Shown here piece after piece: positions 1 to 64,000 of a DNA stretch of 64,000 nucleotides. The stretch is from Candidatus Nomurabacteria bacterium (GTDB lineage: Bacteria > Patescibacteriota > Minisyncoccia > Phycocordibacterales > UBA9973). Positions within the stretch are counted from its first letter, which is position 1. The number at the start of each line of letters is the position of its first letter. Location of the stretch: assembly GCA_026395955.1 (NCBI GenBank), contig JAPLXR010000006.1, positions 87,259-151,258 of the forward strand, in the 5' to 3' direction. Under the pieces are notes generated by a model, which worked only from the letters and a program-made list of their open reading frames with translations, had not been told where the DNA came from and ran no database searches. A program made the translations under genes and the position numbers.

Positions 1-4
1 GGCT

Positions 5-1339
5 TTGTTGTACACTTTGGCTAGTTATACTGATATAAAAAAAGTTGCAATTATGGAAAAATATGACCGTCCAGGACAAGTAAATTCAAAGGCTAGTAAT
101 AATAGTCAGACTCTCCATGTGGGTGATATAGAAACAAATTACACTATTGATAAAGTGAAACAAGTTTATCCTTCTGCTATGATGGTCGCACAATATGCAA
201 AGTCTTTACCTGAGAATGAACGTAATAAAATATTGTTTAATACTCCTAAAATGGTATTAGGTGTCGGTAAGGATCAAGTTCTAACTTTAGAAAAGAGGTA
301 TAAAGATTTATTACCAATTTTCCCTAAACTAAAGAAATTATATCGTGAAGATATAGCTAAAATAGAACCTGAAGTTATTCGTGGTCGTAATAAAAATGAA
401 CCAGTAATAGCTCTATATAATATAGATGGTTACGCTGTTGATTTTGAAAATTTATCACAATCTTTTATTGATCATGCAAAAATCAATAAATCAGACATCG
501 AAATATTTTACAAAACAAAAGTTCATAAAATAGAAAAAAATACTGATAATCTTTATGAAATAAAAACTACAAAAGGAGAGATAATAAAAACAAAAGTAGT
601 TATTGTAGATGCTGATTCTTATAGTTTAATGTTTGCAAAACAAATGGGTTATGGAGAGAATTTTTCCCTTATTCCTATTGCTGGAAGTTTTTATTTTACA
701 AAAAAGTTATTGAATGGAAAAGTTTACACTGTCCAAGAACCGAAACTGCCTTTTGCTGCTGTTCATGGAGATCCAGATGTGAGAGTTCCTAATCAAACTA
801 GATGGGGCCCGACAGCCCGTTTTAATCCTGTGCTTGAGAGTTCAAATTTTAAAACTTCAGGTGACTTTTTGCGTTCTTCTGGTTTACATCGTTTACGTAC
901 TTGGAAAAGTTTTATAAAAATTTTGCTCGATCCTACACGTTTTTCTTATTTAGTAAAAAATATGTTGTACGAATTGCCTTGGGTAGGGAATCATCTTTTT
1001 CTTGTGAATGTTAAAAAAATAATACCGACAATAAAAAGTAGAGACATAAGAGTAGCGAAAGGTTATGGTGGTATGAGACTACAACGCGTAGATACAAATA
1101 CCCATGAACTACAACTCGGTGAAGGAAAAATATTGGGTGATAATATTATTTTTAATATGACGCCTTCTCCTGGAGCTAGTGTTTCGCTTTATAATGCCCT
1201 CCGTGATACTGAACAAATAATGAAGTTTTTTAATGGTCAATATAAATTTGATCTCTTGAGAATGGAAAAAGATTTAGTTATTAATGATAATTTTGATACT
1301 CATATCGAGCCATCTATACCATCCGGTTATGCTTCATAA
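5..1339 (+). CDS. mqo: malate:quinone oxidoreductase (FAD-dependent), 5' end runs off the window
   Basis: The ORF is open to the window edge. Segments align to E. coli Mqo (GKVYTVQEPKLPFAAVHGDPDVRVP... and TPSPGASVSLYNAL vs GASPGASTAAPIMLNLL). The N-terminal FAD GxGxxG region is missing, cut by the window edge. Confidence 0.75.
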   Translation: MLYTLASYTDIKKVAIMEKYDRPGQVNSKASNNSQTLHVGDIETNYTIDKVKQVYPSAMMVAQYAKSLPENERNKILFNTPKMVLGVGKDQVLTLEKRYKDLLPIFPKLKKLYREDIAKIEPEVIRGRNKNEPVIALYNIDGYAVDFENLSQSFIDHAKINKSDIEIFYKTKVHKIEKNTDNLYEIKTTKGEIIKTKVVIVDADSYSLMFAKQMGYGENFSLIPIAGSFYFTKKLLNGKVYTVQEPKLPFAAVHGDPDVRVPNQTRWGPTARFNPVLESSNFKTSGDFLRSSGLHRLRTWKSFIKILLDPTRFSYLVKNMLYELPWVGNHLFLVNVKKIIPTIKSRDIRVAKGYGGMRLQRVDTNTHELQLGEGKILGDNIIFNMTPSPGASVSLYNALRDTEQIMKFFNGQYKFDLLRMEKDLVINDNFDTHIEPSIPSGYAS

Positions 1340-1635
1340 TGATTTGCAAAGTTTATTTATTGTTTTATAATCTAAGTATGTTATCTTCAAATTCAAAACA
1401 ATTTAATAATCCAAATCAAACAGACGTTTTTGTCGATTATGGTCCACAGAAGGATTCTCAAGGTAGAAATAGAGAAGATATTGTTAATGCTTCTAAAAGT
1501 TTAAATAAAGAAGTATTAGATTCTATTACTTTTAAAAATGGAGAATATTACATAGAAGGTAAAAAGGCTGATGACTGGATATCTAAATCTGAGGCATTAC
1601 ATTCTGGGGGACCTGTAAGAAATGTAGATTTTTAA
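1339..1635 (+). CDS. hypothetical small protein (98 aa; true start possibly at internal Met)
   Basis: ORF only; no recognisable motif. Confidence 0.3.
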   Translation: MICKVYLLFYNLSMLSSNSKQFNNPNQTDVFVDYGPQKDSQGRNREDIVNASKSLNKEVLDSITFKNGEYYIEGKKADDWISKSEALHSGGPVRNVDF

Positions 1636-1680
1636 TTTTGTATTTAATATTTTTATTTCTAAAAATGCTACAATAGATAT

Positions 1681-2700
1681 ATGGAAAAGAAGCGTTTAGA
1701 AATAATATCTTTTTTGGTTTTTTGTACAGGTATATTGACCTTAACTTTTTTTGTTTTTAGGCCGTTCTTTAGCATTCTCGTATTAGCTGCTATTTTAGCT
1801 TTATTGTTTAGACCTTTATATAAGAGATTAACTTTAAGATATAAAAAGGGGGAAAGTTTTTTTGCTTTTATTATTGTACTCATAGCTCTTGTTTTTATTA
1901 TTATTCCTATATTGTTTTTTGGTTTTCAAATTTTAGGTCAGTTGCAGATTTTCTTTACTTTGATCCAAAATGGACAAGGAGAACATATGCAACAAATACA
2001 ATCTGCTGTTGAGGTTTTTGTTCGTCATTTTATTCCAGTGTTTTCTTTTAATATTTCTTACTATGCTTCATTGGTACTTTCTTTTGTTTCAGATAATATT
2101 GGAACTTTTGTGTCTCAAACAGCATATATATTTTTACAAATATTCTTTTTAACATTTACATTGTTTTTCTTTTTACGAGATGGAGAGAAGATTTTTGGTT
2201 CATTGATAGCATTGAGTCCTTTTGAAAAAGAACAAAATAAAGAAATTTTTGAATCGATGCGAAAAGTCGTATCTTCTGTAGTAAGAGGGACGTTATTCGT
2301 CGGCCTTATCCGTTGGATTTTATTTACGGCAGGATTTTATCTTTTTGCAATTCCAAATGCATTAGTATGGGGAAGTATAGCTGCTATTATTGGAGCTTTG
2401 CCTGGACTAGGTACTCCATTTGTTATTTTTCCAATAGTTGTTTATCTGGCTGTTAGTGGTAACGTACTGAGTGCTATAGGTATAGGATTGTTTGGAATTT
2501 TGATAATGCTTTTCGTTGATAATATTTTATCGGCTTATTTTTTTGGTAAAGGCTTAGATGCACCACCTATATTCGTATTGTTTTCTATTATTGGAGGAGT
2601 TTTATTTTTTGGACCAATAGGATTTATATTTGGCCCTATAATACTTTCCCTATGTGTATCTATGATTGAGATGTATAAAATTTTGATATTGAAAAAATAA
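1681..2700 (+). CDS. AI-2E family (UPF0118/PerM-like) membrane transporter
   Basis: 339 aa with about 8 hydrophobic helices. Length and C-terminal GxxPGLG...FGP motifs are typical of PF01594. Confidence 0.65.
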   Translation: MEKKRLEIISFLVFCTGILTLTFFVFRPFFSILVLAAILALLFRPLYKRLTLRYKKGESFFAFIIVLIALVFIIIPILFFGFQILGQLQIFFTLIQNGQGEHMQQIQSAVEVFVRHFIPVFSFNISYYASLVLSFVSDNIGTFVSQTAYIFLQIFFLTFTLFFFLRDGEKIFGSLIALSPFEKEQNKEIFESMRKVVSSVVRGTLFVGLIRWILFTAGFYLFAIPNALVWGSIAAIIGALPGLGTPFVIFPIVVYLAVSGNVLSAIGIGLFGILIMLFVDNILSAYFFGKGLDAPPIFVLFSIIGGVLFFGPIGFIFGPIILSLCVSMIEMYKILILKK

Positions 2701-2772
2701 AAAATTTGAAGTTTTTAGTAATTTAGAGTATAATAAAAAGGTCTTATTAATAATAAATTAAATCAAAATTTT

Positions 2773-2898
2773 ATGGCAAAAAGAGGAACAACATTAAGTA
2801 TACGTCCAGTCTCACGACGTTCACACAAGACAAAGAAGCGTCTTGCAGCAAAGAAAGTAATGCTTGCTAAAAAAGCATCAAAGAAAAAGAGTAAATAA
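2773..2898 (+). CDS. very small highly basic protein (41 aa, K/R-rich), possibly ribosome-associated
   Basis: ATG at 2773 to TAA at 2896-2898, followed at once by a strong rho-independent terminator. The antisense 62-aa track ORF over the same span is judged spurious. Confidence 0.3.
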   Translation: MAKRGTTLSIRPVSRRSHKTKKRLAAKKVMLAKKASKKKSK

Positions 2899-2900
2899 AC

Positions 2901-2930
2901 AAAAAAACCAGCATTTGCTGGTTTTTTTGT
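2901..2930 (+). terminator. rho-independent terminator (ccagca-tttg-ctgg + T7)
   Basis: GC hairpin followed by TTTTTTT. Confidence 0.7.
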
Positions 2931-3051
2931 TAAATAAGTTATCCTTGACATTTTACTTGTGTATTCTTTTATATAAGGGTATACTTAAGGAGTCTAATTA
3001 AGACAAGAAGCACGTCGAAGTTTCCAAGCAAATAATCAAAATTTAAATCAT

Positions 3052-3252
3052 ATGATGACAGGAACAATTAAAACTTTGACTGATAAAGGATTCGGATTTA
3101 TCGCTCGCGAAGGTGAAGCGAAAGATCTTTTCTTTCACTCAAAAGAATTAGCTGGTGTTATGTTTGATGAATTGAAAGTAGGAGATGTTGTATCTTTTAC
3201 AGTAGTTGATACTGAAAAAGGTCCAGCTGCTACTCAAGTTTCACGCGCATAA
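3052..3252 (+). CDS. csp: cold-shock protein, CspA family
   Basis: 66 aa containing GTIKTLTDKGFGFI...DLFFH, the RNP1/RNP2 motifs of a cold-shock domain. Confidence 0.9.
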   Translation: MMTGTIKTLTDKGFGFIAREGEAKDLFFHSKELAGVMFDELKVGDVVSFTVVDTEKGPAATQVSRA

Positions 3253-3262
3253 TATCGCTCTC

Positions 3263-3296
3263 AAAAACACCCCTTGCGGGGTGTTTTTGTTTTTTA
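3263..3296 (+). terminator. rho-independent terminator
   Basis: aacacccc-ttgc-ggggtgtt followed by a T-run. Confidence 0.75.
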
Positions 3297-3315
3297 AGGT
3301 ATAATAGATTTACTT

Positions 3316-4680
3316 ATGACTCAAAATGAAGCGCTAAATATTTTAAAAACCGGTGCGTGTGTTTTTCTAACTGGTGAACCAGGAGCAGGAAAGACGCATA
3401 CAATAAATGCTTTCGTTTCGTATTTACGTGAACACGACATCGAGCCAGCGATTACAGCGAGTACTGGTATTGCTGCCACACATATCGGCGGGATGACGAT
3501 ACATTCATGGAGTGGAATAGGAATAAAAGAAACTTTATCTGCACAAGAGCTCGATAAAATAGCGAGTAGTGAATATGTAAATAGACGAATACGAAAAACA
3601 AAAGTTTTAATTATTGATGAGATTTCAATGCTTCGTGCAGATACACTCGATATGGTAGATGCAGTGTGTAGAGAAATAAAACAAAATTCTGAACCATTCG
3701 GAGGAATCCAAGTCATACTCGTCGGAGATTTTTTTCAGCTTCCACCGATTTTCAAAAGAGAAGTTGCAACAAAGCAAAATGCACTACTTTCTGCAAAAAA
3801 GGCGCATTTTGCTTTTGAATCAAATGCATGGAGAAGACTAAAACCAATCGTGTGTTATATCACAGAACAACACCGTCAGGATGATAGTAGCTTTTTAGAA
3901 TTACTTTCTGCTATTCGCACAGACACAGTTGAAGAAGAACATTATGAATATATGAAAGAGCGTTTTATCGAGAAAACAGAAATCCCAGAAAATACAACGA
4001 AATTATATTCTCACAATTTAGATGTCGATAAAGTAAATGACATGATGCTCGAAAAAATAACTGATGAAGAAAGTTTTCCATTTATTATGGACAGCGAAGG
4101 CAATGAAGCCCTCGTCACAATGCTGAAAAAAGGTTGTTTATCTCCAGAAGTTTTAAATTTGAAACGCGGAGCGGTAGTAATGTGTACAAAAAATAATCAA
4201 AAAGAACATTTTGTAAATGGAACTCTCGGTATCGTAGAAGAATTTGATTCTATCTCCGGGAATCCGATTATCAAAACTCGAAGTGGAAAGAAGATAGAGA
4301 TTTCTCCGATGGAATGGGTTGTAGAAGAAAATGGAAAGGTGAAAGCGATGATTTCGCAAGTCCCTCTTCGTCTCGCTTGGGCTGTGACTATTCACAAAAG
4401 CCAGGGTATGAGTATGGATGCAGCTGTTATGGACCTCTCAAATGTTTTTGAATTTGGGCAGGGCTATGTAGCTCTTTCTCGTGTGCGAAGATTATCCGGT
4501 CTATATCTTCTCGGTATGAATCATCAAGCACTAAAAGTGCATCCACAGATTCTAGAGCAAGATAAAATATTCCGAACAGAGTCAGATTCTGCTGAAATAA
4601 CCTTTGGAAAATTAACAAAAACTGAGCTAAATAAAATGCATAAAAATTTTGTTATCGCTTTGGATGGGGAGTGGAAATAA
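3316..4680 (+). CDS. PIF1/RecD-family ATP-dependent DNA helicase (AAA_30 + UvrD_C_2-like)
   Basis: Walker A GEPGAGKTH, VLIIDEISM (Walker B), GDFFQLPP. C-terminal region has LRLAWAVTIHKSQG and GQGYVALSRV motifs typical of PIF1/RecD. Confidence 0.75.
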   Translation: MTQNEALNILKTGACVFLTGEPGAGKTHTINAFVSYLREHDIEPAITASTGIAATHIGGMTIHSWSGIGIKETLSAQELDKIASSEYVNRRIRKTKVLIIDEISMLRADTLDMVDAVCREIKQNSEPFGGIQVILVGDFFQLPPIFKREVATKQNALLSAKKAHFAFESNAWRRLKPIVCYITEQHRQDDSSFLELLSAIRTDTVEEEHYEYMKERFIEKTEIPENTTKLYSHNLDVDKVNDMMLEKITDEESFPFIMDSEGNEALVTMLKKGCLSPEVLNLKRGAVVMCTKNNQKEHFVNGTLGIVEEFDSISGNPIIKTRSGKKIEISPMEWVVEENGKVKAMISQVPLRLAWAVTIHKSQGMSMDAAVMDLSNVFEFGQGYVALSRVRRLSGLYLLGMNHQALKVHPQILEQDKIFRTESDSAEITFGKLTKTELNKMHKNFVIALDGEWK

Positions 4681-4701
4681 ATATAGTGCTATAATAATCT
4701 T

Positions 4702-5097
4702 ATGAAAACATATGAATCATATCAGGCATTATTGAAGCCATCTTGGGCGCCGCCGTCATATCTCTTTGGTCCGGTTTGGACTTTTATTTATATTTTAATT
4801 TTCATTTCTTTTGGAAAAGTTTTTATGATGACTTATGAGAAAACTATTCCATTCATTGTCGCACTACCATTTATTTTAAATTTAATTTTTAATATTCTCT
4901 ACACTCCAATTATGTTTGGTTTGAAGAATAATACTCTCGCATCTATCGATATCTTACTTGTCCTTGGCACTATCATCTGGATGATGATTGCAATTTTCCC
5001 ACACATGCGATGGATTACTTATATTCAAATCCCATATCTTCTCTGGGTTTCTTTTGCTACAGTTTTACAATTAACAATTTATTTTTTGAATAAATAA
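4702..5097 (+). CDS. tspO: TspO/MBR family tryptophan-rich membrane protein
   Basis: KPSWAPPSYLFGPVWTFIY signature and a multi-helix hydrophobic profile; somewhat short at 131 aa. Confidence 0.65.
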   Translation: MKTYESYQALLKPSWAPPSYLFGPVWTFIYILIFISFGKVFMMTYEKTIPFIVALPFILNLIFNILYTPIMFGLKNNTLASIDILLVLGTIIWMMIAIFPHMRWITYIQIPYLLWVSFATVLQLTIYFLNK

Positions 5098-5098
5098 T

Positions 5099-5542
5099 AT
5101 GCAAACAATATCTTTATTTATACTTTTAGCGGGTTTTATTATTGGGCTCGGTGCAGTGACGGTGATAGACCTGCATGGATTTCTCGGACGGAAATCAGCA
5201 TATTGGACCGAAGCTACGACTCGCACACACAAAGTCACCAAACCTTTGATTTGGATCGGAATGCTCCTAGTCATCATCGGTGGAATATTTTTCTATCGTG
5301 GTGTGCCTTTTACTGGTATATTACTTTTTCATATTATTTCTGTACCTATTATGCTTTTGAATGGAGTTTTTCTTTCTTTTTCTGTGAGTCCGTTTTTACT
5401 CAATCGTGAAAAAGAAGGCCGACAAGCCGAGCTCTTACCACAGTCTTGGCAGAATAAAATAATCTTTTCATTTATGCTTTCATTTATTTCATGGTGGGGG
5501 AATTTAGCAGTTTTAGTTTATTATATTACCGTGCTTCGCTAA
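5099..5542 (+). CDS. hypothetical 4-TM membrane protein (GC-rich compared with the rest of the window)
   Basis: ORF with 4 hydrophobic helices; local GC is clearly higher than the window average. Confidence 0.4.
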   Translation: MQTISLFILLAGFIIGLGAVTVIDLHGFLGRKSAYWTEATTRTHKVTKPLIWIGMLLVIIGGIFFYRGVPFTGILLFHIISVPIMLLNGVFLSFSVSPFLLNREKEGRQAELLPQSWQNKIIFSFMLSFISWWGNLAVLVYYITVLR

Positions 5543-5543
5543 T

Positions 5544-6059
5544 ATGATTTTCAAAAAGAAAAAAGTAATAGTGAATGATGAGATGCAGAAAAAGTATGTA
5601 TACTTTTTGACTGAGCCTGTGGGTAAACATTTTGATCCAGATTTCAAACCAGACCTGACGCCCAAGCAAATGCTTTCCTTGGGAGTCTTTGGTGGCCGAT
5701 ATATGACCGATTGCAAACGCGAATTTCCGAAAGAGTGGTTCACTCGCGGCAAACTCTCTCCACATCATCATGATAAAAAAATAAATTATTTTGGTGTCGA
5801 TGCGAGCCAGTCCCTATCAACCTGGAAGAAAAATGGATGGATTCATCCTATGGACCCGCGGGGTTGGTTTCAATGGTATTGCCGATATTATATGGGACGC
5901 AGAATTCCTGATGAAGATGCGAGACAAATAAAACGCTGGCGAATGATTCAAAGGCACACTGCACAAATAGAGAAAAACTGCCGAGCAGGGGACATTTTCT
6001 GCCGCCCCCGCCAACGCCAAGCCCTCCTTCATTGGGCGTATGATAGTAGGAAGATTTAA
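5544..6059 (+). CDS. hypothetical protein (GC-rich outlier gene)
   Basis: 171-aa ORF with aromatic-rich motifs (GWFQWYCRYYMGRR); about 48% GC against about 32% around it. Family not recognised. Confidence 0.4.
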   Translation: MIFKKKKVIVNDEMQKKYVYFLTEPVGKHFDPDFKPDLTPKQMLSLGVFGGRYMTDCKREFPKEWFTRGKLSPHHHDKKINYFGVDASQSLSTWKKNGWIHPMDPRGWFQWYCRYYMGRRIPDEDARQIKRWRMIQRHTAQIEKNCRAGDIFCRPRQRQALLHWAYDSRKI

Positions 6060-6705
6060 ATGCTATAATCAAAGGATGGAATATAGTTGGATAAAACCAG
6101 GGCACGAAAATGAAAAACAAGCTTTAAATAAAATATCAGAAGATGCTTCTAAAAAAGTTGAAGATTTTGACAATACTCCTACAAAAAAGGTATTAGATGA
6201 TGAAACCCAAAAATACATTTCTGATCGTGTTCCTAAAACAAATGATGATTTACTACAGGAAGATATTGCTAAAAAATTCGTACTCGACGGTAATTATTTA
6301 CAAGAATTACATAATAAACAAAATAAAGGTGAAAAAATAGAAAAAGAAACATTTAATGAATTATGGAATGTGTATGGTCGCCTCATGGAAATAGGTGGCT
6401 ATATAGAAGTGCATAAAGATTTAAATAAAACAGTTGAACAAATGATTCACAATATAAATATTTTAGAACTTAAAAATGAAATATCAGAAAAATTTCCATT
6501 AGCAAAATCTGGTATATCAAATAAAGAAGCATTAGAATTAGCAAATGCTGAAGCCAGAAATATAAAAAAAGAATTAGATAATATGAAAGATGAATCTATT
6601 ACAAAAGAAAGTATAGGTGAACTTTTAGATAAATATAAAGATATAACTGAAAAATATCAAGAGCTTTATAGTGTAGTTAGCCCACAAAATCCATCAGAAA
6701 ATTAA
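6040..6705 (+). CDS. hypothetical charged/coiled-coil protein
   Basis: K/E-rich ORF; start may be the internal Met near 6076. Confidence 0.35.
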   Translation: MIVGRFKCYNQRMEYSWIKPGHENEKQALNKISEDASKKVEDFDNTPTKKVLDDETQKYISDRVPKTNDDLLQEDIAKKFVLDGNYLQELHNKQNKGEKIEKETFNELWNVYGRLMEIGGYIEVHKDLNKTVEQMIHNINILELKNEISEKFPLAKSGISNKEALELANAEARNIKKELDNMKDESITKESIGELLDKYKDITEKYQELYSVVSPQNPSEN

Positions 6706-6717
6706 AATTTTAATATT

Positions 6718-6951
6718 ATGATTTACATAGATGTGCGAACAAAAGAAGAATATGATGCAGGGCATAAAGAAGATGCTACGCTTTTCGATATCATGGATAT
6801 GATGCAAGGGAAGTTTCCTGAATTAGATAAAAATGAAGAAATTACTTTGTATTGTGAATCCGGCAATAGGTCAATGATGGCAAAGACTTTGATGGATCAA
6901 GCTGGTTTTACAAATATTACTGACGGTGGAAGTATTAATAATTTTTTATAA
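6718..6951 (+). CDS. single-domain rhodanese-like sulfurtransferase
   Basis: 77 aa with a rhodanese fold motif and the active-site Cys in LYCESGNRS. Confidence 0.75.
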   Translation: MIYIDVRTKEEYDAGHKEDATLFDIMDMMQGKFPELDKNEEITLYCESGNRSMMAKTLMDQAGFTNITDGGSINNFL

Positions 6952-7501
6952 TAATATGGACATACTAGCACATACACTTTGGACAAATGCAGGAGCTCGT
7001 GGAGCGAATGCACTTGCCGAAAAAAAAGAAAATAAAAAATTTCACATCAATGTCGCTTGGGCGGCTTTTTGGGGAGTCTTTCCAGATTTTTTTGCTTTTA
7101 CAATCCCTTCTATTATTGTTATTTATAAAATTATTATAGGAGAACTTTCAACTTCTAGCATAGGAGCTCATCATATACCTGTCGCTGGTTTTGATCTAGC
7201 ACATTATTTATATCAATATAGTCACTCACTAGTTATTTGGGCTCTTGTGTTTTTAGTTGTTTGGTTTATTTCAAAACGCCCACGATATGAGTTATTCGGT
7301 TGGGCATTGCATATTCTTATAGACATTCCTTCGCATACACTCGCATTTTTTCCGACACCGTTTTTATTTCCAATTTCCAATTATCATTTTCCTTATGGTT
7401 TAGAATGGAGTAATCGTTGGTATATGGTTGTGAATTACTCTGCTCTAGTTATTGTCTGGGGTGGAATTTTATATAAAAAGTACTTAAAAAAGAATATTTA
7501 A
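6926..7501 (+). CDS. membrane protein, YdjM/DUF457-like membrane-bound hydrolase fold (start probably Met at 6956)
   Basis: His-rich hydrophobic protein (AHHIP, HILIDIPSH motifs). Confidence 0.4.
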   Translation: MEVLIIFYNNMDILAHTLWTNAGARGANALAEKKENKKFHINVAWAAFWGVFPDFFAFTIPSIIVIYKIIIGELSTSSIGAHHIPVAGFDLAHYLYQYSHSLVIWALVFLVVWFISKRPRYELFGWALHILIDIPSHTLAFFPTPFLFPISNYHFPYGLEWSNRWYMVVNYSALVIVWGGILYKKYLKKNI

Positions 7502-7515
7502 GATATAATTAATTT

Positions 7516-9348
7516 ATGAAAAAAGTCGCTTATTATATTTTACCTTCTTTTGCTTTTCTAGGTTTAGCTATAGGTTTTGTTTTTCATTTATCTAATAGTA
7601 ATGGTTTAGACAATAAAATTTGGATGATTACTTTGATCATTGGTACTTTGCCTTTGATTTATAAAATCTTAAAAGATATTTTTTGTGGTCATTTTGGAAT
7701 AGACCTAATAGCGATAGTTGCGATAGTCGCGTCTTTTTTTATGGGTCAGTATTTAGCCGGAAATATTATTTTGTTAATGCTTTCTGGTGGTGAAGCTTTG
7801 GAAGTATATGCTCTAAAGAGGGCTCGAAGAGAATTATCAAATCTTATTTCCAATGCTCCGAGTTTTGCTCATATAAAAAAAGATGGAAATTTAATAGATG
7901 TAAATGTTGATCAAGTAAAAGTCGGAGATATTATTTTTATAAAAACAGGAGAGATAATAGCTGCTGACGGTATTGTAGTCCTCGGTTCTTCACAAGTCGA
8001 TGAATCAGCTTTGACTGGCGAGAGTTTGCCCGCAGAAAAAGAAATTGGTTCAAGTGTTTTTTCTGGAAGTATAAATAAAAGTAATATTTTAGAAGTTGAA
8101 GTTATTCGAAAGCCTTCTGAAAGTAAATATGAACAAATTATTTCTTTGATAAAAAAAGCAGAAGAAAATAGGGCTCCTGTCGTAAGGCTTGCAGATAAAT
8201 ACAGTATCTGGTTTACAGTTATAACTTTTTCTTTAGCTACACTGGCTTGGTTTTTAGCAAAAGATTCTGTGAGACTTTTAGCTGTGTTGGTTGTTGCGAC
8301 ACCTTGTCCTTTGATTTTAGCGACACCAATAGCGATGATATCTGGTATTAGTCGTTCGGCTAAAAGGGGAATAATAGTTAAAAATGGTGGAGCTCTCGAA
8401 GTCCTCGCTGAGACAAATGCTTTTATTTTTGATAAGACAGGTACACTCACACTCGGCCAGCCAGAGATAGTAGATGTTATTAGTTTTGGAAAAGATAAAA
8501 ATGAAGTGCTTAGAATTTCTGCATCACTAGATCAATTATCACTTCACGTGCTCGCTAGATCATTGCAATCTTATGCGTTAAAAAATAATATAGTACTTTC
8601 AATACCGACAAATTTTAAAGAAGATTTCGGAGAAGGTGTGAGTGGGGACTTAGACAATCAAACTTTCTTTTTTGGAAAATTGAAATTTTTAGAAATGAAA
8701 GGAATAAATATTTCAAAAGAAGTTTTAGATAAACATTTAACTTTTCAGTCTGAAGGTAAAATAGCTGTGTATTGTGGAGATAAAAATAATCTATTAGGTA
8801 TTATTATTTTCGCAGATGTTGTGCGCCCAGAAACAAAAAATCTTTTCACTAATTTAAAGGAAAAGGGAATAGAAAAAATAGTAATGCTCACAGGGGATAA
8901 AAAAGCTGTAGCAGAAATAATTGCAAAAGATTTAGGTATCGATGATATACATGCTGAGGCGTTACCAGAGAATAAAGTTTTCGAAGTTCAAGATCATAAA
9001 AAACAATTTGGAAAAGTTGCTATGATTGGTGACGGTATAAATGACGCTCCAGCATTATCTACTGCTGATGTTGGTATAGCCCTCGGTGGGCATGGAGGTA
9101 GTGCTTCTTCTGATAGTGGAGACATTGTCATTATGGTGGATGATTTAAATCGTGTCGGTGAAGCATATACGATAGCTAAAAATACATTAAAAATAGCTAA
9201 GCAAGGAATTTTCTTTGGTATCGGAGTTAGTATTATACTTATGATTATCGCTGCTTTTGGTTACATTTCTCCTATATATGGAGCCTTGATCCAAGAAGCT
9301 CTAGACGTATTGGTTATCCTCAATGCTTTACGTGTTAATTTTATATAA
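7516..9348 (+). CDS. heavy-metal translocating P-type ATPase (P1B), no N-terminal metal-binding domain
   Basis: DKTGTLT phosphorylation motif, GDGINDAP hinge, and a TPCP (CPx-type) motif in a transmembrane helix. 610 aa. Confidence 0.85.
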   Translation: MKKVAYYILPSFAFLGLAIGFVFHLSNSNGLDNKIWMITLIIGTLPLIYKILKDIFCGHFGIDLIAIVAIVASFFMGQYLAGNIILLMLSGGEALEVYALKRARRELSNLISNAPSFAHIKKDGNLIDVNVDQVKVGDIIFIKTGEIIAADGIVVLGSSQVDESALTGESLPAEKEIGSSVFSGSINKSNILEVEVIRKPSESKYEQIISLIKKAEENRAPVVRLADKYSIWFTVITFSLATLAWFLAKDSVRLLAVLVVATPCPLILATPIAMISGISRSAKRGIIVKNGGALEVLAETNAFIFDKTGTLTLGQPEIVDVISFGKDKNEVLRISASLDQLSLHVLARSLQSYALKNNIVLSIPTNFKEDFGEGVSGDLDNQTFFFGKLKFLEMKGINISKEVLDKHLTFQSEGKIAVYCGDKNNLLGIIIFADVVRPETKNLFTNLKEKGIEKIVMLTGDKKAVAEIIAKDLGIDDIHAEALPENKVFEVQDHKKQFGKVAMIGDGINDAPALSTADVGIALGGHGGSASSDSGDIVIMVDDLNRVGEAYTIAKNTLKIAKQGIFFGIGVSIILMIIAAFGYISPIYGALIQEALDVLVILNALRVNFI

Positions 9349-9371
9349 AAATAGGTTATAATATTTAAACT

Positions 9372-11351
9372 ATGCAAAAAAATAAAAAATATGCCTCGAG
9401 TAAGTTTTTTTTAAAAATATTTTTTTTATTCATTCTAATTTTATTTACATCTAATGTAAATGCAGCACCTCCTGCACCACCCACTATTACTAGTGCAAAA
9501 ATAACAGGAGGTAATGAAATTACTATTTATTATGATAGTGTTTTAACTTCTGATGATATTTCTTCATATTCTAGTTTAGGTTTAGGGCTTATGGGTAGAA
9601 ATATTATTTCAGCCTTTGATAATACTAGCACTAATCACATTATTTTAACTTTTGATGGATTTCCAGTAGCACCAAATACAAAAGGAGCAATAAATATTGA
9701 CACAAATATTGCTTCAAGTGGAGGAAATTTTGCTGGTGTTACAGGTTTGGATTTAGCAGATGGAATTCAGCCATATCTTGGTGCAGTTACATTGCAAGAT
9801 AATGATTCTTCAAATTCCTTTACAGCTGGTGATTCTTTTGTTTTTAGATTTGATGAGCCTATGGATAAAACCACTATTACTACAAGTAATGTAGATTTAT
9901 ATTTAGGTTTAAATCATAGTCATACTTTTGGTACAACAGGTGGAGGTCTTACTCTTACTTGGAATAGTAGGGGGACAATTTTAACTTTAAAAACAGGTAG
10001 TGATGAAACAGTTACAAATGGTGATACAGTAAGTCCTGGAAGTCCTGTTACTGATGCAAATGGAAATATGCAAAATATGCCCTTACCGTTAGAATTACCT
10101 ACGACAGTTACTACTCCTCGAACTCTTTATTTTAATGGAGCAGATGACAGTAATTGGGGAAATATAAATAATTGGTGGAATGATTCTAATTTTACTGATC
10201 CTGCAATTTCATTACCAACTGCATATGATGATGTTATTATTTCTTCAGAAGTACTATCAAATACTTCCGGAGATATTGCATATGTTAATTCTTTAGTGAT
10301 GAATGGTAGTGTAGATTTAGGTAGTGCAATTGGTTTTCTTATTAATCTTAATGTTGCACAAAATGCAATTTTTAATAATTTTTCTGTAGTTATTTATGGT
10401 ACTGTTACTGGAGATGTTGTTTTTAACGATGGTAGTTCTGCTGGTTATGGTGGACCAGGTCTTTATTTTAGTGCGGGATATATAAATGGAGATGTGACGT
10501 TTAATGAACCGACAACAGCAAATTACGAGACAATATTTGGTAATGTTACCTTTCATGGATTTTATGGTAATGCTGGACTTATCTATGGAGATGTAGAATT
10601 TAATGATATTACTTCAAATCCAGGAGAAATTTTCGGACATGTAACCTTCCGTGATAATAGTTTTAATGGTAGTTTTGGGCCTGGAATAATTAACGGAGAT
10701 GTTGATGTATATTATCCTTCTAATAATCCAATTGATTCTATTGAAAATATTTCTGGTACAGTTACATATTATAATTATGACGAAACCCCACCCACAATCT
10801 TAAACGTATCTCCAATCGATAATTCTAAAAACATAAAATCTGATACAAGTATAGTCATTACTTTCTCAGAACCAATAGATACTAATTCTTTTTCAATTAG
10901 CACTACTCCTTGTGATAGCTCTAATAATAGTTGTGCTAGTTACAATGACCCAGTATGGTCAGATGGTGATACTGTTGCTACTTTAACTCGTGTACATGGT
11001 GAATCATTTAAACCAGGTAAGAAATATACAATTTCAATAAATGCTTCTGATTTACAGAGTAATCAATTAGTTGATCCTTACATATGGTCTTTTAAAATAA
11101 AAGATAATTCTTCTAGTGGTGGATATCTCCCAGGTCACATTCCATCTTTCATCCAATCAACAGCCTCCACAACTCCTACAACCACTCTACCTACTACATC
11201 ACCACTAAACCTAACAAGAAACCTCTATCTAGGTGTACCAAACGGAGAAGACATCAAACTTCTCCAAATCTACCTAAACACTCACGGATACCCAGTATCA
11301 ACTACAGGACCAGGTTCTACAGGTAATGAACAACTAAATTCGGTTCTCTAA
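9372..11351 (+). CDS. large secreted cell-surface protein (signal peptide, beta-helix-like GDVxFN repeats, Ig-like domain); C-terminal peptidoglycan-binding domain broken by a frameshift
   Basis: N-terminal signal peptide; about 20-aa repeats GDVVFNDG/GDVTFNEP/GDVEFNDI; Ig-like segment. The PG_binding_1 domain continues in another frame at 11330-11430 (TTKFGSLTKQAVIKFQLAHHIDPIGVVGPRTRGEIK). Confidence 0.6.
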   Translation: MQKNKKYASSKFFLKIFFLFILILFTSNVNAAPPAPPTITSAKITGGNEITIYYDSVLTSDDISSYSSLGLGLMGRNIISAFDNTSTNHIILTFDGFPVAPNTKGAINIDTNIASSGGNFAGVTGLDLADGIQPYLGAVTLQDNDSSNSFTAGDSFVFRFDEPMDKTTITTSNVDLYLGLNHSHTFGTTGGGLTLTWNSRGTILTLKTGSDETVTNGDTVSPGSPVTDANGNMQNMPLPLELPTTVTTPRTLYFNGADDSNWGNINNWWNDSNFTDPAISLPTAYDDVIISSEVLSNTSGDIAYVNSLVMNGSVDLGSAIGFLINLNVAQNAIFNNFSVVIYGTVTGDVVFNDGSSAGYGGPGLYFSAGYINGDVTFNEPTTANYETIFGNVTFHGFYGNAGLIYGDVEFNDITSNPGEIFGHVTFRDNSFNGSFGPGIINGDVDVYYPSNNPIDSIENISGTVTYYNYDETPPTILNVSPIDNSKNIKSDTSIVITFSEPIDTNSFSISTTPCDSSNNSCASYNDPVWSDGDTVATLTRVHGESFKPGKKYTISINASDLQSNQLVDPYIWSFKIKDNSSSGGYLPGHIPSFIQSTASTTPTTTLPTTSPLNLTRNLYLGVPNGEDIKLLQIYLNTHGYPVSTTGPGSTGNEQLNSVL

Positions 11352-11521
11352 CTAAACAAGCAGTAATTAAGTTCCAATTAGCTCATCATATAGATCCTAT
11401 TGGTGTTGTTGGTCCTAGGACTAGAGGGGAGATTAAATAGGTACTTTTATAAAATATAAATACTGCATAATTTGTGTTACACTATACTTAGTTTATTTAT
11501 TAATTTATAAAAGTTTTTATT

Positions 11522-14500
11522 ATGAAAAAAATATTTAGTATTGTTTTAGTTTTAATAGTTGTATTTGGGAATATTCCATTTACAAATTTTGGTACACAAA
11601 AAGTTTTAGCAGATGGATTTCAAGGTACAGGAGATGGTAGTGAGGGGAATCCATTTATAATTACAAATTGTACTTTACTCCAAGAAATAAACTTAGATTT
11701 GGATTTGTATTTTAAATTACAAGGTGCAAATAATACTATAGATTGTTCTGAAACATCTAATTGGAATTCAGATGGTGATGGAGGGTATTATGGATTTCAA
11801 CCACTTGGTTCTGTTAACTCTCCATTTTTTACAGGACATTTAAATGGAAATAATAACACTATTACTAATTTGTATATCAATAGACCTTCATCAACTTTTG
11901 TTGGGCTATTTTCTGTAGTTGATTCTGGTGCTACTATTAGTGATTTAACTTTAAAGGATGTAAATATAACTGGAAACGATCGTACTGGTGCTCTTGTGGG
12001 TTCTCTGAGTGGTACTGTTACAAATGTCCATGCTTCAGGTGTGCTTACAGGAGGTTTTACTACTGGAGGTCTTGTCGGTGCTCATGTGAATAATAATAGT
12101 TGGTATAACTCTAGTCCTTTAGTTTATACTTGGGATGGAAATAAATATAAATATATAGCCGATGTTGGTAATTTATTACCAAAAGAAGTTTTAAATGCTC
12201 CAGATTTGGCTACTGTAGACACTGGCGATTTAGTTCCAAAAGATGGAAAATATTCAATGAAAATTGCAGAAGAATATAATGAAATTGTTTACTATGATAA
12301 ACTCACTTTGAATACTTATGATCATGCACCAGGATATAGTATTGCAGTTCCATTAAACAGAAATGCTGTAGCTAGTGATATAAAAACAGTCAGTGATACA
12401 CCGACAAATCCATTACTTTCTTGTACAGATATGTATGGAAATAATTGTGAAGATACACTCAAGGCAAACGATGACAAATGGGCAGTGCAAGATAAAAGTT
12501 TTGTAAATTCATATATTATGGATTTTGGAGATTTATCAAACAAAGACAGTATACAACTGGTAATGCGTGGTGCTCGTGATTATGATGCTGCTGCAAAGAT
12601 GAGAGCTGCTGGAAATTATCAATCTCTACGCACTGTTCAAGTCAAAGACACAAATGGTAACTGGGTAGAAATTTATAATAAAAATGACTTAGGTTCTGAC
12701 GGTACACCTAGACTTCGAACTATCGACCTTACTGGAAAATTCTTGAGTAATGATTATCATATTAAGGTTGGTTTCGATACAATGTACATGAATTATTTTG
12801 CTGTTGATACATCTGCACAAGTCCCTGTCACAGTGCATACTTATGCTCCAACAAAAGCTGATCTTAGTTTTAGAGGTTTTACTAAGATAAATCATAATCC
12901 GTATGTTGATCATGATTACAATACTGTAACAGTAAATCCTGAAGGAATGTTTAAACCTCAATTTGGTAATTTCACAAAATACGGTGATGTATCTCCATTA
13001 CTTCAAACTTCAAACAATCAATTCGTAATTATGAAAGGAGGTGATCATATGGATATAGAATTCCCATATGTCGCACCCGCCGATGGAATGGTGAGAAGTT
13101 TTGTTTTAGATAATGATGCTTGGTATAAACATGCTTCAAATGAAGGTATTGATTTGCTTGGTAAGACAGTTAGTCCACTTCCATATCAAGGTATGACTTC
13201 ATATACAGCGAATACAAGTGGTTATCCGATGACTGATGAAAATACTAATTATTTAAATACTTGGAATACTCGTGTCTATGCAGGTACACCAAAACATGAT
13301 GTTACAAATGGTAGTACAATTATTAATTCTTCTTCTAGTGTTAATGTTACTACTAATAATAATAGTTACGTAGGAGGACTTGTTGGTTATAATGAAAAAG
13401 AAATTAGAAATTCTTTTGCTACAGGAGATGTAACTGCCAATGGTAATTCTTACAATATTGGAGGATTAGTAGGATTTAATGGAACTGCTGGATCTACTGG
13501 ATGGATACATGATTCTTATGCGACAGGTTCTGTAACAAATATAAATGGTTACGATGTAGGAGGTTTAGTTGGTATTAACCTTGCAAAAATTGAAAGAAGT
13601 TATGCTGCTGGGCTTGTTACATCAAATAATGTTGATTATGCTCATGGACTAATAGGTGATAACTGTGGTGGTGGTTGTAGCACAGAAGTGAATGATTCAT
13701 TTTGGGACACACAAACATCTCAAAAAGAAACTGACGCATCAGGTTCTAATGCTACAGGAAAAAGTTCATCTGAAATGAAAGACATTGCAACATTTACAAA
13801 TGCTAGTACTACAGGACTTACTAATGCTTGGGATTTTACTGGTACATTAAATAATGATGCAGGTACAGATGATATTTGGAAAATAGATGCAAATCAGAAC
13901 AATGGTTATCCATATTTGTATTGGCAAACACCAGCTCCAGTTTTGACTGAAGTGAAACCAATTCCAGCAAAAGTCACAGCAAGTAAGGCAAAATATTATT
14001 TTACAACAGATAAGGCTTGTACTTTACAAGTAAGTGCAGTCGAAACAGACAAGGAAGGTGAAGTTACAGTTCATGTTTCAGGAGAACCTACTCCTGGTGA
14101 GGATTCTAATTTTTATCTAACTGGTTTAAAGACAGGTGGAACATATTCGTTTAATTTTCAATGTATAGATGAAAATGATAGTATTTCAAATACTTTAAAT
14201 GTAGGACCATTTAAAGTTATTTCTAATATTACTTCTTCTGGATATTATTCTCCAGGTAGTGTTCCATCCTTTATTCAATCATCAACCACTCCTGTACAAT
14301 CAACATCACAAGTAAGTACAAATCCAGAGCAAAAAAATATAACAATCTCTGAAATCCAAAAAGTTGTGAAAGATTTAAAATTTGGAATGAAAGACGCTGA
14401 TGTAAAAATACTTCAATCATTCTTAATCTCACAAGACAAAGGAGAAAATGCAAAAGCATTAGCAAAACACGGAACAACTATAAACTTTGGGAAATTAACA

Positions 14501-14602
14501 CAAAAATCTTTAGCAGAATGGCAAAAAGCTAATAATGTTTCTCCTGCAGTTGGTATCTTTGGTCCTATAACTCGTGCAAAGATAAAAGATTTAAATTTAT
14601 AA
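11522..14602 (+). CDS. giant secreted surface protein with GLUG-motif repeats and an intact C-terminal peptidoglycan-binding (PG_binding_1-like) domain
   Basis: Signal peptide; repeated GGLVG segments (YVGGLVGYN, IGGLVGFNG, VGGLVGINL) typical of GLUG repeats. C-terminus reads DVKILQSFLI...FGKLTQKSLAEWQKANNVSPAVGIFGPITRAKI. Shares the SSGGY-PG-PSFIQS linker with the upstream paralog. Confidence 0.7.
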   Translation: MKKIFSIVLVLIVVFGNIPFTNFGTQKVLADGFQGTGDGSEGNPFIITNCTLLQEINLDLDLYFKLQGANNTIDCSETSNWNSDGDGGYYGFQPLGSVNSPFFTGHLNGNNNTITNLYINRPSSTFVGLFSVVDSGATISDLTLKDVNITGNDRTGALVGSLSGTVTNVHASGVLTGGFTTGGLVGAHVNNNSWYNSSPLVYTWDGNKYKYIADVGNLLPKEVLNAPDLATVDTGDLVPKDGKYSMKIAEEYNEIVYYDKLTLNTYDHAPGYSIAVPLNRNAVASDIKTVSDTPTNPLLSCTDMYGNNCEDTLKANDDKWAVQDKSFVNSYIMDFGDLSNKDSIQLVMRGARDYDAAAKMRAAGNYQSLRTVQVKDTNGNWVEIYNKNDLGSDGTPRLRTIDLTGKFLSNDYHIKVGFDTMYMNYFAVDTSAQVPVTVHTYAPTKADLSFRGFTKINHNPYVDHDYNTVTVNPEGMFKPQFGNFTKYGDVSPLLQTSNNQFVIMKGGDHMDIEFPYVAPADGMVRSFVLDNDAWYKHASNEGIDLLGKTVSPLPYQGMTSYTANTSGYPMTDENTNYLNTWNTRVYAGTPKHDVTNGSTIINSSSSVNVTTNNNSYVGGLVGYNEKEIRNSFATGDVTANGNSYNIGGLVGFNGTAGSTGWIHDSYATGSVTNINGYDVGGLVGINLAKIERSYAAGLVTSNNVDYAHGLIGDNCGGGCSTEVNDSFWDTQTSQKETDASGSNATGKSSSEMKDIATFTNASTTGLTNAWDFTGTLNNDAGTDDIWKIDANQNNGYPYLYWQTPAPVLTEVKPIPAKVTASKAKYYFTTDKACTLQVSAVETDKEGEVTVHVSGEPTPGEDSNFYLTGLKTGGTYSFNFQCIDENDSISNTLNVGPFKVISNITSSGYYSPGSVPSFIQSSTTPVQSTSQVSTNPEQKNITISEIQKVVKDLKFGMKDADVKILQSFLISQDKGENAKALAKHGTTINFGKLTQKSLAEWQKANNVSPAVGIFGPITRAKIKDLNL

Positions 14603-14603
14603 G

Positions 14604-14640
14604 AAAAATAGCCCAATTTTGATATTGGGCTATTTTTGTG
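14604..14640 (+). terminator. rho-independent terminator
   Basis: atagcccaat-tttgat-attgggctat followed by TTTTT. Confidence 0.75.
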
Positions 14641-14713
14641 ATATAATACAAGGGTTAGATTATAAATAACTTCCTAGCCTTATTTGGTAAGGATAAATAA
14701 AAGAATTTTAATT

Positions 14714-14902
14714 ATGGCAACTTTAAAAGCATTATGTATGAAATGTCGTGAAAACAACAAACCAACTATGCAAGATATGACAAATCCTGTCGTTACAAAA
14801 AACGAAAAAGGACGCTACAGTGCAAAGGGTACTTGTGGTAAATGTGGAGGTAATATGTTCAAATTCATGTCTGCTGTTGATGGTGAGGCAATGATGAAAT
14901 AA
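14714..14902 (+). CDS. small zinc-ribbon protein (CxxC...CxxC), 62 aa from MATLKAL (track ORF starts at 14684)
   Basis: CMKC ... CGKCGG cysteine pairs, flanked by terminators on both sides. Confidence 0.45.
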   Translation: MATLKALCMKCRENNKPTMQDMTNPVVTKNEKGRYSAKGTCGKCGGNMFKFMSAVDGEAMMK

Positions 14903-14916
14903 TTTTTAAATAAGAA

Positions 14917-14950
14917 CAAAAAAATCCCTAATGGGGATTTTTTTGTTCTT
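14917..14950 (+). terminator. rho-independent terminator
   Basis: aaaaatccc-taat-gggattttt followed by a T-run. Confidence 0.75.
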
Positions 14951-15037
14951 GAAGGTTTTTAATTAGGTATTGACGAATATATGTGTTAAGGTTGTTCTAT
15001 AGTCGCAGTTTACTAGACACTTAACTTAAATAAAATT

Positions 15038-15157
15038 ATGTCAGACGAAGAAACAAAGGTAGAAGGCGAAACTCCAGTAGTTGAAACTCCAGCTGTAGCA
15101 GAAGAAATGCCAGCTGAAACTCCTGCAGAAGAAACAACAACAGAAGCTACTGCATAG
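15038..15157 (+). CDS. putative 39-aa acidic E/T/P-rich peptide (MSDEETKVEGETPVVETPAVAEEMPAETPAEETTTEATA)
   Basis: ATG to TAG ORF sitting between two strong terminators, with its own terminator straight after. No clear SD. Confidence 0.25.
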   Translation: MSDEETKVEGETPVVETPAVAEEMPAETPAEETTTEATA

Positions 15158-15163
15158 TAGATC

Positions 15164-15192
15164 AAAAAAAAGACCTTCGGGTCTTTTTTTTG
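15164..15192 (+). terminator. rho-independent terminator
   Basis: agacc-ttcg-ggtct flanked by an A-run and a T8 run. Confidence 0.75.
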
Positions 15193-15211
15193 ATTGTGGT
15201 AGAATTAAAGA

Positions 15212-15580
15212 ATGGAATTAAATAACCTTACAGAGGAAGAAAAGAAAGTAATAATAGACAAAGGAACAGAAATGCCTTTTGTGGGTGAGTATGTGAACAA
15301 CAAAGAGACTGGTGTGTATGTATGCAGACAATGTAATACTCCACTTTATAATTCAAAAGATAAATTTGAAAGTACTTGTGGCTGGCCGAGCTTTGATGAT
15401 GAGATACCAGGTGCCGTGAAGAAAACTCTCGATGCTGATGGAATTCGTACAGAAATAACTTGTGCAAAATGTGGCGGCCACCTAGGCCATGTTTTCGAAG
15501 GTGAAAATCTAACAAATAAAAACATCCGCCATTGCGTGAATTCGATTTCATTAAAATTTATTCCAGGAAAAAACAAATGA
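15212..15580 (+). CDS. msrB: peptide-methionine (R)-S-oxide reductase MsrB
   Basis: CxxC...CxxC zinc site, GWPSF motif, [17 protein letters not shown] active site. Stops at TGA, overlapping the msrA ATG (ATGA). Confidence 0.9.
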
Positions 15581-16089
15581 CTAACAAAGCATATTTTGCA
15601 GGTGGATGTTTTTGGGGACTACAAGATTTAATTCGGAAGCAACCGGGCGTGGTAAAAACTCGTGTCGGTTACACTGGTGGTAAAAATGAAATGGATTCGA
15701 CAGGCTCACCACAAGCTCCGACTTATGAAAATCATGAAGGTTATGCAGAAGCAGTTGAGATAGAATATGACAGTGAAAAAACTTCTTATAAAAATCTTTT
15801 AGATTTCTTTTTTCAAATTCATAATCCGACAACGCTAAATCAGCAGGGGAATGATAAAGGTACTTCATATCGATCCGCTATTTTTTATGGTAATGAAGAA
15901 GAAAAAAAAGAAGCTGAAGATTTTATAAAAATTGTGAATGATTCAAAACGCTGGCCTGGTCCTGTCGTCACGACACTCGAGCCCTTTGCAAAGTTCTGGG
16001 AGGCAGAGGATTACCATCAAGACTATCTAGAAAAGAATCCCGGTGGCTATACATGTCACGCTATATGGTTCGATAGTTATTTAAAATAA
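15577..16089 (+). CDS. msrA: peptide-methionine (S)-S-oxide reductase MsrA
   Basis: FAGGCFWG catalytic motif near the N-terminus. Start placed at the ATG overlapping the msrB stop. Confidence 0.9.
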
Positions 16090-16090
16090 A

Positions 16091-16117
16091 GACTTGTCGA
16101 CCTGCTAGGTCGACAAG
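16091..16117. terminator. strong palindromic hairpin (cttgtcgacc-tgct-aggtcgacaag) after msrA; weak T tract
   Basis: 10-bp perfect stem; downstream T-run is poor. Confidence 0.4.
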
Positions 16118-16141
16118 AAATAGTTATCCACAGGTATTTAC

Positions 16142-16170
16142 TTGCGTGTGAACGTTCGTTCACTTATAAT
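16142..16170 (+). promoter_or_regulatory. sigma-70-like promoter (TTGCGT-17 bp-TATAAT) whose spacer is a Cheo-type LexA/SOS box tGAACgttcGTTCa (core 16150-16161)
   Basis: GAAC-N4-GTTC inverted repeat at 16150-16161, TATAAT at 16165-16170, TTGCGT at 16142-16147. Sits 30 bp upstream of the small ORF that precedes lexA. Confidence 0.6.
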
Positions 16171-16200
16171 GAGTGTATTAGAAATAATATATAAAAATTT

Positions 16201-16410
16201 ATGAGTAAAGAACAATATTTAAAAATCATCAATAAGGAATTGCAAAAGGTTAACAAGAAGATCGACGTGAAGATTATCAGAGGTGAAGAATATTTCCGCG
16301 AAGCACGTGAACACAAGTTGCTTCTCAGAAAGGCTCGTCAATTTCAAGGTCAAAGTTTTTTTAGTAAAATATTTGGAGGATTGTTTTCTTCCAACTTGTC
16401 CTTTCGTTAA
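16201..16410 (+). CDS. hypothetical 69-aa protein co-transcribed with lexA (SOS-box regulated)
   Basis: ORF between the LexA-box promoter and lexA; no recognisable motif. Confidence 0.35.
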   Translation: MSKEQYLKIINKELQKVNKKIDVKIIRGEEYFREAREHKLLLRKARQFQGQSFFSKIFGGLFSSNLSFR

Positions 16411-16457
16411 AAAATCAAAGAGCGAGAGTAAAGATAAAAACGTGATACAATAAATCT

Positions 16458-17027
16458 ATGCAAAACGATTACAAAGACAAACTAAATAGTTTCTATTCAA
16501 AGAACAAAAGAATGCCGACATACACAGAAATGATGAAGCTGTTTTCTTTCAAGTCCAAGAATGCCGTAGCCCGAGTCGTCGATAAAATGATCGAAGCCGG
16601 ACTCGTCGCCAAGGATCACCTTGGTCGTTTAATTCCCGATAAATTTTTAAATGAAGTAGTAATGCTCGGTTCTGTGAAAGCCGGATTTCCGAGCGATGTC
16701 GAGGAACAAACTTTTAATGATACAGTAAACCTCGATGATTTTTTAATAGAGAAAAAAGATTCCACATATATGCTCGAAGTTGATGGTGATTCTATGATCG
16801 ATGCACATATTAAAAATGGTGATATGGTTTTAGCTGAACGTACAAATAAAGCCAAAGATGGCGACATTGTGATAGCCGAAGTGGATGGGGAATTCACAAT
16901 GAAATATTTTAAACAAAAGGGTGACAAAGTTTGGCTCGAGCCAGCCAACAAAAATTTTAAACCTATTTATCCTAAATATGATTTAAAGGTGACAGCGATA
17001 GTCAAAGCCGTAATTCGTAAATATTAG
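16458..17027 (+). CDS. lexA: LexA-like transcriptional repressor (S24 peptidase family)
   Basis: N-terminal winged HTH; C-terminal S24 autopeptidase motifs VDGDSMIDAHIKNGDMVL and ...KDGDIVIAEVDGEFTMKYF (Ser/Lys dyad region). Confidence 0.85.
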   Translation: MQNDYKDKLNSFYSKNKRMPTYTEMMKLFSFKSKNAVARVVDKMIEAGLVAKDHLGRLIPDKFLNEVVMLGSVKAGFPSDVEEQTFNDTVNLDDFLIEKKDSTYMLEVDGDSMIDAHIKNGDMVLAERTNKAKDGDIVIAEVDGEFTMKYFKQKGDKVWLEPANKNFKPIYPKYDLKVTAIVKAVIRKY

Positions 17028-17049
17028 AACTTTCTGTTATAGTGTTTAC

Positions 17050-17619
17050 ATGAAGATAACTTCTGCAAAATTCGTAAAAGGAGTCGTCGGTGACGACGAA
17101 ATCCTCGGCAATGGTATTCCACAAATTGCCTTTATTGGGCGTTCCAATGTCGGTAAATCAAGTGTGATAAACTCTCTCACAGGAGTAAAGGATTTAGCTC
17201 GTACGAGTTCTTTCCCAGGACGTACCCAAGAGATTAACCTTTTTTTAATTAATAAAAAATATTATTTTGCTGATCTGCCTGGTTATGGTTTTGCTCAGAT
17301 GTCTAAAGATGATAGAGCAGGACTCGCGGAACTTATTAATTCATATTTTTTTCACTCTACATATGAACAAAAGATAGTAGTACTGATTATCGATGCTGTT
17401 GTAGGTTTCACTGATACTGATATGGGGATGCTTCATGCTCTCGAAGATGCAGGTAAAGATGTGGTAATAATTGCAAACAAAATAGATAAATTGAAAACTA
17501 ACGAGTTTAAAAAACAAATAAAGAAAATAGATGATATGACAGTAGGCCATATCATCATCCCGTATTCTGCTATGAAGAAAATAGGTATAAAAGAAGTCTT
17601 AAAAGAATTATTTAAATAA
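17050..17619 (+). CDS. engB: ribosome biogenesis GTP-binding protein YihA/EngB
   Basis: GRSNVGKSSVINSLTG (G1), DLPGYGF (G3), NKIDK (G4). Confidence 0.9.
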   Translation: MKITSAKFVKGVVGDDEILGNGIPQIAFIGRSNVGKSSVINSLTGVKDLARTSSFPGRTQEINLFLINKKYYFADLPGYGFAQMSKDDRAGLAELINSYFFHSTYEQKIVVLIIDAVVGFTDTDMGMLHALEDAGKDVVIIANKIDKLKTNEFKKQIKKIDDMTVGHIIIPYSAMKKIGIKEVLKELFK

Positions 17620-17648
17620 AAAACCACAGCAGTTGCTGTGGTTTTTTG
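17620..17648. terminator. bidirectional rho-independent terminator between engB (+) and the PurO-like gene (-)
   Basis: ccacagc-agtt-gctgtgg flanked by A5 and T6. Confidence 0.75.
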
Positions 17649-17654
17649 AAGTTA

Positions 17655-18422
17655 CTATTTTGCAACTTCGAGCTCGTGTTTATTTATAATTTGTACAGTA
17701 CTTTCGCCTGTACGGATATCAATGAATTTACTTACAATCGAAACTTTATTTTCAGAATTCAGTGCATCCCAAAATTTTCTAGTGACCATATCCTGACCTC
17801 CAGTAAATGGTATCAGCCTCGGACTGCCAGTAAATGTCGGTAATGGATTTCCGTCACCATCATAGGTACTAACATATACTCCAAAACCCGGTGTGAATTC
17901 ATCACACTTATATAAACTTTTTACACAAGTATTTCCGAATACTGATTTTTGTAACAATAATATTTCAGTTGAATACTTCATATTATCGAGTAGTACACTT
18001 GTCGCAGTTATTCGTGCTGTTGTATTTTCATCAGGTTCATAAGTCCATACATCACGATATGCAATGTCAGCTAATCCGTAGCATGAATTCATGCTACGTG
18101 AAAGTGCATCCATTGTCTGAGCTCCATTACTCACTGCAAAGTACTTACCTTTTTGAGCCATAGCAGGGTATTGTATGAGTGCTAATTCTTGAGGCGATAC
18201 TTTGGTCTCATCTAGTACTCGTACATCGATATACCCATTGTTTAATTCCTCAAAACGTCTTCCACGGCTTCCAGGACTGCGTCCCATAATAGCGTAGATT
18301 TGAATTAGGTTTGTACCAGTTTCGTCCAATCCTATACCGATGAATCGGCCAGGGTAGGAATTTTTACGTAATGCCTCAAAATTGTTTTGAGCATTTTGTT
18401 CTAAGGTGAATAATTCTTCCAT
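17655..18422 (-). CDS. purO: IMP cyclohydrolase-like protein, archaeal PurO family
   Basis: GRFIGIG...YAIMGRSPGSRGRRF, TARITATSV and YVSTYDGDG segments match the PurO pattern (YLGRILAVG...YRVSSRSFPNR, TPRIAAAI, YISTYE). From memory; 255 aa. Confidence 0.5.
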   Translation of the reverse strand: MEELFTLEQNAQNNFEALRKNSYPGRFIGIGLDETGTNLIQIYAIMGRSPGSRGRRFEELNNGYIDVRVLDETKVSPQELALIQYPAMAQKGKYFAVSNGAQTMDALSRSMNSCYGLADIAYRDVWTYEPDENTTARITATSVLLDNMKYSTEILLLQKSVFGNTCVKSLYKCDEFTPGFGVYVSTYDGDGNPLPTFTGSPRLIPFTGGQDMVTRKFWDALNSENKVSIVSKFIDIRTGESTVQIINKHELEVAK

Positions 18423-18562
18423 TTTTTCTTATTTTGTTTTAATTTACTTTTGTTTATTTATATTATTTATGGCTATAAATGTCAATAAAATAAGCTTGAC
18501 TTTTTAATATATAGGGTGTATAATAGTATCAAAGTAAATTTCAAATTTAATATATAAACAAA

Positions 18563-19363
18563 ATGAAAAAAATCGTTATTTTCTCAGCTATTTTGGCTGT
18601 AACAGCCTTATTTTCTTGTAAACCTACTCAGGAGCTTGCAAAAACTGAACCAGAGGTTAAAACTGCTCCACCGGCACGTAATGTTATGCCTGTAACGTAT
18701 AACATTTTAACGAGTAAAAAAGCTCCTTGGAGCGCTGAAGACATATTGGGTGCTCAATTCTTTACTTATGGTGGTTCAATTACCTTGACCCGTGTAAGTG
18801 AGGATAATTCAAAAACATTTGATGCTGATGGTAATGTTGTCATTAAACATGTTGTTCATACTAAAAGGTCAATTATAGACAATAATACGAAAGTAAAAAT
18901 TGTAGGACCTATTGATTTTAGTAGAAAGTCCTTCTCATGTCAGGTAGACATTAATGGTATGAATGCATACGTAACTTTTATGCTGAACAGTAAAAATGGA
19001 CAATACCATTTCAAAAGACCAGGAGGAAATGATATTGATGGTAGGAGGGTTGATTACAAAAATGAACAATATTCAGCAAATGCTGCTGATGAAGTTGTTT
19101 ATCTTGCTTTCTATCCTAAGATAGACGAATCCTCTGATATTCAGGAGGAGCATACTACAGGAGTATCGGCTACTTCTCCTGAAGGGTCTACAGAAAATGT
19201 TACCGCGCCTCAAAGTGATGACTTAAATCAGTTGTATAATCTTATGAAAAAAGATAATACTGATAAGCCAGCAGGAAACAAGGAACAGCCTAAAAAAGAA
19301 GATAAAAAGGCAGATAAGCCTGTAAAATCTTCAGGAAGCAGAAAACCAGTACCACCCCGATAG
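18563..19363 (+). CDS. secreted lipoprotein, hypothetical
   Basis: Signal peptide with lipobox-like ALFSC and a K/P-rich C-terminal tail. Confidence 0.5.
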   Translation: MKKIVIFSAILAVTALFSCKPTQELAKTEPEVKTAPPARNVMPVTYNILTSKKAPWSAEDILGAQFFTYGGSITLTRVSEDNSKTFDADGNVVIKHVVHTKRSIIDNNTKVKIVGPIDFSRKSFSCQVDINGMNAYVTFMLNSKNGQYHFKRPGGNDIDGRRVDYKNEQYSANAADEVVYLAFYPKIDESSDIQEEHTTGVSATSPEGSTENVTAPQSDDLNQLYNLMKKDNTDKPAGNKEQPKKEDKKADKPVKSSGSRKPVPPR

Positions 19364-19378
19364 GGTGGTATTTTTTTA
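19351..19378 (+). terminator. rho-independent terminator
   Basis: accaccc-cgata-gggtggt followed by T7. Confidence 0.7.
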
Positions 19379-19471
19379 TTTTGTTTTGTAAATTTGGTAA
19401 CTTTTCCACTAGATTTAAATAAATTTAAAAGTGCTATAATTAAAGTATTATAATTAATATCTTGTAACAAT

Positions 19472-19852
19472 ATGAATATAAACATAAAAACAAAAAATAT
19501 CGAATTAGTAGATTCTTTACAAGAATATGTAAACAAGAGACTTTTAAGTTTAGAAAAATTCATCAATACTGCAGATTCTGTAATTCATGTTGAAATTGGT
19601 AAAACTACAAATCATCATAAAAACGGAGATGTATATAAAGCAGAAATAGTTATAGGTAGAGATAAACAATTTTTTGCTAGTTGTGAGACTGATGATTTGT
19701 ATAAAGCTATCGATGAAGCAAAAGAAGAATTGAATAGAAAGTTTACATCACATAAAGACAAAAAACAAACACTCTTTAAAAGAGGAGCAAGTAGTGTGAA
19801 GAAAATGATGAAAGGTCTTTCAAAGAGAAATCCTTTTACTTCTAAATACTAA
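19472..19852 (+). CDS. hpf: ribosome hibernation promoting factor / RaiA (S30AE family)
   Basis: N-terminal region (NIELVDSLQEYVNKRL...VEIGK...YKAEIV) shows the S30AE fold pattern. Confidence 0.8.
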   Translation: MNINIKTKNIELVDSLQEYVNKRLLSLEKFINTADSVIHVEIGKTTNHHKNGDVYKAEIVIGRDKQFFASCETDDLYKAIDEAKEELNRKFTSHKDKKQTLFKRGASSVKKMMKGLSKRNPFTSKY

Positions 19853-20760
19853 TTATTTTTTATAAAATCTAGATAAGAAATTTCTTTTTTCCCTTCAGGT
19901 AAAACTTTTTTGATTACGAATTTACTATCTTCTATTTGGGCTTCTGTAACAATAATCCTTTTATCTTCCTTGAAGAAGAAAGTTCTAGGCCATAGGGAAT
20001 ATGCACGGAATTTGTTGTATTTTAATTCTTCAGAATCAGCTTCATTTAAAATACCATCTTCTTTTTTAATTTTCTTACAGTTTGTAGCTTTTGTTTCGTC
20101 TTGTTCTGTTAGATTTATTTTTCCATTTATAAAGTCTGGAAGTGTATTTACTAAAAGATCTCCACCGATTTTGATTAATTTTTTACGTAATTCTATTGCA
20201 TGTTCATCTGGATCTATTGCTACTTTTTCCATAGCAATTATTGGCCCTGCATCCATTTTGTAAACCATTTTTTGTATAGCTATACCTGTCTCGTTGTCAC
20301 CATTTAAAATAGCTGATTCGACAGGGGAAGCACCGCGATATTTTGGAAGGAGAGAATAGTGAATATTAATAGAGCCATACTTTGGCATATTTATAATTTC
20401 TTCAGATAAAATTTTTCCGTAAGCTACTACAATAAAGAAATCTATAATACTTTGTTCACCACGAGAATTTTCTGTTGAAAATTCTTTCTGTCCGTCGTCG
20501 TCGCTCCTACCAAGGATTGCCAAAGCATCATAGATTTCTTTATTTGTTAATTTATTTTCTGGCTGAATAAAGGGAATGTTGTTTTCTATAGCCCAAGTTT
20601 TCACCGGAGGGGGAGTTAAAATCATTTTTCTACCGGCTGGTCTGTCTGGAGCGGTGACTATCAAACAAGGTAAAAAACCACTTTGTTTTAATATTTCCAA
20701 AGTTTCACTAGCTACATCTGGTGTACCAAAAAATACAAAATTGATGTCTTTGTTATTCAT
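19849..20760 (-). CDS. fmt: methionyl-tRNA formyltransferase
   Basis: N-terminal formyl-transferase domain (FFGTPDVASETL..., HYSLLPKYRGASP with the SLLP motif). Directly downstream of def. Confidence 0.9.
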   Translation of the reverse strand: MNNKDINFVFFGTPDVASETLEILKQSGFLPCLIVTAPDRPAGRKMILTPPPVKTWAIENNIPFIQPENKLTNKEIYDALAILGRSDDDGQKEFSTENSRGEQSIIDFFIVVAYGKILSEEIINMPKYGSINIHYSLLPKYRGASPVESAILNGDNETGIAIQKMVYKMDAGPIIAMEKVAIDPDEHAIELRKKLIKIGGDLLVNTLPDFINGKINLTEQDETKATNCKKIKKEDGILNEADSEELKYNKFRAYSLWPRTFFFKEDKRIIVTEAQIEDSKFVIKKVLPEGKKEISYLDFIKNN

Positions 20761-20762
20761 TT

Positions 20763-21299
20763 CTATTCTGGGTGTTCTTCTTTTAAATCTTTAGCATGAT
20801 CATGAAAAAGTATACCGTTTAAATGGTCTGTTTCATGTTGAAATATCTGAGCGAGTAAACCACTAGCTCCACGTGTGAATTTGTTACCAAGCTCGTCGTA
20901 GGCTTCTACAGTAGCCTTGTCTGACCTATATGTCTTACCATAGAGCCATCTTACAGACAGGCATCCTTCTGGAATCCAATCTTTTTTACGGGAAAGTTTT
21001 GAAATTTTAGGATTAATGAAAACTAAATTTTTATATTTTATATTCTTGTCAGTAAGTTTTTTATCTTCTCTGTCTTTCATAAAATCTTCAGAGAATATTT
21101 TTCCAGCTACAGTAAAAATACGCAAGGAATATCCTATTTGAGGAGCTGCTATGGCTACACCATCGTCTTGCTGTGCAAGAGCTTGATCCATTTCTTTCAA
21201 AACCTTTTTTATCTTCAAAGAGCCGATGTCTTTTATCGGAATTTCTTTTGCAATTTCTCGCAAAACTTTTTCATCTCTTTGAAGAATCTCTTTACTCAT
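20763..21299 (-). CDS. def: peptide deformylase
   Basis: GIGLAAPQIG-like motif, EGCLS, and QHETDHLNG (HExxH). Confidence 0.9.
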   Translation of the reverse strand: MSKEILQRDEKVLREIAKEIPIKDIGSLKIKKVLKEMDQALAQQDDGVAIAAPQIGYSLRIFTVAGKIFSEDFMKDREDKKLTDKNIKYKNLVFINPKISKLSRKKDWIPEGCLSVRWLYGKTYRSDKATVEAYDELGNKFTRGASGLLAQIFQHETDHLNGILFHDHAKDLKEEHPE

Positions 21300-22608
21300 G
21301 TTTATTTAAATCTTTCAAATACTCTAAGAGTTTAGGTAACTTTACTGTTTCTTGAGAACGATTAGACATATCACGAACAATAACAGAATCTTCTAATGCT
21401 TCTTTTTGTCCAAAAATAAGAGCATAAGGAATTTGTAATTTTTCTGCAATTGCGAGCTGAGCACCTAATGTATCTTTTGATAGAGATTGAGCCATTGGAA
21501 CATGTGCTTTACGAAGTGTTTCTGTAACATTTAGACTTTTTAATTTTGCATCACTACCGAGTTGAATAAAGTAAACTTTTGGTTTCTTTAAAATACGTGG
21601 AGCAAGTTTTTTGTACCAAGGCATTAATAACACACGATCAGCAGAAATAGAAATTCCTACAGCGGGTACGTCTTTTTTACTACCGAGTTGTTTTCCGAGA
21701 TAATCATATCTACCACCACCAGCGATAGCCATACCTTTTGTTTCACTTTCTGATTCATCGATAATTTCAAAAACTGTACGAGTGTAGTATGAAAGTCCAC
21801 GTACTAGGCATTTGTTTAAATTATATTGAATACCCATTTCTTCTAAGTATTCTAGAACTTCTTTGAAGTGTTTTTTACAAGAAGGACAAAGGAATGAAAC
21901 TGCGTCTGGCGCATTTTCATTTATTTCTTTTGTTTTTGGATCTTTTGAATCTAGAATACGTAGGGGATTAGTCTTTAATCTTTCACGGTCAATTGCTGGT
22001 AAGTTACTTAAATTCTTTTTGTAATAATTTACTAATTCTTTGATATATCCACTACGACATTCTTTGTCTCCGATAGAGTTTATGTCAATTGAAAGATTTG
22101 TTGCACCTGCTTCTTCTAAAATACTCATTCCAGCTTTGATAACGAGTGCATCCATAATACTTTTTTCACTACCGAGAGAGTCTAGATCAAATTGGTTAAA
22201 TTGACGGTAGCGACCCTTTTGAGGATTGTCATGTCTAAACACTGGGCCATATTGATAGAACATTACAGGTTGAGGTACATTTTGCATCCCTTGTTCTATA
22301 TAAGCACGCATTAGAGATCCAGTGTGTTCTGGACGAAGAGCTAAATGATCACCACCTTTTGTTTTAAGGGTATACATTTCTTTGTCTACTATATCTGTAC
22401 CTTCACCGATACCTGAAGTGAAAGTTTCTTCGTGTTCCATCATTGGAGTTTCAATAGGTTTGAAACCATAATAAATAGCCACTTCTTGAGCCTTCTCGAA
22501 GAAACCTTGGAAACTATAATATTCTTCATTCATTATGTCTCTCATTCCTTTTGGAGAAGAAAGATTTTTTCCTGCTTTTTTTGTTGCCGCTGCTGTTGTT
22601 TTAGTCAT
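21292..22608 (-). CDS. hisS: histidyl-tRNA synthetase
   Basis: Class II aaRS motifs and the PKGMRD HisRS signature; 438 aa; overlaps def by 8 nt. Confidence 0.9.
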   Translation of the reverse strand: MTKTTAAATKKAGKNLSSPKGMRDIMNEEYYSFQGFFEKAQEVAIYYGFKPIETPMMEHEETFTSGIGEGTDIVDKEMYTLKTKGGDHLALRPEHTGSLMRAYIEQGMQNVPQPVMFYQYGPVFRHDNPQKGRYRQFNQFDLDSLGSEKSIMDALVIKAGMSILEEAGATNLSIDINSIGDKECRSGYIKELVNYYKKNLSNLPAIDRERLKTNPLRILDSKDPKTKEINENAPDAVSFLCPSCKKHFKEVLEYLEEMGIQYNLNKCLVRGLSYYTRTVFEIIDESESETKGMAIAGGGRYDYLGKQLGSKKDVPAVGISISADRVLLMPWYKKLAPRILKKPKVYFIQLGSDAKLKSLNVTETLRKAHVPMAQSLSKDTLGAQLAIAEKLQIPYALIFGQKEALEDSVIVRDMSNRSQETVKLPKLLEYLKDLNKHE

Positions 22609-22612
22609 AGTA

Positions 22613-23227
22613 TTAATTTAATTGCTTATAATAACCTGGTAAAAAAGATATTTTTGTAATTGGTAATAATCTTATTAAAGCTCTTCCGACTAGTAACTTT
22701 TTTGGAACTGGTCCCCAATATCTAGAATCTGAACTTCCTGATCTATTGTCTCCCATTACGAAATATTCGTCATTTGTTAAGACTCGATGGGCGCTATCTT
22801 CGGAATGATTTTTAACGTAAGACTGATCGAGTGCAAATCCTTCTGGATGTTCTTTGTTTGTGATTATTGTTTGTTCCGCTTTTACATCTACTGTTTCACC
22901 TGGAAGTCCGATAATTCTTTTTATAAAAAACTTTGATGTGTCTCCTGGATATCTAAAAACTACAACATCACCACGTTGTGGACTTTTAAAATTATATGTA
23001 AGTTCATCTACTATTAAATATTGTCCATTTTGAAATGTTGGAACCATCGATGTTCCAGACACTACGAATGGTTGAGCGACAAATATACGAATAGGAATAA
23101 CTATGACTATTGCTATAAAAGCAAAGCGTACTAATTCCCAAAAGTTTTCTTTGAAGGTTTGTTTTTTTTCTTGAGCTATGGTTTCTTGTGTTTTTTGACC
23201 CTTTAAATCTTCATTTTGTGTTTCCAT
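22613..23227 (-). CDS. lepB: signal peptidase I
   Basis: N-terminal TM helix, SGTSMVPTF (Ser box), GDNRSGSSDSRYWG (box E). Confidence 0.85.
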   Translation of the reverse strand: METQNEDLKGQKTQETIAQEKKQTFKENFWELVRFAFIAIVIVIPIRIFVAQPFVVSGTSMVPTFQNGQYLIVDELTYNFKSPQRGDVVVFRYPGDTSKFFIKRIIGLPGETVDVKAEQTIITNKEHPEGFALDQSYVKNHSEDSAHRVLTNDEYFVMGDNRSGSSDSRYWGPVPKKLLVGRALIRLLPITKISFLPGYYKQLN

Positions 23228-23327
23228 TTGTCTATTTTAGCATATAATGTCCTTGACACAATACCTATTTTTGTACTGTAGTTTTTTTAGAGAAAAAAAA
23301 TATTTTGTAAATGTTATTATATAAAAT

Positions 23328-23852
23328 ATGAAATTAATTGTAGGTTTAGGAAATCCAGGTGAACAATATGAAAATACTCGTCATAATACGGGTCGTATTA
23401 TCATTGGAATGATAGAAGATAAAATAAATACAAAAGTAAAATTTTTAATGCCAGATAGTTTTATGAATAATTCTGGAAAAGTTGTGGCACCACTTATTAA
23501 ATCAAAAAAAGATTTGAGTGACTTAGTTGTTATATATGATGATGTTGATTTACCTCTTGGAAAAATTAAGATTTCTTTTAATAGATCTTCTGGTGGTCAT
23601 AATGGTGTTGGATCAATAATAAAGCATTTAAAGACTGAAGAATTTTTACGTATTCGTGTGGGGATTTGTCCTACAACTCCAACAGGGAAATTAAAGAAAC
23701 CAAAAGGGGAAGAAGCAGTGTTGAAATTCTTGCTTGGTGATTTTAAAAAAGAAGAGATAGCTATACTTAAAAAAGAAAGTAAAAAAATAGCTGAAGCAGT
23801 GGATACTATATATGATGGAGGTAAAGACAAGGCTATGAGTTTGTTTAATTAA
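23328..23852 (+). CDS. pth: peptidyl-tRNA hydrolase
   Basis: LIVGLGNPG...Y..TRHNTG N-terminal signature. Confidence 0.9.
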   Translation: MKLIVGLGNPGEQYENTRHNTGRIIIGMIEDKINTKVKFLMPDSFMNNSGKVVAPLIKSKKDLSDLVVIYDDVDLPLGKIKISFNRSSGGHNGVGSIIKHLKTEEFLRIRVGICPTTPTGKLKKPKGEEAVLKFLLGDFKKEEIAILKKESKKIAEAVDTIYDGGKDKAMSLFN

Positions 23853-23884
23853 AAAACTTCTGTAATTACAGAAGTTTTTATATA
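23851..23884. terminator. bidirectional rho-independent terminator
   Basis: aacttctgtaa-ttacagaagtt with A and T runs on both sides. Confidence 0.7.
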
Positions 23885-24207
23885 TATTTAATTTTTAATA
23901 TTGCCCCACCTCTATTTTTAAGAAATGTATATGTTCCATATTTATCAGTCATAAAATATGGAATAAATACAATTTTTATTATTAATAACTTTTTTTCATA
24001 AATTAATCTGAATCCATCATTTCTCAAGCATTCAAATTTATTTTCTTTATAAAAATTAATAATTAAATTCAAAAATTCAGTATGGTTTATGTTTTCTTTA
24101 TAAAAATCGATAGACATGCTGTCTTTTTCTAAAGTTACTTTTTTCTCACTAAAACCATTTTCAGCAAGATTACCTCTAAAGGATTTTGTTAATTCTATTG
24201 AGTTCAT
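23878..24207 (-). CDS. hypothetical protein (109 aa)
   Basis: ORF only. Confidence 0.3.
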   Translation of the reverse strand: MNSIELTKSFRGNLAENGFSEKKVTLEKDSMSIDFYKENINHTEFLNLIINFYKENKFECLRNDGFRLIYEKKLLIIKIVFIPYFMTDKYGTYTFLKNRGGAILKIKYI

Positions 24208-24256
24208 TTTGCTTTAAAATTAAAAGTTCTACGTTTATTAAAATAATAGCATAAAT

Positions 24257-24284
24257 CAAAAAATCCCCGTAAGGGGATTTTTTG
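24257..24284 (-). terminator. rho-independent terminator downstream of rpsA (bidirectional)
   Basis: atcccc-gtaa-ggggat flanked by A6 and T6. Confidence 0.75.
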
Positions 24285-24290
24285 ATTAAA

Positions 24291-25394
24291 TTATTTCTTA
24301 TCTTCTAGATGAGTCAAAGTCATTTTGTGTTCCTTTGGTTCGAATAGAGTTATTTGGAAACTGTAAGTTTTACCAAGTTCCAATGATTCACGAAGTTTAG
24401 CTTCTGAACCAAATGTAGAATTGTGAACTAATCCAGCAACACCTTCTTTGATTGAAACTAATGCACCGTGTTTGTTGTATTTGATAACGACACCTTTGAT
24501 GATGTCACCCTTCTTTAGTTTACCTTCGTATTCTTTCCAAGGATTTTCCTTTAAAGCTTTTATTGAAAGAGAAATTTTACCTTCTTTTATTTCAATAATT
24601 TTAGCTTTGATCTTATCACCAACCTTAAACATTGTACGAGGATCTTCTACGAGGCCCCAGTCGAGTTCAGAGATGTGAACTAATCCTTCTAGACCTTCTT
24701 CTAGTTTGAGGAAAACTCCGAAATCTACAAGTCCTGCAATAGTACAAGATACTTCTTCTCCTAATGCATATTTACTAACGATTTCTTGTTTTTCTTCTGG
24801 ATTGTTATCTTTTTCAGAGAAGATAAGTTTACCTTCTTTTGGTAATGTTGAAATCATCATTACAGATAATTTTGTTCCAACTAATTTCTTTAATTCTTTT
24901 AAGATTTTATCTTTATCAGAATCTTCTACACGAGGATAGTGTTCAGCTTTTAATTGTGAAGCTGGTAAGAATCCTTGGATACCTTGCCATTCCAAAATAA
25001 GTCCTCCTTTGTTTGCATCTTTAACTTCGAGGTCCATGATGACTTTACTCTTGATAGCTTTTTCAGCATCACTCCAGATTAGAGCTTGCTTTGCTTCTTT
25101 GAGTGAAAGTTCTACATAGCCATCTTCGTTTTCTACTTCAACGATTTTTGCTTTGATGATATCACCGAGAGCAATTTTTTTGATTATGTCTTTTGCATTC
25201 ATGAACTCACGTCCGTAAATGATACCTGTACCGAAAGGCGCGAGGTCGACATAAACTGAAGATTTTTGAACCAAGATAACTGGTCCTTCTACTAATGAAT
25301 CAACTTCTGGATGATTTAGACTTTTGTCTAACATTATCTTTAAAGGTGAATCTACTTCGACTGTTACTTCTTCTTTTACTGCTGTTTTTTTCAT
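24291..25394 (-). CDS. rpsA: 30S ribosomal protein S1 (short, 4 S1 domains)
   Basis: Four repeated S1 RNA-binding domains (G-x-V-x-G-V/I-V...FGVFV pattern). 367 aa. Confidence 0.85.
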   Translation of the reverse strand: MKKTAVKEEVTVEVDSPLKIMLDKSLNHPEVDSLVEGPVILVQKSSVYVDLAPFGTGIIYGREFMNAKDIIKKIALGDIIKAKIVEVENEDGYVELSLKEAKQALIWSDAEKAIKSKVIMDLEVKDANKGGLILEWQGIQGFLPASQLKAEHYPRVEDSDKDKILKELKKLVGTKLSVMMISTLPKEGKLIFSEKDNNPEEKQEIVSKYALGEEVSCTIAGLVDFGVFLKLEEGLEGLVHISELDWGLVEDPRTMFKVGDKIKAKIIEIKEGKISLSIKALKENPWKEYEGKLKKGDIIKGVVIKYNKHGALVSIKEGVAGLVHNSTFGSEAKLRESLELGKTYSFQITLFEPKEHKMTLTHLEDKK

Positions 25395-25540
25395 ATATAT
25401 AATTAAAAAAGTCCGCTAAAAAGCGGATATTAAAATTTAGGCGTCCTTGGGTATTCCCTCGGGTGTTAACCTAAAAGTGCTTTTAATATCTAGATACTAC
25501 TATATAAGAGGAGAAAATGCAACCCATAAATTCAAACTCG

Positions 25541-25587
25541 CCCCACCCCTAACCCCTCCCCAAAATTTGAAGATTTTAGAGAGGGGG
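25541..25587. repeat. GC-rich hairpin repeat, copy A (CCCCACCCC-TAA-CCCCTCCCC-aaaatttgaagatttta-GAGAGGGGG)
   Basis: Related to copies at 26544-26721 and 37620-37659 (inverted orientation); GC-rich island in an AT-rich intergenic region. Confidence 0.7.
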
Positions 25588-25689
25588 AAATATTGATATT
25601 ATTAACTTAATGTGGTAGTTTTTAGTTAGAAAAACTATAGTTCGGTTGAATTCTAATAAGTATTAATTCACCTTTTAAATATTGAACAA

Positions 25690-26151
25690 ATGAGAAAAAA
25701 CTTGTCCTACAAAAAATTACCACAATGGATTGTGGATATTTTAGAAATTGTAAAAAAATTAGAAAAAATAAAAGCTGAAGAGCTTATGATTATGTATCAT
25801 GAAATGGATCCTGAAATTTATAAATTGATTAAAGATGAAATTTCAAAATTTTCAGAAGAAGAAATAAAATTTTATGTTAAAACAATTAAAGAATTCAATT
25901 TTCGTGATAAAAAGTATTACAAAGATGTAAAAATAGAAAGTAAAAGTGACTGGTATGATTACATGGATGAAAGATGCAGATTTGTTAATCGTTTGCTTAC
26001 TGTTATCAATGTTACTTTTAATTCAAACAGGAAATCAAGTGAGCTTGAACGACAAGTTAGTCCTCCTTCAGGAGTTTATGAAAAAAAAGATATTCACAAT
26101 AAAACAGATATCAAGCCTTCTGTTAAGGCATTTGGTACTCTTTTTGAGTAA
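25690..26151 (+). CDS. hypothetical protein (153 aa) in a repeat-flanked cassette
   Basis: ORF only; K/E-rich. Confidence 0.35.
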   Translation: MRKNLSYKKLPQWIVDILEIVKKLEKIKAEELMIMYHEMDPEIYKLIKDEISKFSEEEIKFYVKTIKEFNFRDKKYYKDVKIESKSDWYDYMDERCRFVNRLLTVINVTFNSNRKSSELERQVSPPSGVYEKKDIHNKTDIKPSVKAFGTLFE

Positions 26152-26155
26152 ATTC

Positions 26156-26521
26156 TTAATTATTGATCACCACAACAGATTGTATATTTGTTGTGGTGAT
26201 TTTTATTTTATCTAAAACTTTTTTTAAATCCGTCTCTATTTCAGAATTCCAAAATCTCAAGACTTTTATATTTTTAGAATTTAAATATTCTGTTCGCATT
26301 TTATCGTATTCTTTGTTTTCTTTATGAATTTCACCATCAAGCTCAATTGCGAGTTTTATTTTTGGTACATAAAAATCTATGATGAATCTATCTATTGGGT
26401 GCTGACGGCGGAACTTTATACCGAGTTTGTTATTTCTAATTTCCTCCCAAAGTATTTTCTCTGCTTTGGTTTCTTCTTTGCGCAAATAACGAGCTTTTGT
26501 CATTTCTTGTAGTTTTGACAT
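26156..26521 (-). CDS. DUF559 endonuclease-domain protein (Vsr/PD-(D/E)xK-like fold)
   Basis: ARxLRxxxTxAExxLWxxIR...GxKFRRQHPIxRFIxDFYxPxxKLAIELDGxxH...VLRFWNSE pattern typical of PF04480. Confidence 0.7.
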   Translation of the reverse strand: MSKLQEMTKARYLRKEETKAEKILWEEIRNNKLGIKFRRQHPIDRFIIDFYVPKIKLAIELDGEIHKENKEYDKMRTEYLNSKNIKVLRFWNSEIETDLKKVLDKIKITTTNIQSVVVINN

Positions 26522-26543
26522 ATTTTAATTTTAGCATTTTGTT

Positions 26544-26721
26544 CCCCCTCTCTAAAATCTTATTTTGGAGAGGGGGCTAGGGGGTGAGGGGAATTCCTAG
26601 AATTAATTCAACCCGCCTCATCCCGACCTAAAGGCTACCCTTCTCCAAAACTTGAAGGTTTTAGAGAAGGGAGAAATGCTTTTGAATTTTCCCCTCTCTA
26701 TTTTTCTAAAATGGGGAGGGG
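26544..26721. repeat. composite of three or more GC-rich hairpin repeat copies. B: CCCCCTCTC-taaaatcttatttt-GGAGAGGGGG-CTA-GGGGGTGAGGGG (26544-26591). C: CCCTTCTCCAAAAC-ttgaag-GTTTTAGAGAAGGGA (26638-26672). D: CCCCTCTCTA-tttttctaaaa-TGGGGAGGGG (26691-26721).
   Basis: Arms are reverse complements of copy A and near-identical to copy E; the ttgaag loop is shared between A and C. Confidence 0.7.
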
Positions 26722-27389
26722 CGGGTTTGGTATTGTTTATATATTTTGCTATAATTATACTTATGATAATCACATATTTCGGAAAACAATTTTTTAAGAT
26801 TCAGCAAGGGGAGATGACTGTCGCTTTTAACCCAATCAGTAAAGAATCAAAAGTATTCAATGGTGGAAAATTCGGCTCAGATATTGCACTCGTTACTACA
26901 AACCACAAAGACTATAACGGCCTCGGTCAGCTTTCTCATGGAGAGCGTGAACCTTTTGCTGTTACTGGTCCTGGAGACTATGAAGTTCGAGAAGTTTTTA
27001 TAAAAGGTCTGATGTCAGATGCGAATTTAGGTGATAAAAAATACATAAATACTATTTACTCTCTAGGTATTGATAATATAAATATTGCATTTCTCGGGGC
27101 ATTATCTGATGGAGATATTTCAAAAGAAGCTCGTGAAGCCATAAATGAACCAGATGTTCTTTTTATTCCCGTCGGAGGTAATGGTGTTATGGATGCTAAA
27201 ACTTCTGCGAAATTGGCTTCATCTCTCGAGCCGAAACTTATTATCCCTATGGATTATGATAAGGAAAGTTTAAAGCATTTTTTGAAAGAAATGGGTGCTG
27301 AAAATGCTGAAGTAGTAGACAAGCTTACTTTAAAGAGAAAAGATTTAGATGGAAAAGAGGGTGATGTAATAGTATTACAAACAATATAA
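26652..27389 (+). CDS. hypothetical protein, possibly a degenerate MBL-fold hydrolase; the 5' end overlaps the repeat cluster, so the true start is uncertain (in-frame Mets at 26652, 26676, 26763)
   Basis: ORF; the N-terminal 37 codons are translated from repeat DNA. Weak resemblance to beta-lactamase-fold hydrolases (LVTTNHKDYNG, FAVTGPGDYEV). Confidence 0.35.
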   Translation: MKVLEKGEMLLNFPLSIFLKWGGAGLVLFIYFAIIILMIITYFGKQFFKIQQGEMTVAFNPISKESKVFNGGKFGSDIALVTTNHKDYNGLGQLSHGEREPFAVTGPGDYEVREVFIKGLMSDANLGDKKYINTIYSLGIDNINIAFLGALSDGDISKEAREAINEPDVLFIPVGGNGVMDAKTSAKLASSLEPKLIIPMDYDKESLKHFLKEMGAENAEVVDKLTLKRKDLDGKEGDVIVLQTI

Positions 27390-27412
27390 ATAAATTTGCA
27401 GAATAAATAATT

Positions 27413-27661
27413 ATGATAAAACATATACACAAAACAGTTCATAGATTGAGACAAGAACCAATTCATGTTCGTGAGCAAATTGTTTACTGGGTTACGTTTA
27501 TGTGTGCAGTTATTTTATTTTTACTTTGGTCTGTTAGTTTAGGAAAAATGTTAACAAATAAAGATATTCAAACTTCTATCAAAAAAGATGTTCAACCATT
27601 TACAGTTTTGAAAGATAATTTGTCAGACGGATACAAGAGCATTAAAGCAAACAGTAATTAA
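27413..27661 (+). CDS. small single-TM protein
   Basis: ORF with one hydrophobic helix. Confidence 0.3.
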   Translation: MIKHIHKTVHRLRQEPIHVREQIVYWVTFMCAVILFLLWSVSLGKMLTNKDIQTSIKKDVQPFTVLKDNLSDGYKSIKANSN

Positions 27662-27681
27662 TATGATAAGATAAATAAATT

Positions 27682-30150
27682 ATGGCTAAAAAATTACCAC
27701 CAATTGAAACACCTGTGCGCACAAATATGGACGATGGAATTATTCCGATAAATATCGTTTCAGAAATGAAAGAATCATATCTCGCTTATGCGATGTCTGT
27801 TATTACTTCTCGTGCTCTTCCTGATGTGCGTGATGGATTGAAACCAGTTCATCGTCGTATTTTATTCGCGATGAATGAAATGGGGCTTACTTCTTCTTCA
27901 CGTTTTCGTAAATCAGCTGCAGTAGTCGGAGATGTACTTGGAAAATATCATCCACATGGCGATGCTTCTGTTTATGATGCTATGGTAAACATGGCCCAAG
28001 ACTTTTCTTATCGTTACCCTTTGATTATTGGTCAAGGAAACTTTGGTTCTATCGATGGAGATAATGCTGCTGCAATGCGTTATACCGAAGCTAAAATGGC
28101 AAAAGTTTCAAATGAATTACTTCGTGATTTAGAAAAAGAAACAGTTGATTTTAGATCAAACTATGACCAGACTCGAAAAGAGCCTGTAGTTTTTCCTTCT
28201 GCTGTACCTAGTCTTTTATTGAATGGAACTCTTGGTATTGCTGTTGGTATGGCGACAAATATTCCTTCACACAATCTCGCTGAAGTTGTAGATGCAACAG
28301 TACACCTCATAGATAACGAAGACGCAACTACAGAAGACCTGATGCAATTTGTTAAGGGTCCAGATTTTCCGACTGGTGGTCTCGTATATGGTCAAAAAGA
28401 CATGTTGCATGCCTATTCCACAGGACGTGGGGGTGTAGTAACTCGTGGTGAAGCTGAAATAGTTGAACAAAAAGGCGGACAATTCCAAATCATAATTACT
28501 TCTATTCCATTTCGTGTAAACAAGGCAAATTTGATAATGTCTATAGCTGAACTTGTACAAGAAAAAAAGATAGAAGGTATAAAAGGTCTTCGTGATGAAT
28601 CTACAAAAGATATTCGTATTGTTATAGATTTGAAAGCTGGAGCATATCCAGAAAAAGTATTGAATTATATTTACAAAAATACTCAGCTCGAACAAAATTT
28701 TAATTTCAACATGGTAGCCCTCGTAGATGGTGTACCACAAACCTTATCATTAAAATCAATTCTTTCAGAATTTATTGGCCACAGAAAAGAAGTGGTAAAA
28801 AGACGTTCACTTTATGAACTTCGTAAAGCAGAAGAACGTGAACATATTTTACTTGGTTTGAAAAAAGCTCTCGATTTTATTGATAAAGTTATCAAAACTA
28901 TTCGTGCATCAAAAGATGGAGCTACAGCAAAGCTCGCATTGATGAAAGAATTCAAATTCTCTGATCTTCAGGCTCAAGCTATTTTGGATATGAAATTGCA
29001 AAAGCTTGCAGGCCTCGAAAGAAAACTCATCGAAGAAGAACTGAAAGAGAAACAAGCTTTCATAAAAGCTATAAAAGAATTGCTCGCAAGTCCAAAGAAA
29101 ATGTTGAAAGTTGTTTCTGATGAACTCAAAGAAATTCGTGAGAAATATGCTGATGATCGTAGAACAAAAATAATAAAAGGTGGAGTGAAAGAAATTTCAG
29201 AAGATGATCTCGTTCCAGAAAAAGATACAATGCTCGTCTTTACTGCTGGCGGTTATGTAAAGCGTACTGACCCATCTGAATATCATTCACAAAAGCGTGG
29301 AGGTGTCGGTGTTGTAGACCTCGAAACAAAAGAAGAAGATTTCGTAACTATGCTTGTTTCGGGTTCTACACATAGTGATCTATTATTCTTCACAAATCTC
29401 GGAAAAGCATATCAAATAAAAATGTACGACATACCAGAAGGTCGCCGTGCTACAAAAGGAAAATCAATTATGAATTTCTTGTCTTTGGCAGGTGATGAAA
29501 AAGTAATGGCTATTTTACCAATGCCAAAAGAACTAAAGAAAAATCCTATTTCACTTATGCTTGTAACAAAAGTTGGTACTGCAAAGAAAATGGCTGGGGA
29601 AGCGTTCAAGGATGTTCGCCGTAGTGGACTTATTGCTATCAAACTCGACAAGGGCGATGAACTCGCTTCAGCACTTATTACAGAAAAGGGTGATGAAGTA
29701 ATGCTCGCAACTTCTGAAGGTCAATCAATCAGATTCAAAGAATCAGACATACGTGAAATGGGACGTACAGCAGGAGGTGTACGCGGAATGAAGCTCGATA
29801 AAGGGGATAGTATCATCGGTGTAGATGTTATAAAGAAAGAAAATAAAGACGGTTCATTCCTAGTAATGTCTGCAAATGGACTTGGCAAGAAAACATCACT
29901 CAAAGAATATAAAGTACAAAACCGTGGAGGATCTGGAATCAAAACTGCAAAAGTAACTCCAAAGACAGGTAAACTAATCGTTGCAAAAGTTATCACAGGT
30001 AATGAAGAAGAACTGATCGCTATGTCTAAAAAGGGACAAGTAATTCGTACAGCGCTAAAAGATATTCCATCTCTAGGCCGTCAAACACAAGGCGTAACAA
30101 TCATGCGTCTCCGTGCTGGAGATGGTATCGCATCTCTAACTTGTGCTTAA
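27682..30150 (+). CDS. gyrA: DNA gyrase subunit A
   Basis: [25 protein letters not shown] and [14 protein letters not shown] (QRDR region), a C-terminal beta-pinwheel, and a GyrA-box-like QNRGGSG. 822 aa. Confidence 0.9.
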
Positions 30151-30157
30151 TTTTTAA

Positions 30158-30643
30158 ATGCTTGAACAAGAATTTAAAAAATTAATAAAAGAAGATAAAT
30201 ATCAGGTTTTTGTTTTTGAATCAAAAGCACATTTTCCATTTTTCTTCGCAGCACATCCATGGTTTGTAATAAATAAAAAGGAAAACATTTCTCGTTATGA
30301 AGTTGTTTTTAAAAAAGATTGTTGTCCGAAAAAGAGTTTCGGTCATGTTCATGTCGACGCGTTACCACCACACAAAGGTATCAGAATTTTCCCTACTTCA
30401 TTTAAAAATTTATTTTGGAAATCAAGACTCATTGGATTTTTAGAAGGTGGTGCAAATTCTTCTGCAGAGAAGGCTGTTTATTTTATTGAAAATTCTAAAT
30501 ATACATATCCACATTTGAATAAATATGTTTTAACTGGTCCAAATAGTAATACATATTTACAATGGGTTTTGGATGCTTTTCCAGAATTAAATATAAAACT
30601 TAGTTATAGGTTTATTGGAAAAGGGTATAAAACTATTCTTTAA
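30158..30643 (+). CDS. hypothetical protein (161 aa)
   Basis: ORF; family not recognised. Confidence 0.35.
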   Translation: MLEQEFKKLIKEDKYQVFVFESKAHFPFFFAAHPWFVINKKENISRYEVVFKKDCCPKKSFGHVHVDALPPHKGIRIFPTSFKNLFWKSRLIGFLEGGANSSAEKAVYFIENSKYTYPHLNKYVLTGPNSNTYLQWVLDAFPELNIKLSYRFIGKGYKTIL

Positions 30644-30667
30644 GATATAAAATGATATACTATATAT

Positions 30668-31192
30668 ATGTTTGTTGATCCAGTGAAAATTTTACAAAGT
30701 TTTGGTTTAGGAGACAGTATGATCGTCGCTGACCTCGGAGCAGGTTCAGGTTTTTATTCTATTGCTGCTGCAAAAATGGTTCCAAATGGAAAAGTCTATG
30801 TAGTAGAAGTTCAAAAAGATTATTTAACAACAGTAAAGACAAAAGCAGAGACAGACCATTTAAAAAACTTAGAATATTTTTGGGGTGATATTGAAAAAAT
30901 AGGTGGAACAAAAATAGGGGACAGAATTACTGACGTCGTGATAATTTCAAATGTTTTATTTATGGCTGAAAACAAGAAGAAATTATTAGAAGAAGCAAAA
31001 AGAATTTTGAAATATGAAGGTAGAGTTTTATTTATAGATTGGTCTGACACTTCTTCAGCTCTCGGACCACGTGCAGGTTCTGTTATTAATCCAGTTCAAG
31101 CAAAAGAGATGTTTACTACTGCTGGTTTTACTTATGAAAAAGACATACCTGCAGGTGAACACCATTATGGTATAATATTTAGAAAGAAATAA
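30668..31192 (+). CDS. class I SAM-dependent methyltransferase
   Basis: Motif I VADLGAGSGFYS and the downstream D/E acidic loop. 174 aa. Confidence 0.65.
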   Translation: MFVDPVKILQSFGLGDSMIVADLGAGSGFYSIAAAKMVPNGKVYVVEVQKDYLTTVKTKAETDHLKNLEYFWGDIEKIGGTKIGDRITDVVIISNVLFMAENKKKLLEEAKRILKYEGRVLFIDWSDTSSALGPRAGSVINPVQAKEMFTTAGFTYEKDIPAGEHHYGIIFRKK

Positions 31193-31193
31193 A

Positions 31194-32486
31194 ATGAAAG
31201 GAAATAATTTTCAACTTATAATTCTCGTCGTGTTTATAGTAGCAGGGTTATTTGGTATTTTAGTTTTTGCTGGACTCATTCCAATAGGTCAGCCAGTTAA
31301 AACAGGACCTGTTGGTGTCGTTACTCTTTGGGGTACAGAAAAAACATCTTCTATTGGTAAGGCAATAACTATTTTTAATAATGCAAATTCAAATGTTTCT
31401 TTAAAATACGTACAAAAAAATCCAGCAACTTTTGATCAAGATTTACTCGAAGCATTAGCTACTGGAAGTGGTCCAGATTTATTTATTTTGTCAGATGATT
31501 TAATCATTCATTATAAAAATAAAATCTCAATTTTTCCGTACCCTTCATATCCTTTAGCTAATTTTAAAAATACTTTTTCTAGTGCTGGAGAAGTATATCT
31601 GACTCCAGATGGTGTTTTAGCTTTACCGATATCAGTGGATCCTTTAATAATGTATTACAATAGAGCTGTCTTGGATGCTAATAATATTGCTACTCCTCCA
31701 TCTTATTGGGATGATTTACAAAATATTGTTCCAAGTCTTACTAAAAAAGATTCATCAGGCAAATTAATAAGTAGTGCTGTTGCGTTGGGTCAATTTAGTA
31801 ATATTAATAATGCTAAAGACATTATCGCTACTCTTTTTATGCAGGCCGGTAGTTCTATCGCTGAAAATAAGGGCGGAGTTTTTTATTCAACCTTAGATAA
31901 GGTTGATAATAAAATAGACCCAGGATCGATTTTAAGTTTTTATACGCAGTTTACTGATCCATTAAATCAATTTTATTCATGGAATAGATCTTTACAAAAT
32001 TCTAGAGACGCTTTTTCTTCTCAAGCTCTAGATTTCTATTTCGGTTATGCTAGTGAATTACCTTATTTGACTAGTAAAAATCCAAATCTAAATTTTTATG
32101 TTGCTCCTATTCCACAAATAAAAAATTCTAATTTCAAAGTTACTTTTGGTAGAACTCAAGGTATAGCAGTATCATCAGCTTCAAAAAATAAAAATTCAGC
32201 TTTTATGGTTGCTTCACTTTTAGCTTCTGGTGATTTTGCTCAACAATTTTCTGATGCACTCTTAGTTGCTCCTGCGAGGCGTGATTTATTAGCAAAAAAA
32301 CCTACAGATGCTTATAATCCTATATTCTATAGTTCTGCTTTGTATTCAAAGAGTTGGCCAGATCCATCTTCAGAAAAAACAGATGCTATTTTTAGTGGAA
32401 TGATAGACAATGCTTTATCAAATAATTTAACTCCAAAAGGAGCTGTTTTAGATGCTTCATCTAAATTAGACTTTATTTTAAAATAA
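31194..32486 (+). CDS. membrane-anchored extracellular solute-binding-protein-like protein
   Basis: N-terminal TM anchor followed by an SBP family-1-like pattern (TLWGTEK...GSGPDLFI...). Sits directly upstream of the pilin-like cluster. Confidence 0.4.
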   Translation: MKGNNFQLIILVVFIVAGLFGILVFAGLIPIGQPVKTGPVGVVTLWGTEKTSSIGKAITIFNNANSNVSLKYVQKNPATFDQDLLEALATGSGPDLFILSDDLIIHYKNKISIFPYPSYPLANFKNTFSSAGEVYLTPDGVLALPISVDPLIMYYNRAVLDANNIATPPSYWDDLQNIVPSLTKKDSSGKLISSAVALGQFSNINNAKDIIATLFMQAGSSIAENKGGVFYSTLDKVDNKIDPGSILSFYTQFTDPLNQFYSWNRSLQNSRDAFSSQALDFYFGYASELPYLTSKNPNLNFYVAPIPQIKNSNFKVTFGRTQGIAVSSASKNKNSAFMVASLLASGDFAQQFSDALLVAPARRDLLAKKPTDAYNPIFYSSALYSKSWPDPSSEKTDAIFSGMIDNALSNNLTPKGAVLDASSKLDFILK

Positions 32487-32492
32487 AAATTT

Positions 32493-34088
32493 ATGAAAAT
32501 ATTTAAACAAAACTTTTTAATGAAAATAGCTCTAGTAGTATTTTTGTTTTTGATATCTTTTGGATTTTCAAAAAATGTTTTTGCTGCTACATTAGTAGCT
32601 ACTAATATAACACCAACCTCTGTTGCTGTTGGCGGTGGAGGATTTACTCCTGGTGTTTCTTATCAGATTACTATATCTGATACATTAGGTATAGTTAATC
32701 ATACATTCGTTACTGCTTGTTCAACTCTTTCTACTTCCTGTACTACCTTGGGTACTTTTGGGGTTAGTTTTACTAACTTGACTCAACATCATAATTATGA
32801 TTTAATGGCAACTCTTCAGTCAAATGGAACTCCCGTTGGAAGTCTTATTAGTTTTACTACAGCGACAGCTCCAACAACTGTAACCCTAACAGCAACACCT
32901 TCGACTCTTGCATCAGGACAATCAACAACATTATCTTGGACAGCGACAAATGTTACCGGTAGTTGTATCGCTGCTAGTAATCCAAATATTATAGCTGTGT
33001 GGGATAATCCACATAAAGCACTTTCCGGGACACAATTAGTTTCAGTTGTAGCTTCTAATAATTTTTCTCTTTCTTGTACTGATGCGTCAGGTAATTTTGC
33101 AGGACAAGCAAATGCTTTTGTTACTGTAACAGGAGCAGGTTCTGGTGCTACTGCTGCTCCTATTGGTACACCTCCACCTGGTACTTTTCCATCAACTACG
33201 CCTGTAACACTTTCTAGCTCTACTAGTGGTGCAACAATTAGATATGTTATAGATGCTTCTACTCCTACATGTACCTTAGGTTCTACTACGAATCCTATGA
33301 GTGTTAGTACTACAACAACAATAAAAGCTATTGCTTGCGATCCCCATGGAGTTGCTTCTACTATTTCTTCTTTAACTTATACAATTAATTCCTCTAGTGG
33401 GGGAACACCACCACCTCCTACTGGTGGTCCTACTACAAATGGATCTATGGTAGCTAATGATCCTACTTCAACTATGGTTACATTAGATGCGACAGGTCTT
33501 TCTAATACAGGAAGCTATCTTTTTGCTGTTTACAATAATACTGGAACACCATCATATTATCAAACGAGAATTCCTGCAACAACAGATGGAACTGACGGAG
33601 AATCACCCTTCCCAGGTTTATCTCCTAGTGGTTCATATACTGCTTATTTAATAGATCAAAATACCTCTAATAATGCTGTTCCTTCTATTACATTTTCAAC
33701 TTTAGCTACAGACCCCCTTATAATAGGTGCTGGATCCGGTAGTGGTGTAGCTTCTACTACACCTGCGTCAAATCTATCAAACCCAGCTGGTGGTTTAGTT
33801 CCAGCATGTACTAATGCAAGAGGTTGTCAGTGGGCAGATTTAATGTCTTTGGTAAATAAAGTTGTTAAATTTATTCTTTTTGATCTAGGAATTCCTATAG
33901 CAGCTATTATGTTTATGTATGCTGGTTTTTTGCTTGTTACATCTGGTGGAAATCCTGGAGATCTTACAAAAGCAAAAGGTATATTTACTTCTGTTCTGAT
34001 AGGTCTTGTTATTTCAGCTGCCGCTTGGCTTATTATAAATATAATACTGACTACTTTAGGTTTTGTTGGTGATAGACTTGGGTTTTAA
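32493..34088 (+). CDS. large Thr/Ser/Pro-rich secreted surface protein with a C-terminal two-helix pilin-like module (CTNARGC...IGIPIAAIMFMYAGFLLV...AKGIFTSVLIGLVISAAAWLIINIIL)
   Basis: Signal peptide, long low-complexity T/S/P/G region, and the last ~90 aa paralogous to the five downstream small proteins, closest to 34112-34480. Confidence 0.55.
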   Translation: MKIFKQNFLMKIALVVFLFLISFGFSKNVFAATLVATNITPTSVAVGGGGFTPGVSYQITISDTLGIVNHTFVTACSTLSTSCTTLGTFGVSFTNLTQHHNYDLMATLQSNGTPVGSLISFTTATAPTTVTLTATPSTLASGQSTTLSWTATNVTGSCIAASNPNIIAVWDNPHKALSGTQLVSVVASNNFSLSCTDASGNFAGQANAFVTVTGAGSGATAAPIGTPPPGTFPSTTPVTLSSSTSGATIRYVIDASTPTCTLGSTTNPMSVSTTTTIKAIACDPHGVASTISSLTYTINSSSGGTPPPPTGGPTTNGSMVANDPTSTMVTLDATGLSNTGSYLFAVYNNTGTPSYYQTRIPATTDGTDGESPFPGLSPSGSYTAYLIDQNTSNNAVPSITFSTLATDPLIIGAGSGSGVASTTPASNLSNPAGGLVPACTNARGCQWADLMSLVNKVVKFILFDLGIPIAAIMFMYAGFLLVTSGGNPGDLTKAKGIFTSVLIGLVISAAAWLIINIILTTLGFVGDRLGF

Positions 34089-34111
34089 TTGACCTGTGAT
34101 ATAATTACTTT

Positions 34112-34480
34112 ATGAAAATAAATAATCTTTTTCAAAGAAATATATATAAGATATCTTTAGCTACTTATGTTTTGTTGTATCCAACTATTTCTTTTGCTGT
34201 TACTTATACTTGTAATCCTGGTGAAATTTGTAACCCTATCAGTGCTAGTACTCTAAATGAATTTATAAAAGCAATATTAGAAGGTGCTATAAAGATAGGT
34301 ATACCTATAATTGCCTTGGCAATTATTTATAGTGGTTTTCTTTTCGTAAAAGCACAAGGTAATGAAAAAGAACTTGAAACAGCTAAAAAGGCGATATTAT
34401 ATACATTGATCGGTGCAGCATTATTATTGGGTGCTTGGGCTTTAGCACAGCTTGTATCAGAGACAGTTTTAGCTTTATAA
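34112..34480 (+). CDS. VirB2/TrbC-like putative pilin (signal peptide, CxxxxxC loop, two hydrophobic helices separated by a K/E-rich loop), paralog 1
   Basis: CNPGEIC...IKIGIPIIALAIIYSGFLFVKAQGNEKELETAKKAILYTLIGAALLLGAWALAQLV. Confidence 0.5.
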   Translation: MKINNLFQRNIYKISLATYVLLYPTISFAVTYTCNPGEICNPISASTLNEFIKAILEGAIKIGIPIIALAIIYSGFLFVKAQGNEKELETAKKAILYTLIGAALLLGAWALAQLVSETVLAL

Positions 34481-34484
34481 TAAA

Positions 34485-34814
34485 ATGAACAAAAATTTAA
34501 AAAATTTATTTGCAGCTTGTGTACTTACACCACCTAATACTTTTAAAAGTTTTGTAGAATTTATTTCTTGTAATATAAATAAATCTATAATTCCTTTTAT
34601 TATGGCTTTATCTTTTGCTGTATTTTTTTGGGGAATTGTTCAGTACTTATTGGGAGCAAACGAAGAAACAAAAAGAACTAAAGGGCGAGAGTTCATGATT
34701 TGGGGTATTGTTGGTTTGGCTGTTATGATATCTATCTGGGGTTTTGTGGCTGTTTTAGGAAACACTTTCGGTGTTCAGAATGTTATTCCTCAAGTTCAAA
34801 ATACTTCAATATAA
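34485..34814 (+). CDS. VirB2/TrbC-like putative pilin, paralog 2
   Basis: C...C pair, then IIPFIMALSFAVFFWGIVQYLLGANEETKRTKGREFMIWGIVGLAVMISIWGFVAVL. Confidence 0.45.
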   Translation: MNKNLKNLFAACVLTPPNTFKSFVEFISCNINKSIIPFIMALSFAVFFWGIVQYLLGANEETKRTKGREFMIWGIVGLAVMISIWGFVAVLGNTFGVQNVIPQVQNTSI

Positions 34815-34815
34815 T

Positions 34816-35148
34816 ATGAAAAATTTTAATTATAAAAATTTACTTGCTGTATGTCCGTTAGCTTCAAGTCCAAAAATAGGTGATATTTTTGACTTTAGTA
34901 CCTGTTTGATTTCTAGAGGCATTTTCCCTATATTGTTTGCTTCAGCTCTCGCTGTATTTACTTGGGGTGCTGTTCAATATGCATTAAATGCTCAAGACGA
35001 AAAGAAAAGAGAAGAAGGTAGAAAGTTTATAGTTTGGGGATTAATAGCTTTTACGGTCATGATTTCTGTTTTAGGGTTAATAACCATAATAACCAATAGT
35101 TTTAGTATAGGGCACGCTAATCCCACTATTCAGTCTGTTACCCAGTAG
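34816..35148 (+). CDS. VirB2/TrbC-like putative pilin, paralog 3 (start at MKNFNYK; the track ORF's upstream extension overlaps the previous gene)
   Basis: CPLAS...STC pair, then FPILFASALAVFTWGAVQYALNAQDEKKREEGRKFIVWGLIAFTVMISVLGLITII. Confidence 0.5.
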   Translation: MKNFNYKNLLAVCPLASSPKIGDIFDFSTCLISRGIFPILFASALAVFTWGAVQYALNAQDEKKREEGRKFIVWGLIAFTVMISVLGLITIITNSFSIGHANPTIQSVTQ

Positions 35149-35263
35149 CATTTGTTTTTCTATTTATGGTATAATTAAAGTAACCTAATCATTTAGGATA
35201 TTATTATTAAGAAGGTCGTTTTGTTTATTAATTATTATTAACTCGATTAATCGAGAAAAAAAT

Positions 35264-35665
35264 ATGAAGAAAAAATTAATTAGTTCAGCTAGTTTGGTCG
35301 CATTGTCAGCATTAGTTCCTTTTATTGCTTCTGCTGCTCAAAATTGTCTTGTACCTACAGGTGGCACAGATATCCCTTACATGATTTGTAGGGTAAGTAA
35401 TATTATCAACTCACTCGTGCCTCTATTTATCGCATTAGGAGTTGTTTACTTTATTTGGGGTGTTATTTCTTATGCTATTTCAAAAGAAGAAGAAGCAAAG
35501 AAAGAAGGAAAGGCAAGAATCATTTATGGTCTTATCGCCCTCCTAGTTATCGTTTCTATCTGGGGACTTGTTTCTATTCTACAAAGTTCATTCGGAATAA
35601 GTTCTGCTGGTAATACTGACACAGTATTCGTTCCTTGTATTAACTCAGATGGTACAGTTTGTTAA
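35264..35665 (+). CDS. VirB2/TrbC-like putative pilin, paralog 4
   Basis: Clear signal peptide (ASAAQNC), C...C pair, LVPLFIALGVVYFIWGVISYAISKEEEAKKEGKARIIYGLIALLVIVSIWGLVSIL; extra C-terminal Cys pair. Confidence 0.5.
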   Translation: MKKKLISSASLVALSALVPFIASAAQNCLVPTGGTDIPYMICRVSNIINSLVPLFIALGVVYFIWGVISYAISKEEEAKKEGKARIIYGLIALLVIVSIWGLVSILQSSFGISSAGNTDTVFVPCINSDGTVC

Positions 35666-35684
35666 TTTTAGTTAATACTTTATT

Positions 35685-36038
35685 ATGTCTTTAATTAATG
35701 TAGCTTATGCTGGTGAAAGTTTAGATCAATTCATAAAGAATGTTGATAAACTTATCATTAATCCATTAATAATATTACTTTTTGGCCTAGCTACAGCTTA
35801 TTTCTTTTGGGGAGTATTTAAACTTATTTCAAATACCGACAATGAAAAAGCTCGTAGTGATGGTAAAAAACATATGTTATTTGGGATTGTTGGTATCACC
35901 ATTATGTTGGCGGTGTGGACTATTTTAGGAATTATTACTAATACCTTAAATATAAGTAGTGGTGAAATAAATCCACAACAGGGTACAGTACATCTAAATG
36001 ATTATACTCCTTCTACACCATCCGGATTTCTGCATTAA
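35685..36038 (+). CDS. VirB2/TrbC-like putative pilin, paralog 5 (no Cys pair)
   Basis: LIILLFGLATAYFFWGVFKLISNTDNEKARSDGKKHMLFGIVGITIMLAVWTILGII. Confidence 0.45.
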   Translation: MSLINVAYAGESLDQFIKNVDKLIINPLIILLFGLATAYFFWGVFKLISNTDNEKARSDGKKHMLFGIVGITIMLAVWTILGIITNTLNISSGEINPQQGTVHLNDYTPSTPSGFLH

Positions 36039-36063
36039 GATATTTAATTAAAATTACATAAAT

Positions 36064-36106
36064 TAAAAAAACTCCTTCGCATTTTGCGAGGGAGTTTTTG
36101 TTTTTT
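36064..36106. terminator. bidirectional rho-independent terminator closing the pilin-like array (+) and the 131-aa gene (-)
   Basis: actccttcgc-atttt-gcgagggagt flanked by an A-run and T-runs. Confidence 0.75.
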
Positions 36107-36135
36107 AACTGTGGTTTGGCTAGAACCTTATTTGC

Positions 36136-36531
36136 CTAGTCGATTGTATCGACTTTGTGTCCACCTCTAGATACGAATGTATATGTATCTGTAGGTTGAT
36201 AACCAGCATGTACTACTTTATTTGGTCCATCGTGAGATATGCAAACTCCACTTGAGTTGTATATATCATAATCTCCATCGATAGGGTAAGCAGTCCAACC
36301 TTCTTTTAAGAAGATCTGTGTTCCAGAAGATGTTATTGTCCAACTTCTTCTTTGTTTGCCGATATTTACTACTGTCTGTTGTGCAACGTTACTCGATGTT
36401 TGAGTATTGTTGTTTTGTGTACTGTTTGATTGTTGATTGGAAGTACTCTCAGAACCTGAGAAGTACAACCAACCAAATAGAGCTACTGCTATTACTATAA
36501 CAATAGTACCAATTACCTGTTTTGCATCCAT
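36136..36531 (-). CDS. small membrane-anchored extracellular protein (131 aa)
   Basis: N-terminal TM anchor, S/T/N/Q-rich linker, small globular C-terminal domain. Confidence 0.4.
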   Translation of the reverse strand: MDAKQVIGTIVIVIAVALFGWLYFSGSESTSNQQSNSTQNNNTQTSSNVAQQTVVNIGKQRRSWTITSSGTQIFLKEGWTAYPIDGDYDIYNSSGVCISHDGPNKVVHAGYQPTDTYTFVSRGGHKVDTID

Positions 36532-36557
36532 TTAAATAAGTTTTTAAGTTTATATTT

Positions 36558-37517
36558 TTACTTTTTTCCAGCTCCTGCACCAAAACTACCTCCTGTGCCA
36601 ATAAATGTATGCATTCCTTCTGGTGCACCTGTAAATTTAAAATTAGAAGTCTGTTCATTTTCAGTGTACTCCTGATTTGGATCTTGAAGTTTTGCAACTT
36701 TAGTCGCTTCTTCAATGGACATACCAGTTTTTTTCATGATTATTTTAACTGCTTCTGCAAAGGCTTCTGCTCTTGTTTTTGGTAACTTAATTTTCTTTGA
36801 TTCTGAACTCAAGCTACTGTCTTTAAGAGTAAACTTTATTCCAACTCCATTTGCTTCTTGGAATTCGTTTAAAATTTTTAAACCAGTACTATTTGGTCCA
36901 AAGAAAACTCCTTTAATAACAGCTTCTTCGTCTACCAAATGTGATGATGGATGTTTACTGTAATATGTAGAAAATACACCTTCTATCATATCAGAAAATA
37001 ATTCAACCATTTTTTCTTGGCTTTCAAATTTTTTAGATTTGATTACATTTTCAGTTACTTCATCTGCTGTGCCTTCTGTATCTATCCACATTGTTCCTGA
37101 AAATTGTGCATTCATTTCAATATTACTATCATTAGTTGTTAGTGGAATGTTTGCACTTAAAGGCATTACAGTTTTTAAGCTGTCAAAAATTTTTTGACTC
37201 TTTGAAGTTTCTACTGTTTCGATACCGAGAAAATGAAATCCAGCGAAAAGTACGCGTCTTCTTTTTGTGAATGTATTGAATGTAACTGTGTACTTCCAGT
37301 CTTTAACAGTTTCTGCAAGTACTCCAGTAAATATCAATACTCCATAAGCAACCCCAGTTATTCCAAACAAAACAAGCTTAACTTTTAACAGGATAATAAG
37401 TAAAACCCAGATGATAACATGTAATGCTATTACGCTTAATGGGGTAATTGTTTTTGGGACATCAGTTGTCCTTTTTTTGTTAGAGACAGTAGTCCCCAAA
37501 ATTTCTAATTGTGCCAT
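36558..37517 (-). CDS. hypothetical membrane protein (319 aa, 2-3 TM N-terminal, soluble C-terminal domain)
   Basis: ORF with a hydrophobic N-terminus. Confidence 0.4.
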   Translation of the reverse strand: MAQLEILGTTVSNKKRTTDVPKTITPLSVIALHVIIWVLLIILLKVKLVLFGITGVAYGVLIFTGVLAETVKDWKYTVTFNTFTKRRRVLFAGFHFLGIETVETSKSQKIFDSLKTVMPLSANIPLTTNDSNIEMNAQFSGTMWIDTEGTADEVTENVIKSKKFESQEKMVELFSDMIEGVFSTYYSKHPSSHLVDEEAVIKGVFFGPNSTGLKILNEFQEANGVGIKFTLKDSSLSSESKKIKLPKTRAEAFAEAVKIIMKKTGMSIEEATKVAKLQDPNQEYTENEQTSNFKFTGAPEGMHTFIGTGGSFGAGAGKK

Positions 37518-37619
37518 TTTTTTTATGAATTAAATTGTTTTTAATTATTTTTTAAAATACATTTCTATACTTATAGTATATCATATGCAACATAAAAAGT
37601 CAAGCCATTTAAACCAAAA

Positions 37620-37670
37620 CCCCCTCTCCTTAATAAGGAGAGGGGGCAAGGGGGTGAGGTGGTTTTTTTA
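37620..37670. repeat. GC-rich hairpin repeat copy E (CCCCCTCTCC-ttaataa-GGAGAGGGGG-CAA-GGGGGTGAGG) followed by a T-run; doubles as a terminator for the minus-strand gene ending at 37668
   Basis: Perfect 10-bp stem; same arm and flank sequence as copy B; A/T runs on both sides. Confidence 0.7.
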
Positions 37671-38411
37671 AGCTTTCTTTAATGCTACAGGTTCTTTTTT
37701 TGTATCACCCATATATAGCTTTCTAGCTAAGAATATTGCTATTAATACTAAGATGATAAGCAATAACCATTGTATGAATGTTGTAGGCATAAATCCTGAA
37801 CCGAAAGCATTTGCTGTGAGACCGTTACAATCTGTGCTATTTATGGCAGAAGCTGTTAAAGCCTTTTTAGCAGTTGTTGTTTTTGCTGGAGTAGCCTTTG
37901 CTGGTGTATTTGTAGTTGCTGGTGGATAATCTCCGACAGTACTAGGGGCTACGGTTGTAGTTGTTTTTGTGATGTTTAAATAAACTCCATTTGAGACATG
38001 TCCAGTGTCTTGATTATATACAGTTACTACATGACTTCCAGATGTGGCTACGTCAGAAGGGTATAGAGCCATACTTAAGTGAGTAGTATTTATATACTTT
38101 GTAGGTCTATTTGATCCGTCTAAACGAGCGACTGATCCTGGATTGAAGTTTGCACCTGTAATATTTATAACTTCATTTGCATTAGTTGAATCTGAAACAC
38201 TGTTCGGTGTTATTGAATAAATAATTGGTGTAGCCACATTATAATAATTATTTGTATTATTGTTGTTATCAACACTTGTAGGATTACCTAGGTAGTAACC
38301 AGGGCCTCCAGCATTAACTTTAGCTGGTGCAAAAGAAAACACTATTAGAGCTAAAACACTCAATAATATCACTGTGTTATATTTAATTGTTTTATTTAAT
38401 ATGTTAGTCAT
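37668..38411 (-). CDS. secreted Thr-rich protein with a C-terminal TM anchor (247 aa)
   Basis: Signal peptide, T/P-rich linker, C-terminal hydrophobic helix plus K-rich tail. Confidence 0.45.
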   Translation of the reverse strand: MTNILNKTIKYNTVILLSVLALIVFSFAPAKVNAGGPGYYLGNPTSVDNNNNTNNYYNVATPIIYSITPNSVSDSTNANEVINITGANFNPGSVARLDGSNRPTKYINTTHLSMALYPSDVATSGSHVVTVYNQDTGHVSNGVYLNITKTTTTVAPSTVGDYPPATTNTPAKATPAKTTTAKKALTASAINSTDCNGLTANAFGSGFMPTTFIQWLLLIILVLIAIFLARKLYMGDTKKEPVALKKA

Positions 38412-38506
38412 ACTTATATACTAGCATATTACATCTTAAATGTCAAGCCCTATTTAGGTCTTGTTTTTTAAGGATTTAAGAAGTATAATAGGTATTCAAT
38501 AATATT

Positions 38507-38591
38507 GCCCGGATGGCGGAATTGGTATACGCGCACGACTTAAAATCGTGTCTCGCAAGGGATGTGGGTTCGACCCCCACTCCGGGCACCA
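38507..38591 (+). tRNA. tRNA-Leu (anticodon TAA), long variable arm, CCA encoded
   Basis: Cloverleaf read by eye: acceptor gcccgga/tccgggc, anticodon loop cttaaaa. Confidence 0.8.
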
Positions 38592-38605
38592 AAACTTAAT
38601 ATAAT

Positions 38606-38678
38606 GCGCCCATAGCTCAGCTGGTAGAGCAGATCCCTCTTAAGGATAAGGTCCAAGGTTCGATCCCTTGTGGGCGCA
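38606..38678 (+). tRNA. tRNA-Lys (anticodon CTT)
   Basis: gcgccca...agctcagctggtagagc...cctCTTaagg...ggttcgatcc...tgggcgc. Confidence 0.8.
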
Positions 38679-38703
38679 CAATAAATATAAAGTATATTTA
38701 GAT

Positions 38704-38760
38704 AACTGCTGGAGTGGCGGAATTGGTACATATAGTTAGTCTTTTGTACTAGTAACAAAG
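38704..38760 (+). repeat. decayed tandem copy (pseudo-tRNA) of the 5' half of tRNA-Leu(TAG): 25-nt exact direct repeat (38704-38728 = 38781-38805), degenerate anticodon arm, no T-arm
   Basis: aactgctggagtggcggaattggta appears twice. The first copy continues into ttagtcttttgtactag, resembling the anticodon arm ctagtcttaggaactag, then ends. Confidence 0.6.
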
Positions 38761-38784
38761 CAACAGTTTAAAAAGTTAAAAACT

Positions 38785-38866
38785 GCTGGAGTGGCGGAAT
38801 TGGTATACGCGCTAGTCTTAGGAACTAGTCCCGCAAGGGTTGAGGGTTCGAGTCCCTCCTCCAGCA
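38785..38866 (+). tRNA. tRNA-Leu (anticodon TAG), long variable arm
   Basis: gctggag acceptor, anticodon loop cttagga, T-arm ggttcgagtcc, 3' ctccagc-a. Confidence 0.8.
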
Positions 38867-38870
38867 CAGT

Positions 38871-38942
38871 GGCCTAGTCGCCAAGTGGTAAGGCAAAGAT
38901 CTGCAAAATCTTTATACGACGGTTCGATTCCGTCCTAGGCCT
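38871..38942 (+). tRNA. tRNA-Cys (anticodon GCA)
   Basis: ggcctag...ctGCAaa...ggttcgattcc...ctaggcc-t. Confidence 0.75.
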
Positions 38943-38955
38943 CAAAAAGTTAGAA

Positions 38956-39279
38956 TTATTTTTCTCGGAGTAATTCGTCAATCTTTTGACGATTCTTTTC
39001 TCCTTTGTCTATATCAACTTCGAGGAATGGTATATGTTTTGTTTCCATATTTTGTTTTAAATAATCACGCATTTCTCCGAGCTTTCTCTTTGCGAAAAGG
39101 AGAGCAGTTTTTTCTTGATTAGAAGGTAAAACTGAAATTAATATTTTAGCCTTCTTCATGTCAGGGGAGACAGAAACGTCTGTGACAGAAATTAATGAAG
39201 CTGAAGTACTTTCGCGATTTAAAAAATTCGCAGTTAATTCTTTGACTAATTTATTTACTTTTTCCATTCTTTCAGACAT
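38956..39279 (-). CDS. rbfA: ribosome-binding factor A
   Basis: 107 aa; SLISVTDVSVSPDMKKAKILISV pattern; lies directly downstream of infB, as in the conserved nusA-infB-rbfA operon. Confidence 0.85.
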   Translation of the reverse strand: MSERMEKVNKLVKELTANFLNRESTSASLISVTDVSVSPDMKKAKILISVLPSNQEKTALLFAKRKLGEMRDYLKQNMETKHIPFLEVDIDKGEKNRQKIDELLREK

Positions 39280-39280
39280 A

Positions 39281-40783
39281 TTATTTTTGTATTACAGCAA
39301 AACATTCGATAACGTCACCTGCGACGATGTCGAGTTTTGATTCGATCATCATCCCGCATTCTGTTCCTTCTTCGACGACACTTGTTTTTGTTTTACCTTT
39401 TTCTAGATTTACTATTTTTCCACGACCGATTTCAAAATCACGACGTAGTATCTTTACGACTTGGTCTAGGATTATTTTTCCTTCTGTTACTTTTCCTCCG
39501 ACTATTTGTCTTTCTTTTGTACGAGAGAAAGCTTTGATGATTTTCAACTTACCGATAGTTTCTACTGATTCTACTCTAGGACGTCTTTTTTCCATTTCTT
39601 CTTTTAGCCAGTCTGTCATTTTATAAATAATATCAAAAGTAGAAAGAGTGATATTTAATTTTTCTGCCAAGTCGATAGCATTTTTATCAGCCTTCATGTT
39701 GAATGCAATGATAATTGCATTTTCTCCAGCAATAGCATTTTTTACATCTGATTCAGAAATTGGCCCGATGCCTTTTTGAACTATTCTAAATTCAGCACTT
39801 TCACTGTTTATTTTACCTATTTCTTTTTCTATAGCTTCGAGGGATCCTCCAGCATCAGCTTTTAAAATAATAGGAATCATTTTTTTTCCTGTATCTTCTG
39901 CTCTGTTTTGATTTATTTTAGCTGGATTATTTTTTAAGTCTTTTAAGTATTCTTCCATTTCTTTTTTATTTTCAAAAGACATAAATTCACCACCAACCTT
40001 TGGAACTTTGTCGAAGCCTACGAGACGGACAGGGGATGAAAAAGTAGCGTCATTTACAGCTTTCCCTAAAAAGTTTTCCATTATACGTGTACCACAAGAT
40101 GCATCTTCTATTGCGACAGCCATTCCTTTTTTAATACTTCCATTTTTAATTATGAGTGTTGCTTGAATACCTCTCTTTGAATCTAGGTTTGATTCAAGTA
40201 CGAAACCACTAGCAGGCAAGGATGTATCTCCTGTAAAGTTTTCTATTTCTGCCAAGACTAATATAAGTGAAAGCAATTCATCAACGCCAGTACCGACTTT
40301 TGCAGATACTAGTACGAAAGGAGTTTGCCCTCCGAAGTTTTCTAGATAGATTTCATTTTCCGCCAAGTTTATCTTTGTGCGTTCTATATCAGCACCTGGT
40401 TTGTCTATTTTATTTATAGCAACGATACAAGGTGTATTACTTGCAACAATAGTTTTATAAGCTTCAATAGTTTGAGGTTTGACGCCATCTTCTGCTGAAA
40501 CCATAAGTATTGCAATATCTGCAATCTTTGCACCACGTTCGCGCATTTTTGAAAAAGCCTCGTGCCCTGGTGTGTCGAGGAAAGTAATTTTTTTATCTAC
40601 TCCTTTTTCATCTTTATGAATAACTTCATAAGCAGAAATGTGTTGAGTAATACCACCGGCTTCACGATCAACAATATTTGTCTTGCGGATATAGTCTAGC
40701 AATGTTGATTTACCATGGTCGATATGACCCATCACTGCGACGACTGGTGGGCATTCTATTAGATTATTTTTTTTATTTTCCAT
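39281..40783 (-). CDS. infB: translation initiation factor IF-2 (minimal 500-aa form with no N-terminal extension)
   Basis: G-domain motifs [23 protein letters not shown]; a C-terminal beta-barrel and C2 domain. Confidence 0.9.
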
Positions 40784-40787
40784 AATA

Positions 40788-41246
40788 TTATTTAATTTCG
40801 GCTTTCTTTAAAGCTTCTTTTTCTTCAGCACTTAATTCGTATTCTGATTTTCCAGCCTTTATCGGTTTTGCGAACACACTCATTCTCTCACGGGAATATA
40901 AACTTGAAATAACGACACCATCATTTTCTTCGTTAAGTAGTCCGATAGCAAAACTTTGATTTGAACCTTGGTCAGGGAATGGATTGAAGCGGATTGTTTC
41001 GAGTCCACGGATACTTTGTTTGAGTTTATTGTTTATAACAACGATTTCTTTTTCAATATTACTGCGAGCTTGTTTTAAAGTCTCAATATCTGCTTCTAAA
41101 ACAGCTATTGTTTCTTCTAAATCTTTAGCTTTTTTACCAAGGAAAAATTTGGTTAAACGCTTTTCTGTTTTGATAATCCAAAAAACAATAGAGAGTATCC
41201 CTAGTCCTGAAATAGCAAAAAAGATGATTTGAAACTTTGCATTCAT
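40788..41246 (-). CDS. hypothetical membrane-anchored coiled-coil protein in the position normally held by nusA/ylxR
   Basis: N-terminal TM helix and a coiled-coil segment; not NusA-like. Confidence 0.35.
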   Translation of the reverse strand: MNAKFQIIFFAISGLGILSIVFWIIKTEKRLTKFFLGKKAKDLEETIAVLEADIETLKQARSNIEKEIVVINNKLKQSIRGLETIRFNPFPDQGSNQSFAIGLLNEENDGVVISSLYSRERMSVFAKPIKAGKSEYELSAEEKEALKKAEIK

Positions 41247-41272
41247 ATGAGTAAATAGTATATACTTTTTTT

Positions 41273-42487
41273 ATGAAAAAATCAAAGAAAATATACTTAG
41301 ATTACGCTTCAGCCACTCCAATAGACGGAGATGTTTTGAAAGTGTTCAATAAAGCTTTGAAGGAAAATTTTGCTAATGCTAGTGCTATTCACGATATGGC
41401 AGTCGAAAACAAGAAGGTTTTGGATATTGCTCGCAAGGATGTCGCGCGTTTTTTTGATGCTCATAGTAATGAAATTATTTTTACGAGTGGATCTACTGAA
41501 AGTAATAATATAGTAATTCAAAATTTTAAAAATATAATCACAACAAATATAGAACATGCTTCAATACTAGAACCTGCTCGTTTGGTAAATACTACTTTTG
41601 TCGGAGTTGAAGCAAGTGGAATAATAGATCCGAAGAAAATAAAAAAAGCACTGACTTTGGAAACAGAATTGGTTTCTGTAATGTATGCAAATAATGAAAT
41701 TGGAACAATACAACCCATAAAAGAAATAGCGAAAGAAATTCGTCATTTTAATAAAACAAATAATACAAAAATTTTATTTCACACTGACGCAACACAAGCT
41801 GTGAATTATTTAGATATGAATGTTGAGAGGCTCGGTGTAGACATTATGTCTTTCAATGCTGGGAAAATTTATGGACCGAAGGGAATAGGGGCTTTGTATA
41901 TTCGTCGTAGAACTCCGATTAAAAAAATAATTTTTGGTGGAGATCAAGAAAATGGAATACGTGCAGGGACAGAAAATTTACCAGCTATTTTAGCTTTTGC
42001 TGAAGCTTTGAAAATTACAGAAAAAATAAAAGATAAAGAAAATAAAAGATTAAAAAAATTACAAGAATATTTTGTGAATAAACTTTTGAAGAATCAAAAT
42101 TCTCTCGGTCCTCGGGTCGCTGCGCTCAACCAGACACTCGACAATTTTAATTCTTCAAAAGTTAAAATTAATGGGGATTTGGAAAACAGATTACCAAATA
42201 ATATAAATATCACTATACCTAAAATACCGAGTGATTTGCTTGTAATAGAGCTTTCAGCTCGAGGTGTGATGGTGTCTGCGAAAAGTGCTTGTAAGTCAGG
42301 GGATGAAAAAGCTTCGCATGTTATCCAAGCAATACGAGAATCTGAGCAAGGGGAGTCCTTACTCAATAAAGAAGTTGATGGATCTATTCGTTTTTCTATG
42401 GGACGTGAGACTACAAAACAAGATATTGATTATACTTTAAAGTCTCTTTCTCAAATTTTGTCTAAATTAAAAAAGTGGTATACTTAG
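41273..42487 (+). CDS. cysteine desulfurase (class V aminotransferase, IscS/NifS family)
   Basis: IYLDYASATP N-terminal motif, a PLP-lysine region (SFNAGKIYGPKGIGALY), and an active-site Cys loop (SAKSACKSG). Confidence 0.8.
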   Translation: MKKSKKIYLDYASATPIDGDVLKVFNKALKENFANASAIHDMAVENKKVLDIARKDVARFFDAHSNEIIFTSGSTESNNIVIQNFKNIITTNIEHASILEPARLVNTTFVGVEASGIIDPKKIKKALTLETELVSVMYANNEIGTIQPIKEIAKEIRHFNKTNNTKILFHTDATQAVNYLDMNVERLGVDIMSFNAGKIYGPKGIGALYIRRRTPIKKIIFGGDQENGIRAGTENLPAILAFAEALKITEKIKDKENKRLKKLQEYFVNKLLKNQNSLGPRVAALNQTLDNFNSSKVKINGDLENRLPNNINITIPKIPSDLLVIELSARGVMVSAKSACKSGDEKASHVIQAIRESEQGESLLNKEVDGSIRFSMGRETTKQDIDYTLKSLSQILSKLKKWYT

Positions 42488-42490
42488 GTT

Positions 42491-43021
42491 ATGGATATGA
42501 AAGAATTAAATAAATCCCAGTTAATATTATTGGCGTTGCTGATTTCTTTTGTGACGTCTATCGCCACAGGTATTTCAGCTGTGACACTTATGCAACAAGC
42601 TCCTGCTTCAGTAACTACTCCCATACAGAAAATAGTTAGGCAAACAGTCGAAAAGATTGTTCCATCTGATACAAAAGGGGATGCACTTACAGCAGATCAA
42701 CAAAAATTACTTGAAAATTTAAAAGCGATTCAGCCTCTCACTGTAACTCTTGTTTCAAAAGGAGATTCTACTAAAAATACAAATGATAAAATTTTAGGCA
42801 CTGGATTGTTTTTAGGTAATGATAAGGTTGTAATTTCTTCTGTTGTAGCTCAGCCAAAAGACGGGGAAATATATATTGTAAAAAGTGTTTTGGGAGAACA
42901 AAAAATTTCAAAACTTACAGCTGACAAAGATTTTACTGTTGTAGAACTAGCCCCAGTAGATACAACACCAAGCTCTAATACAAATTCTAGCGACAATTCA
43001 TCTATAGTTCCAGTTCAGTAA
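42491..43021 (+). CDS. hypothetical membrane-anchored secreted protein (176 aa)
   Basis: N-terminal TM/signal anchor; S/T/N-rich C-terminal tail. Confidence 0.35.
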   Translation: MDMKELNKSQLILLALLISFVTSIATGISAVTLMQQAPASVTTPIQKIVRQTVEKIVPSDTKGDALTADQQKLLENLKAIQPLTVTLVSKGDSTKNTNDKILGTGLFLGNDKVVISSVVAQPKDGEIYIVKSVLGEQKISKLTADKDFTVVELAPVDTTPSSNTNSSDNSSIVPVQ

Positions 43022-43058
43022 TTTGATTTATTAATAATTAGTGTTATTTTGTATAAAT

Positions 43059-45728
43059 ATGCCACCATTAAACCGTTTTACAACTAAAGCAAAAGAAGCG
43101 ATTAAAAAAGCTCACGAGCTCGCTATTGAACGTGGACAAAATCATGTTTCTTCTATGCATTTACTAACAGCACTTTTATTGCAAGAAGAAAGTATTGTTC
43201 TTTCTATTCTAGACAAAATGGAAATAGATACTATGCTTTTGACTGATTCTACTTTAGAAGCGATAGAAATGCCTGAATCACGTGCAACTCTTTCACCTGC
43301 ATATCAAATTTATTTAACTCCAGACATGGCGTCAGCGCTCGAACAATCTGCAAAATCTGCAGAAGTAATGAAAGATGAATTTGTTTCTACAGAGCATCTT
43401 TTTATTGCATTACTCGAAATACAAAGTGATGCGCACGATATGCTCGCTCGTTTTAAAATCTTTAAAGAAACTGTTTTAAAAATTTTGGCAGAATTACGCG
43501 TGCAAGGTCATGACAATGCTTCCACTCCAAAGAAAAATAAATTAATTACAAAATATACTCGTAATGTTACAAAACTTGCTCGTGAAGATAAGCTCGATCC
43601 TGTTATTGGTCGTGATACTGAAATAATGCGCATAATGCAAATACTTTCTCGTCGTACAAAAAATAACCCTATCTTAATAGGTGAAGCTGGTACAGGGAAA
43701 ACTGCTGTTGTAGAAGGCCTTGCAAATAGAATTGCAAAAGGGGATGTTTCTGAATCACTCCGTGATAAAGAAATTGTTTCTCTTGATCTCGGCTCTATGA
43801 TTGCTGGCACAAAATACCGCGGAGAATTTGAAGAGCGTTTGAATGGTTTAATGAAAGAAATAGAAAGAGCTGAAGGAAAAATAATTCTCTTTATAGATGA
43901 AATACATACTATCGTCGGTGCAGGTGGAGCAGAGGGAACTCTCGATGCTTCAAATATGTTAAAGCCAGCACTTGCTCGTGGAGAACTCCGTGCTATCGGT
44001 GCGACAACTTTAAAAGAATATCAAAAACATATTGAGAAAGATCCAGCATTGGCTCGTCGTTTTCAACCTGTTTATGTAGATGAACCAAGTACCGAAGACG
44101 CGATAGCAATACTCCGTGGCCTCAAAGAAAAATATGAACTTTTCCATGGTGTGCGTATTACAGATGATGCGATACTTTCTGCTGTGAATTTGAGTGCTCG
44201 ATATATCACAAATAGATTTTTGCCTGATAAAGCTATCGACCTTATAGACGAAGCTTCTTCATCACTTAAAATTGCTTTAGAAAATAAACCACAAGCTCTC
44301 GAAGAAGCACATAGAAAAATAATGCGTTTGGAAATCGAAAAAGAAGCTTTGAAGAAAGAGTCTGATAAAAATTCTAAAAATCGTGTGAAAGATATCGATG
44401 ATGCTATTGCCAATCTAAAAGAAAAAACAAAAGAAATAGAATTGAAATGGAAAAATGAAAAAGCTACAGTTATCGAAATTCGTTCTATTAAAAAAGAGTT
44501 AGAAACTTTACGCCTCGATGCAGAGAATGCTGAAATGCGTGCAAATCTTTCTCTCGCAGCAGAGATTCGTTATGGAAAAATTCCTGAATTGAAAAAAGAA
44601 TTAGAAACTAAACTTCTTCGTTTGAAAAAATTACAAAAGTCTCGCCGAATACTGAAAGAAGAAATTACAGCGGAAGATATTGCCGAAGTTGTAGCTCGTT
44701 GGACTGGTATTCCACTTACAAAAATGATGGAAGAAGAAAGAGCAAAATTAGCCCGAATGGAAGAAGAATTGGCTAAACGCGTTATCGGTCAAAAGGAAGC
44801 TATTACTCGCGTAGCAGACGTTATACGCCGTTCTCGTGCTGGTATTTCAGACCCAAATAGACCAATAGGTTCATTTATATTCCTCGGTCCTACAGGAGTA
44901 GGAAAGACAGAGCTTACAAAGGCTTTAGCTCAATTTATGTTCAATGATGATCGTGCACTTATTCGTGTCGATATGTCTGAATTTATGGAGCGTCATAGTG
45001 TCTCAAAGCTTATCGGTTCTCCACCAGGATATGTCGGTTATGAAGAAGCTGGACAGCTGACAGAGTCAGTCCGTCATCGTCCTTATGCTGTGATACTTTT
45101 TGATGAAATTGAAAAAGCTCATCCAGAAGTTTTCAATATGCTACTGCAAGTTCTAGATGAAGGACGCCTCACAGATGGAAAGGGTAGAATTGTAAATTTT
45201 AAAAATACAATTATTATTTTGACTTCAAACATCGGTTCACAATTTGTAGAAAAAATGGAATCAATTGGTTTCTCAAATAATTCTGCAAGTGAAAATTATT
45301 CTCAAACAAAAGATAAAGTAATGGAGTCTTTGAAAGATAATTTTTCTCCAGAATTTTTGAATCGTCTAGATGAGACTATTGTTTTTGATATTTTATCTCC
45401 AGAAGCAATTCGTGAGATTGTAAATTTGAGAATTCAAGTTGTTGCTGAGAGATTGAAAATAAAAGAAATAGGTTTTGAAATTTCAGAGCAAGCGCTAGAT
45501 TATCTAGCAAAAGAAGGTTATGATCCGCATTTCGGAGCTCGCCCTATAAACAGACTTATTCAAACTAAAATACTTAATCCTGTGGCTTCATACATAATTA
45601 GCAAGGGCGTGAAGAAAGGAGACAAGGTTTATGTAACTATGAAAAATAATGAGCTCAATATTGAAACTAAAAAAGAAAAGATAAAAAGCCCATTTGTTTC
45701 AAAAGCTAAAGAAGAAAAGAGTAAGTAA
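43059..45728 (+). CDS. clpB: ATP-dependent chaperone ClpB (start at MPPLNRF; track ORF begins 18 nt upstream)
   Basis: Two AAA+ modules (GEAGTGKTA and GPTGVGKTE Walker A) and a long coiled-coil middle domain between them, typical of ClpB rather than ClpA/C. Confidence 0.85.
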
Positions 45729-45782
45729 AACAAAATATAAAAAAGATGCAAAAAATTTAATTTTATGATATCTTTTTTATAT

Positions 45783-45865
45783 GCGTCGGTGGTAGAGTGG
45801 TCAATTACAACAGACTGTAAATCTGTCGCCTTCGGGCTACGAAGGTTCAAATCCTTCCCGACGCA
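45783..45865 (+). tRNA. tRNA-Tyr (anticodon GTA), long variable arm
   Basis: gcgtcgg...gaCTGTAAatc...extra arm...ggttcaaatcc...ccgacgc-a. Confidence 0.75.
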
Positions 45866-46170
45866 CACTTTAAATACCCCTATTTTCAAGGGGTATTTTT
45901 GTACCCTGTTTAAGGGTTGGAACTTCAGAAAATATATAAATCTGAAACTAATATTTTTAAAATTTAAATTCCGTTCCACAGGAGAGTGCGGGAGGAATGC
46001 GGGGCGGGGGTTTTGGTAAGGGGGCTATAAAGGTAGTATAGTCCCTGACATTGAAGGTGTAGCTGCGAAGTTTGGATGTAACTGACCCATCATACCATTA
46101 AAATCTGACACGAACGTAACATTAAAACCAAAAGTGAATGGCAATTTAAAAACATTAAATTGATTCAAAT

Positions 46171-48582
46171 TTAATTTATACTAAAATTAAGATCTGAAAA
46201 GTCAGAAACTGACGGTGCGTTAGCATCAAACATAGTAATCTTATATTCATTTATTCCAGCAGAAAGACCAGCTAAGCTGGTAGTAAAACTACCCGTATTT
46301 GTTGTAACGAAATAAATAGAGTTACCACTCATTACATTCTCTATAAAGATCCCTATTGGTGCAGAAACAGGAATCAGTGAAGATGTCCAAGATATAGTGA
46401 TTGTTTGACCTACACTAAAATATTCTCCTCCATTTGGAAAATCAACATGTATAGCAGCACCCGCTGGTATTTGATAAACAAGACCACCATTACTGTACGA
46501 ATTAGTATTACCGAGGCTAGATTGATCTTCAACAACAAAATTCACTCCAAAAATGCCACCAATAATATAGTTACCATACTGCAAAGACGCTCCAGCGCTA
46601 ATAGTAGTAGAAAAATTTTGTGATTGACCTGGAGCAAGCGTAAATTGTTGGGTTGTATTTATGGTTATGGTTACTGCATTTGATCCTGCTGAAAGCCGAT
46701 TCAGTGTTATGGTCGAAGGAAGAGTAAAGGTTGATGTAGAGCATATTGAGCTATCTGTGTTAGTAATAGTCGCATTTACTACTAACGGACCGTTGCTTAA
46801 ATCAATAGAGGAAACAGGAAAACTTGGAATATTTAATGTCGGGTGTCCTGAACTACAAACAGCAAGGCTTGGATTAGGTGCACTAATAGAAACAACAGCG
46901 TGAATAGAATCTGTAGATATCGTGGTAATAGTGCGTCCTGTTGCTCGGTCAATATATGAGTGCCCTACAGTAAGTGGCGCATCATTTAAAGTATTTGTAT
47001 TTGGCATAGTGTCAATAAGATTATTATCATAACGTAAAGAAACACCATTCATCACTGGATCAGTTGAAGAGTATGTATCCCGAACACCGTAAGGTCTCCT
47101 GTACTCGAGTGTAAAATATGCACTATTACCTGTATTATCTTGTGTCGGGAAACGAAGTGCTTTTTGAAAAATTGCCTGAGGGTACAGGGGAAATTGTCCC
47201 CACTGAGTAGGACCAAGAGTAGTTATATCGGTCGGCAATATATTTCCAATTACACCTAATTTTAATTTTTCAAACACACTAAAAAGTAGTTTTGGATCCC
47301 ATCCATTACCCATGACTGAAAAAGGATCTCCATATTCTATGTGAGTACAATGCCCACCGTCAAAAAACGAATACGCTTCAGGCGCACCAGAAGCATCAAC
47401 ACAATTTTGTGAATTTGCATGCATTAGATCAAGTGAATGTCCCATTTCATGAATAATTGCTGAAGAACTAGTAGTGTATAAAACTGCACGAGGTCCGTAT
47501 GTACTTATTCCATAAAAACCACCAACAGGACAACTAACAGAAGGTGCAACGAGAACGACTACATCGTACCCATTCGGATCAAATCCATTTTGCATGGCCA
47601 TAGCTTCTGCTTCATTAGCCCAATTATTTTGAGATGTAGGATACGTACAACCAGCGCTGCCATGAGGCAAAGTATAATATCCATATACATCATTAGTACC
47701 ATCAACACTATTTTTGCCAACTAATTTTATCACTCCATAGGAAGCTGTCCTATAAAAACCAGCGATACTATTTATATTATTCGGTTCGTTGTCATACATA
47801 TATTCTCGTGCAGTACTTATCGGGTAAGCTGCAACAGCAGTACTTGCATTATCTTGGAAATTAAAAAGTATTGTGGCAATTTTATATTCTCCTGCATTTG
47901 CTCCAGTGGTTTGAAGACTTTTTTGTTGATTTGATTTAGCAGATGAAGCAAATATTTTATTCACTGAAAGTATTTTACCTTTCAGTGTTCCGATAATAAC
48001 AACTTGCTTACGGTTTAATGGATTTTCGTCAGTAAGTTGTTCTTTGTCAGAAGAAGTTAAATTTAAACTAGTGCCGTCTGATAGTAACAATTGAGCTACT
48101 GGTATTTCTTTACTGAGAGTTCCATTTTTGCCAAAAATGTCACCATGCGAAAGATTTAAAATACCGCTATATTCTTTTTCAGAATTTTTTGTTGATACAA
48201 TAGCCGAGGTTTTAGAATCAACTTTTTGCATAACTGCTTTTGTAGTGACTTCCGCTGTTTTTGTATTTGTCTTAGTAGTTGCATCTTTCGTCGCGGCAGT
48301 TAACGATTTTACTGCACCACTTGAAGCAGTAGTGCTCTTTGTAAGCATAGTAGTAGCTTTTGTATCTGTTGTTAAGGAAAGACCTTTGGTACCAGTCTGA
48401 CTGAGTAACTTCATAATTGTATCTTTTTGTTCTTGAGTTAGAGGCGTAGAAGTAGTACTCGTTACGCTGTTTACTACAGTTGCAGTATTATCTGTCGGTG
48501 GGACATTGAAACCGAGCTTTGCAACAATGATAACCAAGACAACGGCTCCGATAAATAGCCCAAACTGTAAATATTTTTTCAT
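46171..48582 (-). CDS. large secreted metzincin-like zinc metallopeptidase (HEMGHSLDLMH plus an SVM Met-turn), T/S-rich N-terminal stalk, beta-rich C-terminal domains
   Basis: Signal peptide; HExxHxxDxxH with H at positions 1, 5 and 11; downstream FSVMG Met-turn. 803 aa. Confidence 0.6.
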   Translation of the reverse strand: MKKYLQFGLFIGAVVLVIIVAKLGFNVPPTDNTATVVNSVTSTTSTPLTQEQKDTIMKLLSQTGTKGLSLTTDTKATTMLTKSTTASSGAVKSLTAATKDATTKTNTKTAEVTTKAVMQKVDSKTSAIVSTKNSEKEYSGILNLSHGDIFGKNGTLSKEIPVAQLLLSDGTSLNLTSSDKEQLTDENPLNRKQVVIIGTLKGKILSVNKIFASSAKSNQQKSLQTTGANAGEYKIATILFNFQDNASTAVAAYPISTAREYMYDNEPNNINSIAGFYRTASYGVIKLVGKNSVDGTNDVYGYYTLPHGSAGCTYPTSQNNWANEAEAMAMQNGFDPNGYDVVVLVAPSVSCPVGGFYGISTYGPRAVLYTTSSSAIIHEMGHSLDLMHANSQNCVDASGAPEAYSFFDGGHCTHIEYGDPFSVMGNGWDPKLLFSVFEKLKLGVIGNILPTDITTLGPTQWGQFPLYPQAIFQKALRFPTQDNTGNSAYFTLEYRRPYGVRDTYSSTDPVMNGVSLRYDNNLIDTMPNTNTLNDAPLTVGHSYIDRATGRTITTISTDSIHAVVSISAPNPSLAVCSSGHPTLNIPSFPVSSIDLSNGPLVVNATITNTDSSICSTSTFTLPSTITLNRLSAGSNAVTITINTTQQFTLAPGQSQNFSTTISAGASLQYGNYIIGGIFGVNFVVEDQSSLGNTNSYSNGGLVYQIPAGAAIHVDFPNGGEYFSVGQTITISWTSSLIPVSAPIGIFIENVMSGNSIYFVTTNTGSFTTSLAGLSAGINEYKITMFDANAPSVSDFSDLNFSIN

Positions 48583-48794
48583 GCGTTAATTTTACAATAT
48601 ATAAGCATTATCTACAAGTGATATATAGTGCACAAGGGTGTAGGGTAAAATCACTTCATCTTTTGCGCCCAATATGATAGATTAGGTATATACGGAATAA
48701 CGTTAGATTTTATTAGTTCAGTTCTAACGTTCTCTAGTACAGCGCACCAATTTTATTAGTTGCATTTTTTAGACTTTTATATTAAGATACACAT

Positions 48795-48959
48795 ATGTCA
48801 AACGATAGACTTTTTAGATTAAAATGCAGTACTTGCAAGAATGCCAATTATTACAGTACTAAAAACAAGAAACTCGTCACCAAAAAGATCGAGCTTTTAA
48901 AGTATTGCAAGACTTGTCAAAAGAAAACTAAACACAAAGAAGCAAAAATTACTGGATAA
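48795..48959 (+). CDS. rpmG: 50S ribosomal protein L33
   Basis: 54 aa MSNDRLFRLKCSTCKNANYYSTKNKKLVTKKIELLKYCKTCQKKTKHKEAKI, with the L33 zinc-ribbon CxxC...CxxC pattern. Not in the ORF track because it is under 60 aa. Confidence 0.85.
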   Translation: MSNDRLFRLKCSTCKNANYYSTKNKKLVTKKIELLKYCKTCQKKTKHKEAKITG

Positions 48960-48972
48960 ATATACAAATACT

Positions 48973-48998
48973 ACCGCCTTCGGGCGGTTTTATTTTTA
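48973..48998 (+). terminator. rho-independent terminator after rpmG
   Basis: accgcc-ttcg-ggcggt followed by a T-rich run. Confidence 0.7.
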
Positions 48999-49151
48999 AT
49001 TTTTTATTCTTATGCTACAATGGACGGAGCAGTACATGTGTACTGCTTGTTCTTTATTATATAGGTCAATCCGTAATGGGTTAGACCTTAGGGGGTACTT
49101 AAATTATTATTTTTTGTTTACCCCTGCTCCTCCGAATTTTTCGGAGGACGT

Positions 49152-49222
49152 GGGCGATTAGTTTAGTGGTAGAACGAAGGTCTCCAAAACCTTTGGTGGG
49201 GGTTCGATTCCCTCATCGCCCG
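49152..49222 (+). tRNA. tRNA-Trp (anticodon CCA)
   Basis: gggcgat...ctCCAaa...ggttcgattcc...atcgccc-g. rpmG followed by tRNA-Trp is a common conserved arrangement. Confidence 0.75.
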
Positions 49223-49290
49223 CAGTTAGTTTTATATTGAAAAATAAATTTATTTATGATAAAGTCTAATAGTTAGTCAGTTTTGTATTT

Positions 49291-49366
49291 GTCGGCGTAG
49301 CTCAGTTGGTAGAGCATAGCACTCATAAAGCTAAGGTCACAGGTTCAATCCCTGTCGCCGACACCA
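49291..49366 (+). tRNA. tRNA-Met or Ile2 (anticodon CAT), elongator type, CCA encoded
   Basis: gtcggcg...agctcagttggtagagc...ctCATaa...ggttcaatcc...cgccgac-a-cca. No initiator features. Confidence 0.7.
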
Positions 49367-49384
49367 TCCGGCTCGCCGGAAATT

Positions 49385-49477
49385 AGTGTTTTATAAAAGA
49401 ATAGTTTATAGTTTTACATACGCGATCGTAGCTCAACTCAAATTAGAATATAGTGAGCACTCGCCTAGGCGGACGAT
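49385..49477 (+). repeat. decayed tandem copy of the tRNA-Asp leader plus 5' half: 54-nt exact direct repeat (49385-49438 = 49478-49531), followed by a degenerate anticodon-arm-like palindrome; no T-arm
   Basis: agtgttttataaaagaatagtttatagttttacatacgcgatcgtagctcaact appears twice. The 91-aa track ORF over this region is just a translation of the repeat. Confidence 0.65.
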
Positions 49478-49514
49478 AGTGTTTTATAAAAGAATAGTTT
49501 ATAGTTTTACATAC

Positions 49515-49588
49515 GCGATCGTAGCTCAACTGGTTAGAGCACCCGCCTGTCACGCGGGAGGTTGCCGGTTCAAATCCGGTCGATCGCG
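49515..49588 (+). tRNA. tRNA-Asp (anticodon GTC)
   Basis: gcgatcg...agctcaactggttagagc...ctGTCac...ggttcaaatcc...cgatcgc-g. Confidence 0.75.
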
Positions 49589-49590
49589 CA

Positions 49591-49630
49591 AAATAAAAAT
49601 AGCTTGGCTTTGGCCAGGCTATTTTTATTG
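49591..49630 (+). terminator. rho-independent terminator after the tRNA cluster
   Basis: tagcttggc-tttg-gccaggcta flanked by A- and T-rich runs. Confidence 0.6.
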
Positions 49631-49714
49631 TTTGACTTATCTACCTAGTTTGCTAAGCTAAGGCTAGTAATGTACTTTGAAAAAAGTAATAAATAAACTC
49701 TTAAATTAATAGGT

Positions 49715-51097
49715 ATGTCAGTAAGAACTAAAAAGCAAAAAACATTTGTCTTAGACACAAATGTCATTCTTCGTGATTTTAAAAGCATCTTTAGCTTTAA
49801 AGAGCACGATATTGTTATTCACATTGCAGTAATTAAAGAATTAGAAAACTTTAAAAAGGGTAATGAAATGAAAAATGTAAATGCTAGAGAGTTTGCACGT
49901 TTTGCGAGCAAGCTTCCAGCAAAAGCATTCGACAAGGGTGCAATTCTTGGTAAGGGTTTGGGTAAAATAAGAATTGTTGTTCGTCAGGAATTTCATAAAG
50001 ATGTTGAAATTCTTTTTCCTGAAAAAACTGTCGATGACATTATCATTAATGCTGCTTATGTAGAAAACAAAGAAAAGAAAAATGCTAAAAGGGAAATAGT
50101 ATTAGTGTCTCAAGATATGTATATGTGCACTAAAGCGAAATCTTTAGGTATAAAAACTGAAGGTTACAAAACTGATTCTATTTCAGATGAAAGCATATTA
50201 ACAAAAGGTGTTCAAACTATTAAATTGAATGCTGAGCTTAGTACTATTCTTTTTTCTAAAGGCAAATTAGATTTTCTTACAGATCCTTTAATAAAAGGTA
50301 AAACTTTTTTTAAAAATGAGTTTCTTATATTGAAATTATCAAATAATAAGGAGGAATCTGGTACTCGTTTGGCTGTTTACAAAAAAGAAGAAGATAAAGA
50401 AGGAAAGGTTATTAAAAATGAAATTATCGCTTTTAATAAAAAAGAAGTAACTTCTTTTGGAATAGAACCAAAAAATTCAGAACAAGCTTTTGCTTTGTAT
50501 GCTTTGTTAGATCCAAGTGTTAAAATTGTTTCTATGAACGGAAAGGCTGGTTCTGGTAAAACATTTCTATCAATAGCTGCTGCTTTGGAAAAACATGAAG
50601 CTTATGATCATATTTTTTATACTCGACATGTTATTCCTGTTGGAGGTAAGGAAATAGGATTTTTGCCTGGTGATATATCCGATAAGGTAAATGTGTACAT
50701 GGAGGCATTGTATGATAATTTGGGTGTTATTAAAACAGTTTCAAAAAAACAAAATGCTATTAGTGTAATTGATAAATTGCAGAAAGATGAAAAAATAAAA
50801 ATTCAAGTGGTGAATTTTATGAGAGGTAGAACATTACCTAACAGATTTTTCATAATAGATGAAGCTCAAAATTTAACTCCTCAGGTTATAAAAACAATAA
50901 TTTCGAGAGCAGGTGAAGGTGCAAAATTTATTTTGATTGGAGATACTGATCAGATAGATGATCCTTATTTAGACAAGAAATCAAATGGTTTAAGTCATTT
51001 GATCGATAGATTTATGGGACAAGGCATTTATGCTCATATAAATTTTATAAAAGGAGAGCGTTCTGAGTTAGCAACTTTAGCTGGTAATCTATTGTAG
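49715..51097 (+). CDS. PhoH2-type protein: N-terminal PIN domain fused to a PhoH-like ATPase
   Basis: N-terminal FVLDTNVIL...(PIN acidic residues); C-terminal GKAGSGKTFLS Walker A and FIIDEAQN Walker B of PhoH. Confidence 0.85.
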   Translation: MSVRTKKQKTFVLDTNVILRDFKSIFSFKEHDIVIHIAVIKELENFKKGNEMKNVNAREFARFASKLPAKAFDKGAILGKGLGKIRIVVRQEFHKDVEILFPEKTVDDIIINAAYVENKEKKNAKREIVLVSQDMYMCTKAKSLGIKTEGYKTDSISDESILTKGVQTIKLNAELSTILFSKGKLDFLTDPLIKGKTFFKNEFLILKLSNNKEESGTRLAVYKKEEDKEGKVIKNEIIAFNKKEVTSFGIEPKNSEQAFALYALLDPSVKIVSMNGKAGSGKTFLSIAAALEKHEAYDHIFYTRHVIPVGGKEIGFLPGDISDKVNVYMEALYDNLGVIKTVSKKQNAISVIDKLQKDEKIKIQVVNFMRGRTLPNRFFIIDEAQNLTPQVIKTIISRAGEGAKFILIGDTDQIDDPYLDKKSNGLSHLIDRFMGQGIYAHINFIKGERSELATLAGNLL

Positions 51098-51104
51098 GTT
51101 AATC

Positions 51105-51146
51105 AACCCTAGATATACGTATGTATATCTAGGGTTTTATTTTTAT
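51105..51146 (+). terminator. rho-independent terminator (28-bp perfect palindrome ccctagatatacgtatgtatatctaggg plus a T-run)
   Basis: Seen directly in the sequence. Confidence 0.7.
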
Positions 51147-51219
51147 CTAATAAAAACTTGACTTATATATTATAATATAGTAGACTGTAATTTCGTTCAT
51201 TGAAATATAAATAATTTGT

Positions 51220-51260
51220 CACCAGAAGAAAGGATTTTTTGAATTTTTTCTTCTGGTGGC
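51220..51260. promoter_or_regulatory. 12-bp perfect inverted repeat caccagaagaaa-N15-tttcttctggtg upstream of ORF 51333; function unknown (operator or attenuator candidate)
   Basis: Perfect arms, no canonical T-run, about 70 bp upstream of the next start. Confidence 0.3.
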
Positions 51261-51332
51261 GAAACTGGCATGGCGTCTTTATTTGCTACATCAGAGTAAA
51301 AACAAAAAAAATTTTTAAAAAATTAAAAAAGT

Positions 51333-51980
51333 ATGGAAGAAGTATTAGAAAAAAAAGTAGTAACAAAAAAAGACGAAACAATGGCAAAAAGAACCCAAAA
51401 AGGCTTTTCTGTAATAAGAAAGGTTATTTTAAAACCTAAAGTAGCTCTCAGAGCTATCGCTTTAGGTAAAACAAAAAAAGAAGCAGAAAAAGCTTTGATA
51501 AGGAGTCACATGCACCTGTGTGATAAAAATCATGAGAAATTCAAAAAAAGTATTTCTTGCGAATTTAAAATCAAACTGCGTGTAGGTTTTGAAATTTGGA
51601 AAGATAGTAAACCGATGCTAAATATCGTTCCGGAAAAACTGTTTACATATTGTTTTAAAAAATCAAAAAATAGAACAAAAATAAATGGTTGGGATTACAT
51701 TAAAGAAGTAAAAAGTAAAAATCCTGCGGGCATAGAAATACAGGAAGTACTTTTCAGAAATCCTTCTTTGATTGATGATCGATTCAAGACTAATGGTGAA
51801 GAAAAGGTAATTTTCTTATTGTTTCTTGGAACAACGTTAAAATCCAGACTTAATAAATGGATTCCGGCATTGTATTGCCATAACAGTGAAGTAAAGAAAT
51901 ATATATTCGATATCGAAGAAGCATTTGATTCCGAAGCCATTGCTGTTTTGATTGAAAGTAAAACAAATTTCAAAAAGTAA
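51333..51980 (+). CDS. hypothetical K-rich protein (215 aa)
   Basis: ORF with its own terminator; no family recognised. Confidence 0.35.
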   Translation: MEEVLEKKVVTKKDETMAKRTQKGFSVIRKVILKPKVALRAIALGKTKKEAEKALIRSHMHLCDKNHEKFKKSISCEFKIKLRVGFEIWKDSKPMLNIVPEKLFTYCFKKSKNRTKINGWDYIKEVKSKNPAGIEIQEVLFRNPSLIDDRFKTNGEEKVIFLLFLGTTLKSRLNKWIPALYCHNSEVKKYIFDIEEAFDSEAIAVLIESKTNFKK

Positions 51981-51991
51981 TTTTTTGAAGT

Positions 51992-52019
51992 AAAGCCTCA
52001 CGAAAGTGAGGTTTTTTTA
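51992..52019 (+). terminator. rho-independent terminator
   Basis: aaagcctcac-gaaa-gtgaggttttttt. Confidence 0.75.
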
Positions 52020-52085
52020 TTGCCAAAATTTACTTGACTTGTCTGTATGTATTTAGTATAAATAACCAGGAAAAAAATTATTTAA

Positions 52086-53416
<1,331 letters not shown>

Positions 53417-53458
53417 AATGTGCCCTGCGATTATTATAATCGCAGGGCATTTTATTTT
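53417..53458 (+). terminator. rho-independent terminator after purA
   Basis: tgccctgcgatta-ttat-aatcgcagggca followed by a T-rich run. Confidence 0.75.
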
Positions 53459-53492
53459 GAAATTTTTTGTAAATAGGTTAGTATTTTCGTAT

Positions 53493-53564
53493 GCCGTTGT
53501 AGCTTAGTGGTAAAGCACGATATTGGTAATATCGAGACCGTGGGTCCAATTCCCACCAACGGCT
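53493..53564 (+). tRNA. tRNA-Thr (anticodon GGT)
   Basis: gccgttg...agcttagtggtaaagc...ttGGTaa...gggtccaattccc...caacggc-t. Confidence 0.75.
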
Positions 53565-53602
53565 CACTTTAAAATAAAATTTTATTTTGTTATACTGAAA
53601 AT

Positions 53603-54124
53603 ATGAATTACAATATACATCCGATTTTCGTGCATTTCCCAATAGCATTATTATTTATATATTCAATTATAAAAGTTCTTCCTGTTAAAAAATGGTTGCC
53701 GGATATTGCATGGGTTCAAATAGAAAGAGCTTTATTGTTTTTTGGTGTTGGTGGTGCTTTTCTTTCTTTAGGAACAGGGGATATGGGTGAGCATTTATAT
53801 AGATCAAAACGTCAATTAATAGAAATACATTCTACTTTTGCAGGTATAGCAACTTTTCTTTATGGAGCTCTTTTGTTTGGAGAAATTGTTTCTGTTTTAA
53901 ACAATTCTTATCAAAATATAATTTCAAAAATAAAATCTGAAAAAATAAAAGGTTTACTAATTAAATTGGAAGATGTTTTGTGTCATAAAAATTTTTCAAA
54001 AATATTAGCAATTTTAGGTTTTATTGCTATTTTTGTGACAGGTATTTTAGGTGGAGCTATTGTATATGGAACTACAGCTGATCCAATAGCTGGATTTATT
54101 TTAAATATTTTTGGTTTAAATTAA
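53603..54124 (+). CDS. hypothetical polytopic membrane protein (173 aa)
   Basis: ORF with 4-5 hydrophobic helices. Confidence 0.4.
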   Translation: MNYNIHPIFVHFPIALLFIYSIIKVLPVKKWLPDIAWVQIERALLFFGVGGAFLSLGTGDMGEHLYRSKRQLIEIHSTFAGIATFLYGALLFGEIVSVLNNSYQNIISKIKSEKIKGLLIKLEDVLCHKNFSKILAILGFIAIFVTGILGGAIVYGTTADPIAGFILNIFGLN

Positions 54125-54774
54125 TAAGTCACTCCAGGTATAACAAAAAATCCATAAAGCACTACAAAGAAATTTATTAGTGAATGACTAAGTATTATTA
54201 ATATTAAACTTGGATATTTCATATACATAATAGCGAATCCAAGCCCTCCTATAAATGCTAATGGAAGTCCGATGATTGTATTTGGAAATATAGAATGAAG
54301 GAACATAAAGATTAAAGCATTTATAGTTACTACTATCCAAGGTTTTGGTATAAGTTTACTTAAAGCAGGTATAAGGTATCCTCTGTATCCAACTTCTTGA
54401 AAAAGAGAAACTATGAAGAATCCATAAATAAAATGACTATGTGTCCACCATCTGGAAACTTCTTCTTGTCCTATTTTTTCTCCAAAGAAACTAACTAAAA
54501 CTATTGCTACTAAAGTAAATATGGTATAGGGAATAATATATTTTTTAATTCTATATTTACTAATACCGAGCATCAAGAAAGTCCATTTTTCAGCTGTGAG
54601 TACAACCATCAAAAGGCTGACGAGTATAACTAATAAATAGACTCTTTGAGATGGAGAAATAATTCCTAGATCAATAAATAATACTGGTAAAATAAAAACT
54701 ATTAGTATTTGGAATATCAATTCTCTTTTACTTGTTTTTATATTATCTACTATGTATTTGATTTGGTCGTTCAT
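54121..54774 (-). CDS. CPBP-family intramembrane metalloprotease (CAAX protease / Abi-like)
   Basis: SLFQEVGYRGY (EExxxR motif region), FMFLHSIF (FxxxH), LSHSLINF (HxxxN); polytopic. Confidence 0.65.
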   Translation of the reverse strand: MNDQIKYIVDNIKTSKRELIFQILIVFILPVLFIDLGIISPSQRVYLLVILVSLLMVVLTAEKWTFLMLGISKYRIKKYIIPYTIFTLVAIVLVSFFGEKIGQEEVSRWWTHSHFIYGFFIVSLFQEVGYRGYLIPALSKLIPKPWIVVTINALIFMFLHSIFPNTIIGLPLAFIGGLGFAIMYMKYPSLILIILSHSLINFFVVLYGFFVIPGVTY

Positions 54775-54800
54775 AATGATATATTAACATAATATAGTTA

Positions 54801-54871
54801 GCCGATATAGTTCAGTGGTAGAACACTGCTTTCGTAAAGCAGTAACGTGGGTCCGATTCCCGCTCTCGGCT
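54801..54871 (+). tRNA. tRNA-Thr (anticodon CGT)
   Basis: gccgata...agttcagtggtagaac...ttCGTaa...gggtccgattccc...tctcggc-t. Confidence 0.7.
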
Positions 54872-54892
54872 CTAAAATGATAGAATATTTAT

Positions 54893-55780
54893 ATGTTAGA
54901 AGATACAAATCAAATCGAAAATAAAATAAAAGAATTAGAAGAAAAAATGATTCTTCCAGATTTTTGGTCTGACAAATTGAATGCTCAAGCTACCTTAAAA
55001 GAACTTGCAGAATTGAAAGATAAAAAAGAAGGCCTCGGCAAGTATGATAAGGGTTCTGCAATTATAAGTATTTTTTCTGGAGCAGGTGGAGATGATGCAG
55101 AAGATTTTTCAAAAATTCTTTTTGAAATGTATATGAATTATGCAAAACATGCTAATTTTGATGTCTCATTTATTGATGAGCATCAAAATGATCATGGTGG
55201 ATATCGTAATGTTTCTTTTGAAATATCTGGGAAGGGTGCCTATGGAAAATTAAAAAATGAATCAGGTGTTCATCGCCTCGTAAGAATTTCACCTTTTAAT
55301 GCAAAAAAAATGCGTCACACTTCTTTTTCTCTCGTAGAAGTTTTACCAAAGTTTTCAAAAATGGATGAAAAAGATTTTTTTATTCCTGATTCAGATTTGA
55401 AAATAGAATTTTCTCGTGCAGGTGGTCCGGGTGGACAAAATGTAAACAAAAGAGAAACAGCAGTGAGGATAGTTCATGTTCCTACAGGATTATCAACGCA
55501 TGCAAATGGTGAACGAACTCAAGAAGCAAATCGTGAAAGGGCGATGAGTATCCTCCGTGCAAAGATTTTTAAAAAAGCAGAAGAAGAAAAGAAAACTTTT
55601 GAAGAAAGTATGAAGATTTCTAAAGGTACTGAAATAGAATGGGGAAGTCAGATTCGTTCATATGTCTTCCATCCATATAAAATGGTCAAAGACCATCGTA
55701 CAGGAGCAGAGACCTCAAACGTAGATGCAGTTTTAGAAGGTTATTTAGATTTATTTATAGAAGCTGAGAAGAATCTATAA
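54893..55780 (+). CDS. prfB: peptide chain release factor 2 (short N-terminal domain; no programmed +1 frameshift)
   Basis: SPF tripeptide (RISPFNA) and a GGQ motif (RAGGPGGQNVNK). Only 21 bp separate the upstream tRNA from the ATG, so there is no room for a frameshift leader. Confidence 0.85.
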   Translation: MLEDTNQIENKIKELEEKMILPDFWSDKLNAQATLKELAELKDKKEGLGKYDKGSAIISIFSGAGGDDAEDFSKILFEMYMNYAKHANFDVSFIDEHQNDHGGYRNVSFEISGKGAYGKLKNESGVHRLVRISPFNAKKMRHTSFSLVEVLPKFSKMDEKDFFIPDSDLKIEFSRAGGPGGQNVNKRETAVRIVHVPTGLSTHANGERTQEANRERAMSILRAKIFKKAEEEKKTFEESMKISKGTEIEWGSQIRSYVFHPYKMVKDHRTGAETSNVDAVLEGYLDLFIEAEKNL

Positions 55781-55846
55781 CCTTTACTTGTATATGTTTT
55801 AATGGTAGAGTAATAAAAATAAGTTTTACATTTAAAAATAAAGTAA

Positions 55847-56230
55847 ATGGAATCAAAATATAGTGATAATTCAATTATCATATCAGGAAAGTATAAATTT
55901 ACACTTGTTAAAAATCTTCCAGTAAAATATTTATTAAATATTTATAATTCAAACAATCGTAACGATAAACAATTGTTTGAATATGTAAAAGAAAATATTG
56001 ATAAAATTAAAGCTAGGTCGAGTGGTAAAAAAACTGTTGAAATAAAATGTGATAAGATCGCTTATGTTTCTCGAAAAGAAGCTAGATTTCATTTAAAAAG
56101 AATAAGAGAAACAGGAGAACAAGAACATAAAAAACCAATACGTTCATATGAGTGTGATAAATGCAGTGCTTGGCATTTAACGTCAATGCCGTATGAAGTT
56201 TGGAAAGAATTAGAAAAAACAAAACCATGA
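55847..56230 (+). CDS. hypothetical protein with a C-terminal CxxC zinc-ribbon-like tail (YECDKCSAWHLTS)
   Basis: ORF; cysteine pair plus a conserved-looking WHLTS motif; family not recognised. Confidence 0.4.
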   Translation: MESKYSDNSIIISGKYKFTLVKNLPVKYLLNIYNSNNRNDKQLFEYVKENIDKIKARSSGKKTVEIKCDKIAYVSRKEARFHLKRIRETGEQEHKKPIRSYECDKCSAWHLTSMPYEVWKELEKTKP

Positions 56231-56299
56231 TATGTAATGTATTATGGTTTTTTTATGCTTGTCTAATTTTTTTGTTTTCTGATATAATAGGATGTATAT

Positions 56300-56986
56300 T
56301 TGATTATGATTAATTTTAAGAAAGTTTCAAAAGTATATAGTAAGGATTCTGTGGCACTACGCGATATTGATTTAATCATCTCATCCGGAGAATTTCTGTC
56401 TGTAGTTGGTCATTCTGGTGCTGGTAAATCTACTTTAATAAAAATGATTCTCGCCGATGAACATCCTACAGAAGGTGCTGTATTTTTTGAATCTGTAGAT
56501 ATTCATAAATTAGGAAATAAAGATTTAACCAATCTTCGCAGAAGAATAGGCGCAGTATTTCAGGATTTTCGTCTTTTATCAAACAAAACTGCTTATGAGA
56601 ATATAGCTTTTGCTATGGAAGCTGCTGGAAAAACAGACGAAGAAATAGCAAGTGATGTTCCTCATGTATTAGAGCTTGTTGATTTGGCTAATAAATTGGA
56701 CCATTTTCCTCACCAAATGTCTGGTGGAGAAAAACAACGTCTTGCTATCGCTCGTGCGATCATAAATCAACCAGAATTAATAATTGCCGATGAGCCGACA
56801 GGTAATTTAGACCCAGTAAATGCTTTTGAAGTTATTCAAATTCTAAAAAAGATCAATGATTTGGGAACTACTGTAATATTAACCACTCACAACAGAGGTG
56901 TGATAGAATCTATAGGTAAACGTGTAGTGACCATGGAAAAAGGTAAAATTATTAGAGATGATAAAGATGGTAAATACATAATATAA
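56300..56986 (+). CDS. ftsE: cell division ATP-binding protein FtsE
   Basis: GHSGAGKSTL Walker A, LSGGEKQR ABC signature, IIADEPTGNLD Walker B; followed by ftsX. Confidence 0.9.
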   Translation: MIMINFKKVSKVYSKDSVALRDIDLIISSGEFLSVVGHSGAGKSTLIKMILADEHPTEGAVFFESVDIHKLGNKDLTNLRRRIGAVFQDFRLLSNKTAYENIAFAMEAAGKTDEEIASDVPHVLELVDLANKLDHFPHQMSGGEKQRLAIARAIINQPELIIADEPTGNLDPVNAFEVIQILKKINDLGTTVILTTHNRGVIESIGKRVVTMEKGKIIRDDKDGKYII

Positions 56987-56990
56987 AGTT

Positions 56991-57908
56991 ATGACAGAAT
57001 TAAAAAGAATTATAAAAGCAGGGTTTGTAAATTTTTCTCGAAACGGGATTATTTCATGGTCTGCCGTTCTTGTTATCACTATCACTTTATCTGTTATAAC
57101 TTCACTTATATTTTTGCAAGCAGTTTTACACTCATCCCTCGATCAAATAAAAGATAAAGTTGATGTAACTGTTTATTTCACTACAGAAGCTCAAGAGTCA
57201 GACATAATGTCTCTAAAATCTAATATAGAAAAATTACCAGAAGTCGCAAGTACTATATATGTTTCTTCTGAAGAAGCATTGCAAACATTCCGTGATCGTC
57301 ATCAAAATGATTATCCTACTATCCAAGCCCTCGATGAAATTGGTTCAAATCCACTCGGTGGCTATTTAAATATTAAAGCAAAAGAAGTTAATCAATATGA
57401 AAGTATTGCAAATTTTTTGAAAGGTGATGATGCATTGGTTTCTGGTTCTACTTCTATCGTAGATAAAGTAAACTATAATCAAAATAAATTAGTTATAGAT
57501 AGACTCAGTTCTATTATCGGTGGTGCAGAGAAACTCGGTTTTATTATTACTTTAGTTTTAAGTTTAATTTCTTTGATCATTGCTTATAACACTATTCGTC
57601 TAGCTATATTTATGTCTCGTGAAGAAATATCTGTTATGCGTTTAGTCGGAGCAAGTAAATTCCGTATTCGTGGTCCATTTATGATAGAAGGTTTGATATA
57701 TGGTTTTATTGCTACTGTCCTAACAATGCTTATTTTCTGGCCGACAACTGTGTATTTTGGTAATAATATGTCTTCATTTTTAGGTATGAATATACATGAA
57801 TACTTCACATCCAATTTCTTTCAAATTTTCATTATCGTTTTATTATCAGGAATTCTGCTAGGGATGATCTCATCTTTTTTTGCAGTACGTAAGTATTTAA
57901 ATAAATAA
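56991..57908 (+). CDS. ftsX: cell division permease-like protein FtsX
   Basis: One N-terminal TM, an extracellular domain, three C-terminal TM helices; conserved position after ftsE. Confidence 0.8.
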   Translation: MTELKRIIKAGFVNFSRNGIISWSAVLVITITLSVITSLIFLQAVLHSSLDQIKDKVDVTVYFTTEAQESDIMSLKSNIEKLPEVASTIYVSSEEALQTFRDRHQNDYPTIQALDEIGSNPLGGYLNIKAKEVNQYESIANFLKGDDALVSGSTSIVDKVNYNQNKLVIDRLSSIIGGAEKLGFIITLVLSLISLIIAYNTIRLAIFMSREEISVMRLVGASKFRIRGPFMIEGLIYGFIATVLTMLIFWPTTVYFGNNMSSFLGMNIHEYFTSNFFQIFIIVLLSGILLGMISSFFAVRKYLNK

Positions 57909-57920
57909 TTTTATAAAAAA

Positions 57921-59576
57921 ATGTCTAAAGAAAATACAAAATATATTTTTGTGGTAGGTGGTGTTATTTCTGGGGTCGGAAAAGGTATTACTTCTTCATC
58001 AATAGGTCTGATATTAAAAAATCGCGGTCTAAATGTGACCGCGATTAAAATTGATCCATATATCAATGTGGATGCAGGAACAATGAATCCTACAGAACAC
58101 GGAGAAGTTTTTGTTTTACCTGATGGTGATGAGACTGATCAAGATATGGGAAACTATGAAAGATTTTTAGATATTAATCTTACTCGTACAAACTATATGA
58201 CTACTGGTCGTGTATATCAAGCCGTTATTGAGAAAGAACGTAACTTAGAATACAAAGGTAAATGCGTACAAGTCGTTCCTCATATACCGATGGAAATAGT
58301 CAGTCGTATTAAAAAAGCTGCAACAGATGCAAAAGCTGATGTAGTTATGATTGAAATAGGTGGAACTGTCGGAGAATATGAAAATATTTTATATTTAGAA
58401 GCTGCTAGAATGTTGAAAATTGAAAATCCACATGATGTGACTTTTGTAATGGTTTCATACTTACCGACACCATCAAAGGTAGGAGAAATGAAAACAAAAC
58501 CAACTCAACATGCTTCACGTTTACTCAATGGTTCTGGAATTCAAGCAGATATTTTGATTGCTCGTGCTGATACACCTCTCGACGAGAAAAGAAAAGAAAA
58601 ACTCGCAATGTTTTGTAATATTCCGGCAGATAGAATTATTTCTGCTCCAGACATAGAAAGTATTTATGACGTTCCAATAAATTTTGAAAAAGAAAAATTA
58701 TCTGACAAACTTTGTGAAATAATGGGTGTAATTTGTAAAAAGCCAGACGAGAAGAATTGGGTTGGCTGGAAAACTTTTGTAAAAAAAGTACACAATTCAA
58801 AAGAAACTTTAAATATTGCTATGATTGGTAAATATTTTGAAACAGGAGACTTTGTTCTTTCTGATTCATACCTTTCTGTTATAGAAGCTGTAAAATATTC
58901 TGCTTATATGCAAAATAAAAAACCAGTTATTTCTTGGCTTAATTCTACAGATTTCGAGAAATCTCCAGCAAAATTAAAAGAATTAAAAAAATACGACGGT
59001 ATAATAGTTCCTGGTGGTTTCGGATCTCGCGGAGTTGAAGGAATAATCAATGTTATTAAATATGCTCGTGAAAATAAAATTCCATATTTTGGACTTTGTT
59101 ATGGTATGCAATTACTTGTTATTGAATATTCTAGAAATGTGCTCGGTCTCAAAGATGCAAATACTGCAGAAGTAAATCCTAATTCAAAAAATATGGTTGT
59201 CGACGTTATGGAAAGTCAAAAAGAACTTTTGAAGAAAAATTCTTATGGAGGATCTATGAGGCTCGGTGATTATAAGGCAGTATTGGGCAAAGGAACTATA
59301 GCAGAAAATGCTTATGGTAAAAAAGAAATTATAGAACGTCACAGACATCGTTATGAAGTAAATAATGCCTATGTCGAAAGTTTAGAAAAGAAAGGTTTGG
59401 TTTTTTCTGGTAAATCTCCAAATGGAAATTTGATGGAAATAGCAGAGCTTCCTAAATCTGTACATCCATTCTTTTTGGCGACACAATTTCATCCAGAATT
59501 CTTAGCTAGACCACTAACACCGCATCCACTTTTCACTGCTTTCATAAAAGCTTGTATAAAAGAAAAGAAAAAATAA
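57921..59576 (+). CDS. pyrG: CTP synthase
   Basis: KYIFVVGGVISGVGKGI N-terminus; C-terminal glutamine amidotransferase motifs GLCYGMQ and HPEF. Confidence 0.95.
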   Translation: MSKENTKYIFVVGGVISGVGKGITSSSIGLILKNRGLNVTAIKIDPYINVDAGTMNPTEHGEVFVLPDGDETDQDMGNYERFLDINLTRTNYMTTGRVYQAVIEKERNLEYKGKCVQVVPHIPMEIVSRIKKAATDAKADVVMIEIGGTVGEYENILYLEAARMLKIENPHDVTFVMVSYLPTPSKVGEMKTKPTQHASRLLNGSGIQADILIARADTPLDEKRKEKLAMFCNIPADRIISAPDIESIYDVPINFEKEKLSDKLCEIMGVICKKPDEKNWVGWKTFVKKVHNSKETLNIAMIGKYFETGDFVLSDSYLSVIEAVKYSAYMQNKKPVISWLNSTDFEKSPAKLKELKKYDGIIVPGGFGSRGVEGIINVIKYARENKIPYFGLCYGMQLLVIEYSRNVLGLKDANTAEVNPNSKNMVVDVMESQKELLKKNSYGGSMRLGDYKAVLGKGTIAENAYGKKEIIERHRHRYEVNNAYVESLEKKGLVFSGKSPNGNLMEIAELPKSVHPFFLATQFHPEFLARPLTPHPLFTAFIKACIKEKKK

Positions 59577-59582
59577 TACAAA

Positions 59583-59615
59583 TAAAAAGACCTTAGAAAT
59601 AAGGTCTTTTTATTT
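59583..59615 (+). terminator. rho-independent terminator after pyrG
   Basis: aaagacctta-gaaa-taaggtcttttt. Confidence 0.75.
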
Positions 59616-59618
59616 GTA

Positions 59619-60083
59619 TTGCCTAAAAAAATACGAAGAGTATACTTGAAATATATGGAACAAAATAACAATGAAAACAAAATAAACTATCAAGGTCATT
59701 ATTATGGAAAAATAATTCGCACTATTTTTATAACTGGTGGGCTTGTAATGCTTATTACTTTTCCATTCTTTAGTAATTTGGTAAATTTACCACTTCCTGT
59801 TTCTATTTTTACAATAATACTTTTCGTTATTATCGGTGGACTTATTAATCCTTTATCAAAATGGATTTTTATAATTGGTTCTATTATTCCAGTACTTGCT
59901 CTGACAATGTTTGAATATTATGCCTTCAATACATATCAACACCTATCAAATGCAAACTCAATGAGTGTCGCATTTTTCTGGATTAACCAAGCTTTAGCTT
60001 TAATGTTTTTCTTTGCTACATACCTATCAGTCAAAACCCTCCGTGCCATGATGCAAGGCAAGATGATAGATGACACTGAATAA
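59619..60083 (+). CDS. hypothetical membrane protein (154 aa)
   Basis: ORF with 4 hydrophobic helices. Confidence 0.4.
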   Translation: MPKKIRRVYLKYMEQNNNENKINYQGHYYGKIIRTIFITGGLVMLITFPFFSNLVNLPLPVSIFTIILFVIIGGLINPLSKWIFIIGSIIPVLALTMFEYYAFNTYQHLSNANSMSVAFFWINQALALMFFFATYLSVKTLRAMMQGKMIDDTE

Positions 60084-60088
60084 TATTG

Positions 60089-60159
60089 CTGCGGGGCTTG
60101 GGGTCGAACCAAGGTTTTCGCTTTCAGAGAGCGACGTCCTACCACTAGACGATCCCGCA
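60089..60159 (-). tRNA. tRNA-Gln (anticodon CTG), minus strand
   Basis: Reverse complement reads tgcggga-tc-gtct...ggac-g-tcgct-ctCTGaa-agcga-aaac-cttgg-ttcgacc-ccaag-ccccgca-g. U1-A72 and G73 are typical of tRNA-Gln. Confidence 0.7.
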
Positions 60160-60234
60160 AAACCATTTAACTACTTAAGAGTAACGCAAAAAAGTTAATT
60201 ATTCAACTTTTGTTTTTTATGCTATTATAATTGC

Positions 60235-60795
60235 ATGTCTATTTTTCGTGATCCAATAATACATTCTGACTTGGAAGTACATGAAGCCAATTCTAAAATG
60301 AATTCTCTTCGTGCTGCTGTACTCGGAGCAAATGATGGAATCGTTTCTGTATCTTCTGTAGTTTTAGGCATGGCTGGAGCAACAAATGTAAAAAATCTTA
60401 TCTTAACAGCTGGAGTAGCGAGTCTTGTCGCTGGAGCTTTGGCTATGTCTGTAGGTGAATATGTATCTGTCAGTTCTCAACGTGATACAGAAAAAGTTTT
60501 AGGAACTCATCCTGACCATCTGACTAATCCTTGGCATGCAGCTTATGCTTCTGGAATTTCTTTTTTCTGTGGAGCCTTGATTCCGATAATTGCTGTTTTA
60601 ATTTCTCCTGCATTTATTCGAATTCCAGTAGTTTTCATTTCAGTATTTTTAGGTTTGATTGTTATGGGTATGCTTTCTGCAAATGCTGGTGGTGCTCATC
60701 GTACTACAGCAGTGATACGTGTTGTTGTTGGAGGTTTGATTGCTATGATAGTTACATTTGGAGTAGGAAAAATATTTGGAGTTATAGGAATATAA
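60235..60795 (+). CDS. VIT1/CCC1-family (DUF125/nodulin-21-like) membrane protein, putative Fe/Mn transporter
   Basis: LRAAVLGANDGIVSVSSVVLGMAGA hallmark and glycine-rich TM helices. Confidence 0.7.
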   Translation: MSIFRDPIIHSDLEVHEANSKMNSLRAAVLGANDGIVSVSSVVLGMAGATNVKNLILTAGVASLVAGALAMSVGEYVSVSSQRDTEKVLGTHPDHLTNPWHAAYASGISFFCGALIPIIAVLISPAFIRIPVVFISVFLGLIVMGMLSANAGGAHRTTAVIRVVVGGLIAMIVTFGVGKIFGVIGI

Positions 60796-60847
60796 TCTTC
60801 ATTTAATCTTCACAAACCTTTTGCTATAGTGGTGATATAATAAATAT

Positions 60848-61306
60848 ATGAATAAAATAATAAATATTTTAGAAAAAAATAGTGGGGCAGTATTACGTTA
60901 TGGAATGTCTTTTGTAATACTTTGGTTTAGTATTCAACAATTTTTACATGCTAATATTTGGACAGCTTATGTTCCAGATAGTGCGGTAGCTATGACACAT
61001 TTGAGCGCTATTACATTGGTTTACTTTAATGCAGTATTTGAATTAGTATTTGGTATTATGCTTGTTTTAGGATGGCAGACACGCCTCGCAGCACTTTTAC
61101 TTTCATTACATCTTTTTGATATTATGTATGTTGTCGGTTATGGAGAAATAGGTATACGTGATTTAGGTTTAGCTATAGCAACATTTGTGATATTTATGAA
61201 TGGAGCAGACTATTTGTGTTACCAAACAAAAGAAGAAACAGAAGAAAAAATAAATTATTCAAATACTACTGTTGGTCAAAATTTACAACAAATTAAAAAA
61301 ATATAA
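60848..61306 (+). CDS. hypothetical membrane protein, possibly DoxX-like
   Basis: 4 hydrophobic helices; weak resemblance only. Confidence 0.35.
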   Translation: MNKIINILEKNSGAVLRYGMSFVILWFSIQQFLHANIWTAYVPDSAVAMTHLSAITLVYFNAVFELVFGIMLVLGWQTRLAALLLSLHLFDIMYVVGYGEIGIRDLGLAIATFVIFMNGADYLCYQTKEETEEKINYSNTTVGQNLQQIKKI

Positions 61307-61316
61307 TAATAAAAAT

Positions 61317-61889
61317 ATGCAAAATCAATCACAAAAAAATTTAGGTTTATTTATCGGTGTCGGAGTAGTCTTTTTAGTTCTACTTTCAACATTTATGTTT
61401 GGTAAGAAAAATGATGTTCCTACAAATAGTAATGGTGACAAAGTCTCTACTCCTGTTAGTAGAAATAATTCTACAGATACTATTTCTTTTAAACCAATTA
61501 CTACAACACCACCTCCAATATCAAATCCTGCTCCAGTTACTAAACCAGTGGTATTAACACCACCACCTCCAGTAGTTACAACAAAACAATCTGTTTATAA
61601 AGATGGTTCATATTCAGCTACAGGATCTTATAATTCTCCTGGAGGATATGATGAACTTGGAGTTTCTCTTGTGTTAAAAAATGATACTATTACTGATATA
61701 AATGTAACTAATATGGCAGGAGATGGTACTTCTTCAAGATATCAGGACAGATTTATTTCTGGTTACAAGCAATACGTAGTTGGTCAAAAAATAGATGATA
61801 TCTATTTATCTAGAGTTTCTGGTGCTTCTCTAACACCAATTGGATTCAATGATGCTCTCGATCAAATAAAGTCAAAAGCAAAAGCATAA
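61317..61889 (+). CDS. secreted FMN-binding-domain protein (NqrC/RnfG-type FMN_bind), P/T-rich linker
   Basis: Signal/TM anchor, PPPISNPAPVTKP linker, C-terminal YKDGSYSATGSY...SRVSGASLTPIGF, which resembles the [S/T]GA[S/T] flavinylation motif. An ApbE gene lies directly downstream. Confidence 0.6.
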   Translation: MQNQSQKNLGLFIGVGVVFLVLLSTFMFGKKNDVPTNSNGDKVSTPVSRNNSTDTISFKPITTTPPPISNPAPVTKPVVLTPPPPVVTTKQSVYKDGSYSATGSYNSPGGYDELGVSLVLKNDTITDINVTNMAGDGTSSRYQDRFISGYKQYVVGQKIDDIYLSRVSGASLTPIGFNDALDQIKSKAKA

Positions 61890-61896
61890 AATATTT

Positions 61897-62763
61897 ATGA
61901 TTGAATTTAGCTTTGAAGGTATAGGTACAAAATGGCAGATTGAAATATATCAAGAGTTAACTAAAGAATCAGAAGAAAAATTATTTTCTAGTATAAAAAA
62001 TAGAATAGATATCTTTGATAAAGATTATTCTCGTTTCAGAGATGATTCTTTGGTTACAAAGATGTCAAAAGAAATAGGTATTTATAATTTACCTTCTGAC
62101 GCTGACCCTATGATGTCTTTGTATTATGATTTATATAAACGTACAGATGGACTTTTTACTCCATTAGTAGGGAATCTACTTTCTGATGCTGGTTATGATG
62201 CTAAATACTCTTTATCACAAAAAAAGGATTTAGAAATTCCTCCAAAATGGGAAGAAGTAATGGATTATAAATTCCCGAAATTAAATATAAAAAAACCAGT
62301 GATATTAGACTTTGGCGCAGGAGGCAAGGGATATTTAATAGATTTAGTTAGTAAAGTAATAGAAGAAAATAATATTTTAAAATATTGTATCGATGCTGGT
62401 GGAGATATTTTATATAAAAATGATACACCTATTCGTGTCGGTTTAGAAAATCCTAAAAATTTTGAAGAAGTTATAGGTTTATATCCACTTACTGGTGGTA
62501 GTATTTGTGGCTCTGCTGGTAGTCGTCGTAAATGGGGAGAGTTTAATCATATAATGAATCCAAAAACTTTAACTCCGGCTACTGAAATTATCGCTGTTTG
62601 GGTTGTGGCTGATATTGCATTACTTGCTGATTCTATAGCAACTTGTTTATTTTTTGTACCAGCAGAAATTTTAAATTCTTTTTATAAGTTTGAGTATATT
62701 CTAGTAAAAGCTGATTTTTCTACCGAAAAATCAGCTGATTTTAAAGGGGAATTGTTTAGTTAG
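61897..62763 (+). CDS. apbE: FAD:protein FMN transferase (ApbE family)
   Basis: ApbE-like motifs (DFGAGGKGYLID, CIDAGGDIL, GSICGSAGSRRKWG). 288 aa. Confidence 0.75.
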   Translation: MIEFSFEGIGTKWQIEIYQELTKESEEKLFSSIKNRIDIFDKDYSRFRDDSLVTKMSKEIGIYNLPSDADPMMSLYYDLYKRTDGLFTPLVGNLLSDAGYDAKYSLSQKKDLEIPPKWEEVMDYKFPKLNIKKPVILDFGAGGKGYLIDLVSKVIEENNILKYCIDAGGDILYKNDTPIRVGLENPKNFEEVIGLYPLTGGSICGSAGSRRKWGEFNHIMNPKTLTPATEIIAVWVVADIALLADSIATCLFFVPAEILNSFYKFEYILVKADFSTEKSADFKGELFS

Positions 62764-62798
62764 TTTTTATCTTTTTTATGCTATACTCATTAGCGTAA

Positions 62799-63386
62799 AT
62801 GGCTTCAAAAATAATAAATTTCGTTAGCTTTATTAAACAAACCATAAAAAACCCACAAATAAATGGTGCGGTTGCTCCTAGTTCTAAAAAGCTAGCTTTA
62901 TTGATAGTTAAAGAGGCAAATTTAAATACTTCAAAAACTATCGTTGAGATTGGACCTGGTAACGGTATTTTTACTGGTGAAATTTTAAAAAGAATTAAAA
63001 AGAAAAATAAATTTTTTGTAATTGAAATAAATGATTTTTTTGTAAATGAATTAAAAAATAAATATCCAGATTTATTAATTTTTCATGATACTGCAGAAAA
63101 TATTGATAAATGTTTGAAAACAATTGATCAAAAAAAATGTGATAGAGTTATTTCTGGTTTACCTTGGACTGCTTTTGATGAAAAAATGCAAAAAGATATC
63201 ATTACTAAAATATATAATTCTTTAGAAATTGGAGGTATGTTTTTAACTTTTTCTTATTTTCCATTAAACAATCTACCAGATGGTAAGAATTTTAAAAATA
63301 TATTAGAGTCTTTTTTTAAAGAGGTTAAAAAAACAAAAGTTGTATCAAATTTCCCACCTGCTTTTGTGTATATTTGTATTAAATAG
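62799..63386 (+). CDS. class I SAM-dependent methyltransferase (KsgA/Erm-like Rossmann motif)
   Basis: VEIGPGNGIFTGEIL motif I. 195 aa. Confidence 0.55.
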   Translation: MASKIINFVSFIKQTIKNPQINGAVAPSSKKLALLIVKEANLNTSKTIVEIGPGNGIFTGEILKRIKKKNKFFVIEINDFFVNELKNKYPDLLIFHDTAENIDKCLKTIDQKKCDRVISGLPWTAFDEKMQKDIITKIYNSLEIGGMFLTFSYFPLNNLPDGKNFKNILESFFKEVKKTKVVSNFPPAFVYICIK

Positions 63387-63427
63387 ACTTCATCTGCAAT
63401 TCATAATTAATGTGATATTATATAAAT

Positions 63428-64000
63428 ATGGTTAAAAATCTTTTAGGTAAAATTAAGTCTTTTTTTATAGCTCATAAAACTATCAGTATTATAATAATTA
63501 TTATCTTGCTTGTTGTTGGATATTATTCGTATAAAAAAATTACTGATACTTCAGGACAAATAAAATATATAACTACTACTGTTCAAAAAGGAACAATTAT
63601 TGCTTCTATTACTGGAAGTGGGCAAGTTTCTGTTTCAAACCAAATTGATATAAAACCAAAAGTAAGTGGTCAAATAATGTGGATAGGTGTAAATAGTGGA
63701 GATAAAGTCAATACAGGACAAGCACTCCTTTCTATCGATTCTACTGATGCACAAAAATCTGTACGTGATGCGCAGGTAGCATTAGATAGTGCAAATCTTT
63801 CACTTGAAAAATTAAAACTTCAAAATTCTGATAGTAACTTAAATAATAGTTTATCAAAAGCATATAGTGATGGGCTTTCTGTTGTATCTAGTACTTTTTC
63901 AGATATTACTTCAGAGATGATAGGACTTAATAACATGTTGTTACAACAAAATCTTTCTTATAATACTGTACACGTAAACGGTCCAACAGCTGTTGCTTAT
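63428..64000 (+). CDS. periplasmic adaptor / HlyD-family membrane fusion protein, 3' end runs off the window
   Basis: N-terminal TM anchor; a biotinyl-lipoyl-like beta segment (IKPKVSGQIMWIGVNSGDKVNTGQALLSID), then coiled coil. The ORF is open to the window end and absent from the ORF track. Confidence 0.5.
   Translation, partial: MVKNLLGKIKSFFIAHKTISIIIIIILLVVGYYSYKKITDTSGQIKYITTTVQKGTIIASITGSGQVSVSNQIDIKPKVSGQIMWIGVNSGDKVNTGQALLSIDSTDAQKSVRDAQVALDSANLSLEKLKLQNSDSNLNNSLSKAYSDGLSVVSSTFSDITSEMIGLNNMLLQQNLSYNTVHVNGPTAVAY

Follow-up and report, generated by a model that had tools for sequence, protein, structure and literature searches.

The question raised by this locus is whether a palindrome that lies inside the promoter of a small gene and lexA is the operator of a LexA-autoregulated SOS operon, and what the small gene contributes. 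The window, meaning the whole 64,000-nucleotide (64-kb) stretch of a Candidatus Nomurabacteria contig that was analysed, had been described in an earlier note as carrying a GAAC-N4-GTTC box within a promoter spacer, 30 bp upstream of a 69-aa ORF that directly precedes lexA. Direct reading of the sequence bore out this layout. TTGCGT and TATAAT enclose the palindrome with a spacer of exactly 17 bp (16148-16164), and the ATG of the 69-aa ORF comes 30 nt past the -10 hexamer. The features of the locus, in order along the window, are as follows.

16093-16117, no strand: terminator-like hairpin with a perfect 11-bp stem and a 3-nt loop, CTTGTCGACCT-agc-AGGTCGACAAG, just 3' of msrA
16142-16147, plus strand: -35 hexamer TTGCGT, abutting the operator, read from the sequence
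16148-16163, no strand: predicted LexA operator, palindrome GTGAAC-GTTC-GTTCAC, 16 of the 17 spacer bases, read from the sequence
16165-16170, plus strand: -10 hexamer TATAAT, one base past the operator, read from the sequence
16201-16410, plus strand: 69-aa ORF with its ATG at 16201, first gene of the operon, unnamed family, basic product (pI 10.3)
16443-16451, plus strand: extended -10-like element TGaTACAAT, ending 6 nt before the lexA ATG
16458-17027, plus strand: lexA, 189 aa, matching Peptidase_S24 and TIGR00498

The GAAC-N4-GTTC core of the palindrome was located at 16150-16161 by a motif search of the 64-kb window, with the inverted GAAC and GTTC halves separated by 4 bp as in Cheo-type operators. 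The -35 hexamer agrees with TTGACA at only 3 of 6 positions and the promoter pair was consequently missing from a consensus promoter scan. The hairpin 3' of msrA is likely a terminator that shields the promoter of the lexA operon from transcription upstream. Between the small ORF and lexA, the TGaTACAAT element is possibly a weak internal (leaderless) lexA promoter. It could allow some LexA-independent expression of lexA, in which case expression of the small gene and of lexA need not be strictly coupled. An internal lexA promoter as a conserved feature was rejected, as -10-like hexamers 4-14 nt before the ATG were present at 17 of 67 lexA genes compared to 20% of other ORFs (p = 0.16).

The product of the gene at 16458-17027 scored 125.1 bits against NCBIfam TIGR00498 (equivalog cut-off 110.95, aligned residues 7-188) and its C-terminal part matched Pfam Peptidase_S24 at 9.5e-29. 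It aligned full-length with Thermotoga LexA (3k2z), with the cleavage and catalytic stretches in correspondence. The cleavage site is Ala75-Gly76 (VKA75-G76FP) and the catalytic dyad is formed by Ser112 (GDS112M) and Lys149 (MK149YF). The putative N-terminal winged-helix region was spanned by the TIGR00498 and 3k2z alignments (residues 7-70), and a Pfam search at E <= 0.01 did not list LexA_DNA_bind. Judged by these matches, the gene is a bona fide LexA.

One GAAC-N4-GTTC motif was seen in the 64 kb where 0.57 were expected, and at least one occurred in 39 of 100 shuffles, so a lone box in the window is, by itself, within chance expectation. These counts would suit a reading in which the palindrome arose by chance in AT-rich intergenic DNA and the 69-aa ORF, having no family match, is a non-coding leader. 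The significance of the palindrome comes from its conservation upstream of lexA across loci and not from window statistics. We compared 75 related Paceibacteria species-level loci with enough upstream DNA, whose LexA identity ranged from 54 to 99%. GTG[A/T]AC-N4-GTTCAC was present 5' of lexA in 74 of the 75, the exception (L036) having both the small ORF and lexA with no recognisable box. In an alignment of 73 sites (72 loci plus the window) the -10 hexamer began one base past the box at the same offset every time, reading TATACT in 56, TATAAT in 15 and TACAAT and TACACT in one each. The orthologous -35 position, abutting the box, was occupied in the aligned sites by TTGACA, TTGACT, TTGACG or TTGCAT. 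The site and its register to the -10 were thus kept while adjacent bases varied. The ORF itself is under purifying selection (pN/pS 0.02-0.16 in 15 pairs) and the family alignment contains invariant residues, which argues against a leader. The comparative data have already refuted the chance reading, to which we give practically no credence.

The family consensus of the operator was GTGAACG-N2-CGTTCAC, with such flanks in 69-73 of the 73 sites. Its inner G was kept in 70 of 73 and its inner C in 69 of 73, although the pattern used for the search required neither. In Firmicutes and Actinobacteria the LexA motif has the established geometry GAAC-N4-GTTC, and LexA autoregulation through such a box is textbook. 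The Cheo box operators of Bacillus and Mycobacterium LexA (DinR), CGAAC-N4-GTTCG and TCGAAC-N4-GTTCGA, likewise place inverted GAAC and GTTC halves with a 4-bp spacer in the promoter of lexA itself. They too are found before error-prone polymerase genes and serve a repressor with an S24 Ser-Lys self-cleaving domain. The flanks differ, however, being C or TC and G or GA in those systems whereas here they are GT and AC with an inner G and C, and the CGAAC...GTTCG form was not found. On the aligned sites the GTGAACG...CGTTCAC form is a lineage variant of the GAAC-N4-GTTC motif. A further difference is that the present promoters carry a single site in rigid register that fills the -35/-10 spacer, and their host is a member of the Patescibacteria, whereas B. 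subtilis lexA has several LexA sites around its promoter. The LexA regulons of Firmicutes and Actinobacteria have been described (PMC7739468).

Scoring the whole window with the position matrix gave the palindrome as the sole site above 6 bits (29.1, maximum 31.3). Neither the matrix nor scans that tolerated up to 4 mismatches placed another box in a window promoter, and the nearest other box-like site, at 28795 with 3 mismatches, lies within gyrA. In 558 kb of flanking DNA the GAAC-N4-GTTC core occurred elsewhere 5 times against 6.1 expected, with chance-like placement and no enrichment. A Pfam scan of the 20 large ORFs of the window gave no recA, uvrA, uvrB or dinB, and the Pif1-like helicase and gyrA that it does contain are without boxes. 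An approximate E. coli RecA query gave no tblastn match in any examined locus, and no uvrA or other canonical SOS promoter was present in those loci either.

The box with identical promoter architecture was also present before LexA-type genes that lack a small ORF (L076, L170, L158, L112 and L176). In L076 and L170 the box and promoter lie 5' of a cassette in which a LexA paralogue is joined to a Y-family (IMS-family) translesion polymerase. The box therefore tracks lexA and not the small gene, and with its reuse before the polymerase cassettes it behaves as an SOS operator. Neither of the two outcomes that the earlier note had named as refuting its reading, a motif carried by no other SOS gene and a LexA from a clade with a different known operator, was observed. 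A metagenome scan with the 14-base consensus, unbiased as to gene, returned 120 loci, 28 of them with the promoter architecture. The promoter-type loci led to a small ORF and lexA in 21 cases, to a small ORF on a truncated contig in one, directly to a lexA-like gene in four and to lexA past an unrelated 52-aa ORF in one; the last had no ORF in range. The scan consisted mainly of lexA promoters plus unrelated high-GC chance matches and gave no new regulon members besides the polymerase cassettes.

It could be argued that a regulator different from LexA binds the palindrome, such as the small protein itself acting as an operon autoregulator, since that protein is very basic and always encoded beside the site. 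We consider this most improbable. The box occurs at the five LexA-type loci that have no small ORF, its geometry is the one established for LexA, and the hairpin predicted for the small protein is plain and shows no recognisable motif for binding DNA. LexA autoregulation remains the most economical reading of the box. The conserved box in the promoter spacer, a LexA that passes TIGR00498 and the box at the polymerase cassettes all support the autoregulated two-gene unit that had been proposed. The site is very probably the autoregulated lexA promoter of these Patescibacteria (Nomurabacteria/Paceibacteria), from which the small gene and lexA would be transcribed as a LexA-repressed bicistronic unit. 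The suggestion that the site defines the SOS operator for the lineage is not new. Sanchez-Osuna, Barbe and Erill devoted a study to the Patescibacteria SOS network (Environ Microbiol 2017; 19:3465), which reportedly presents a motif resembling the Gram-positive one, supported by in vitro work. That work concerns the superphylum and regulator of the window and asks the same question, and the operator motif is presumably the same.

From this anatomy we infer how the circuit would work. A LexA dimer would bind the 16-bp palindrome GTGAACGTTCGTTCAC, and because the palindrome fills the -35/-10 spacer, bound LexA would keep out RNA polymerase. Repression by occlusion would hold down a bicistronic message with the 69-aa protein encoded first and LexA second. 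Upon DNA damage, RecA-stimulated self-cleavage of LexA at Ala75-Gly76 by Ser112/Lys149 would free the promoter, the small gene and lexA would rise together, and newly made LexA would reset the system.

The small ORF was detected in 72 of the 75 compared loci and adjoins lexA upstream in almost all relatives examined. Its stop codon lies a median of 12 nt from the lexA ATG; the distance does not exceed 30 nt in 60 of 73, and in five the two genes overlap by 8 nt. The low pN/pS, the presence in 72 loci and the tight gap to lexA identify it as a real gene. A search begun from the small protein found an S24 gene immediately 3' in 3 of 3 places. In four loci additional ORFs separate the small gene from lexA, and no paralogy between them and the small protein was detectable. 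The genes that flank the pair are not conserved among loci, and engB was rejected as a conserved operon member as it lies 3' of lexA solely in the closest relatives. At E <= 0.001 the family takes in 348 cluster representatives, corresponding to about 350 clusters at 50% identity. Its length is 42-136 aa throughout the 150 matches listed, and it has so far been seen only in Paceibacteria-type Patescibacteria. Neither relatives of the small protein nor the box-promoter were found in viral contigs, and a phage origin of the gene was rejected on this basis.

The profile search of the 69-aa protein that the earlier note had proposed was run and reached no characterised family. There was no match in Pfam (E <= 0.01), NCBIfam or PHROGs, none to the SulA, DinI and RecX Pfam families (Pfam and NCBIfam), and no similar PDB chain even at E <= 10 using a profile of 44 members. 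The AlphaFold2 model is a helical hairpin (residues 3-27 and 32-49; pLDDT 82), for which the best Foldseek matches in the PDB were generic hairpins with E > 1. The C-terminal tail is rich in Phe, Arg and Ser (19.5% Phe, 16.5% Arg+Lys, 1% acidic). Its hydrophobic moment was weakly above shuffles (mean z 0.63), and for this reason an amphipathic membrane-targeting helix in the tail is only a suggestion. A transmembrane segment was found in 0 of 73 members, as no 19-residue Kyte-Doolittle window reached 1.6 (highest maximum 0.94, window protein 0.53, median of the maxima 0.03). As modelled, the small protein is soluble and very basic, an alpha-hairpin that carries a tail rich in Phe and Arg.

An SOS effector comparable to YneA or SulA had been suggested for this protein, and in location and regulation the suggestion fits, as the gene adjoins lexA behind the predicted operator. 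YneA (B. subtilis), SosA (S. aureus), ChiZ (M. tuberculosis) and DivS (C. glutamicum) are small, fast-evolving, lineage-restricted proteins encoded beside lexA and controlled by LexA, and synteny of this kind revealed SosA and its kin (PMC6851548). The window protein shares the small size, the restriction to a lineage and the place beside lexA. The hallmark of that class is, however, one transmembrane segment, often together with LysM (PMC6851548), and its members are encoded divergently from lexA, whereas the window protein has neither the segment, which is absent from all members of its family, nor a LysM or SulA domain (Pfam), and its gene is the co-directional first cistron of the lexA transcript. 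The lack of a transmembrane segment means that it is not a YneA/SosA-type inhibitor; membership failed on that criterion and we regard it as highly unlikely, although the protein could still act like such an inhibitor. Our best guess, held only tentatively, is a damage-induced checkpoint effector on the cytoplasmic side, possibly working at the membrane or the division machinery through its tail.

Nearly as likely is the alternative that the small protein works together with LexA or RecA, as a host modulator of operator binding or self-cleavage in the manner of gp7, DinI or RecX. The strict linkage to lexA, with the small gene upstream, a short gap and occasional overlaps, is typical of proteins made in a fixed ratio. 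This linkage holds from both directions, and the small ORF is absent from the LexA-paralogue/polymerase cassettes. LexA is needed in undamaged cells and the gene upstream of it is presumably made at a basal level too, which fits a harmless partner better than it would a protein that blocks division. A partner role would explain why the protein shares the message of LexA. Co-transcription does not discriminate, however, as the lexA-sulA operon of Pseudomonas expresses an SOS effector, a division inhibitor, together with lexA from a LexA-repressed promoter. There sulA follows lexA, and its product of about 160 aa belongs to the SulA family and binds FtsZ, whereas the partner in the window is upstream of lexA, has 69 aa and is without a SulA domain. 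The predicted fold is a generic hairpin, and the PDB, DinI and RecX searches above speak against the partner role as well. The closest precedent is gp7 of phage GIL01, a small protein that binds Bacillus LexA, strengthens its DNA binding and blocks RecA-mediated cleavage (PMC4551915). Both are small proteins tied to a LexA of the GAAC-N4-GTTC type, the window protein by gene linkage. In contrast to the phage-encoded gp7, the window protein is chromosomal, absent from viral contigs and resembles no PDB chain in sequence. Taking the effector and partner readings together, we put forward with reservation that the small protein may found a new family of obligatory LexA partners, either as a LexA/RecA modulator (a cellular counterpart of gp7) or as an SOS checkpoint protein lacking a transmembrane segment, with its tail directed to the membrane, the division machinery or a protease.

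The regulatory logic of this locus is ordinary, and the operator itself adds little given the dedicated study of the Patescibacteria SOS network. The promoter-operator design is unusually rigid, in that the box occupies the spacer and the -10 follows one base on, and it has been kept across a class of ultra-small uncultivated bacteria, in about 75 species-level genomes. The aligned sites supply a position matrix ready for regulon prediction in Paceibacteria-type genomes. The new element is the small protein linked to lexA, which is conserved, strongly constrained and unannotated and falls outside the known class of lexA-adjacent inhibitors. These genomes of less than 1 Mb have shed most regulators and yet keep the small gene, which speaks for its playing an important part in the damage response. 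The protein is a concrete candidate that is cheap to test. If it is indeed a LexA/RecA modulator or a new checkpoint protein, it would give the Candidate Phyla Radiation its first defined lineage-specific SOS component.

Direct reading of the window at 16140-16173 gave acTTGCGT-GTGAACGTTCGTTCAC-t-TATAATgag, in which the spacer between the -35 and -10 hexamers is exactly 17 bp and the palindrome GTGAAC-N4-GTTCAC (16148-16163), a putative LexA operator referred to here as the box, takes 16 of these. The features of the region are:

16093-16117, perfect hairpin (11-bp stem, 3-nt loop) between the upstream msrB-msrA and the lexA-operon promoter
16142-16147, -35 hexamer TTGCGT, read directly
16165-16170, -10 hexamer TATAAT, read directly
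16201-16410, 69-codon ORF (the small ORF), ATG at 16201
16458-17027, 189-codon ORF, 47 nt after the 69-codon ORF

The -35/-10 pair at 16142-16170 was missing from a consensus promoter scan because 3 of the 6 bases of TTGCGT deviate from TTGACA. The core GAAC-N4-GTTC occurred once in the 64-kb window against 0.57 expected, and at least once in 39 of 100 shuffles, so the count alone gives the site no significance. The hairpin is flanked on both sides by T- and A-rich runs and is likely a bidirectional terminator.

The 189-aa protein carries a Peptidase_S24 domain (Pfam, 9.5e-29) and reached 125.1 bits with the NCBIfam model TIGR00498 'lexA', above its equivalog cut-off of 110.95, in an alignment of residues 7-188. 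It contains the motifs VKA75-G76FP, GDS112M and K149, and its best solved relative was full-length Thermotoga LexA 3k2z (2.1e-20). The closest database relatives carry the names Nomurabacteria, Vogelbacteria, Paceibacteria or 'Patescibacteria group' LexA, the nearest genome locus (L001, 99% LexA identity) is a Candidatus Nomurabacteria MAG, and window G+C is 30-36%. The gene at 16458-17027 is LexA and the host is a member of the Patescibacteria.

Conservation was assessed in 80 species-representative loci with LexA relatives at 54-99% identity, 75 of which had upstream sequence long enough to judge. GTG[A/T]AC-N4-GTTCAC was present within 700 bp upstream of lexA in 73 of the 75, a further locus (L075) carried it 715 bp upstream, and only L036 was without it. 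L036 has long upstream sequence (upstream of 4001), the small ORF and lexA, yet a box is not recognisable there. At 335 nt before lexA it carries the degenerate remnant GTGTATAGTTATCCAC, and autoregulation may have been lost in that lineage. When 73 sites (72 loci plus the window) were aligned, the inner G and C of the box, which the search pattern did not impose, were kept in 70/73 and 69/73. In every one of the 73, a single base separated the box from the -10 hexamer downstream (TATACT 56, TATAAT 15, TACAAT 1, TACACT 1), and on the -35 side TTGACA, TTGACT, TTGACG or TTGCAT abutted it, with variable outer bases. A matrix built from these sites matched the window once, at 29.1 bits of a maximum 31.3, with all else at 6 bits or less. 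Over 558 kb outside lexA-type box promoters, the GAAC-N4-GTTC core was counted 5 times, where chance predicts 6.1. Because box and promoter register are conserved among relatives, we consider the box real and functional-looking. The earlier note's placement of a box in the 17-bp spacer between TTGCGT and TATAAT, followed by the small ORF and lexA, was confirmed by direct reading and holds across relatives. As to its claim to define the SOS operator of the lineage, a putative clade consensus, GTGAACG-N2-CGTTCAC, was derived, the lineage's own variant of the Gram-positive Cheo box, but the operator has probably already been described in the literature. Sanchez-Osuna et al. 2017 reportedly deals with the Patescibacteria SOS network.

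Box promoters also stood in front of two polymerase cassettes:

L076:1780-3709, LexA-like gene (191 aa) and IMS/Y-family polymerase gene (435 aa)
L170:370-2302, LexA-like gene (193 aa) and IMS/Y-family polymerase gene (437 aa)

This second promoter of L076 has the same design, TTGACG-GTGAACTATAGTTCAC-C-TATACT, and leads to a LexA paralogue and an IMS-family (Y-family) polymerase; the metagenome locus L170 carries the same cassette, and the small ORF is absent from both. The polymerase gene follows or overlaps the LexA-like gene, the promoters read TTGAC-box-TATA(C/A)T, and the L076 cassette sits immediately upstream of the small-ORF/lexA operon. Both resemble a umuDC-like mutagenesis cassette, with a LexA-type N-terminal domain retained in the S24 component. 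Error-prone polymerases are among the core genes of Gram-positive SOS regulons (PMC7739468). In three further metagenome loci (L112, L158 and L176) the box leads straight to a LexA-like gene without the small ORF, so the box tracks LexA-type genes and not the small gene. Reuse at polymerase cassettes and presence without the small ORF point to the box being a LexA site.

When metagenomes were scanned without bias for the 14 specified box bases, 120 loci came back, 28 of them with the promoter architecture. The box led to the small ORF and lexA in 21 of these and directly to a lexA-like gene in 4; in 1 it led to the small ORF, the contig being truncated, in 1 an unrelated 52-aa ORF stood between box and lexA, and in the last no ORF preceded the contig end. 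Loci lacking the architecture were unrelated, mostly chance matches in high-GC sequence. No canonical SOS genes were present among 20 large window ORFs, and recA was not found in any fetched locus. The window also encodes a Pif1-like helicase (3316-4680) and a PIN-PhoH fusion protein (49715-51097), both nucleic-acid-acting, with no LexA box upstream of either. Three other large ORFs, a probable surface protein of 1026 aa (11522-14602), a 531-aa protein with a type IV secretion pilin-like C-terminal domain (32493-34088) and an ORF of 803 aa that matches nothing in Pfam (46171-48582), belong to the unexplored cell-surface repertoire that is typical of episymbiotic CPR bacteria.

The small gene and lexA were closely coupled. 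The distance from small-ORF stop to lexA ATG had a median of 12 nt and was at most 30 nt in 60/73 loci, with an 8-nt overlap in five. A reverse test from two small-protein homologues found an S24 protein gene next in 3/3 places. Conservation covers the promoter-operator, the small gene and lexA as one unit and does not extend to the neighbours msrAB and engB. LexA autoregulation of a two-gene operon, as previously proposed, is strongly supported in silico by the conserved box-promoter, its reuse at polymerase cassettes and this gene coupling. As a caveat and not a feature, TGaTACAAT at 16443-16451, ending 6 nt before the lexA ATG in the window, could be a weak leaderless lexA promoter; -10-like hexamers closely preceded the ATG of 17/67 lexA genes and were similarly frequent before other genes (20%, p = 0.16). 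A TATAAT/TATACT-like hexamer ended 4-14 nt before the ATG of about 20% of ORFs of at least 100 aa in L001-L080 (the fetched loci) versus about 2% at random positions, and the starts of the small ORF, lexA and engB showed no visible Shine-Dalgarno sequence, which suggests that leaderless or very short-leader mRNAs are widespread in this Paceibacteria lineage. At L019:3380-4000 a 91-aa GIY-YIG nuclease ORF (Pfam 6.3e-16) lies between box-promoter and small ORF, so its transcription from the LexA-controlled promoter is expected; it may represent a mobile nuclease that has settled within an SOS operon. In four loci (L058, L060, L061 and L070) small gene and lexA are about 215 bp apart, and an extra ORF of 66-123 aa fills this gap. 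By eye, the tail of the extra protein (e.g. ARKGILARVFGNY) looks like that of the small protein; searches gave neither significant homology with the small family nor a Pfam match.

Pairwise pN/pS of 0.02-0.16 (15 comparisons) and invariant residues M1, N18, I21, D22, I25, Y31 and H38 in 28 diverse members indicate that the small ORF is a real gene. A first word-index search found 10 relatives and a profile search 234, all 'hypothetical' or unnamed, those with a named source coming from Nomurabacteria, Paceibacterota, Minisyncoccia or Patescibacteria group. An exhaustive search with the profile, over 1.84 billion representatives, gave 348 matches at E <= 0.001; the best 150 were all 42-136 aa, so none of these is fused to another domain. 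The protein had no match in Pfam, NCBIfam, PHROG or PDB sequences. AlphaFold2 (44-sequence alignment) predicted with confidence a hairpin of two helices (residues 3-27 and 32-49, pLDDT ~98 at residues 11-40) followed by a low-confidence C-terminal helix. The Foldseek hits all had E > 1 and were no more than generic hairpins, among them the seryl-tRNA synthetase arm. The protein is basic (pI 10.3). Phe makes up 19.5% of the family tails, Arg+Lys 16.5% and acidic residues 1%, and the amphipathic signal of the tails is weak.

We commit to one statement on the small protein, namely that LexA controls its gene as part of the damage response. A checkpoint-type effector acting from the cytoplasm is a reading we hold tentatively: FtsZ and its partners are the targets of many small helical blockers, and a Phe/Arg-rich tail might serve as a tag for the membrane, a partner or a protease. 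YneA, SosA, ChiZ and DivS form a class defined by a single membrane pass; some carry LysM, and their genes run divergently from lexA (PMC6851548). The small protein shares their lexA-adjacent synteny logic but was rejected as a member of that class, since no protein of its own family had a transmembrane-grade hydrophobic stretch, LysM is missing and the gene arrangement differs; by analogy it could still work like these inhibitors. The proposed SOS effector thus stays plausible, if unproven, whereas its likening to YneA/SulA is weakened on these grounds and by the lack of SulA similarity. A LexA/RecA accessory factor is held nearly as likely as the checkpoint effector; stoichiometric coupling with lexA, the unavoidable basal expression together with LexA and the phage gp7 precedent (PMC4551915) favour it. 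The small protein showed no similarity to DinI, RecX or gp7. The rest of our expectation goes to some other function.

Around the observed anatomy, its conservation, the coupling of small gene and lexA and the operator reuse at polymerase cassettes, established LexA biology would place a LexA dimer on the palindrome filling the -35/-10 spacer, occluding RNA polymerase. RecA*-stimulated cleavage at Ala75-Gly76 would derepress the promoter, and LexA made anew would close the loop. This regulatory logic is ordinary; the modest interest lies in a conserved, unannotated lexA-linked small protein and in the rigid, spacer-embedded operator design.

What the first reader, a model, noticed from the sequence alone, without database searches (positions are those of the whole stretch)
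25541..26721. Family of GC-rich palindromic hairpin repeats (CCCCCTCTC-loop-GAGAGGGGG with a GGGGGTGAGG flank) in an AT-rich genome
At least five copies lie in the window, in both orientations (25541-25587, 26544-26591, 26638-26672, 26691-26721, 37620-37659). They share a 9-10 bp G/C stem, a variable AT loop (two copies share a ttgaag loop) and an adjacent GGGGGTGAGG/CCTCACCCC box. They are sharply GC-rich against roughly 30% GC intergenic DNA. They could be REP/MITE-like mobile hairpins, protein-binding sites, or small structured RNAs. Copy E is followed by a T-run and probably acts as a bidirectional terminator. A degenerate G-rich relative may sit at 45985-46030.
Basis: seen in the sequence. 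Interest (0 to 1): 0.65.

Follow-up and report, generated by a model that had tools for sequence, protein, structure and literature searches.

The report
Triplex-forming hairpin repeats flanking DUF559 nuclease
The GC-rich hairpins are copies of a known bacterial repeat whose single DNA strand can fold into a three-stranded helix, and here and in many other bacteria these repeats closely bracket a tiny nuclease gene (DUF559), which may explain how this long-puzzling repeat spreads.

Summary
Four complete copies (A, B, C, E) and one hairpin-only copy (D) lie in intergenic DNA of a Candidatus Nomurabacteria genome.

The "GGGGGTGAGG flank" is more than a flank. It is the mirror image of the purine arm. 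Each unit reads pyrimidine arm, loop, purine arm, linker, mirror box. That is the signature of a purine-motif intrastrand DNA triplex.

This is the published TM/PIT/BoxC repeat family (Holder et al. 2015), shown to form a triplex in vitro in E. coli. The window copies are a register-shifted variant that fails the strict E. coli pattern. The motif occurs in many phyla.

I found no report of the following in the searchable literature. Small DUF559 (Vsr-like nuclease) genes are tightly bracketed by inverted pairs of these motifs. In 80 metagenome loci chosen only by the protein, 66 have a motif within 200 nt. Only 3 of 124 other spacers in the same contigs do. Homology between loci stops at the outer motif edges.

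The window holds one such gene (26156-26521) beside copy B, and its closest relative lacks that block.

The likeliest reading is a repeat-plus-nuclease selfish module, analogous to REP/RAYT. Mobilisation by DUF559 is inferred, not shown. Copy E also fits a minus-strand terminator.

The parts
25541..25587 (-). Copy A, a triplex motif on the minus strand. In plus-strand coordinates: box complement 25541-25549, linker 25550-25552, purine-arm complement 25553-25561, AT stem and TTGAAG loop 25562-25577, pyrimidine-arm complement 25578-25587.
   Evidence: (9 triads: 7 perfect and 2 T:G*G). An orthologous copy is present in relative L205 and absent in L206.
26544..26591 (+). Copy B, a triplex motif 23 nt upstream of the DUF559 start codon. 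Y-arm 26544-26553, AT stem and CTT loop, R-arm 26567-26576, linker CTA, box 26580-26589(91).
   Evidence: (10 triads: 9 perfect and 1 wobble). Absent from relative L205.
26612..26672 (-). Copy C, a triplex motif of the CCCTTCTC/GAGAAGGG/GGGATGAG subtype with a 13-nt linker. Together with B it forms a tight inverted pair with the boxes facing inward, like E. coli BoxC pairs.
   Evidence: (9 triads: 8 perfect and 1 wobble).
26691..26730 (+). Copy D, a hairpin-only degenerate member. The arms are CCCCTCTCT/GGGGAGGGG. The following CGGGTTTGG does not match the expected box. It occupies the position of an unrelated terminator hairpin in relative L205.
   Evidence: (best score 3.0).
37620..37660 (+). 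Copy E, a solitary triplex motif with 11 perfect triads (CCCCCTCTCCT / AGGAGAGGGGG / GGGGGTGAGGT).
37619..37647 (-). The hairpin of copy E read on the minus strand. It is followed by TTTGGTTTAA, which is terminator-like. It lies directly downstream of the 247-aa gene (37668-38411, minus strand). A promoter-like site for the next minus-strand gene follows at 37603-37575.
   Evidence: consensus scan only.
26156..26521 (-). Gene for a 121-aa DUF559 (Vsr-like PD-(D/E)XK nuclease fold) protein, the proposed partner of the repeats. Its C-terminal tail reads through the terminator hairpin of the neighbouring gene (26165-26201).
   Evidence: Pfam PF04480, E = 1.1e-34. Family profile matches PDB 3HRL at 6.6e-33 and homing endonuclease I-Bth0305I (3R3P) at 4.9e-5. 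All family-invariant residues are present. Absent from L205 and L206.
25690..26151 (+). 153-aa ORF of unknown function lying between copy A and the DUF559 gene. It is a neighbour and is not shown to belong to the element. Its orthologue sits next to copy A in L205, where DUF559 is absent.
   Evidence: no Pfam family.

Best explanation
**What it is.** The elements are DNA-level repeats of the G/C-rich intrastrand-triplex family, known as TM, PIT elements, or the core of E. coli BoxC. When the G-rich strand is single-stranded, the pyrimidine arm pairs with the purine arm. The 3' box then folds back antiparallel onto the purine arm in the major groove, forming C-G*G, T-A*A and T-A*T triads.

**How it most likely works.** The repeats are not genes for RNAs. 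They are the terminal or cognate structures of a small selfish module of about 0.45-0.6 kb. The only gene of that module encodes a roughly 110-aa DUF559 nuclease. One such gene, with copy B at its 5' end and the B/C pair beside it, lies inside the finding. Copies A and E are solitary copies. Solitary copies greatly outnumber the gene, as REPs outnumber RAYT. Copy D is a decayed hairpin. Copy E additionally fits a rho-independent terminator for the minus-strand gene upstream of it.

**Shown here**
- The anatomy of the copies.
- Covariation between purine arm and box.
- The tight statistical and positional association with DUF559.
- Module boundaries at the outer motif edges.
- Presence/absence of the block between close relatives.

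**Taken from the literature.** Triplex formation by the E. coli sequence in vitro.

**Inferred.** That DUF559 recognises or cuts the folded motif and thereby spreads the module and its solitary copies.
For: **Identity**
- Copies A, B, C and E give 9-11 triads with no true mismatch.
- The same core, CCCTCTCC / GGAGAGGG / GGGTGAGG, is the published TM of E. coli. Circular dichroism (CD) and NMR show a stable triplex there, with melting temperature (Tm) of 70-82 C.
- My detector recovers the published E. coli coordinates.

**The structure is under selection**
- Among 316 unique copies, changes in the purine arm and in the box co-occur at triad positions 1, 3 and 6. Fisher p = 2e-24, 1e-15 and 3e-12.
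- At position 6 both change while the pyrimidine arm stays T.
- 55 different Y/R/box triples obey the triad rule over up to 12 positions.
- Non-Watson-Crick stem positions favour T:G over C:A, 57 to 20.

**DUF559 link**
- In 80 loci chosen by protein only, motif density is 5.2 per kb within 100 nt of the gene. It is about 0.04-0.07 per kb beyond 500 nt.
- 66 of 80 genes have a generic class II motif within 200 nt. Local shuffles give none.
- Only 3 of 124 other spacers in the same contigs have one.
- 23 of 26 two-sided cases are inverted pairs.
- In viral contigs, 12 of 30 small DUF559 genes have a nearby motif. None of 42 DUF559 domain fragments does.
- In 120 motif-selected loci, the only 2 DUF559 genes are both bracketed by motif pairs.
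- E. coli ycjD has a motif remnant over its stop codon and TM#9 168 nt downstream.

**The module is discrete**
- In one subfamily, nucleotide homology stops at the outer motif edges. The module appears in at least 9 different flanking contexts. In one case it is inverted between the same flanking genes.
- DUF559 protein clades track motif subtype and orientation.

**Insertion/deletion**
- L205, at 96% S1 protein identity, lacks DUF559 and copies B, C and D. Homology resumes right after D.

**E. coli lineages**
- Lineages with ycjD (A, B1) carry 19-30 motifs. Lineages without it carry 1-13.
Against: - No biochemical activity is known for small DUF559 proteins. Curated libraries give no function.
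- I found no target-site duplication and no near-identical copies in different places within one genome. Recent transposition is therefore not demonstrated.
- Module copies differ by 17-35% in nucleotide sequence, so the events are old.
- Holder et al. saw no triplex in vivo by dimethyl sulfate (DMS) footprinting.
- Two opposite arrangements occur, boxes outward and boxes inward. A simple terminal-inverted-repeat model has to accommodate both.
- 14 of 80 DUF559 genes show no motif with my detector.
- About 98% of motifs have no DUF559 gene nearby.
- In the window the module is incomplete. There is no motif directly after the DUF559 stop codon.
- The E. coli lineage correlation amounts to roughly one phylogenetic contrast.
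Confidence: 0.7

Rival explanations
1. Hot-spot or target model. The triplex motifs are autonomous structure-forming repeats that make fragile, recombination-prone spacers. DUF559 genes, like other accessory genes, merely land there. Alternatively DUF559 is a homing endonuclease that inserts into pre-existing inverted motif pairs. In both versions the motifs are targets, not ends of the element.
For: - Holder et al. link TMs to locally variable DNA.
- The S1/Lactamase_B_3 spacer has four different contents in four close relatives.
- E. coli has tight inverted pairs without any gene.
- The DUF559 profile matches a homing-endonuclease catalytic domain.
- L402 and L406 differ upstream of a motif cluster.
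Against: - Other spacers in the same contigs almost never carry motifs (3 of 124). General hot-spot behaviour does not explain 66 of 80.
- The site in L205 that lacks DUF559 has no motif at that position. The motifs therefore came with the block.
- Homology between modules includes the motifs and ends at their outer edges.
- The upstream and downstream motifs differ from each other in a way that is conserved within one DUF559 clade.
Confidence: 0.2
2. Host-function model. DUF559 is a housekeeping repair nuclease that resolves triplex or hairpin structures, and the flanking motifs regulate or insulate its own gene.
For: - It is related to the Vsr repair nuclease.
- Motifs lie 0-100 nt from the start and stop codons.
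- ycjD is conserved within E. coli phylogroups A, B1 and C.
Against: - The gene is patchy between close relatives.
- It occurs in many unrelated genomic contexts, including inside a ribosomal-protein gene region.
- Some copies lack an ordinary start codon or are truncated.
- A self-regulation role does not explain the thousands of solitary motifs.
Confidence: 0.08
3. The repeats are primarily rho-independent transcription terminators.
For: Copy E on the minus strand is a 13-bp GC-rich hairpin followed by TTTGGTTTAA, directly after a gene end.
Against: - Copies A to D are not called as terminators on either strand.
- B, C and D lie between two divergently transcribed genes.
- PIT elements showed no terminator or promoter activity in E. 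coli, as cited by Holder et al..
- The conserved mirror box has no role in termination.
Confidence: 0.04
4. They are small structured RNAs, or a REP family moved by a RAYT (Y1) transposase, or G-quadruplex elements.
For: - Stem mismatches are T:G, which would be G-U wobble in RNA.
- Relative L205 carries a Y1_Tnp gene about 5 kb away.
- Copy A has four G4 runs.
Against: - No Rfam hit near threshold.
- Copies occur in both orientations regardless of gene direction.
- Holder et al. cite work that a purine-motif triplex is excluded in RNA.
- No Y1 gene is in the window, and the one in L205 is not flanked by motifs.
- NMR of the E. coli sequence showed 18 imino signals, inconsistent with a quadruplex.
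- A quadruplex does not explain why the A/T positions of arm and box covary.
Confidence: 0.03

Closest known systems
TM_ECO / PIT elements / BoxC repeats (Holder et al. 2015, PMC4666352; Hoyne et al. 2000 and Bachellier et al., as cited there)
   Same: - Same architecture: pyrimidine arm, loop, purine arm, 3-nt linker, mirror purine box.
- Same core sequence: CCCTCTCC / GGAGAGGG / GGGTGAGG.
- Intergenic, found in both orientations, and forming inverted pairs.
- Located in variable DNA.
   Different: - The window copies are shifted in register (C5 at the 5' end, 10-11 triads) and fail the strict E. coli pattern.
- They carry a 5-bp A/T stem extension and T:G*G wobble triads.
- The host is a 33% GC candidate-phyla-radiation (CPR) bacterium. 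The published count for this motif covered 262 proteobacterial genomes.
- That paper reported finding no mobility genes near the motifs. Here a DUF559 gene is the consistent neighbour.
REP sequences with their RAYT transposase (REPtrons); comparison rests on my own knowledge of that literature
   Same: - A short structured repeat present in many solitary or clustered copies.
- One or a few copies of a small nuclease gene bracketed by inverted repeats of the same family.
- Repeat subtype co-varies with protein clade.
   Different: - The protein is a Vsr-like PD-(D/E)XK fold rather than an HUH/Y1 transposase.
- The repeat has a third strand-forming box in addition to a hairpin.
- No activity has been shown.
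Homing endonuclease I-Bth0305I (PDB 3R3P) and Vsr
   Same: The DUF559 profile matches the I-Bth0305I catalytic domain at E = 4.9e-5. The families are grouped together in the PD-(D/E)XK survey.
   Different: - Small DUF559 proteins consist of the catalytic-type domain only.
- They are free-standing and not inside introns.
- They are flanked by triplex motifs.
IS200/IS605-type elements and MITEs (my own knowledge)
   Same: The ends or recognition elements are DNA secondary structures that would form in single-stranded DNA. Short gene-less derivatives outnumber the gene-bearing copies.
   Different: - The ends here are in inverted orientation, and two arrangements exist.
- No target-site duplication or conserved target was found.
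- The nuclease family is different.

Membership tests
TM_ECO in the strict sense (Holder et al. 2015) | Matches CCCTCNCCC N3-6 GGGNGAGGG N3 GGGNGAGGG | tested here: not met
   The pattern finds no match on either strand of the window. It does find the published E. coli copies. The window copies share 8 of the 9 core triads but are shifted in register.
Class II (purine-motif) intrastrand triplex motif, ITxF definition | Three consecutive stems of 6-15 nt forming C-G*G, T-A*A or T-A*T triads, with at most one mismatched triad | tested here: met
   - E: 11 of 11 perfect.
- B: 9 perfect and 1 T:G*G.
- C: 8 perfect and 1 T:G*G.
- D fails.

Class II (purine-motif) intrastrand triplex motif, ITxF definition | Both loops 1-6 nt | tested here: inconclusive
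   - Loop 2 is 3 nt in A, B and E, and 13 nt in C.
- Loop 1 is 5 nt in E. In A to C it is 13-16 nt between the triplex stems, because a Watson-Crick-only A/T stem extension lies inside it. The actual hairpin loops are 3-6 nt.

Class II (purine-motif) intrastrand triplex motif | The isolated strand actually forms a triplex (CD, NMR, melting) | not testable with these tools
   Shown only for the E. coli sequence. Here it is supported indirectly by purine-arm/box covariation.
TM/PIT/BoxC repeat family in the broad sense | Multi-copy, intergenic, both orientations, inverted pairs, located in variable regions | tested here: met
REP/RAYT | A Y1 (HUH) transposase gene flanked by the repeats | tested here: not met
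   No Y1 homologue is in the window. The Y1_Tnp gene in relative L205 has no flanking motifs.
MITE | Terminal inverted repeats plus a target-site duplication | tested here: not met
   No direct duplication was seen at the outer edges of 25 bracketed modules. A single motif is about 45 nt and is itself a hairpin.
Rho-independent terminator | GC-rich hairpin immediately followed by a T-run, downstream of a gene on the same strand | tested here: inconclusive
   Met for copy E on the minus strand only. Not met for A to D. No expression data are available.
Any Rfam RNA family | Covariance-model score at or above the gathering threshold | tested here: not met
   The best hit scores 25.7 bits against a threshold of 75.
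DUF559 (PF04480), for the gene at 26156-26521 | Pfam score above the curated cut-off, with the family's invariant residues present | tested here: met
   119.1 bits against a cut-off of 20.6. The invariant D, E-x-D and H positions are conserved in alignment A1.

The most novel reading that the evidence does not exclude
BoxC/PIT/TM triplex repeats are the recognition ends of a previously unrecognised, pan-bacterial class of minimal selfish elements. The single gene of such an element is a roughly 110-aa DUF559 Vsr-like nuclease. The nuclease reads a folded single-stranded DNA triplex-hairpin rather than a plain sequence. The solitary and paired motifs in genomes from E. coli to CPR bacteria are its gene-less derivatives. 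This would give DUF559 a function, and it would give the intrastrand triplex a biological role.
Probability: 0.45. Interest if true: 0.85.

Novelty: new variant of a known kind. Interest (0 to 1): 0.7.

Why it matters
The repeat has been known since the 1990s as BoxC, then PIT, then TM. Its origin, its means of spread and its function are unresolved. The main study states that no mobility genes were ever found near it. A July 2026 review still calls bacterial triplex DNA poorly characterised.

A specific, testable partner protein would turn that open question into an experiment. DUF559 has a homologue with a solved structure (3HRL) and an E. coli K-12 representative (ycjD).

Three further points follow:
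- It would assign a role to a very widespread domain of unknown function.
- The three-way covariation is comparative evidence that the triplex geometry, and not just the hairpin, is maintained by selection.
- These motifs break assemblies and may seed spurious ORFs.

Tried and rejected
- **Rfam.** Searches at gathering and permissive thresholds over all copies and over the 45985 tract found nothing relevant.
- **RAYT/Y1 partner.** Absent from the window and not associated in L205.
- **Target-site duplication or conserved target.** None seen at module edges beyond a short extension of the inverted repeat.
- **CRISPR-like reading of regularly spaced motifs in viral contig L263.** Rejected, because the 72-nt units have identical "spacers". 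These are tandem duplications.
- **A permutation control using box templates from other hairpin families.** It was uninformative, because many families are register shifts of one another. I replaced it with position-wise contingency tests.
- **Reversed-sequence control for the fuzzy pattern.** Not a clean null, because the motif is itself mirror-like. I replaced it with local shuffles and other-spacer controls.
- **Identical DUF559 protein on many contigs (P0029).** This turned out to be mostly one locus sampled repeatedly, so it is not evidence of recent transposition.
- **RefSeq annotation of BoxC in E. coli K-12.** No such feature is annotated.
- **Per-genome correlation of motif count with ycjD across all 5,426 E. 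coli genomes.** This could not be extracted with the available tools. Only the published counts for 56 strains were used.
Full report
**1. The observation**

- The 22-nt core GAGAGGGGGNNNGGGGGTGAGG occurs twice exactly. None is expected by chance.
- An independent repeat finder links A with C, links B with D, and finds a perfect 20-nt inverted repeat between A and B.
- Each copy folds as single-stranded DNA into a 12-15 bp hairpin.
- All copies lie between genes.
- The genome is a Candidatus Nomurabacteria metagenome-assembled genome (MAG), about 33% GC.

**2. Anatomy**

Read in a common orientation, the copies are A and C on the minus strand and B, D and E on the plus strand. Each unit then reads:
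- a pyrimidine arm (CCCCCTCTCC);
- an A/T stem extension and a loop;
- the complementary purine arm (GGAGAGGGGG);
- a linker, 3 nt in A, B and E and 13 nt in C;
- a box (GGGGGTGAGG).

The box is the purine arm read backwards, with A or T opposite A. Equivalently, it is the pyrimidine arm with C replaced by G. That is the rule for an antiparallel purine-motif triplex, with C-G*G, T-A*A and T-A*T triads.

| Copy | Triads |
|---|---|
| E | 11 perfect |
| B | 9 perfect and 1 T:G*G |
| C | 8 perfect and 1 T:G*G |
| A | 7 perfect and 2 T:G*G |
| D | hairpin only, no matching box |

Random windows of the same length score far lower.

**3. It is a known family**

A full-text search for the box sequence led to Holder et al. 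2015 (PMC4666352). They describe the E. coli motif CCCTCNCCC N3-6 GGGNGAGGG N3 GGGNGAGGG. The same element was earlier called BoxC and then PIT. Their findings:
- CD and NMR show a very stable intrastrand triplex for the isolated strand.
- No triplex was detectable in vivo.
- There was no promoter or terminator activity.
- There are 23 intergenic copies in K-12, including five inverted pairs.
- The motifs are associated with locally variable DNA.
- No mobility genes were found nearby.

The window copies share the core but are shifted in register. They do not match the strict pattern. They meet the general class II definition.

**4. Distribution**

Hits came from Chloroflexota, Cyanobacteria, Planctomycetota, Gemmatimonadota, Acidobacteriota, Bacteroidota, several proteobacterial classes, Bipolaricaulota and a Nomurabacteria genome.

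**5. Evidence that the triplex geometry is selected**

I collected 316 unique copies with a pattern that lets each of the three segments vary independently.
- Changes in the purine arm and in the box coincide at triad positions 1, 3 and 6. Fisher p = 2e-24, 1e-15 and 3e-12.
- At position 6 the arm and the box both change A to G while the pyrimidine arm stays T. At position 1 they co-vary even when the pyrimidine arm does not pair. The arm-box relation is therefore not a by-product of hairpin complementarity.
- Next to DUF559 genes there are 55 different triples that obey the rule. They include C6/G6/G6 and a 12-triad TCCTCTCCCTTT / AAAGGGAGAGGA / AGGTGAGGGATT.
- Stem mismatches favour T:G over C:A by 57 to 20. 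This points to the G-rich strand as the one that folds.

Caveat: subfamilies share descent, so these p-values overstate the number of independent events.

**6. The DUF559 association**

In the window, copy B lies 23 nt upstream of a 121-aa DUF559 gene. Independent data sets agree.
- Among the 120 motif-selected loci, the only two DUF559 genes are each bracketed by an inverted motif pair. In L090 the gaps between the ORF and the motifs are 12 and 15 nt.
- E. coli ycjD has a motif remnant over its stop codon. A duplicated 3' fragment of the gene and TM#9 lie downstream.
- I fetched 80 metagenome loci by the protein alone. Family-specific motif density falls with distance from the gene:

| Distance from the gene | Motifs per kb |
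|---|---|
| under 100 nt | 5.18 |
| 100-200 nt | 1.49 |
| 200-500 nt | 0.25 |
| beyond 500 nt | 0.04-0.07 |

- With a sequence-agnostic class II detector, 66 of 80 genes have a motif within 200 nt. Local shuffles give none.
- Only 3 of 124 other intergenic spacers in the same contigs have one.
- Of 26 loci with motifs on both sides, 23 are inverted pairs. Ten have the boxes outward and 13 have the boxes inward.
- In viral contigs, 12 of 30 small DUF559 genes have nearby motifs. None of 42 DUF559-domain fragments from larger proteins does.

**7. A discrete module**

- In one soil subfamily, nucleotide similarity between loci begins and ends at the outer edges of the two motifs, giving a module of about 490 bp.
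- That module sits in at least nine unrelated flanking contexts.
- In one case it lies in opposite orientation between the same flanking genes.
- DUF559 protein clades track motif subtype and arrangement.
- Within a clade, the upstream and downstream motifs differ from each other consistently. This recalls the type A plus type B pairs of E. coli.

**8. Presence and absence around the window**

The spacer between the S1 gene and the Lactamase_B_3 gene has four states in close relatives.

| Genome | Content of the spacer |
|---|---|
| Window | A, 153-aa ORF, DUF559, B, C, D |
| L205 (96% S1 identity) | A and the ORF only, with an ordinary terminator hairpin where D lies |
| L206 (95%) | An unrelated 324-aa ORF, no motif |
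| Contig of P0123 (93%) | An empty 182-nt spacer |

Homology between the window and L205 resumes immediately after D. The block of DUF559 with B, C and D is therefore an indel. The allele that lacks it has no motif at that position.

In E. coli, ycjD with TM#9 replaces the eefRABCD operon between fabI and sapF in 3346 of 5426 genomes. Published work assigns ycjD to phylogroups A, B1 and C (PMC12817139). Among the published per-strain counts, A and B1 strains carry 19-30 motifs. Strains of lineages without ycjD carry 1-13. This contrast is phylogenetically confounded.

**9. Mechanism**

Shown:
- the geometry of the copies;
- the covariation;
- the association with DUF559;
- the module boundaries;
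- the indel status.

From the literature: the triplex forms in vitro, and the purine motif is said to be excluded in RNA.

Inferred: DUF559 acts on the folded motif and propagates the module, with solitary motifs as gene-less derivatives. DUF559 is a Vsr-like PD-(D/E)XK domain related to PDB 3HRL and to the catalytic domain of a homing endonuclease.

I put about 0.45 on that step. About 0.2 goes to the alternative that the motifs are targets or hot spots rather than ends.

**10. Reading of each copy**

- B is the 5'-side motif of the DUF559 gene.
- B and C form a BoxC-like inward-facing pair.
- D is a decayed hairpin at a terminator position.
- A is an older solitary copy shared with L205.
- E is a solitary copy. 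On the minus strand its hairpin plus TTTGGTTTAA follows the end of a gene and precedes a promoter-like site, so it plausibly serves as that gene's terminator.
- The G-rich tract at 45985-46030 is unrelated.

**11. Limits**

- There is no expression or biochemical data.
- No recent transposition event was found, and no target-site duplication.
- My detectors miss motifs with long linkers, which I saw by eye in L161, L173 and L203.
- The literature check covers only the open-access library. In it, no paper links DUF559 to these repeats.

Noticed in passing
window 45985-46030: A G-rich tract with four G-runs (GGG N8 GGGG N1 GGGGG N9 GGGGG), which is a candidate G-quadruplex. It lies between a tRNA gene (45783-45865) and the 3' end of a minus-strand gene. 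It has no pyrimidine arm and no Rfam match.
   Followed up: partly
window 25395-26765, compared with L205, L206 and the contig of P0123: The spacer between the S1 and Lactamase_B_3 genes is hypervariable. Four genomes at 93-100% S1 identity show four different contents: empty, a 142/153-aa ORF, a 324-aa ORF, or the ORF plus DUF559 and motifs.
   Followed up: yes
window 26156-26210: The DUF559 ORF carries a C-terminal tail (…TTTNIQSVVVINN) that homologues lack. The tail is encoded by the terminator hairpin of the convergent 153-aa gene (26165-26201). The original 3' end of the module, with any downstream motif, therefore appears to have been lost.
   Followed up: partly
window 25690-26151; L205 5270-5698: A 153-aa ORF with no Pfam family. 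Its L205 orthologue gives a weak, sub-threshold MobL relaxase hit (E = 0.004). It travels with copy A but not with DUF559.
   Followed up: partly
L205 514-1188: The closest relative carries a 224-aa Y1_Tnp (IS200/RAYT-like) gene about 5 kb from the S1 gene. The window lacks it, and it is not flanked by triplex motifs.
   Followed up: yes
L263 1730-2830, L281 3096-3276 (IMG/VR contigs): Triplex motifs arranged in head-to-tail arrays with a 72-nt period and identical inter-motif sequence. These are tandem amplification of a motif-containing unit.
   Followed up: partly
L124 2240-2410 (E. coli K-12, between TM#9 and ycjD): A roughly 50-nt duplicate of the 3' end of ycjD lies between the gene and TM#9. 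The ycjD stop codon sits inside a motif-like hairpin (CCCTCGCTCTTTCAGGGAGAGGG). Together these suggest nested or repeated insertion.
   Followed up: partly
L167 compared with L141 and L163: The same DUF559 module lies in opposite orientation between the same two flanking genes. This fits either inversion across the flanking inverted motifs or independent insertion.
   Followed up: partly
L402-L411 (ENA groundwater-type metagenomes): A DUF559 gene surrounded by five or six motifs sits next to rplB at the edge of the ribosomal-protein gene cluster. Many contigs end about 490 nt upstream of the gene, near the motif cluster. L402 and L406 diverge at the outer edge of that cluster.
   Followed up: partly
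P0101 and several DUF559 loci: Some annotated DUF559 proteins begin or end with peptides encoded by the motifs (PSPSLLGEGE…, …VGEGLG). Gene calls therefore run into the repeats.
   Followed up: no
L161, L173, L203 and window copy C: Some motifs carry a second small hairpin inside the linker between the purine arm and the box, giving linkers of 13-50 nt. This recurring variant is missed by detectors that assume short loops.
   Followed up: no
window 38507-38942 and 49152-49588: Two clusters of tRNA genes, with four tRNAs in the first and three in the second.
   Followed up: no

Follow-up and report, generated by a model that had tools for sequence, protein, structure and literature searches.

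A DUF559 nuclease gene between inverted hairpin repeats in a Candidatus Nomurabacteria genome: a possible small selfish DNA module

DUF559 comprises a very large number of 'endonuclease domain-containing' proteins, and no function has been agreed for the family. Several described systems offer points of comparison for a gene of this family that lies among palindromic repeats. REP sequences occur in hundreds of copies (>100) per genome, fall into super-families with GTAG or CGTC tags (PMC3733652), and have RAYT, an HUH/Y1 enzyme (PF01797), as their partner. The EDxHD homing endonuclease I-Bth0305I (PDB 3R3P) has a related catalytic fold (PMC3239194), and a role in very-short-patch repair, directed at T:G mismatches within methylated motifs, has been suggested for the Caulobacter DUF559 protein VsrA (PMC12907096). 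Moreover, 'DUF559 domain-containing protein' is 14-fold enriched among predicted inversion targets (PMC9881135), and in some Escherichia coli lineages the position between fabI and sapF is taken by ycjD instead of the eef operon (PMC12817139). BoxC is a GC-rich palindromic unit of ~50-56 nt, of which 22-32 copies have been listed (PMC2267715). Here, a DUF559 locus of Candidatus Nomurabacteria is compared with these systems; the window refers to the whole 64,000-nt stretch of DNA that was analysed.

The initial annotation had placed a hypothetical gene (hyp153, 153 aa) and a convergent DUF559 gene (121 aa) in a housekeeping block, bracketed by repeats. Coordinates, Pfam matches and repeat searches agree with this arrangement: both ORFs lie where they were first reported (Table 1), between rpsA and an MBL-fold gene, with gyrA (27682-30150, +) and pth (23328-23852) further out. 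The same local gene order was recovered in three independent Logan assemblies. The left housekeeping anchor of the insertion site is rpsA, whose orthologues beside the equivalent site in relatives are 82-97% identical; its promoter-like string 'atactactata...aaaatgcaa' is kept in all loci, empty and occupied, and in relatives the repeat units directly adjoin its -35 box. The MBL-fold gene is the right anchor of the site and is outside the module, with a promoter-like site of its own (TTGGTA-17-TATAAT, 26727-26755) downstream of unit D. The suggestion that the repeats supply the first codons of this next ORF, from a TTG at 26652, did not hold, since both the gene caller and 10 orthologues place the start at ATG 26763, from which an N-terminal MIITYFG is invariant in those orthologues. 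The ORF from the TTG exists mechanically only.

Table 1. Features of the DUF559 locus and of the orphan repeat unit, in window coordinates
Feature	Position	Strand	Basis
rpsA, ribosomal protein S1, four S1 domains	24291..25394	-	Pfam S1 E=3.4e-38
rpsA promoter-like element, TTGCAT ... TATAGTAGTA	25495..25522	-	sequence conservation
Unit A, arm GCCCCACCCCTAA, imperfect hairpin CCCCTCCCCAAAAT..ATTTTAGAGAGGGG	25539..25596	+	nhmmer E=1.2e-10
hyp153, fast-evolving ORFan	25690..26151	+	ORF call
DUF559 gene, stand-alone nuclease, predicted Vsr/EDxHD-fold PD-(D/E)xK	26156..26521	-	PF04480, predicted fold
Intrinsic-terminator-like hairpin of hyp153, 16-bp stem + T-run	26165..26201	+	z = -6.8
DUF559 promoter-like site	26528..26556	-	promoter scan
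Unit B, CCTCACCCCCTAG + CCCCCTCTCC..GGAGAGGGGG, canonical upstream unit of DUF559	26539..26592	-	nhmmer E=1.6e-9
Unit C	26612..26677	+	repeat search, HMM, folding
Unit D	26681..26726	-	repeat search, HMM, folding
MBL-fold hydrolase gene (ATG 26763) with own promoter-like site	26727..27389	+	gene caller, orthologues
Orphan unit E, CCTCACCCCCTTG + CCCCCTCTCCTTATTAAGGAGAGGGGG	37618..37662	-	HMM; z = -5.1

In each repeat unit, ~45-60 nt long, a C-rich outer arm (CCTCACCCC) is joined to an imperfect hairpin (CCCCTCTCC-loop-GGAGAGGGG). The GC-rich hairpins first noticed on both sides of the gene pair are present as described, with A on one side, B-C-D on the other, and the C-rich arm and hairpin common to all. 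With a profile HMM based on 100+ related units, the window yields five units and no more, four of them at the DUF559 locus, and a regular expression for the whole unit gives no match in five shuffles of the window. Unit A is the distal inverted partner of B, with a 20-nt perfect inverted match between the two, and carries an inward promoter-like site (TTTAGA-16-TATTAT, by promoter scan) that faces hyp153. Units C and D (26612..26726) form an inverted doublet that holds no gene and looks like a MITE or REPIN. Unit E lies 11 kb from the DUF559 locus, between two minus-strand genes and with no adjacent DUF559. When folded as single-stranded DNA, the hairpins of B, C, D and E have z-scores of -3.6 to -5.1 and that of A just -1.7. 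A search of Rfam with positions 25300-26900 gave no family at E<=1, only chance miRNA and snoRNA matches. The GC-rich units were also considered as canonical terminators and rejected, as they have no T-runs in the DUF559 direction; only the AT-rich hairpin of hyp153 qualifies.

The 121-aa protein matches Pfam DUF559 (PF04480) over 102 of 109 profile positions (E=1.1e-34; 119.1 bits against a cut-off of 20.6) and has no second Pfam domain, consisting of the nuclease core only. PDB 3HRL is a sequence match (E=1.6e-24), and an AF2 model (pLDDT 82.7) has 3HRL (TM 0.71/0.90), I-Bth0305I (3R3P, probability 1.0), PvuRts1I and Vsr as its best Foldseek matches, with 1VSR and 1CW0 among the matches; the modelled protein thereby has the Vsr-type alpha/beta nuclease fold. 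Residues E20, D48, E59, D61 and H65 are invariant in an alignment of 35 DUF559 sequences, D72 is kept in at least 90% of them, and sequence comparison equates the catalytic residues with Vsr E25/D51/H69/D97 (residue roles: PMC3239194). Given the invariant catalytic residues, a dN/dS of ~0.13 among syntenic orthologues, and I-Bth0305I as the closest characterised fold, the enzyme is likely to be active. The C-terminal tail of the window protein (TTTNIQSVVVINN) is atypical and missing from homologues. The promoter-like site of the gene has its -35 (TTTAGA) inside unit B and an extended -10 (TGcTAAAAT) that ends 6 nt before the ATG, which suggests a leaderless-type mRNA; the layout AAAATGCTATAAT-N7-9-ATG recurs in relatives.

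Several other identities were considered for the nuclease. It is not a Vsr equivalog, as TIGR00632 gives 19.1 bits against a cut-off of 97.85, and no C5- or other cytosine methyltransferase gene lies next to it, its neighbours being rpsA, hyp153 and the MBL hydrolase gene. By sequence comparison the Trp of its RFWN motif aligns with Vsr 'IVWE' rather than with W68 or W86, and mismatch recognition by an intercalating wedge is therefore unsupported. A phage origin was rejected because only two weak relatives were found among 2.9 million viral contigs and because the PHROG matches are homing-endonuclease-type families, none of them close. A plasmid vehicle was also rejected, with 34 of 72,556 records, mostly large replicons, and so was a defence function, for which PADLOC gives only weak matches (methyl-directed REase and DpdF nuclease domains).

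In 36 related loci, unit density within 700 nt of DUF559 is 1.3-1.7/kb compared with 0.016-0.034/kb elsewhere, a ~40-50-fold enrichment that is seen in three independent sets, including one that was fetched via the MBL gene, independently of DUF559. The typical arrangement is an inverted pair of units, one just 5' of the ATG and the other at the DUF559 stop codon. Most of the 35 closest DUF559 loci have this canonical polarity ('+' upstream, '-' downstream), and in most of them a unit oriented like B sits 4-76 nt 5' of the ATG. Further, in a motif-agnostic test of 79 DUF559 loci from many phyla, flanking inverted repeats exceeded the 95th percentile of control placements at 59 loci and the 99th at 50. 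The stem arms co-vary (33 compensated substitutions, 5.8 expected, maximum of 14 in 500 shuffles), and two mismatch positions recur in the stems, the conserved mismatches being T.C and C.A. There are ~2-3 units per DUF559 gene and a similar number of orphans, which make up about half of all units in the unbiased MBL-anchored set. The association of the hairpins with DUF559 copies elsewhere, named as a check in the initial annotation, is thus upheld, also in the loci fetched via MBL, and neither of the contrary outcomes was found: no related genome had the same two genes at this locus without the repeats, and DUF559 copies elsewhere did show an association with the hairpin family. These observations support a hairpin family that is specifically tied to DUF559 genes.

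Fixed intergenic sites hold the module in some genomes and lack it in others, and it is found in a range of states. As anticipated, empty sites exist in relatives: of ~55 relatives with both rpsA and MBL, ~40 have a 165-350-nt spacer with neither DUF559 nor units, compared with 13 that carry an intact DUF559 gene (window counted), two that carry DUF559 fragments and three with solo units. All of these states occur at one junction, next to the rpsA -35 box, and occupied loci are dispersed among empty ones on an rpsA+MBL tree; the trees are neighbour-joining trees of short sequences, without support values. DUF559 is inverted at the equivalent site in L020 and L030, and at a second site beside efp. 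Varied ORFs are found within the repeat pair as cargo, L017 has the order DUF559-unit-ORF-unit, and gene-less doublets like C-D occur in L146 and L147. The one clear insertion event among the loci compared is in L030, where a 74-nt gene-less doublet lies inside the loop of another unit; L020 does not have it. By eye, target-site duplications were found at no junction, that insertion included, and the outer flanks show a preference for A at position -1 only. Concerted evolution or recent copying of DUF559 was considered and rejected: copies from the same genome do not cluster and are not mutual closest relatives, and hence give no sign of recent intragenomic copying. Additionally, DUF559 is syntenic at three or more sites (at least three) across genomes with ~80% gyrA identity, and HUH/Y1-transposase-like genes are present in related genomes, even at the rpsA-MBL site in L110, L112 and L126.

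The proposal that the two genes form one mobile cassette was supported only in part: the repeats are tied to DUF559 and empty sites exist, but one gene can occur without the other. In L164, the closest relative (rpsA 97%, gyrA 93% amino acid identity), the locus has unit A and a hyp153 homologue at the equivalent site and no DUF559 or units B, C and D, and no hyp153 homologue was found at any other DUF559 locus; hyp153 was therefore rejected as a conserved DUF559 partner. It has no match in Pfam, NCBIfam, PADLOC or PHROG, forms only two clusters among 5.8 billion proteins, and has a dN/dS of ~0.30 relative to the L164 homologue. Its terminator-like hairpin falls within the atypical tail of the DUF559 ORF. 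This gene is better seen as a lineage-specific, interchangeable cargo or neighbour ORF, one of many.

The unit motif also flanks ycjD in E. coli, where the ycjD stop codon lies inside the hairpin, and YcjD is 41% identical to the window DUF559 protein. The 44-nt unit next to ycjD (GGAGAGGGTTAGGGTGAGGGG) is almost the same string as unit B (GGAGAGGGGGCTAGGGGGTGAGGGG) and has a median of 19 occurrences per genome across 5,426 E. coli genomes, the copies examined being compact full palindromes. All E. coli genomes have the unit, and many are without ycjD at the fabI locus (PMC12817139). DUF559-unit pairing is also seen in Neisseria gonorrhoeae and Synechococcus PCC 7002, showing that the pairing of gene and repeat is conserved over long evolutionary distances. 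BoxC was reportedly first described beside envM (fabI), and by this position, its copy number and its size, the motif next to ycjD looks like BoxC. The window units, of which there are five in 64 kb, have a core string in common with the ycjD unit, and the unit family appears to include E. coli BoxC. To our knowledge, BoxC-type palindromes are a repeat family of no known origin, unexplained since the 1990s. Among the papers found by literature search, with most subscription journals outside its coverage, none states a BoxC-YcjD link or describes the DUF559-repeat association.

The arrangement resembles REP/RAYT in that a nuclease gene lies between inverted hairpin repeats, gene-less doublets and singlets are found at other places in the genome, the whole persists vertically at fixed loci over the long term, and imperfections in the hairpins are conserved. 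It differs in its enzyme, a Vsr-fold PD-(D/E)xK protein with no Y1_Tnp match, in the number of units (five per 64 kb, one of them away from DUF559, and orphans at a density of ~0.02-0.03 per kb), in their start (CCTCAC rather than a REP tag), and in that several DUF559 copies per genome are possible. With I-Bth0305I the protein shares its catalytic fold and conserved acidic and His residues, and, as homing would lead one to expect, the gene is either there or missing at one exact position, the empty alleles being clean. Unlike homing endonucleases, however, it has no N-terminal NUMOD/HTH DNA-binding module, is chromosomal and intergenic with no group I intron, intein or phage as host, and has inverted-repeat flanks at several different sites per genome. 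Terminal inverted repeats that carry an inward-facing promoter, an ORF whose end falls within the repeat, derivatives without a gene, and nested insertions recall IS elements and MITEs, but there is no transposase of the DDE, HUH, serine or tyrosine type, no gene other than DUF559 is constant, and neither target-site duplication nor a near-identical multi-copy set within a genome was seen. Vsr proteins, Caulobacter VsrA included, have the fold in common with DUF559; an adjacent methyltransferase gene is lacking here, and tight repeat association is not a Vsr feature. Finally, imperfect palindromes with conserved unpaired positions beside small, unrelated, promoter-poor ORFs, together with the variable content between hairpins in L017, resemble integron cassettes (ORF plus attC), but there is no integrase or attI, the units are inverted instead of forming arrays of one orientation, and the likeness is no more than a resemblance.

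With a probability of roughly 55%, the locus is read here as one copy of a widespread small selfish module, homing-like or REP/RAYT-like, whose nuclease acts on its own palindromes. DUF559 and its repeat look like a small selfish DNA module of a kind not described before, because their pairing recurs from candidate-phyla bacteria to E. coli and comes and goes at fixed sites. Such a module would comprise a stand-alone DUF559 gene with its own leaderless-type promoter and inverted units on either side. The nuclease would recognise and cut the units, whether these are palindromic duplex or hairpins, extruded or single-stranded, with their conserved mismatches. Host recombination or repair would then copy, delete or invert the module, so that gene conversion of a homing-like kind would take place among sites that bear a unit, in analogy to REP/RAYT. 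In the window, this would make B-DUF559 (26156-26592) the module and A its distal end, with hyp153 as a lineage-specific cargo or neighbour, C-D as a gene-less derivative and E as an orphan. This reading is favoured by the unit enrichment, the covariation, the motif-agnostic test, the empty, decayed and solo states, the flips, the cargo, the L030 insertion, the likely activity of the enzyme and the pairing in other phyla, as well as by the replacement of eef by ycjD (PMC12817139) and the inversion enrichment (PMC9881135). It is disfavoured by the lack of target-site duplications and of any known transposase or recombinase, by the lack of the additional DNA-binding domain to which I-Bth0305I owes its specificity, by same-genome copies that are not closest relatives, by a single clear insertion, and by unit copies far fewer than those of REP. 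Moreover, we know of no precedent for a 110-aa PD-(D/E)xK core as sole transposition enzyme, the unit is in all E. coli genomes including the many without ycjD at fabI, and the trees have the limits noted above. Syntenic persistence at 80% gyrA identity and purifying selection would fit a host gene as well.

That DUF559 is an ordinary host gene, such as one for a nuclease of repair or restriction type, is rather unlikely, though it is the strongest of the rival explanations. The palindromes would then be co-evolving cis-regulatory or structural elements, the upstream one a promoter or operator and the downstream one a terminator or insulator, with patchiness arising from repeated loss and homologous replacement and orphan units being relics. 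Synteny at three or more sites (at least three) in genomes of ~80% gyrA identity, the dN/dS of ~0.13, the -35 of the DUF559 promoter-like site in unit B with its equivalent in A facing hyp153, the absence of recent duplicates within a genome, and the repair role proposed for VsrA (PMC12907096) all agree with it. However, downstream units are followed by GGGGTGAGG and not by a T-run and are thus not canonical terminators, a ~40-nt non-coding motif kept from Patescibacteria to E. coli would be unusual for an operator, and no cytosine methyltransferase gene is adjacent in the window. Gene-less doublets and solo units far from any DUF559, one of them inserted in another unit, clean empty sites without a relic, and cargo ORFs within the repeat pair likewise argue against a host gene.

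The orphans, about half of the units in the MBL-anchored set, are also what would be expected if the units were an independent REP- or MITE-like family moved by another enzyme or by recombination, with DUF559 attracting them or captured between them, its ends offering a preferred hairpin target, and the nuclease unrelated to the repeats. The doublet in the loop of another unit shows that unit-into-unit insertion happens, IS elements are described in one source as targeting REPs (PMC1525189), every E. coli genome has the unit, those without ycjD at fabI included, and HUH/Y1-transposase-like genes occur in the genomes related to the window, in three cases at this very site. We nonetheless regard this as improbable, as the pairing is more regular than hitch-hiking would produce (polarity and distance to the ATG are fixed, and a stop codon lies inside the hairpin) and repeats across phyla with lineage-specific unit variants that track DUF559 lineages, and as empty sites are free of gene and units alike. 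Very improbable is a role of the units as RNA rather than as DNA ends, whether as a structured or stabilising RNA or as a guide or antisense RNA that partners the nuclease. Stem covariation would fit such a role, and in some variants with a long linker there is a GCCTTCGGC that as RNA would fold into a C(UUCG)G tetraloop, but there is no Rfam match, units occur in either orientation relative to neighbouring genes, and the predicted promoter between the upstream unit and the ATG would leave that unit outside the DUF559 mRNA.

For annotation, the N- or C-terminal 'PSPL...GEG' extensions of DUF559 ORFs, and likewise ORFs such as 26652-27389, are repeat read-through artefacts. More broadly, and tentatively, at somewhat less than an even chance, stand-alone DUF559 nucleases, including YcjD and NGO0050 of N. 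gonorrhoeae, may be the cognate enzymes of BoxC-type repeats, the two together being a new class of mobile or selfish element, present in many phyla and able to carry cargo, in which a PD-(D/E)xK hairpin or palindrome nuclease works with host repair; this would explain the origin of the repeat family. Since the pairing is present in E. coli K-12 (ycjD), the idea is directly testable in a model organism. The selfish module, if true, would rest on a nuclease fold that has so far not been connected with the spread of repeats, and regular pairing across phyla would give DUF559 and BoxC-type palindromes a functional context, as the discovery of RAYT did for REPs.

The genes between 23.3 and 30.2 kb of the window are listed in their order in the table below, and this order was reproduced in three independent Logan assemblies. 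In NCBI, the identical DUF559 protein is assigned to a Candidatus Nomurabacteria MAG. The earlier observation that a DUF559 nuclease-fold gene and the 153-aa ORFan hyp153 lie between rpsA and gyrA, bracketed by repeat unit A and units B-D, is confirmed. The initial annotation also had the repeats supplying the first codons of the next ORF, from 26652, where a TTG lies. The gene caller's prediction, an N-terminus (MIITYFG) invariant in 10 orthologues and an upstream promoter-like site place the start of this MBL-fold hydrolase gene at the ATG instead. In the rpsA 5' leader, conserved in all relatives, a hairpin (AAAATCCGC..GCGGAT) leads into AAGGCTTAGGTT..GGTTACCCTAAATCC; an Rfam search gave no match for this leader, a candidate for S1 autoregulation. 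Elsewhere in the window, paralogous tRNA genes stand in tandem, with a 70-nt direct repeat (91% identity) immediately upstream of tRNA-like sequence.

Coordinates of genes, repeat units and associated features in the window
Feature	Position	Strand	Remarks
pth	within 23.3-30.2 kb	+	
109-aa ORF	between pth and rpsA	-	
rpsA/S1	24291-25394	-	
rpsA 5' leader	25405-25485	-	
Unit A	25539-25596	+	
hyp153	25690-26151	+	
DUF559	26156-26521	-	PF04480 match, E=1e-34
hyp153 terminator hairpin	26165-26201		
DUF559 extended -10 box	26528-26533		
Unit B	26539-26592	-	
Unit C	26612-26677	+	
Unit D	26681-26726	-	
TTGGTA-17-TATAAT site	26727-26755		ahead of MBL ATG
MBL extended -10 box	26750-26755		
MBL-fold hydrolase gene	ATG 26763		208 aa (gene caller)
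82-aa ORF	between MBL gene and gyrA		
gyrA	27682-30150	+	
Unit E	37618-37662	-	no DUF559 nearby
Tandem tRNA genes, 70-nt repeat	38501-38867; 49369-49531		

Each repeat unit spans ~45-60 nt, in which a C-rich arm on the outer side (CCTCACCCC or GCCCCACCCC) is joined through a linker of 2-5 nt to an imperfect hairpin (CCCCTCTCC-loop-GGAGAGGGG). An HMM built from >100 related units detected exactly five copies (A-E) in the 64 kb, and a regex search of shuffled windows gave none. Units A and B share a 20-nt perfect inverted match and the same arm asymmetry, indicating that they are true inverted repeats and not just two palindromes. Read along DUF559, B is the upstream and A the downstream unit, and hyp153 separates the DUF559 stop codon from A; C and D form an inverted doublet without a gene. 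The stems co-vary (33 compensated substitutions versus 5.8 expected and at most 14 in any of 500 shuffles), with recurrent non-Watson-Crick pairs at positions 7 (T.C) and 9 (C.A). Among loci fetched from other genomes, comparison of L010, L012, L018, L021, L022, L025 and L028 showed that the ends of the module (the DUF559 gene plus its flanking inverted units) differ systematically, the upstream end being CCAGAGTACTGGCGAGGGG (T.C mismatch) and the downstream end CCGGAGTACCAGAGAGGGG (C.A mismatch); some modules carry the upstream-type end on both sides. Long-linker variants, in which TGGATGCGAAGCAGAC or GCCGAAGGC separates the hairpin from the outer arm, were seen in L004 (about 4950-4985), L007, L008, L014, L017 (5335-5385), L027, L034, L130, L146 and L154 (3927-3967). 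On their G-rich strand, both inserts include a mini-hairpin with a C-GAA-G triloop, a motif of unusually stable DNA hairpins.

When an alignment of DUF559 was used to scan a single genome for each GTDB species, 80 loci were recovered. In most of the 35 closest, all from Patescibacteria, a '+' unit lies 4-76 nt before the ATG and a '-' unit starts 0-27 nt past the stop codon or overlaps it. The proposed association of the repeat family with DUF559 is borne out by unit densities of 1.3 per kb within 700 nt of DUF559 versus 0.034 elsewhere in DUF559-anchored loci, and of 1.5 versus 0.026 in MBL-anchored loci fetched independently of DUF559. A motif-agnostic test scored how well the two flanks match as an ungapped inverted repeat; the best score exceeded the 95th percentile of 480 control placements in 59 of 79 loci and the 99th in 50. 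More distant lineages have C/G-rich palindromes of their own. Terminal extensions of the homologues P0101, P0002, P0017 and P0037 (e.g., PSPPTPSPSLLGEGE or SPLSSKVGEGLG) are translated flanking units. Such N- and C-terminal extensions are annotation artefacts, usable as a marker of the gene-repeat association.

The AF2 model of the DUF559 protein (pLDDT 82.7) most closely resembles 3HRL (N. gonorrhoeae NGO0050), the next matches being the homing endonuclease I-Bth0305I (catalytic domain) and, after it, PvuRts1I/AbaSI and Vsr; no further DNA-binding domain was found in the protein. No sequence deviates at E20, D48, E59, D61 or H65, and at least 90% keep D72, a pattern that fits the residues defining the EDxHD motif (PMC3239194). 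The dN/dS ratio among syntenic orthologues is ~0.13, at saturated dS. A promoter-like site for DUF559 has its -35 element inside unit B and an extended -10 box ending 6 nt ahead of the ATG. The -10 boxes of DUF559 and MBL, which end 6-7 nt before their start codons in a layout that recurs in relatives, predict leaderless or near-leaderless mRNAs for both genes.

DUF559 occupies the rpsA|MBL site, between rpsA and the MBL gene, in the window and 11 species, a site beside efp in 12 species and at least three other conserved intergenic sites; its orientation is reversed in L020/L030 and, at the efp site, in L006/L015/L016. In occupied rpsA|MBL loci the outer arm lies directly against the rpsA -35 box (TTGCAT). 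A further 80 metagenomic loci were retrieved through the MBL gene alone at 65-75% amino acid identity, the divergence range of the occupied genomes. The empty site sought in relatives was common, as ~40 of ~55 loci with both rpsA and MBL had a 165-350-nt spacer with neither DUF559 nor unit. Other states were a full module (L115), DUF559 fragments of 41-52 aa between units (L135, L140), a gene-less unit pair (L146) and one complete palindrome (L130, L154). Occupied loci are interspersed among empty ones in an rpsA+MBL NJ tree (without support values). One clear insertion event was found, a 74-nt gene-less doublet in the loop of the left unit of L030 relative to its sister L020, with cleanly aligning flanks and no duplication.

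The same spacer holds unrelated accessory genes in other contigs. Across L093-L163 it is a variable islet whose accessory ORFs differ between relatives and by eye include pilin-like, PLP-enzyme-like and other types (e.g., L134 1621-2382, L162 2619-3161, L115 2863-3894). HUH/Y1-transposase-like genes with a YHIxNRG...NHFHFIL motif (PF01797 in L164) occur in or near it (L110 3043-3675, L112 2484-3122, L126 2532-3170, L164 9511-10185), indicating that this clade has RAYT/IS200-type enzymes alongside its DUF559 modules.

At several loci one unrelated ORF accompanies DUF559 inside the repeat pair; it is 71 aa long in L004 and 118 aa in L009, and it encodes P-loop proteins in L011, L024 and L020/L030 and, by eye, a cytidine deaminase-like protein in L023. 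Hyp153 fits this pattern of cargo. It had no match in Pfam, NCBIfam, PADLOC or PHROGs. A search of 5.8 billion proteins gave a single homologue, which occupies this site in L164, the closest relative (amino acid identities of 97% for rpsA, 93% for gyrA and 87% for MBL). There the homologue adjoins a near-identical unit A without DUF559, B, C or D, and the two genes thus do not form one obligate cassette; the window-specific segment is about 26152-26725, through gain in the window or loss in L164. With a dN/dS of ~0.30 (versus 0.06 for rpsA and 0.09 for MBL), hyp153 is a real, fast-evolving gene. The unusual tail of the DUF559 ORF passes through the hyp153 terminator hairpin, suggesting that a rearrangement took away the native DUF559 3' end.

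In E. coli K-12 (L167), the DUF559 gene ycjD encodes a protein that shares 41% identity with that of the window; the ycjD stop codon lies inside CCCTCTCCCTGAAAGAGCGAGGGGG, and CCCTCGCCCCTCTGGGGAGAGGGTTAGGGTGAGGGG follows ~170 nt downstream. At 5290-5370 (minus strand), ~60 nt downstream of the gene, a duplicated ycjD 3'-end fragment (..METVLENI..) followed by a BoxC-like unit looks like what is left of a second module or of a rearranged one. The 44-nt unit next to ycjD is present in all 5,426 complete E. coli genomes at a median of 19 places, one being the pstA-pstB spacer. The E. coli repeat family BoxC was presumably first described next to envM/fabI. Its listed size and copy number agree with those of the 44-nt unit (PMC2267715). 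The ycjD gene is polymorphic in E. coli: in phylogroups A, B1 and C it stands between fabI and sapF instead of the eefRABCD operon (PMC12817139). C/G-rich palindromic repeats also flank DUF559 genes of Synechococcus PCC 7002 pAQ6 and N. gonorrhoeae, in the latter the NGO0050-type gene for the protein of PDB 3HRL. The gonococcal locus (L169) has ~100-nt repeats with CTCTCCCtgtGGGAGAG on both sides of DUF559 (240-330 and 850-950) that are direct, not inverted. Additionally, a survey of predicted programmed inversions found 'DUF559 domain-containing protein' enriched 14-fold (PMC9881135), the outcome expected from flanking inverted repeats.

The anatomy and dynamics of the locus fit a small selfish module with the units as its ends. 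Its ends are inverted around an inward-facing promoter-like site and an ORF ends inside a repeat; inverted and decayed modules, derivatives without a gene, cargo ORFs, empty sites and a single nested insertion were observed as well. Judging by its fold and conserved active site, and by analogy to homing endonucleases and REP/RAYT, the nuclease may cut the units, after which host repair would move the module. As the inner hairpin is close to its own reverse complement, the flanking units are inverted and nearly direct repeats alike, and recombination between them could yield the observed inversions and solo complete palindromes. A domesticated or host-function role of DUF559 stays a serious rival given the points against mobility: neither target-site duplications, a known transposase nor recent intragenomic DUF559 copies were found, and the gene is under strong purifying selection in conserved synteny. 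The small mobile cassette first proposed is supported in part, by the pairing of DUF559 with the units and by the empty sites; hyp153 proved not to be tied to DUF559. The literature searched showed no link of DUF559 or ycjD to BoxC or another repeat family. The window locus is one case of a far broader, apparently undescribed association between DUF559 and palindromes that extends to E. coli.
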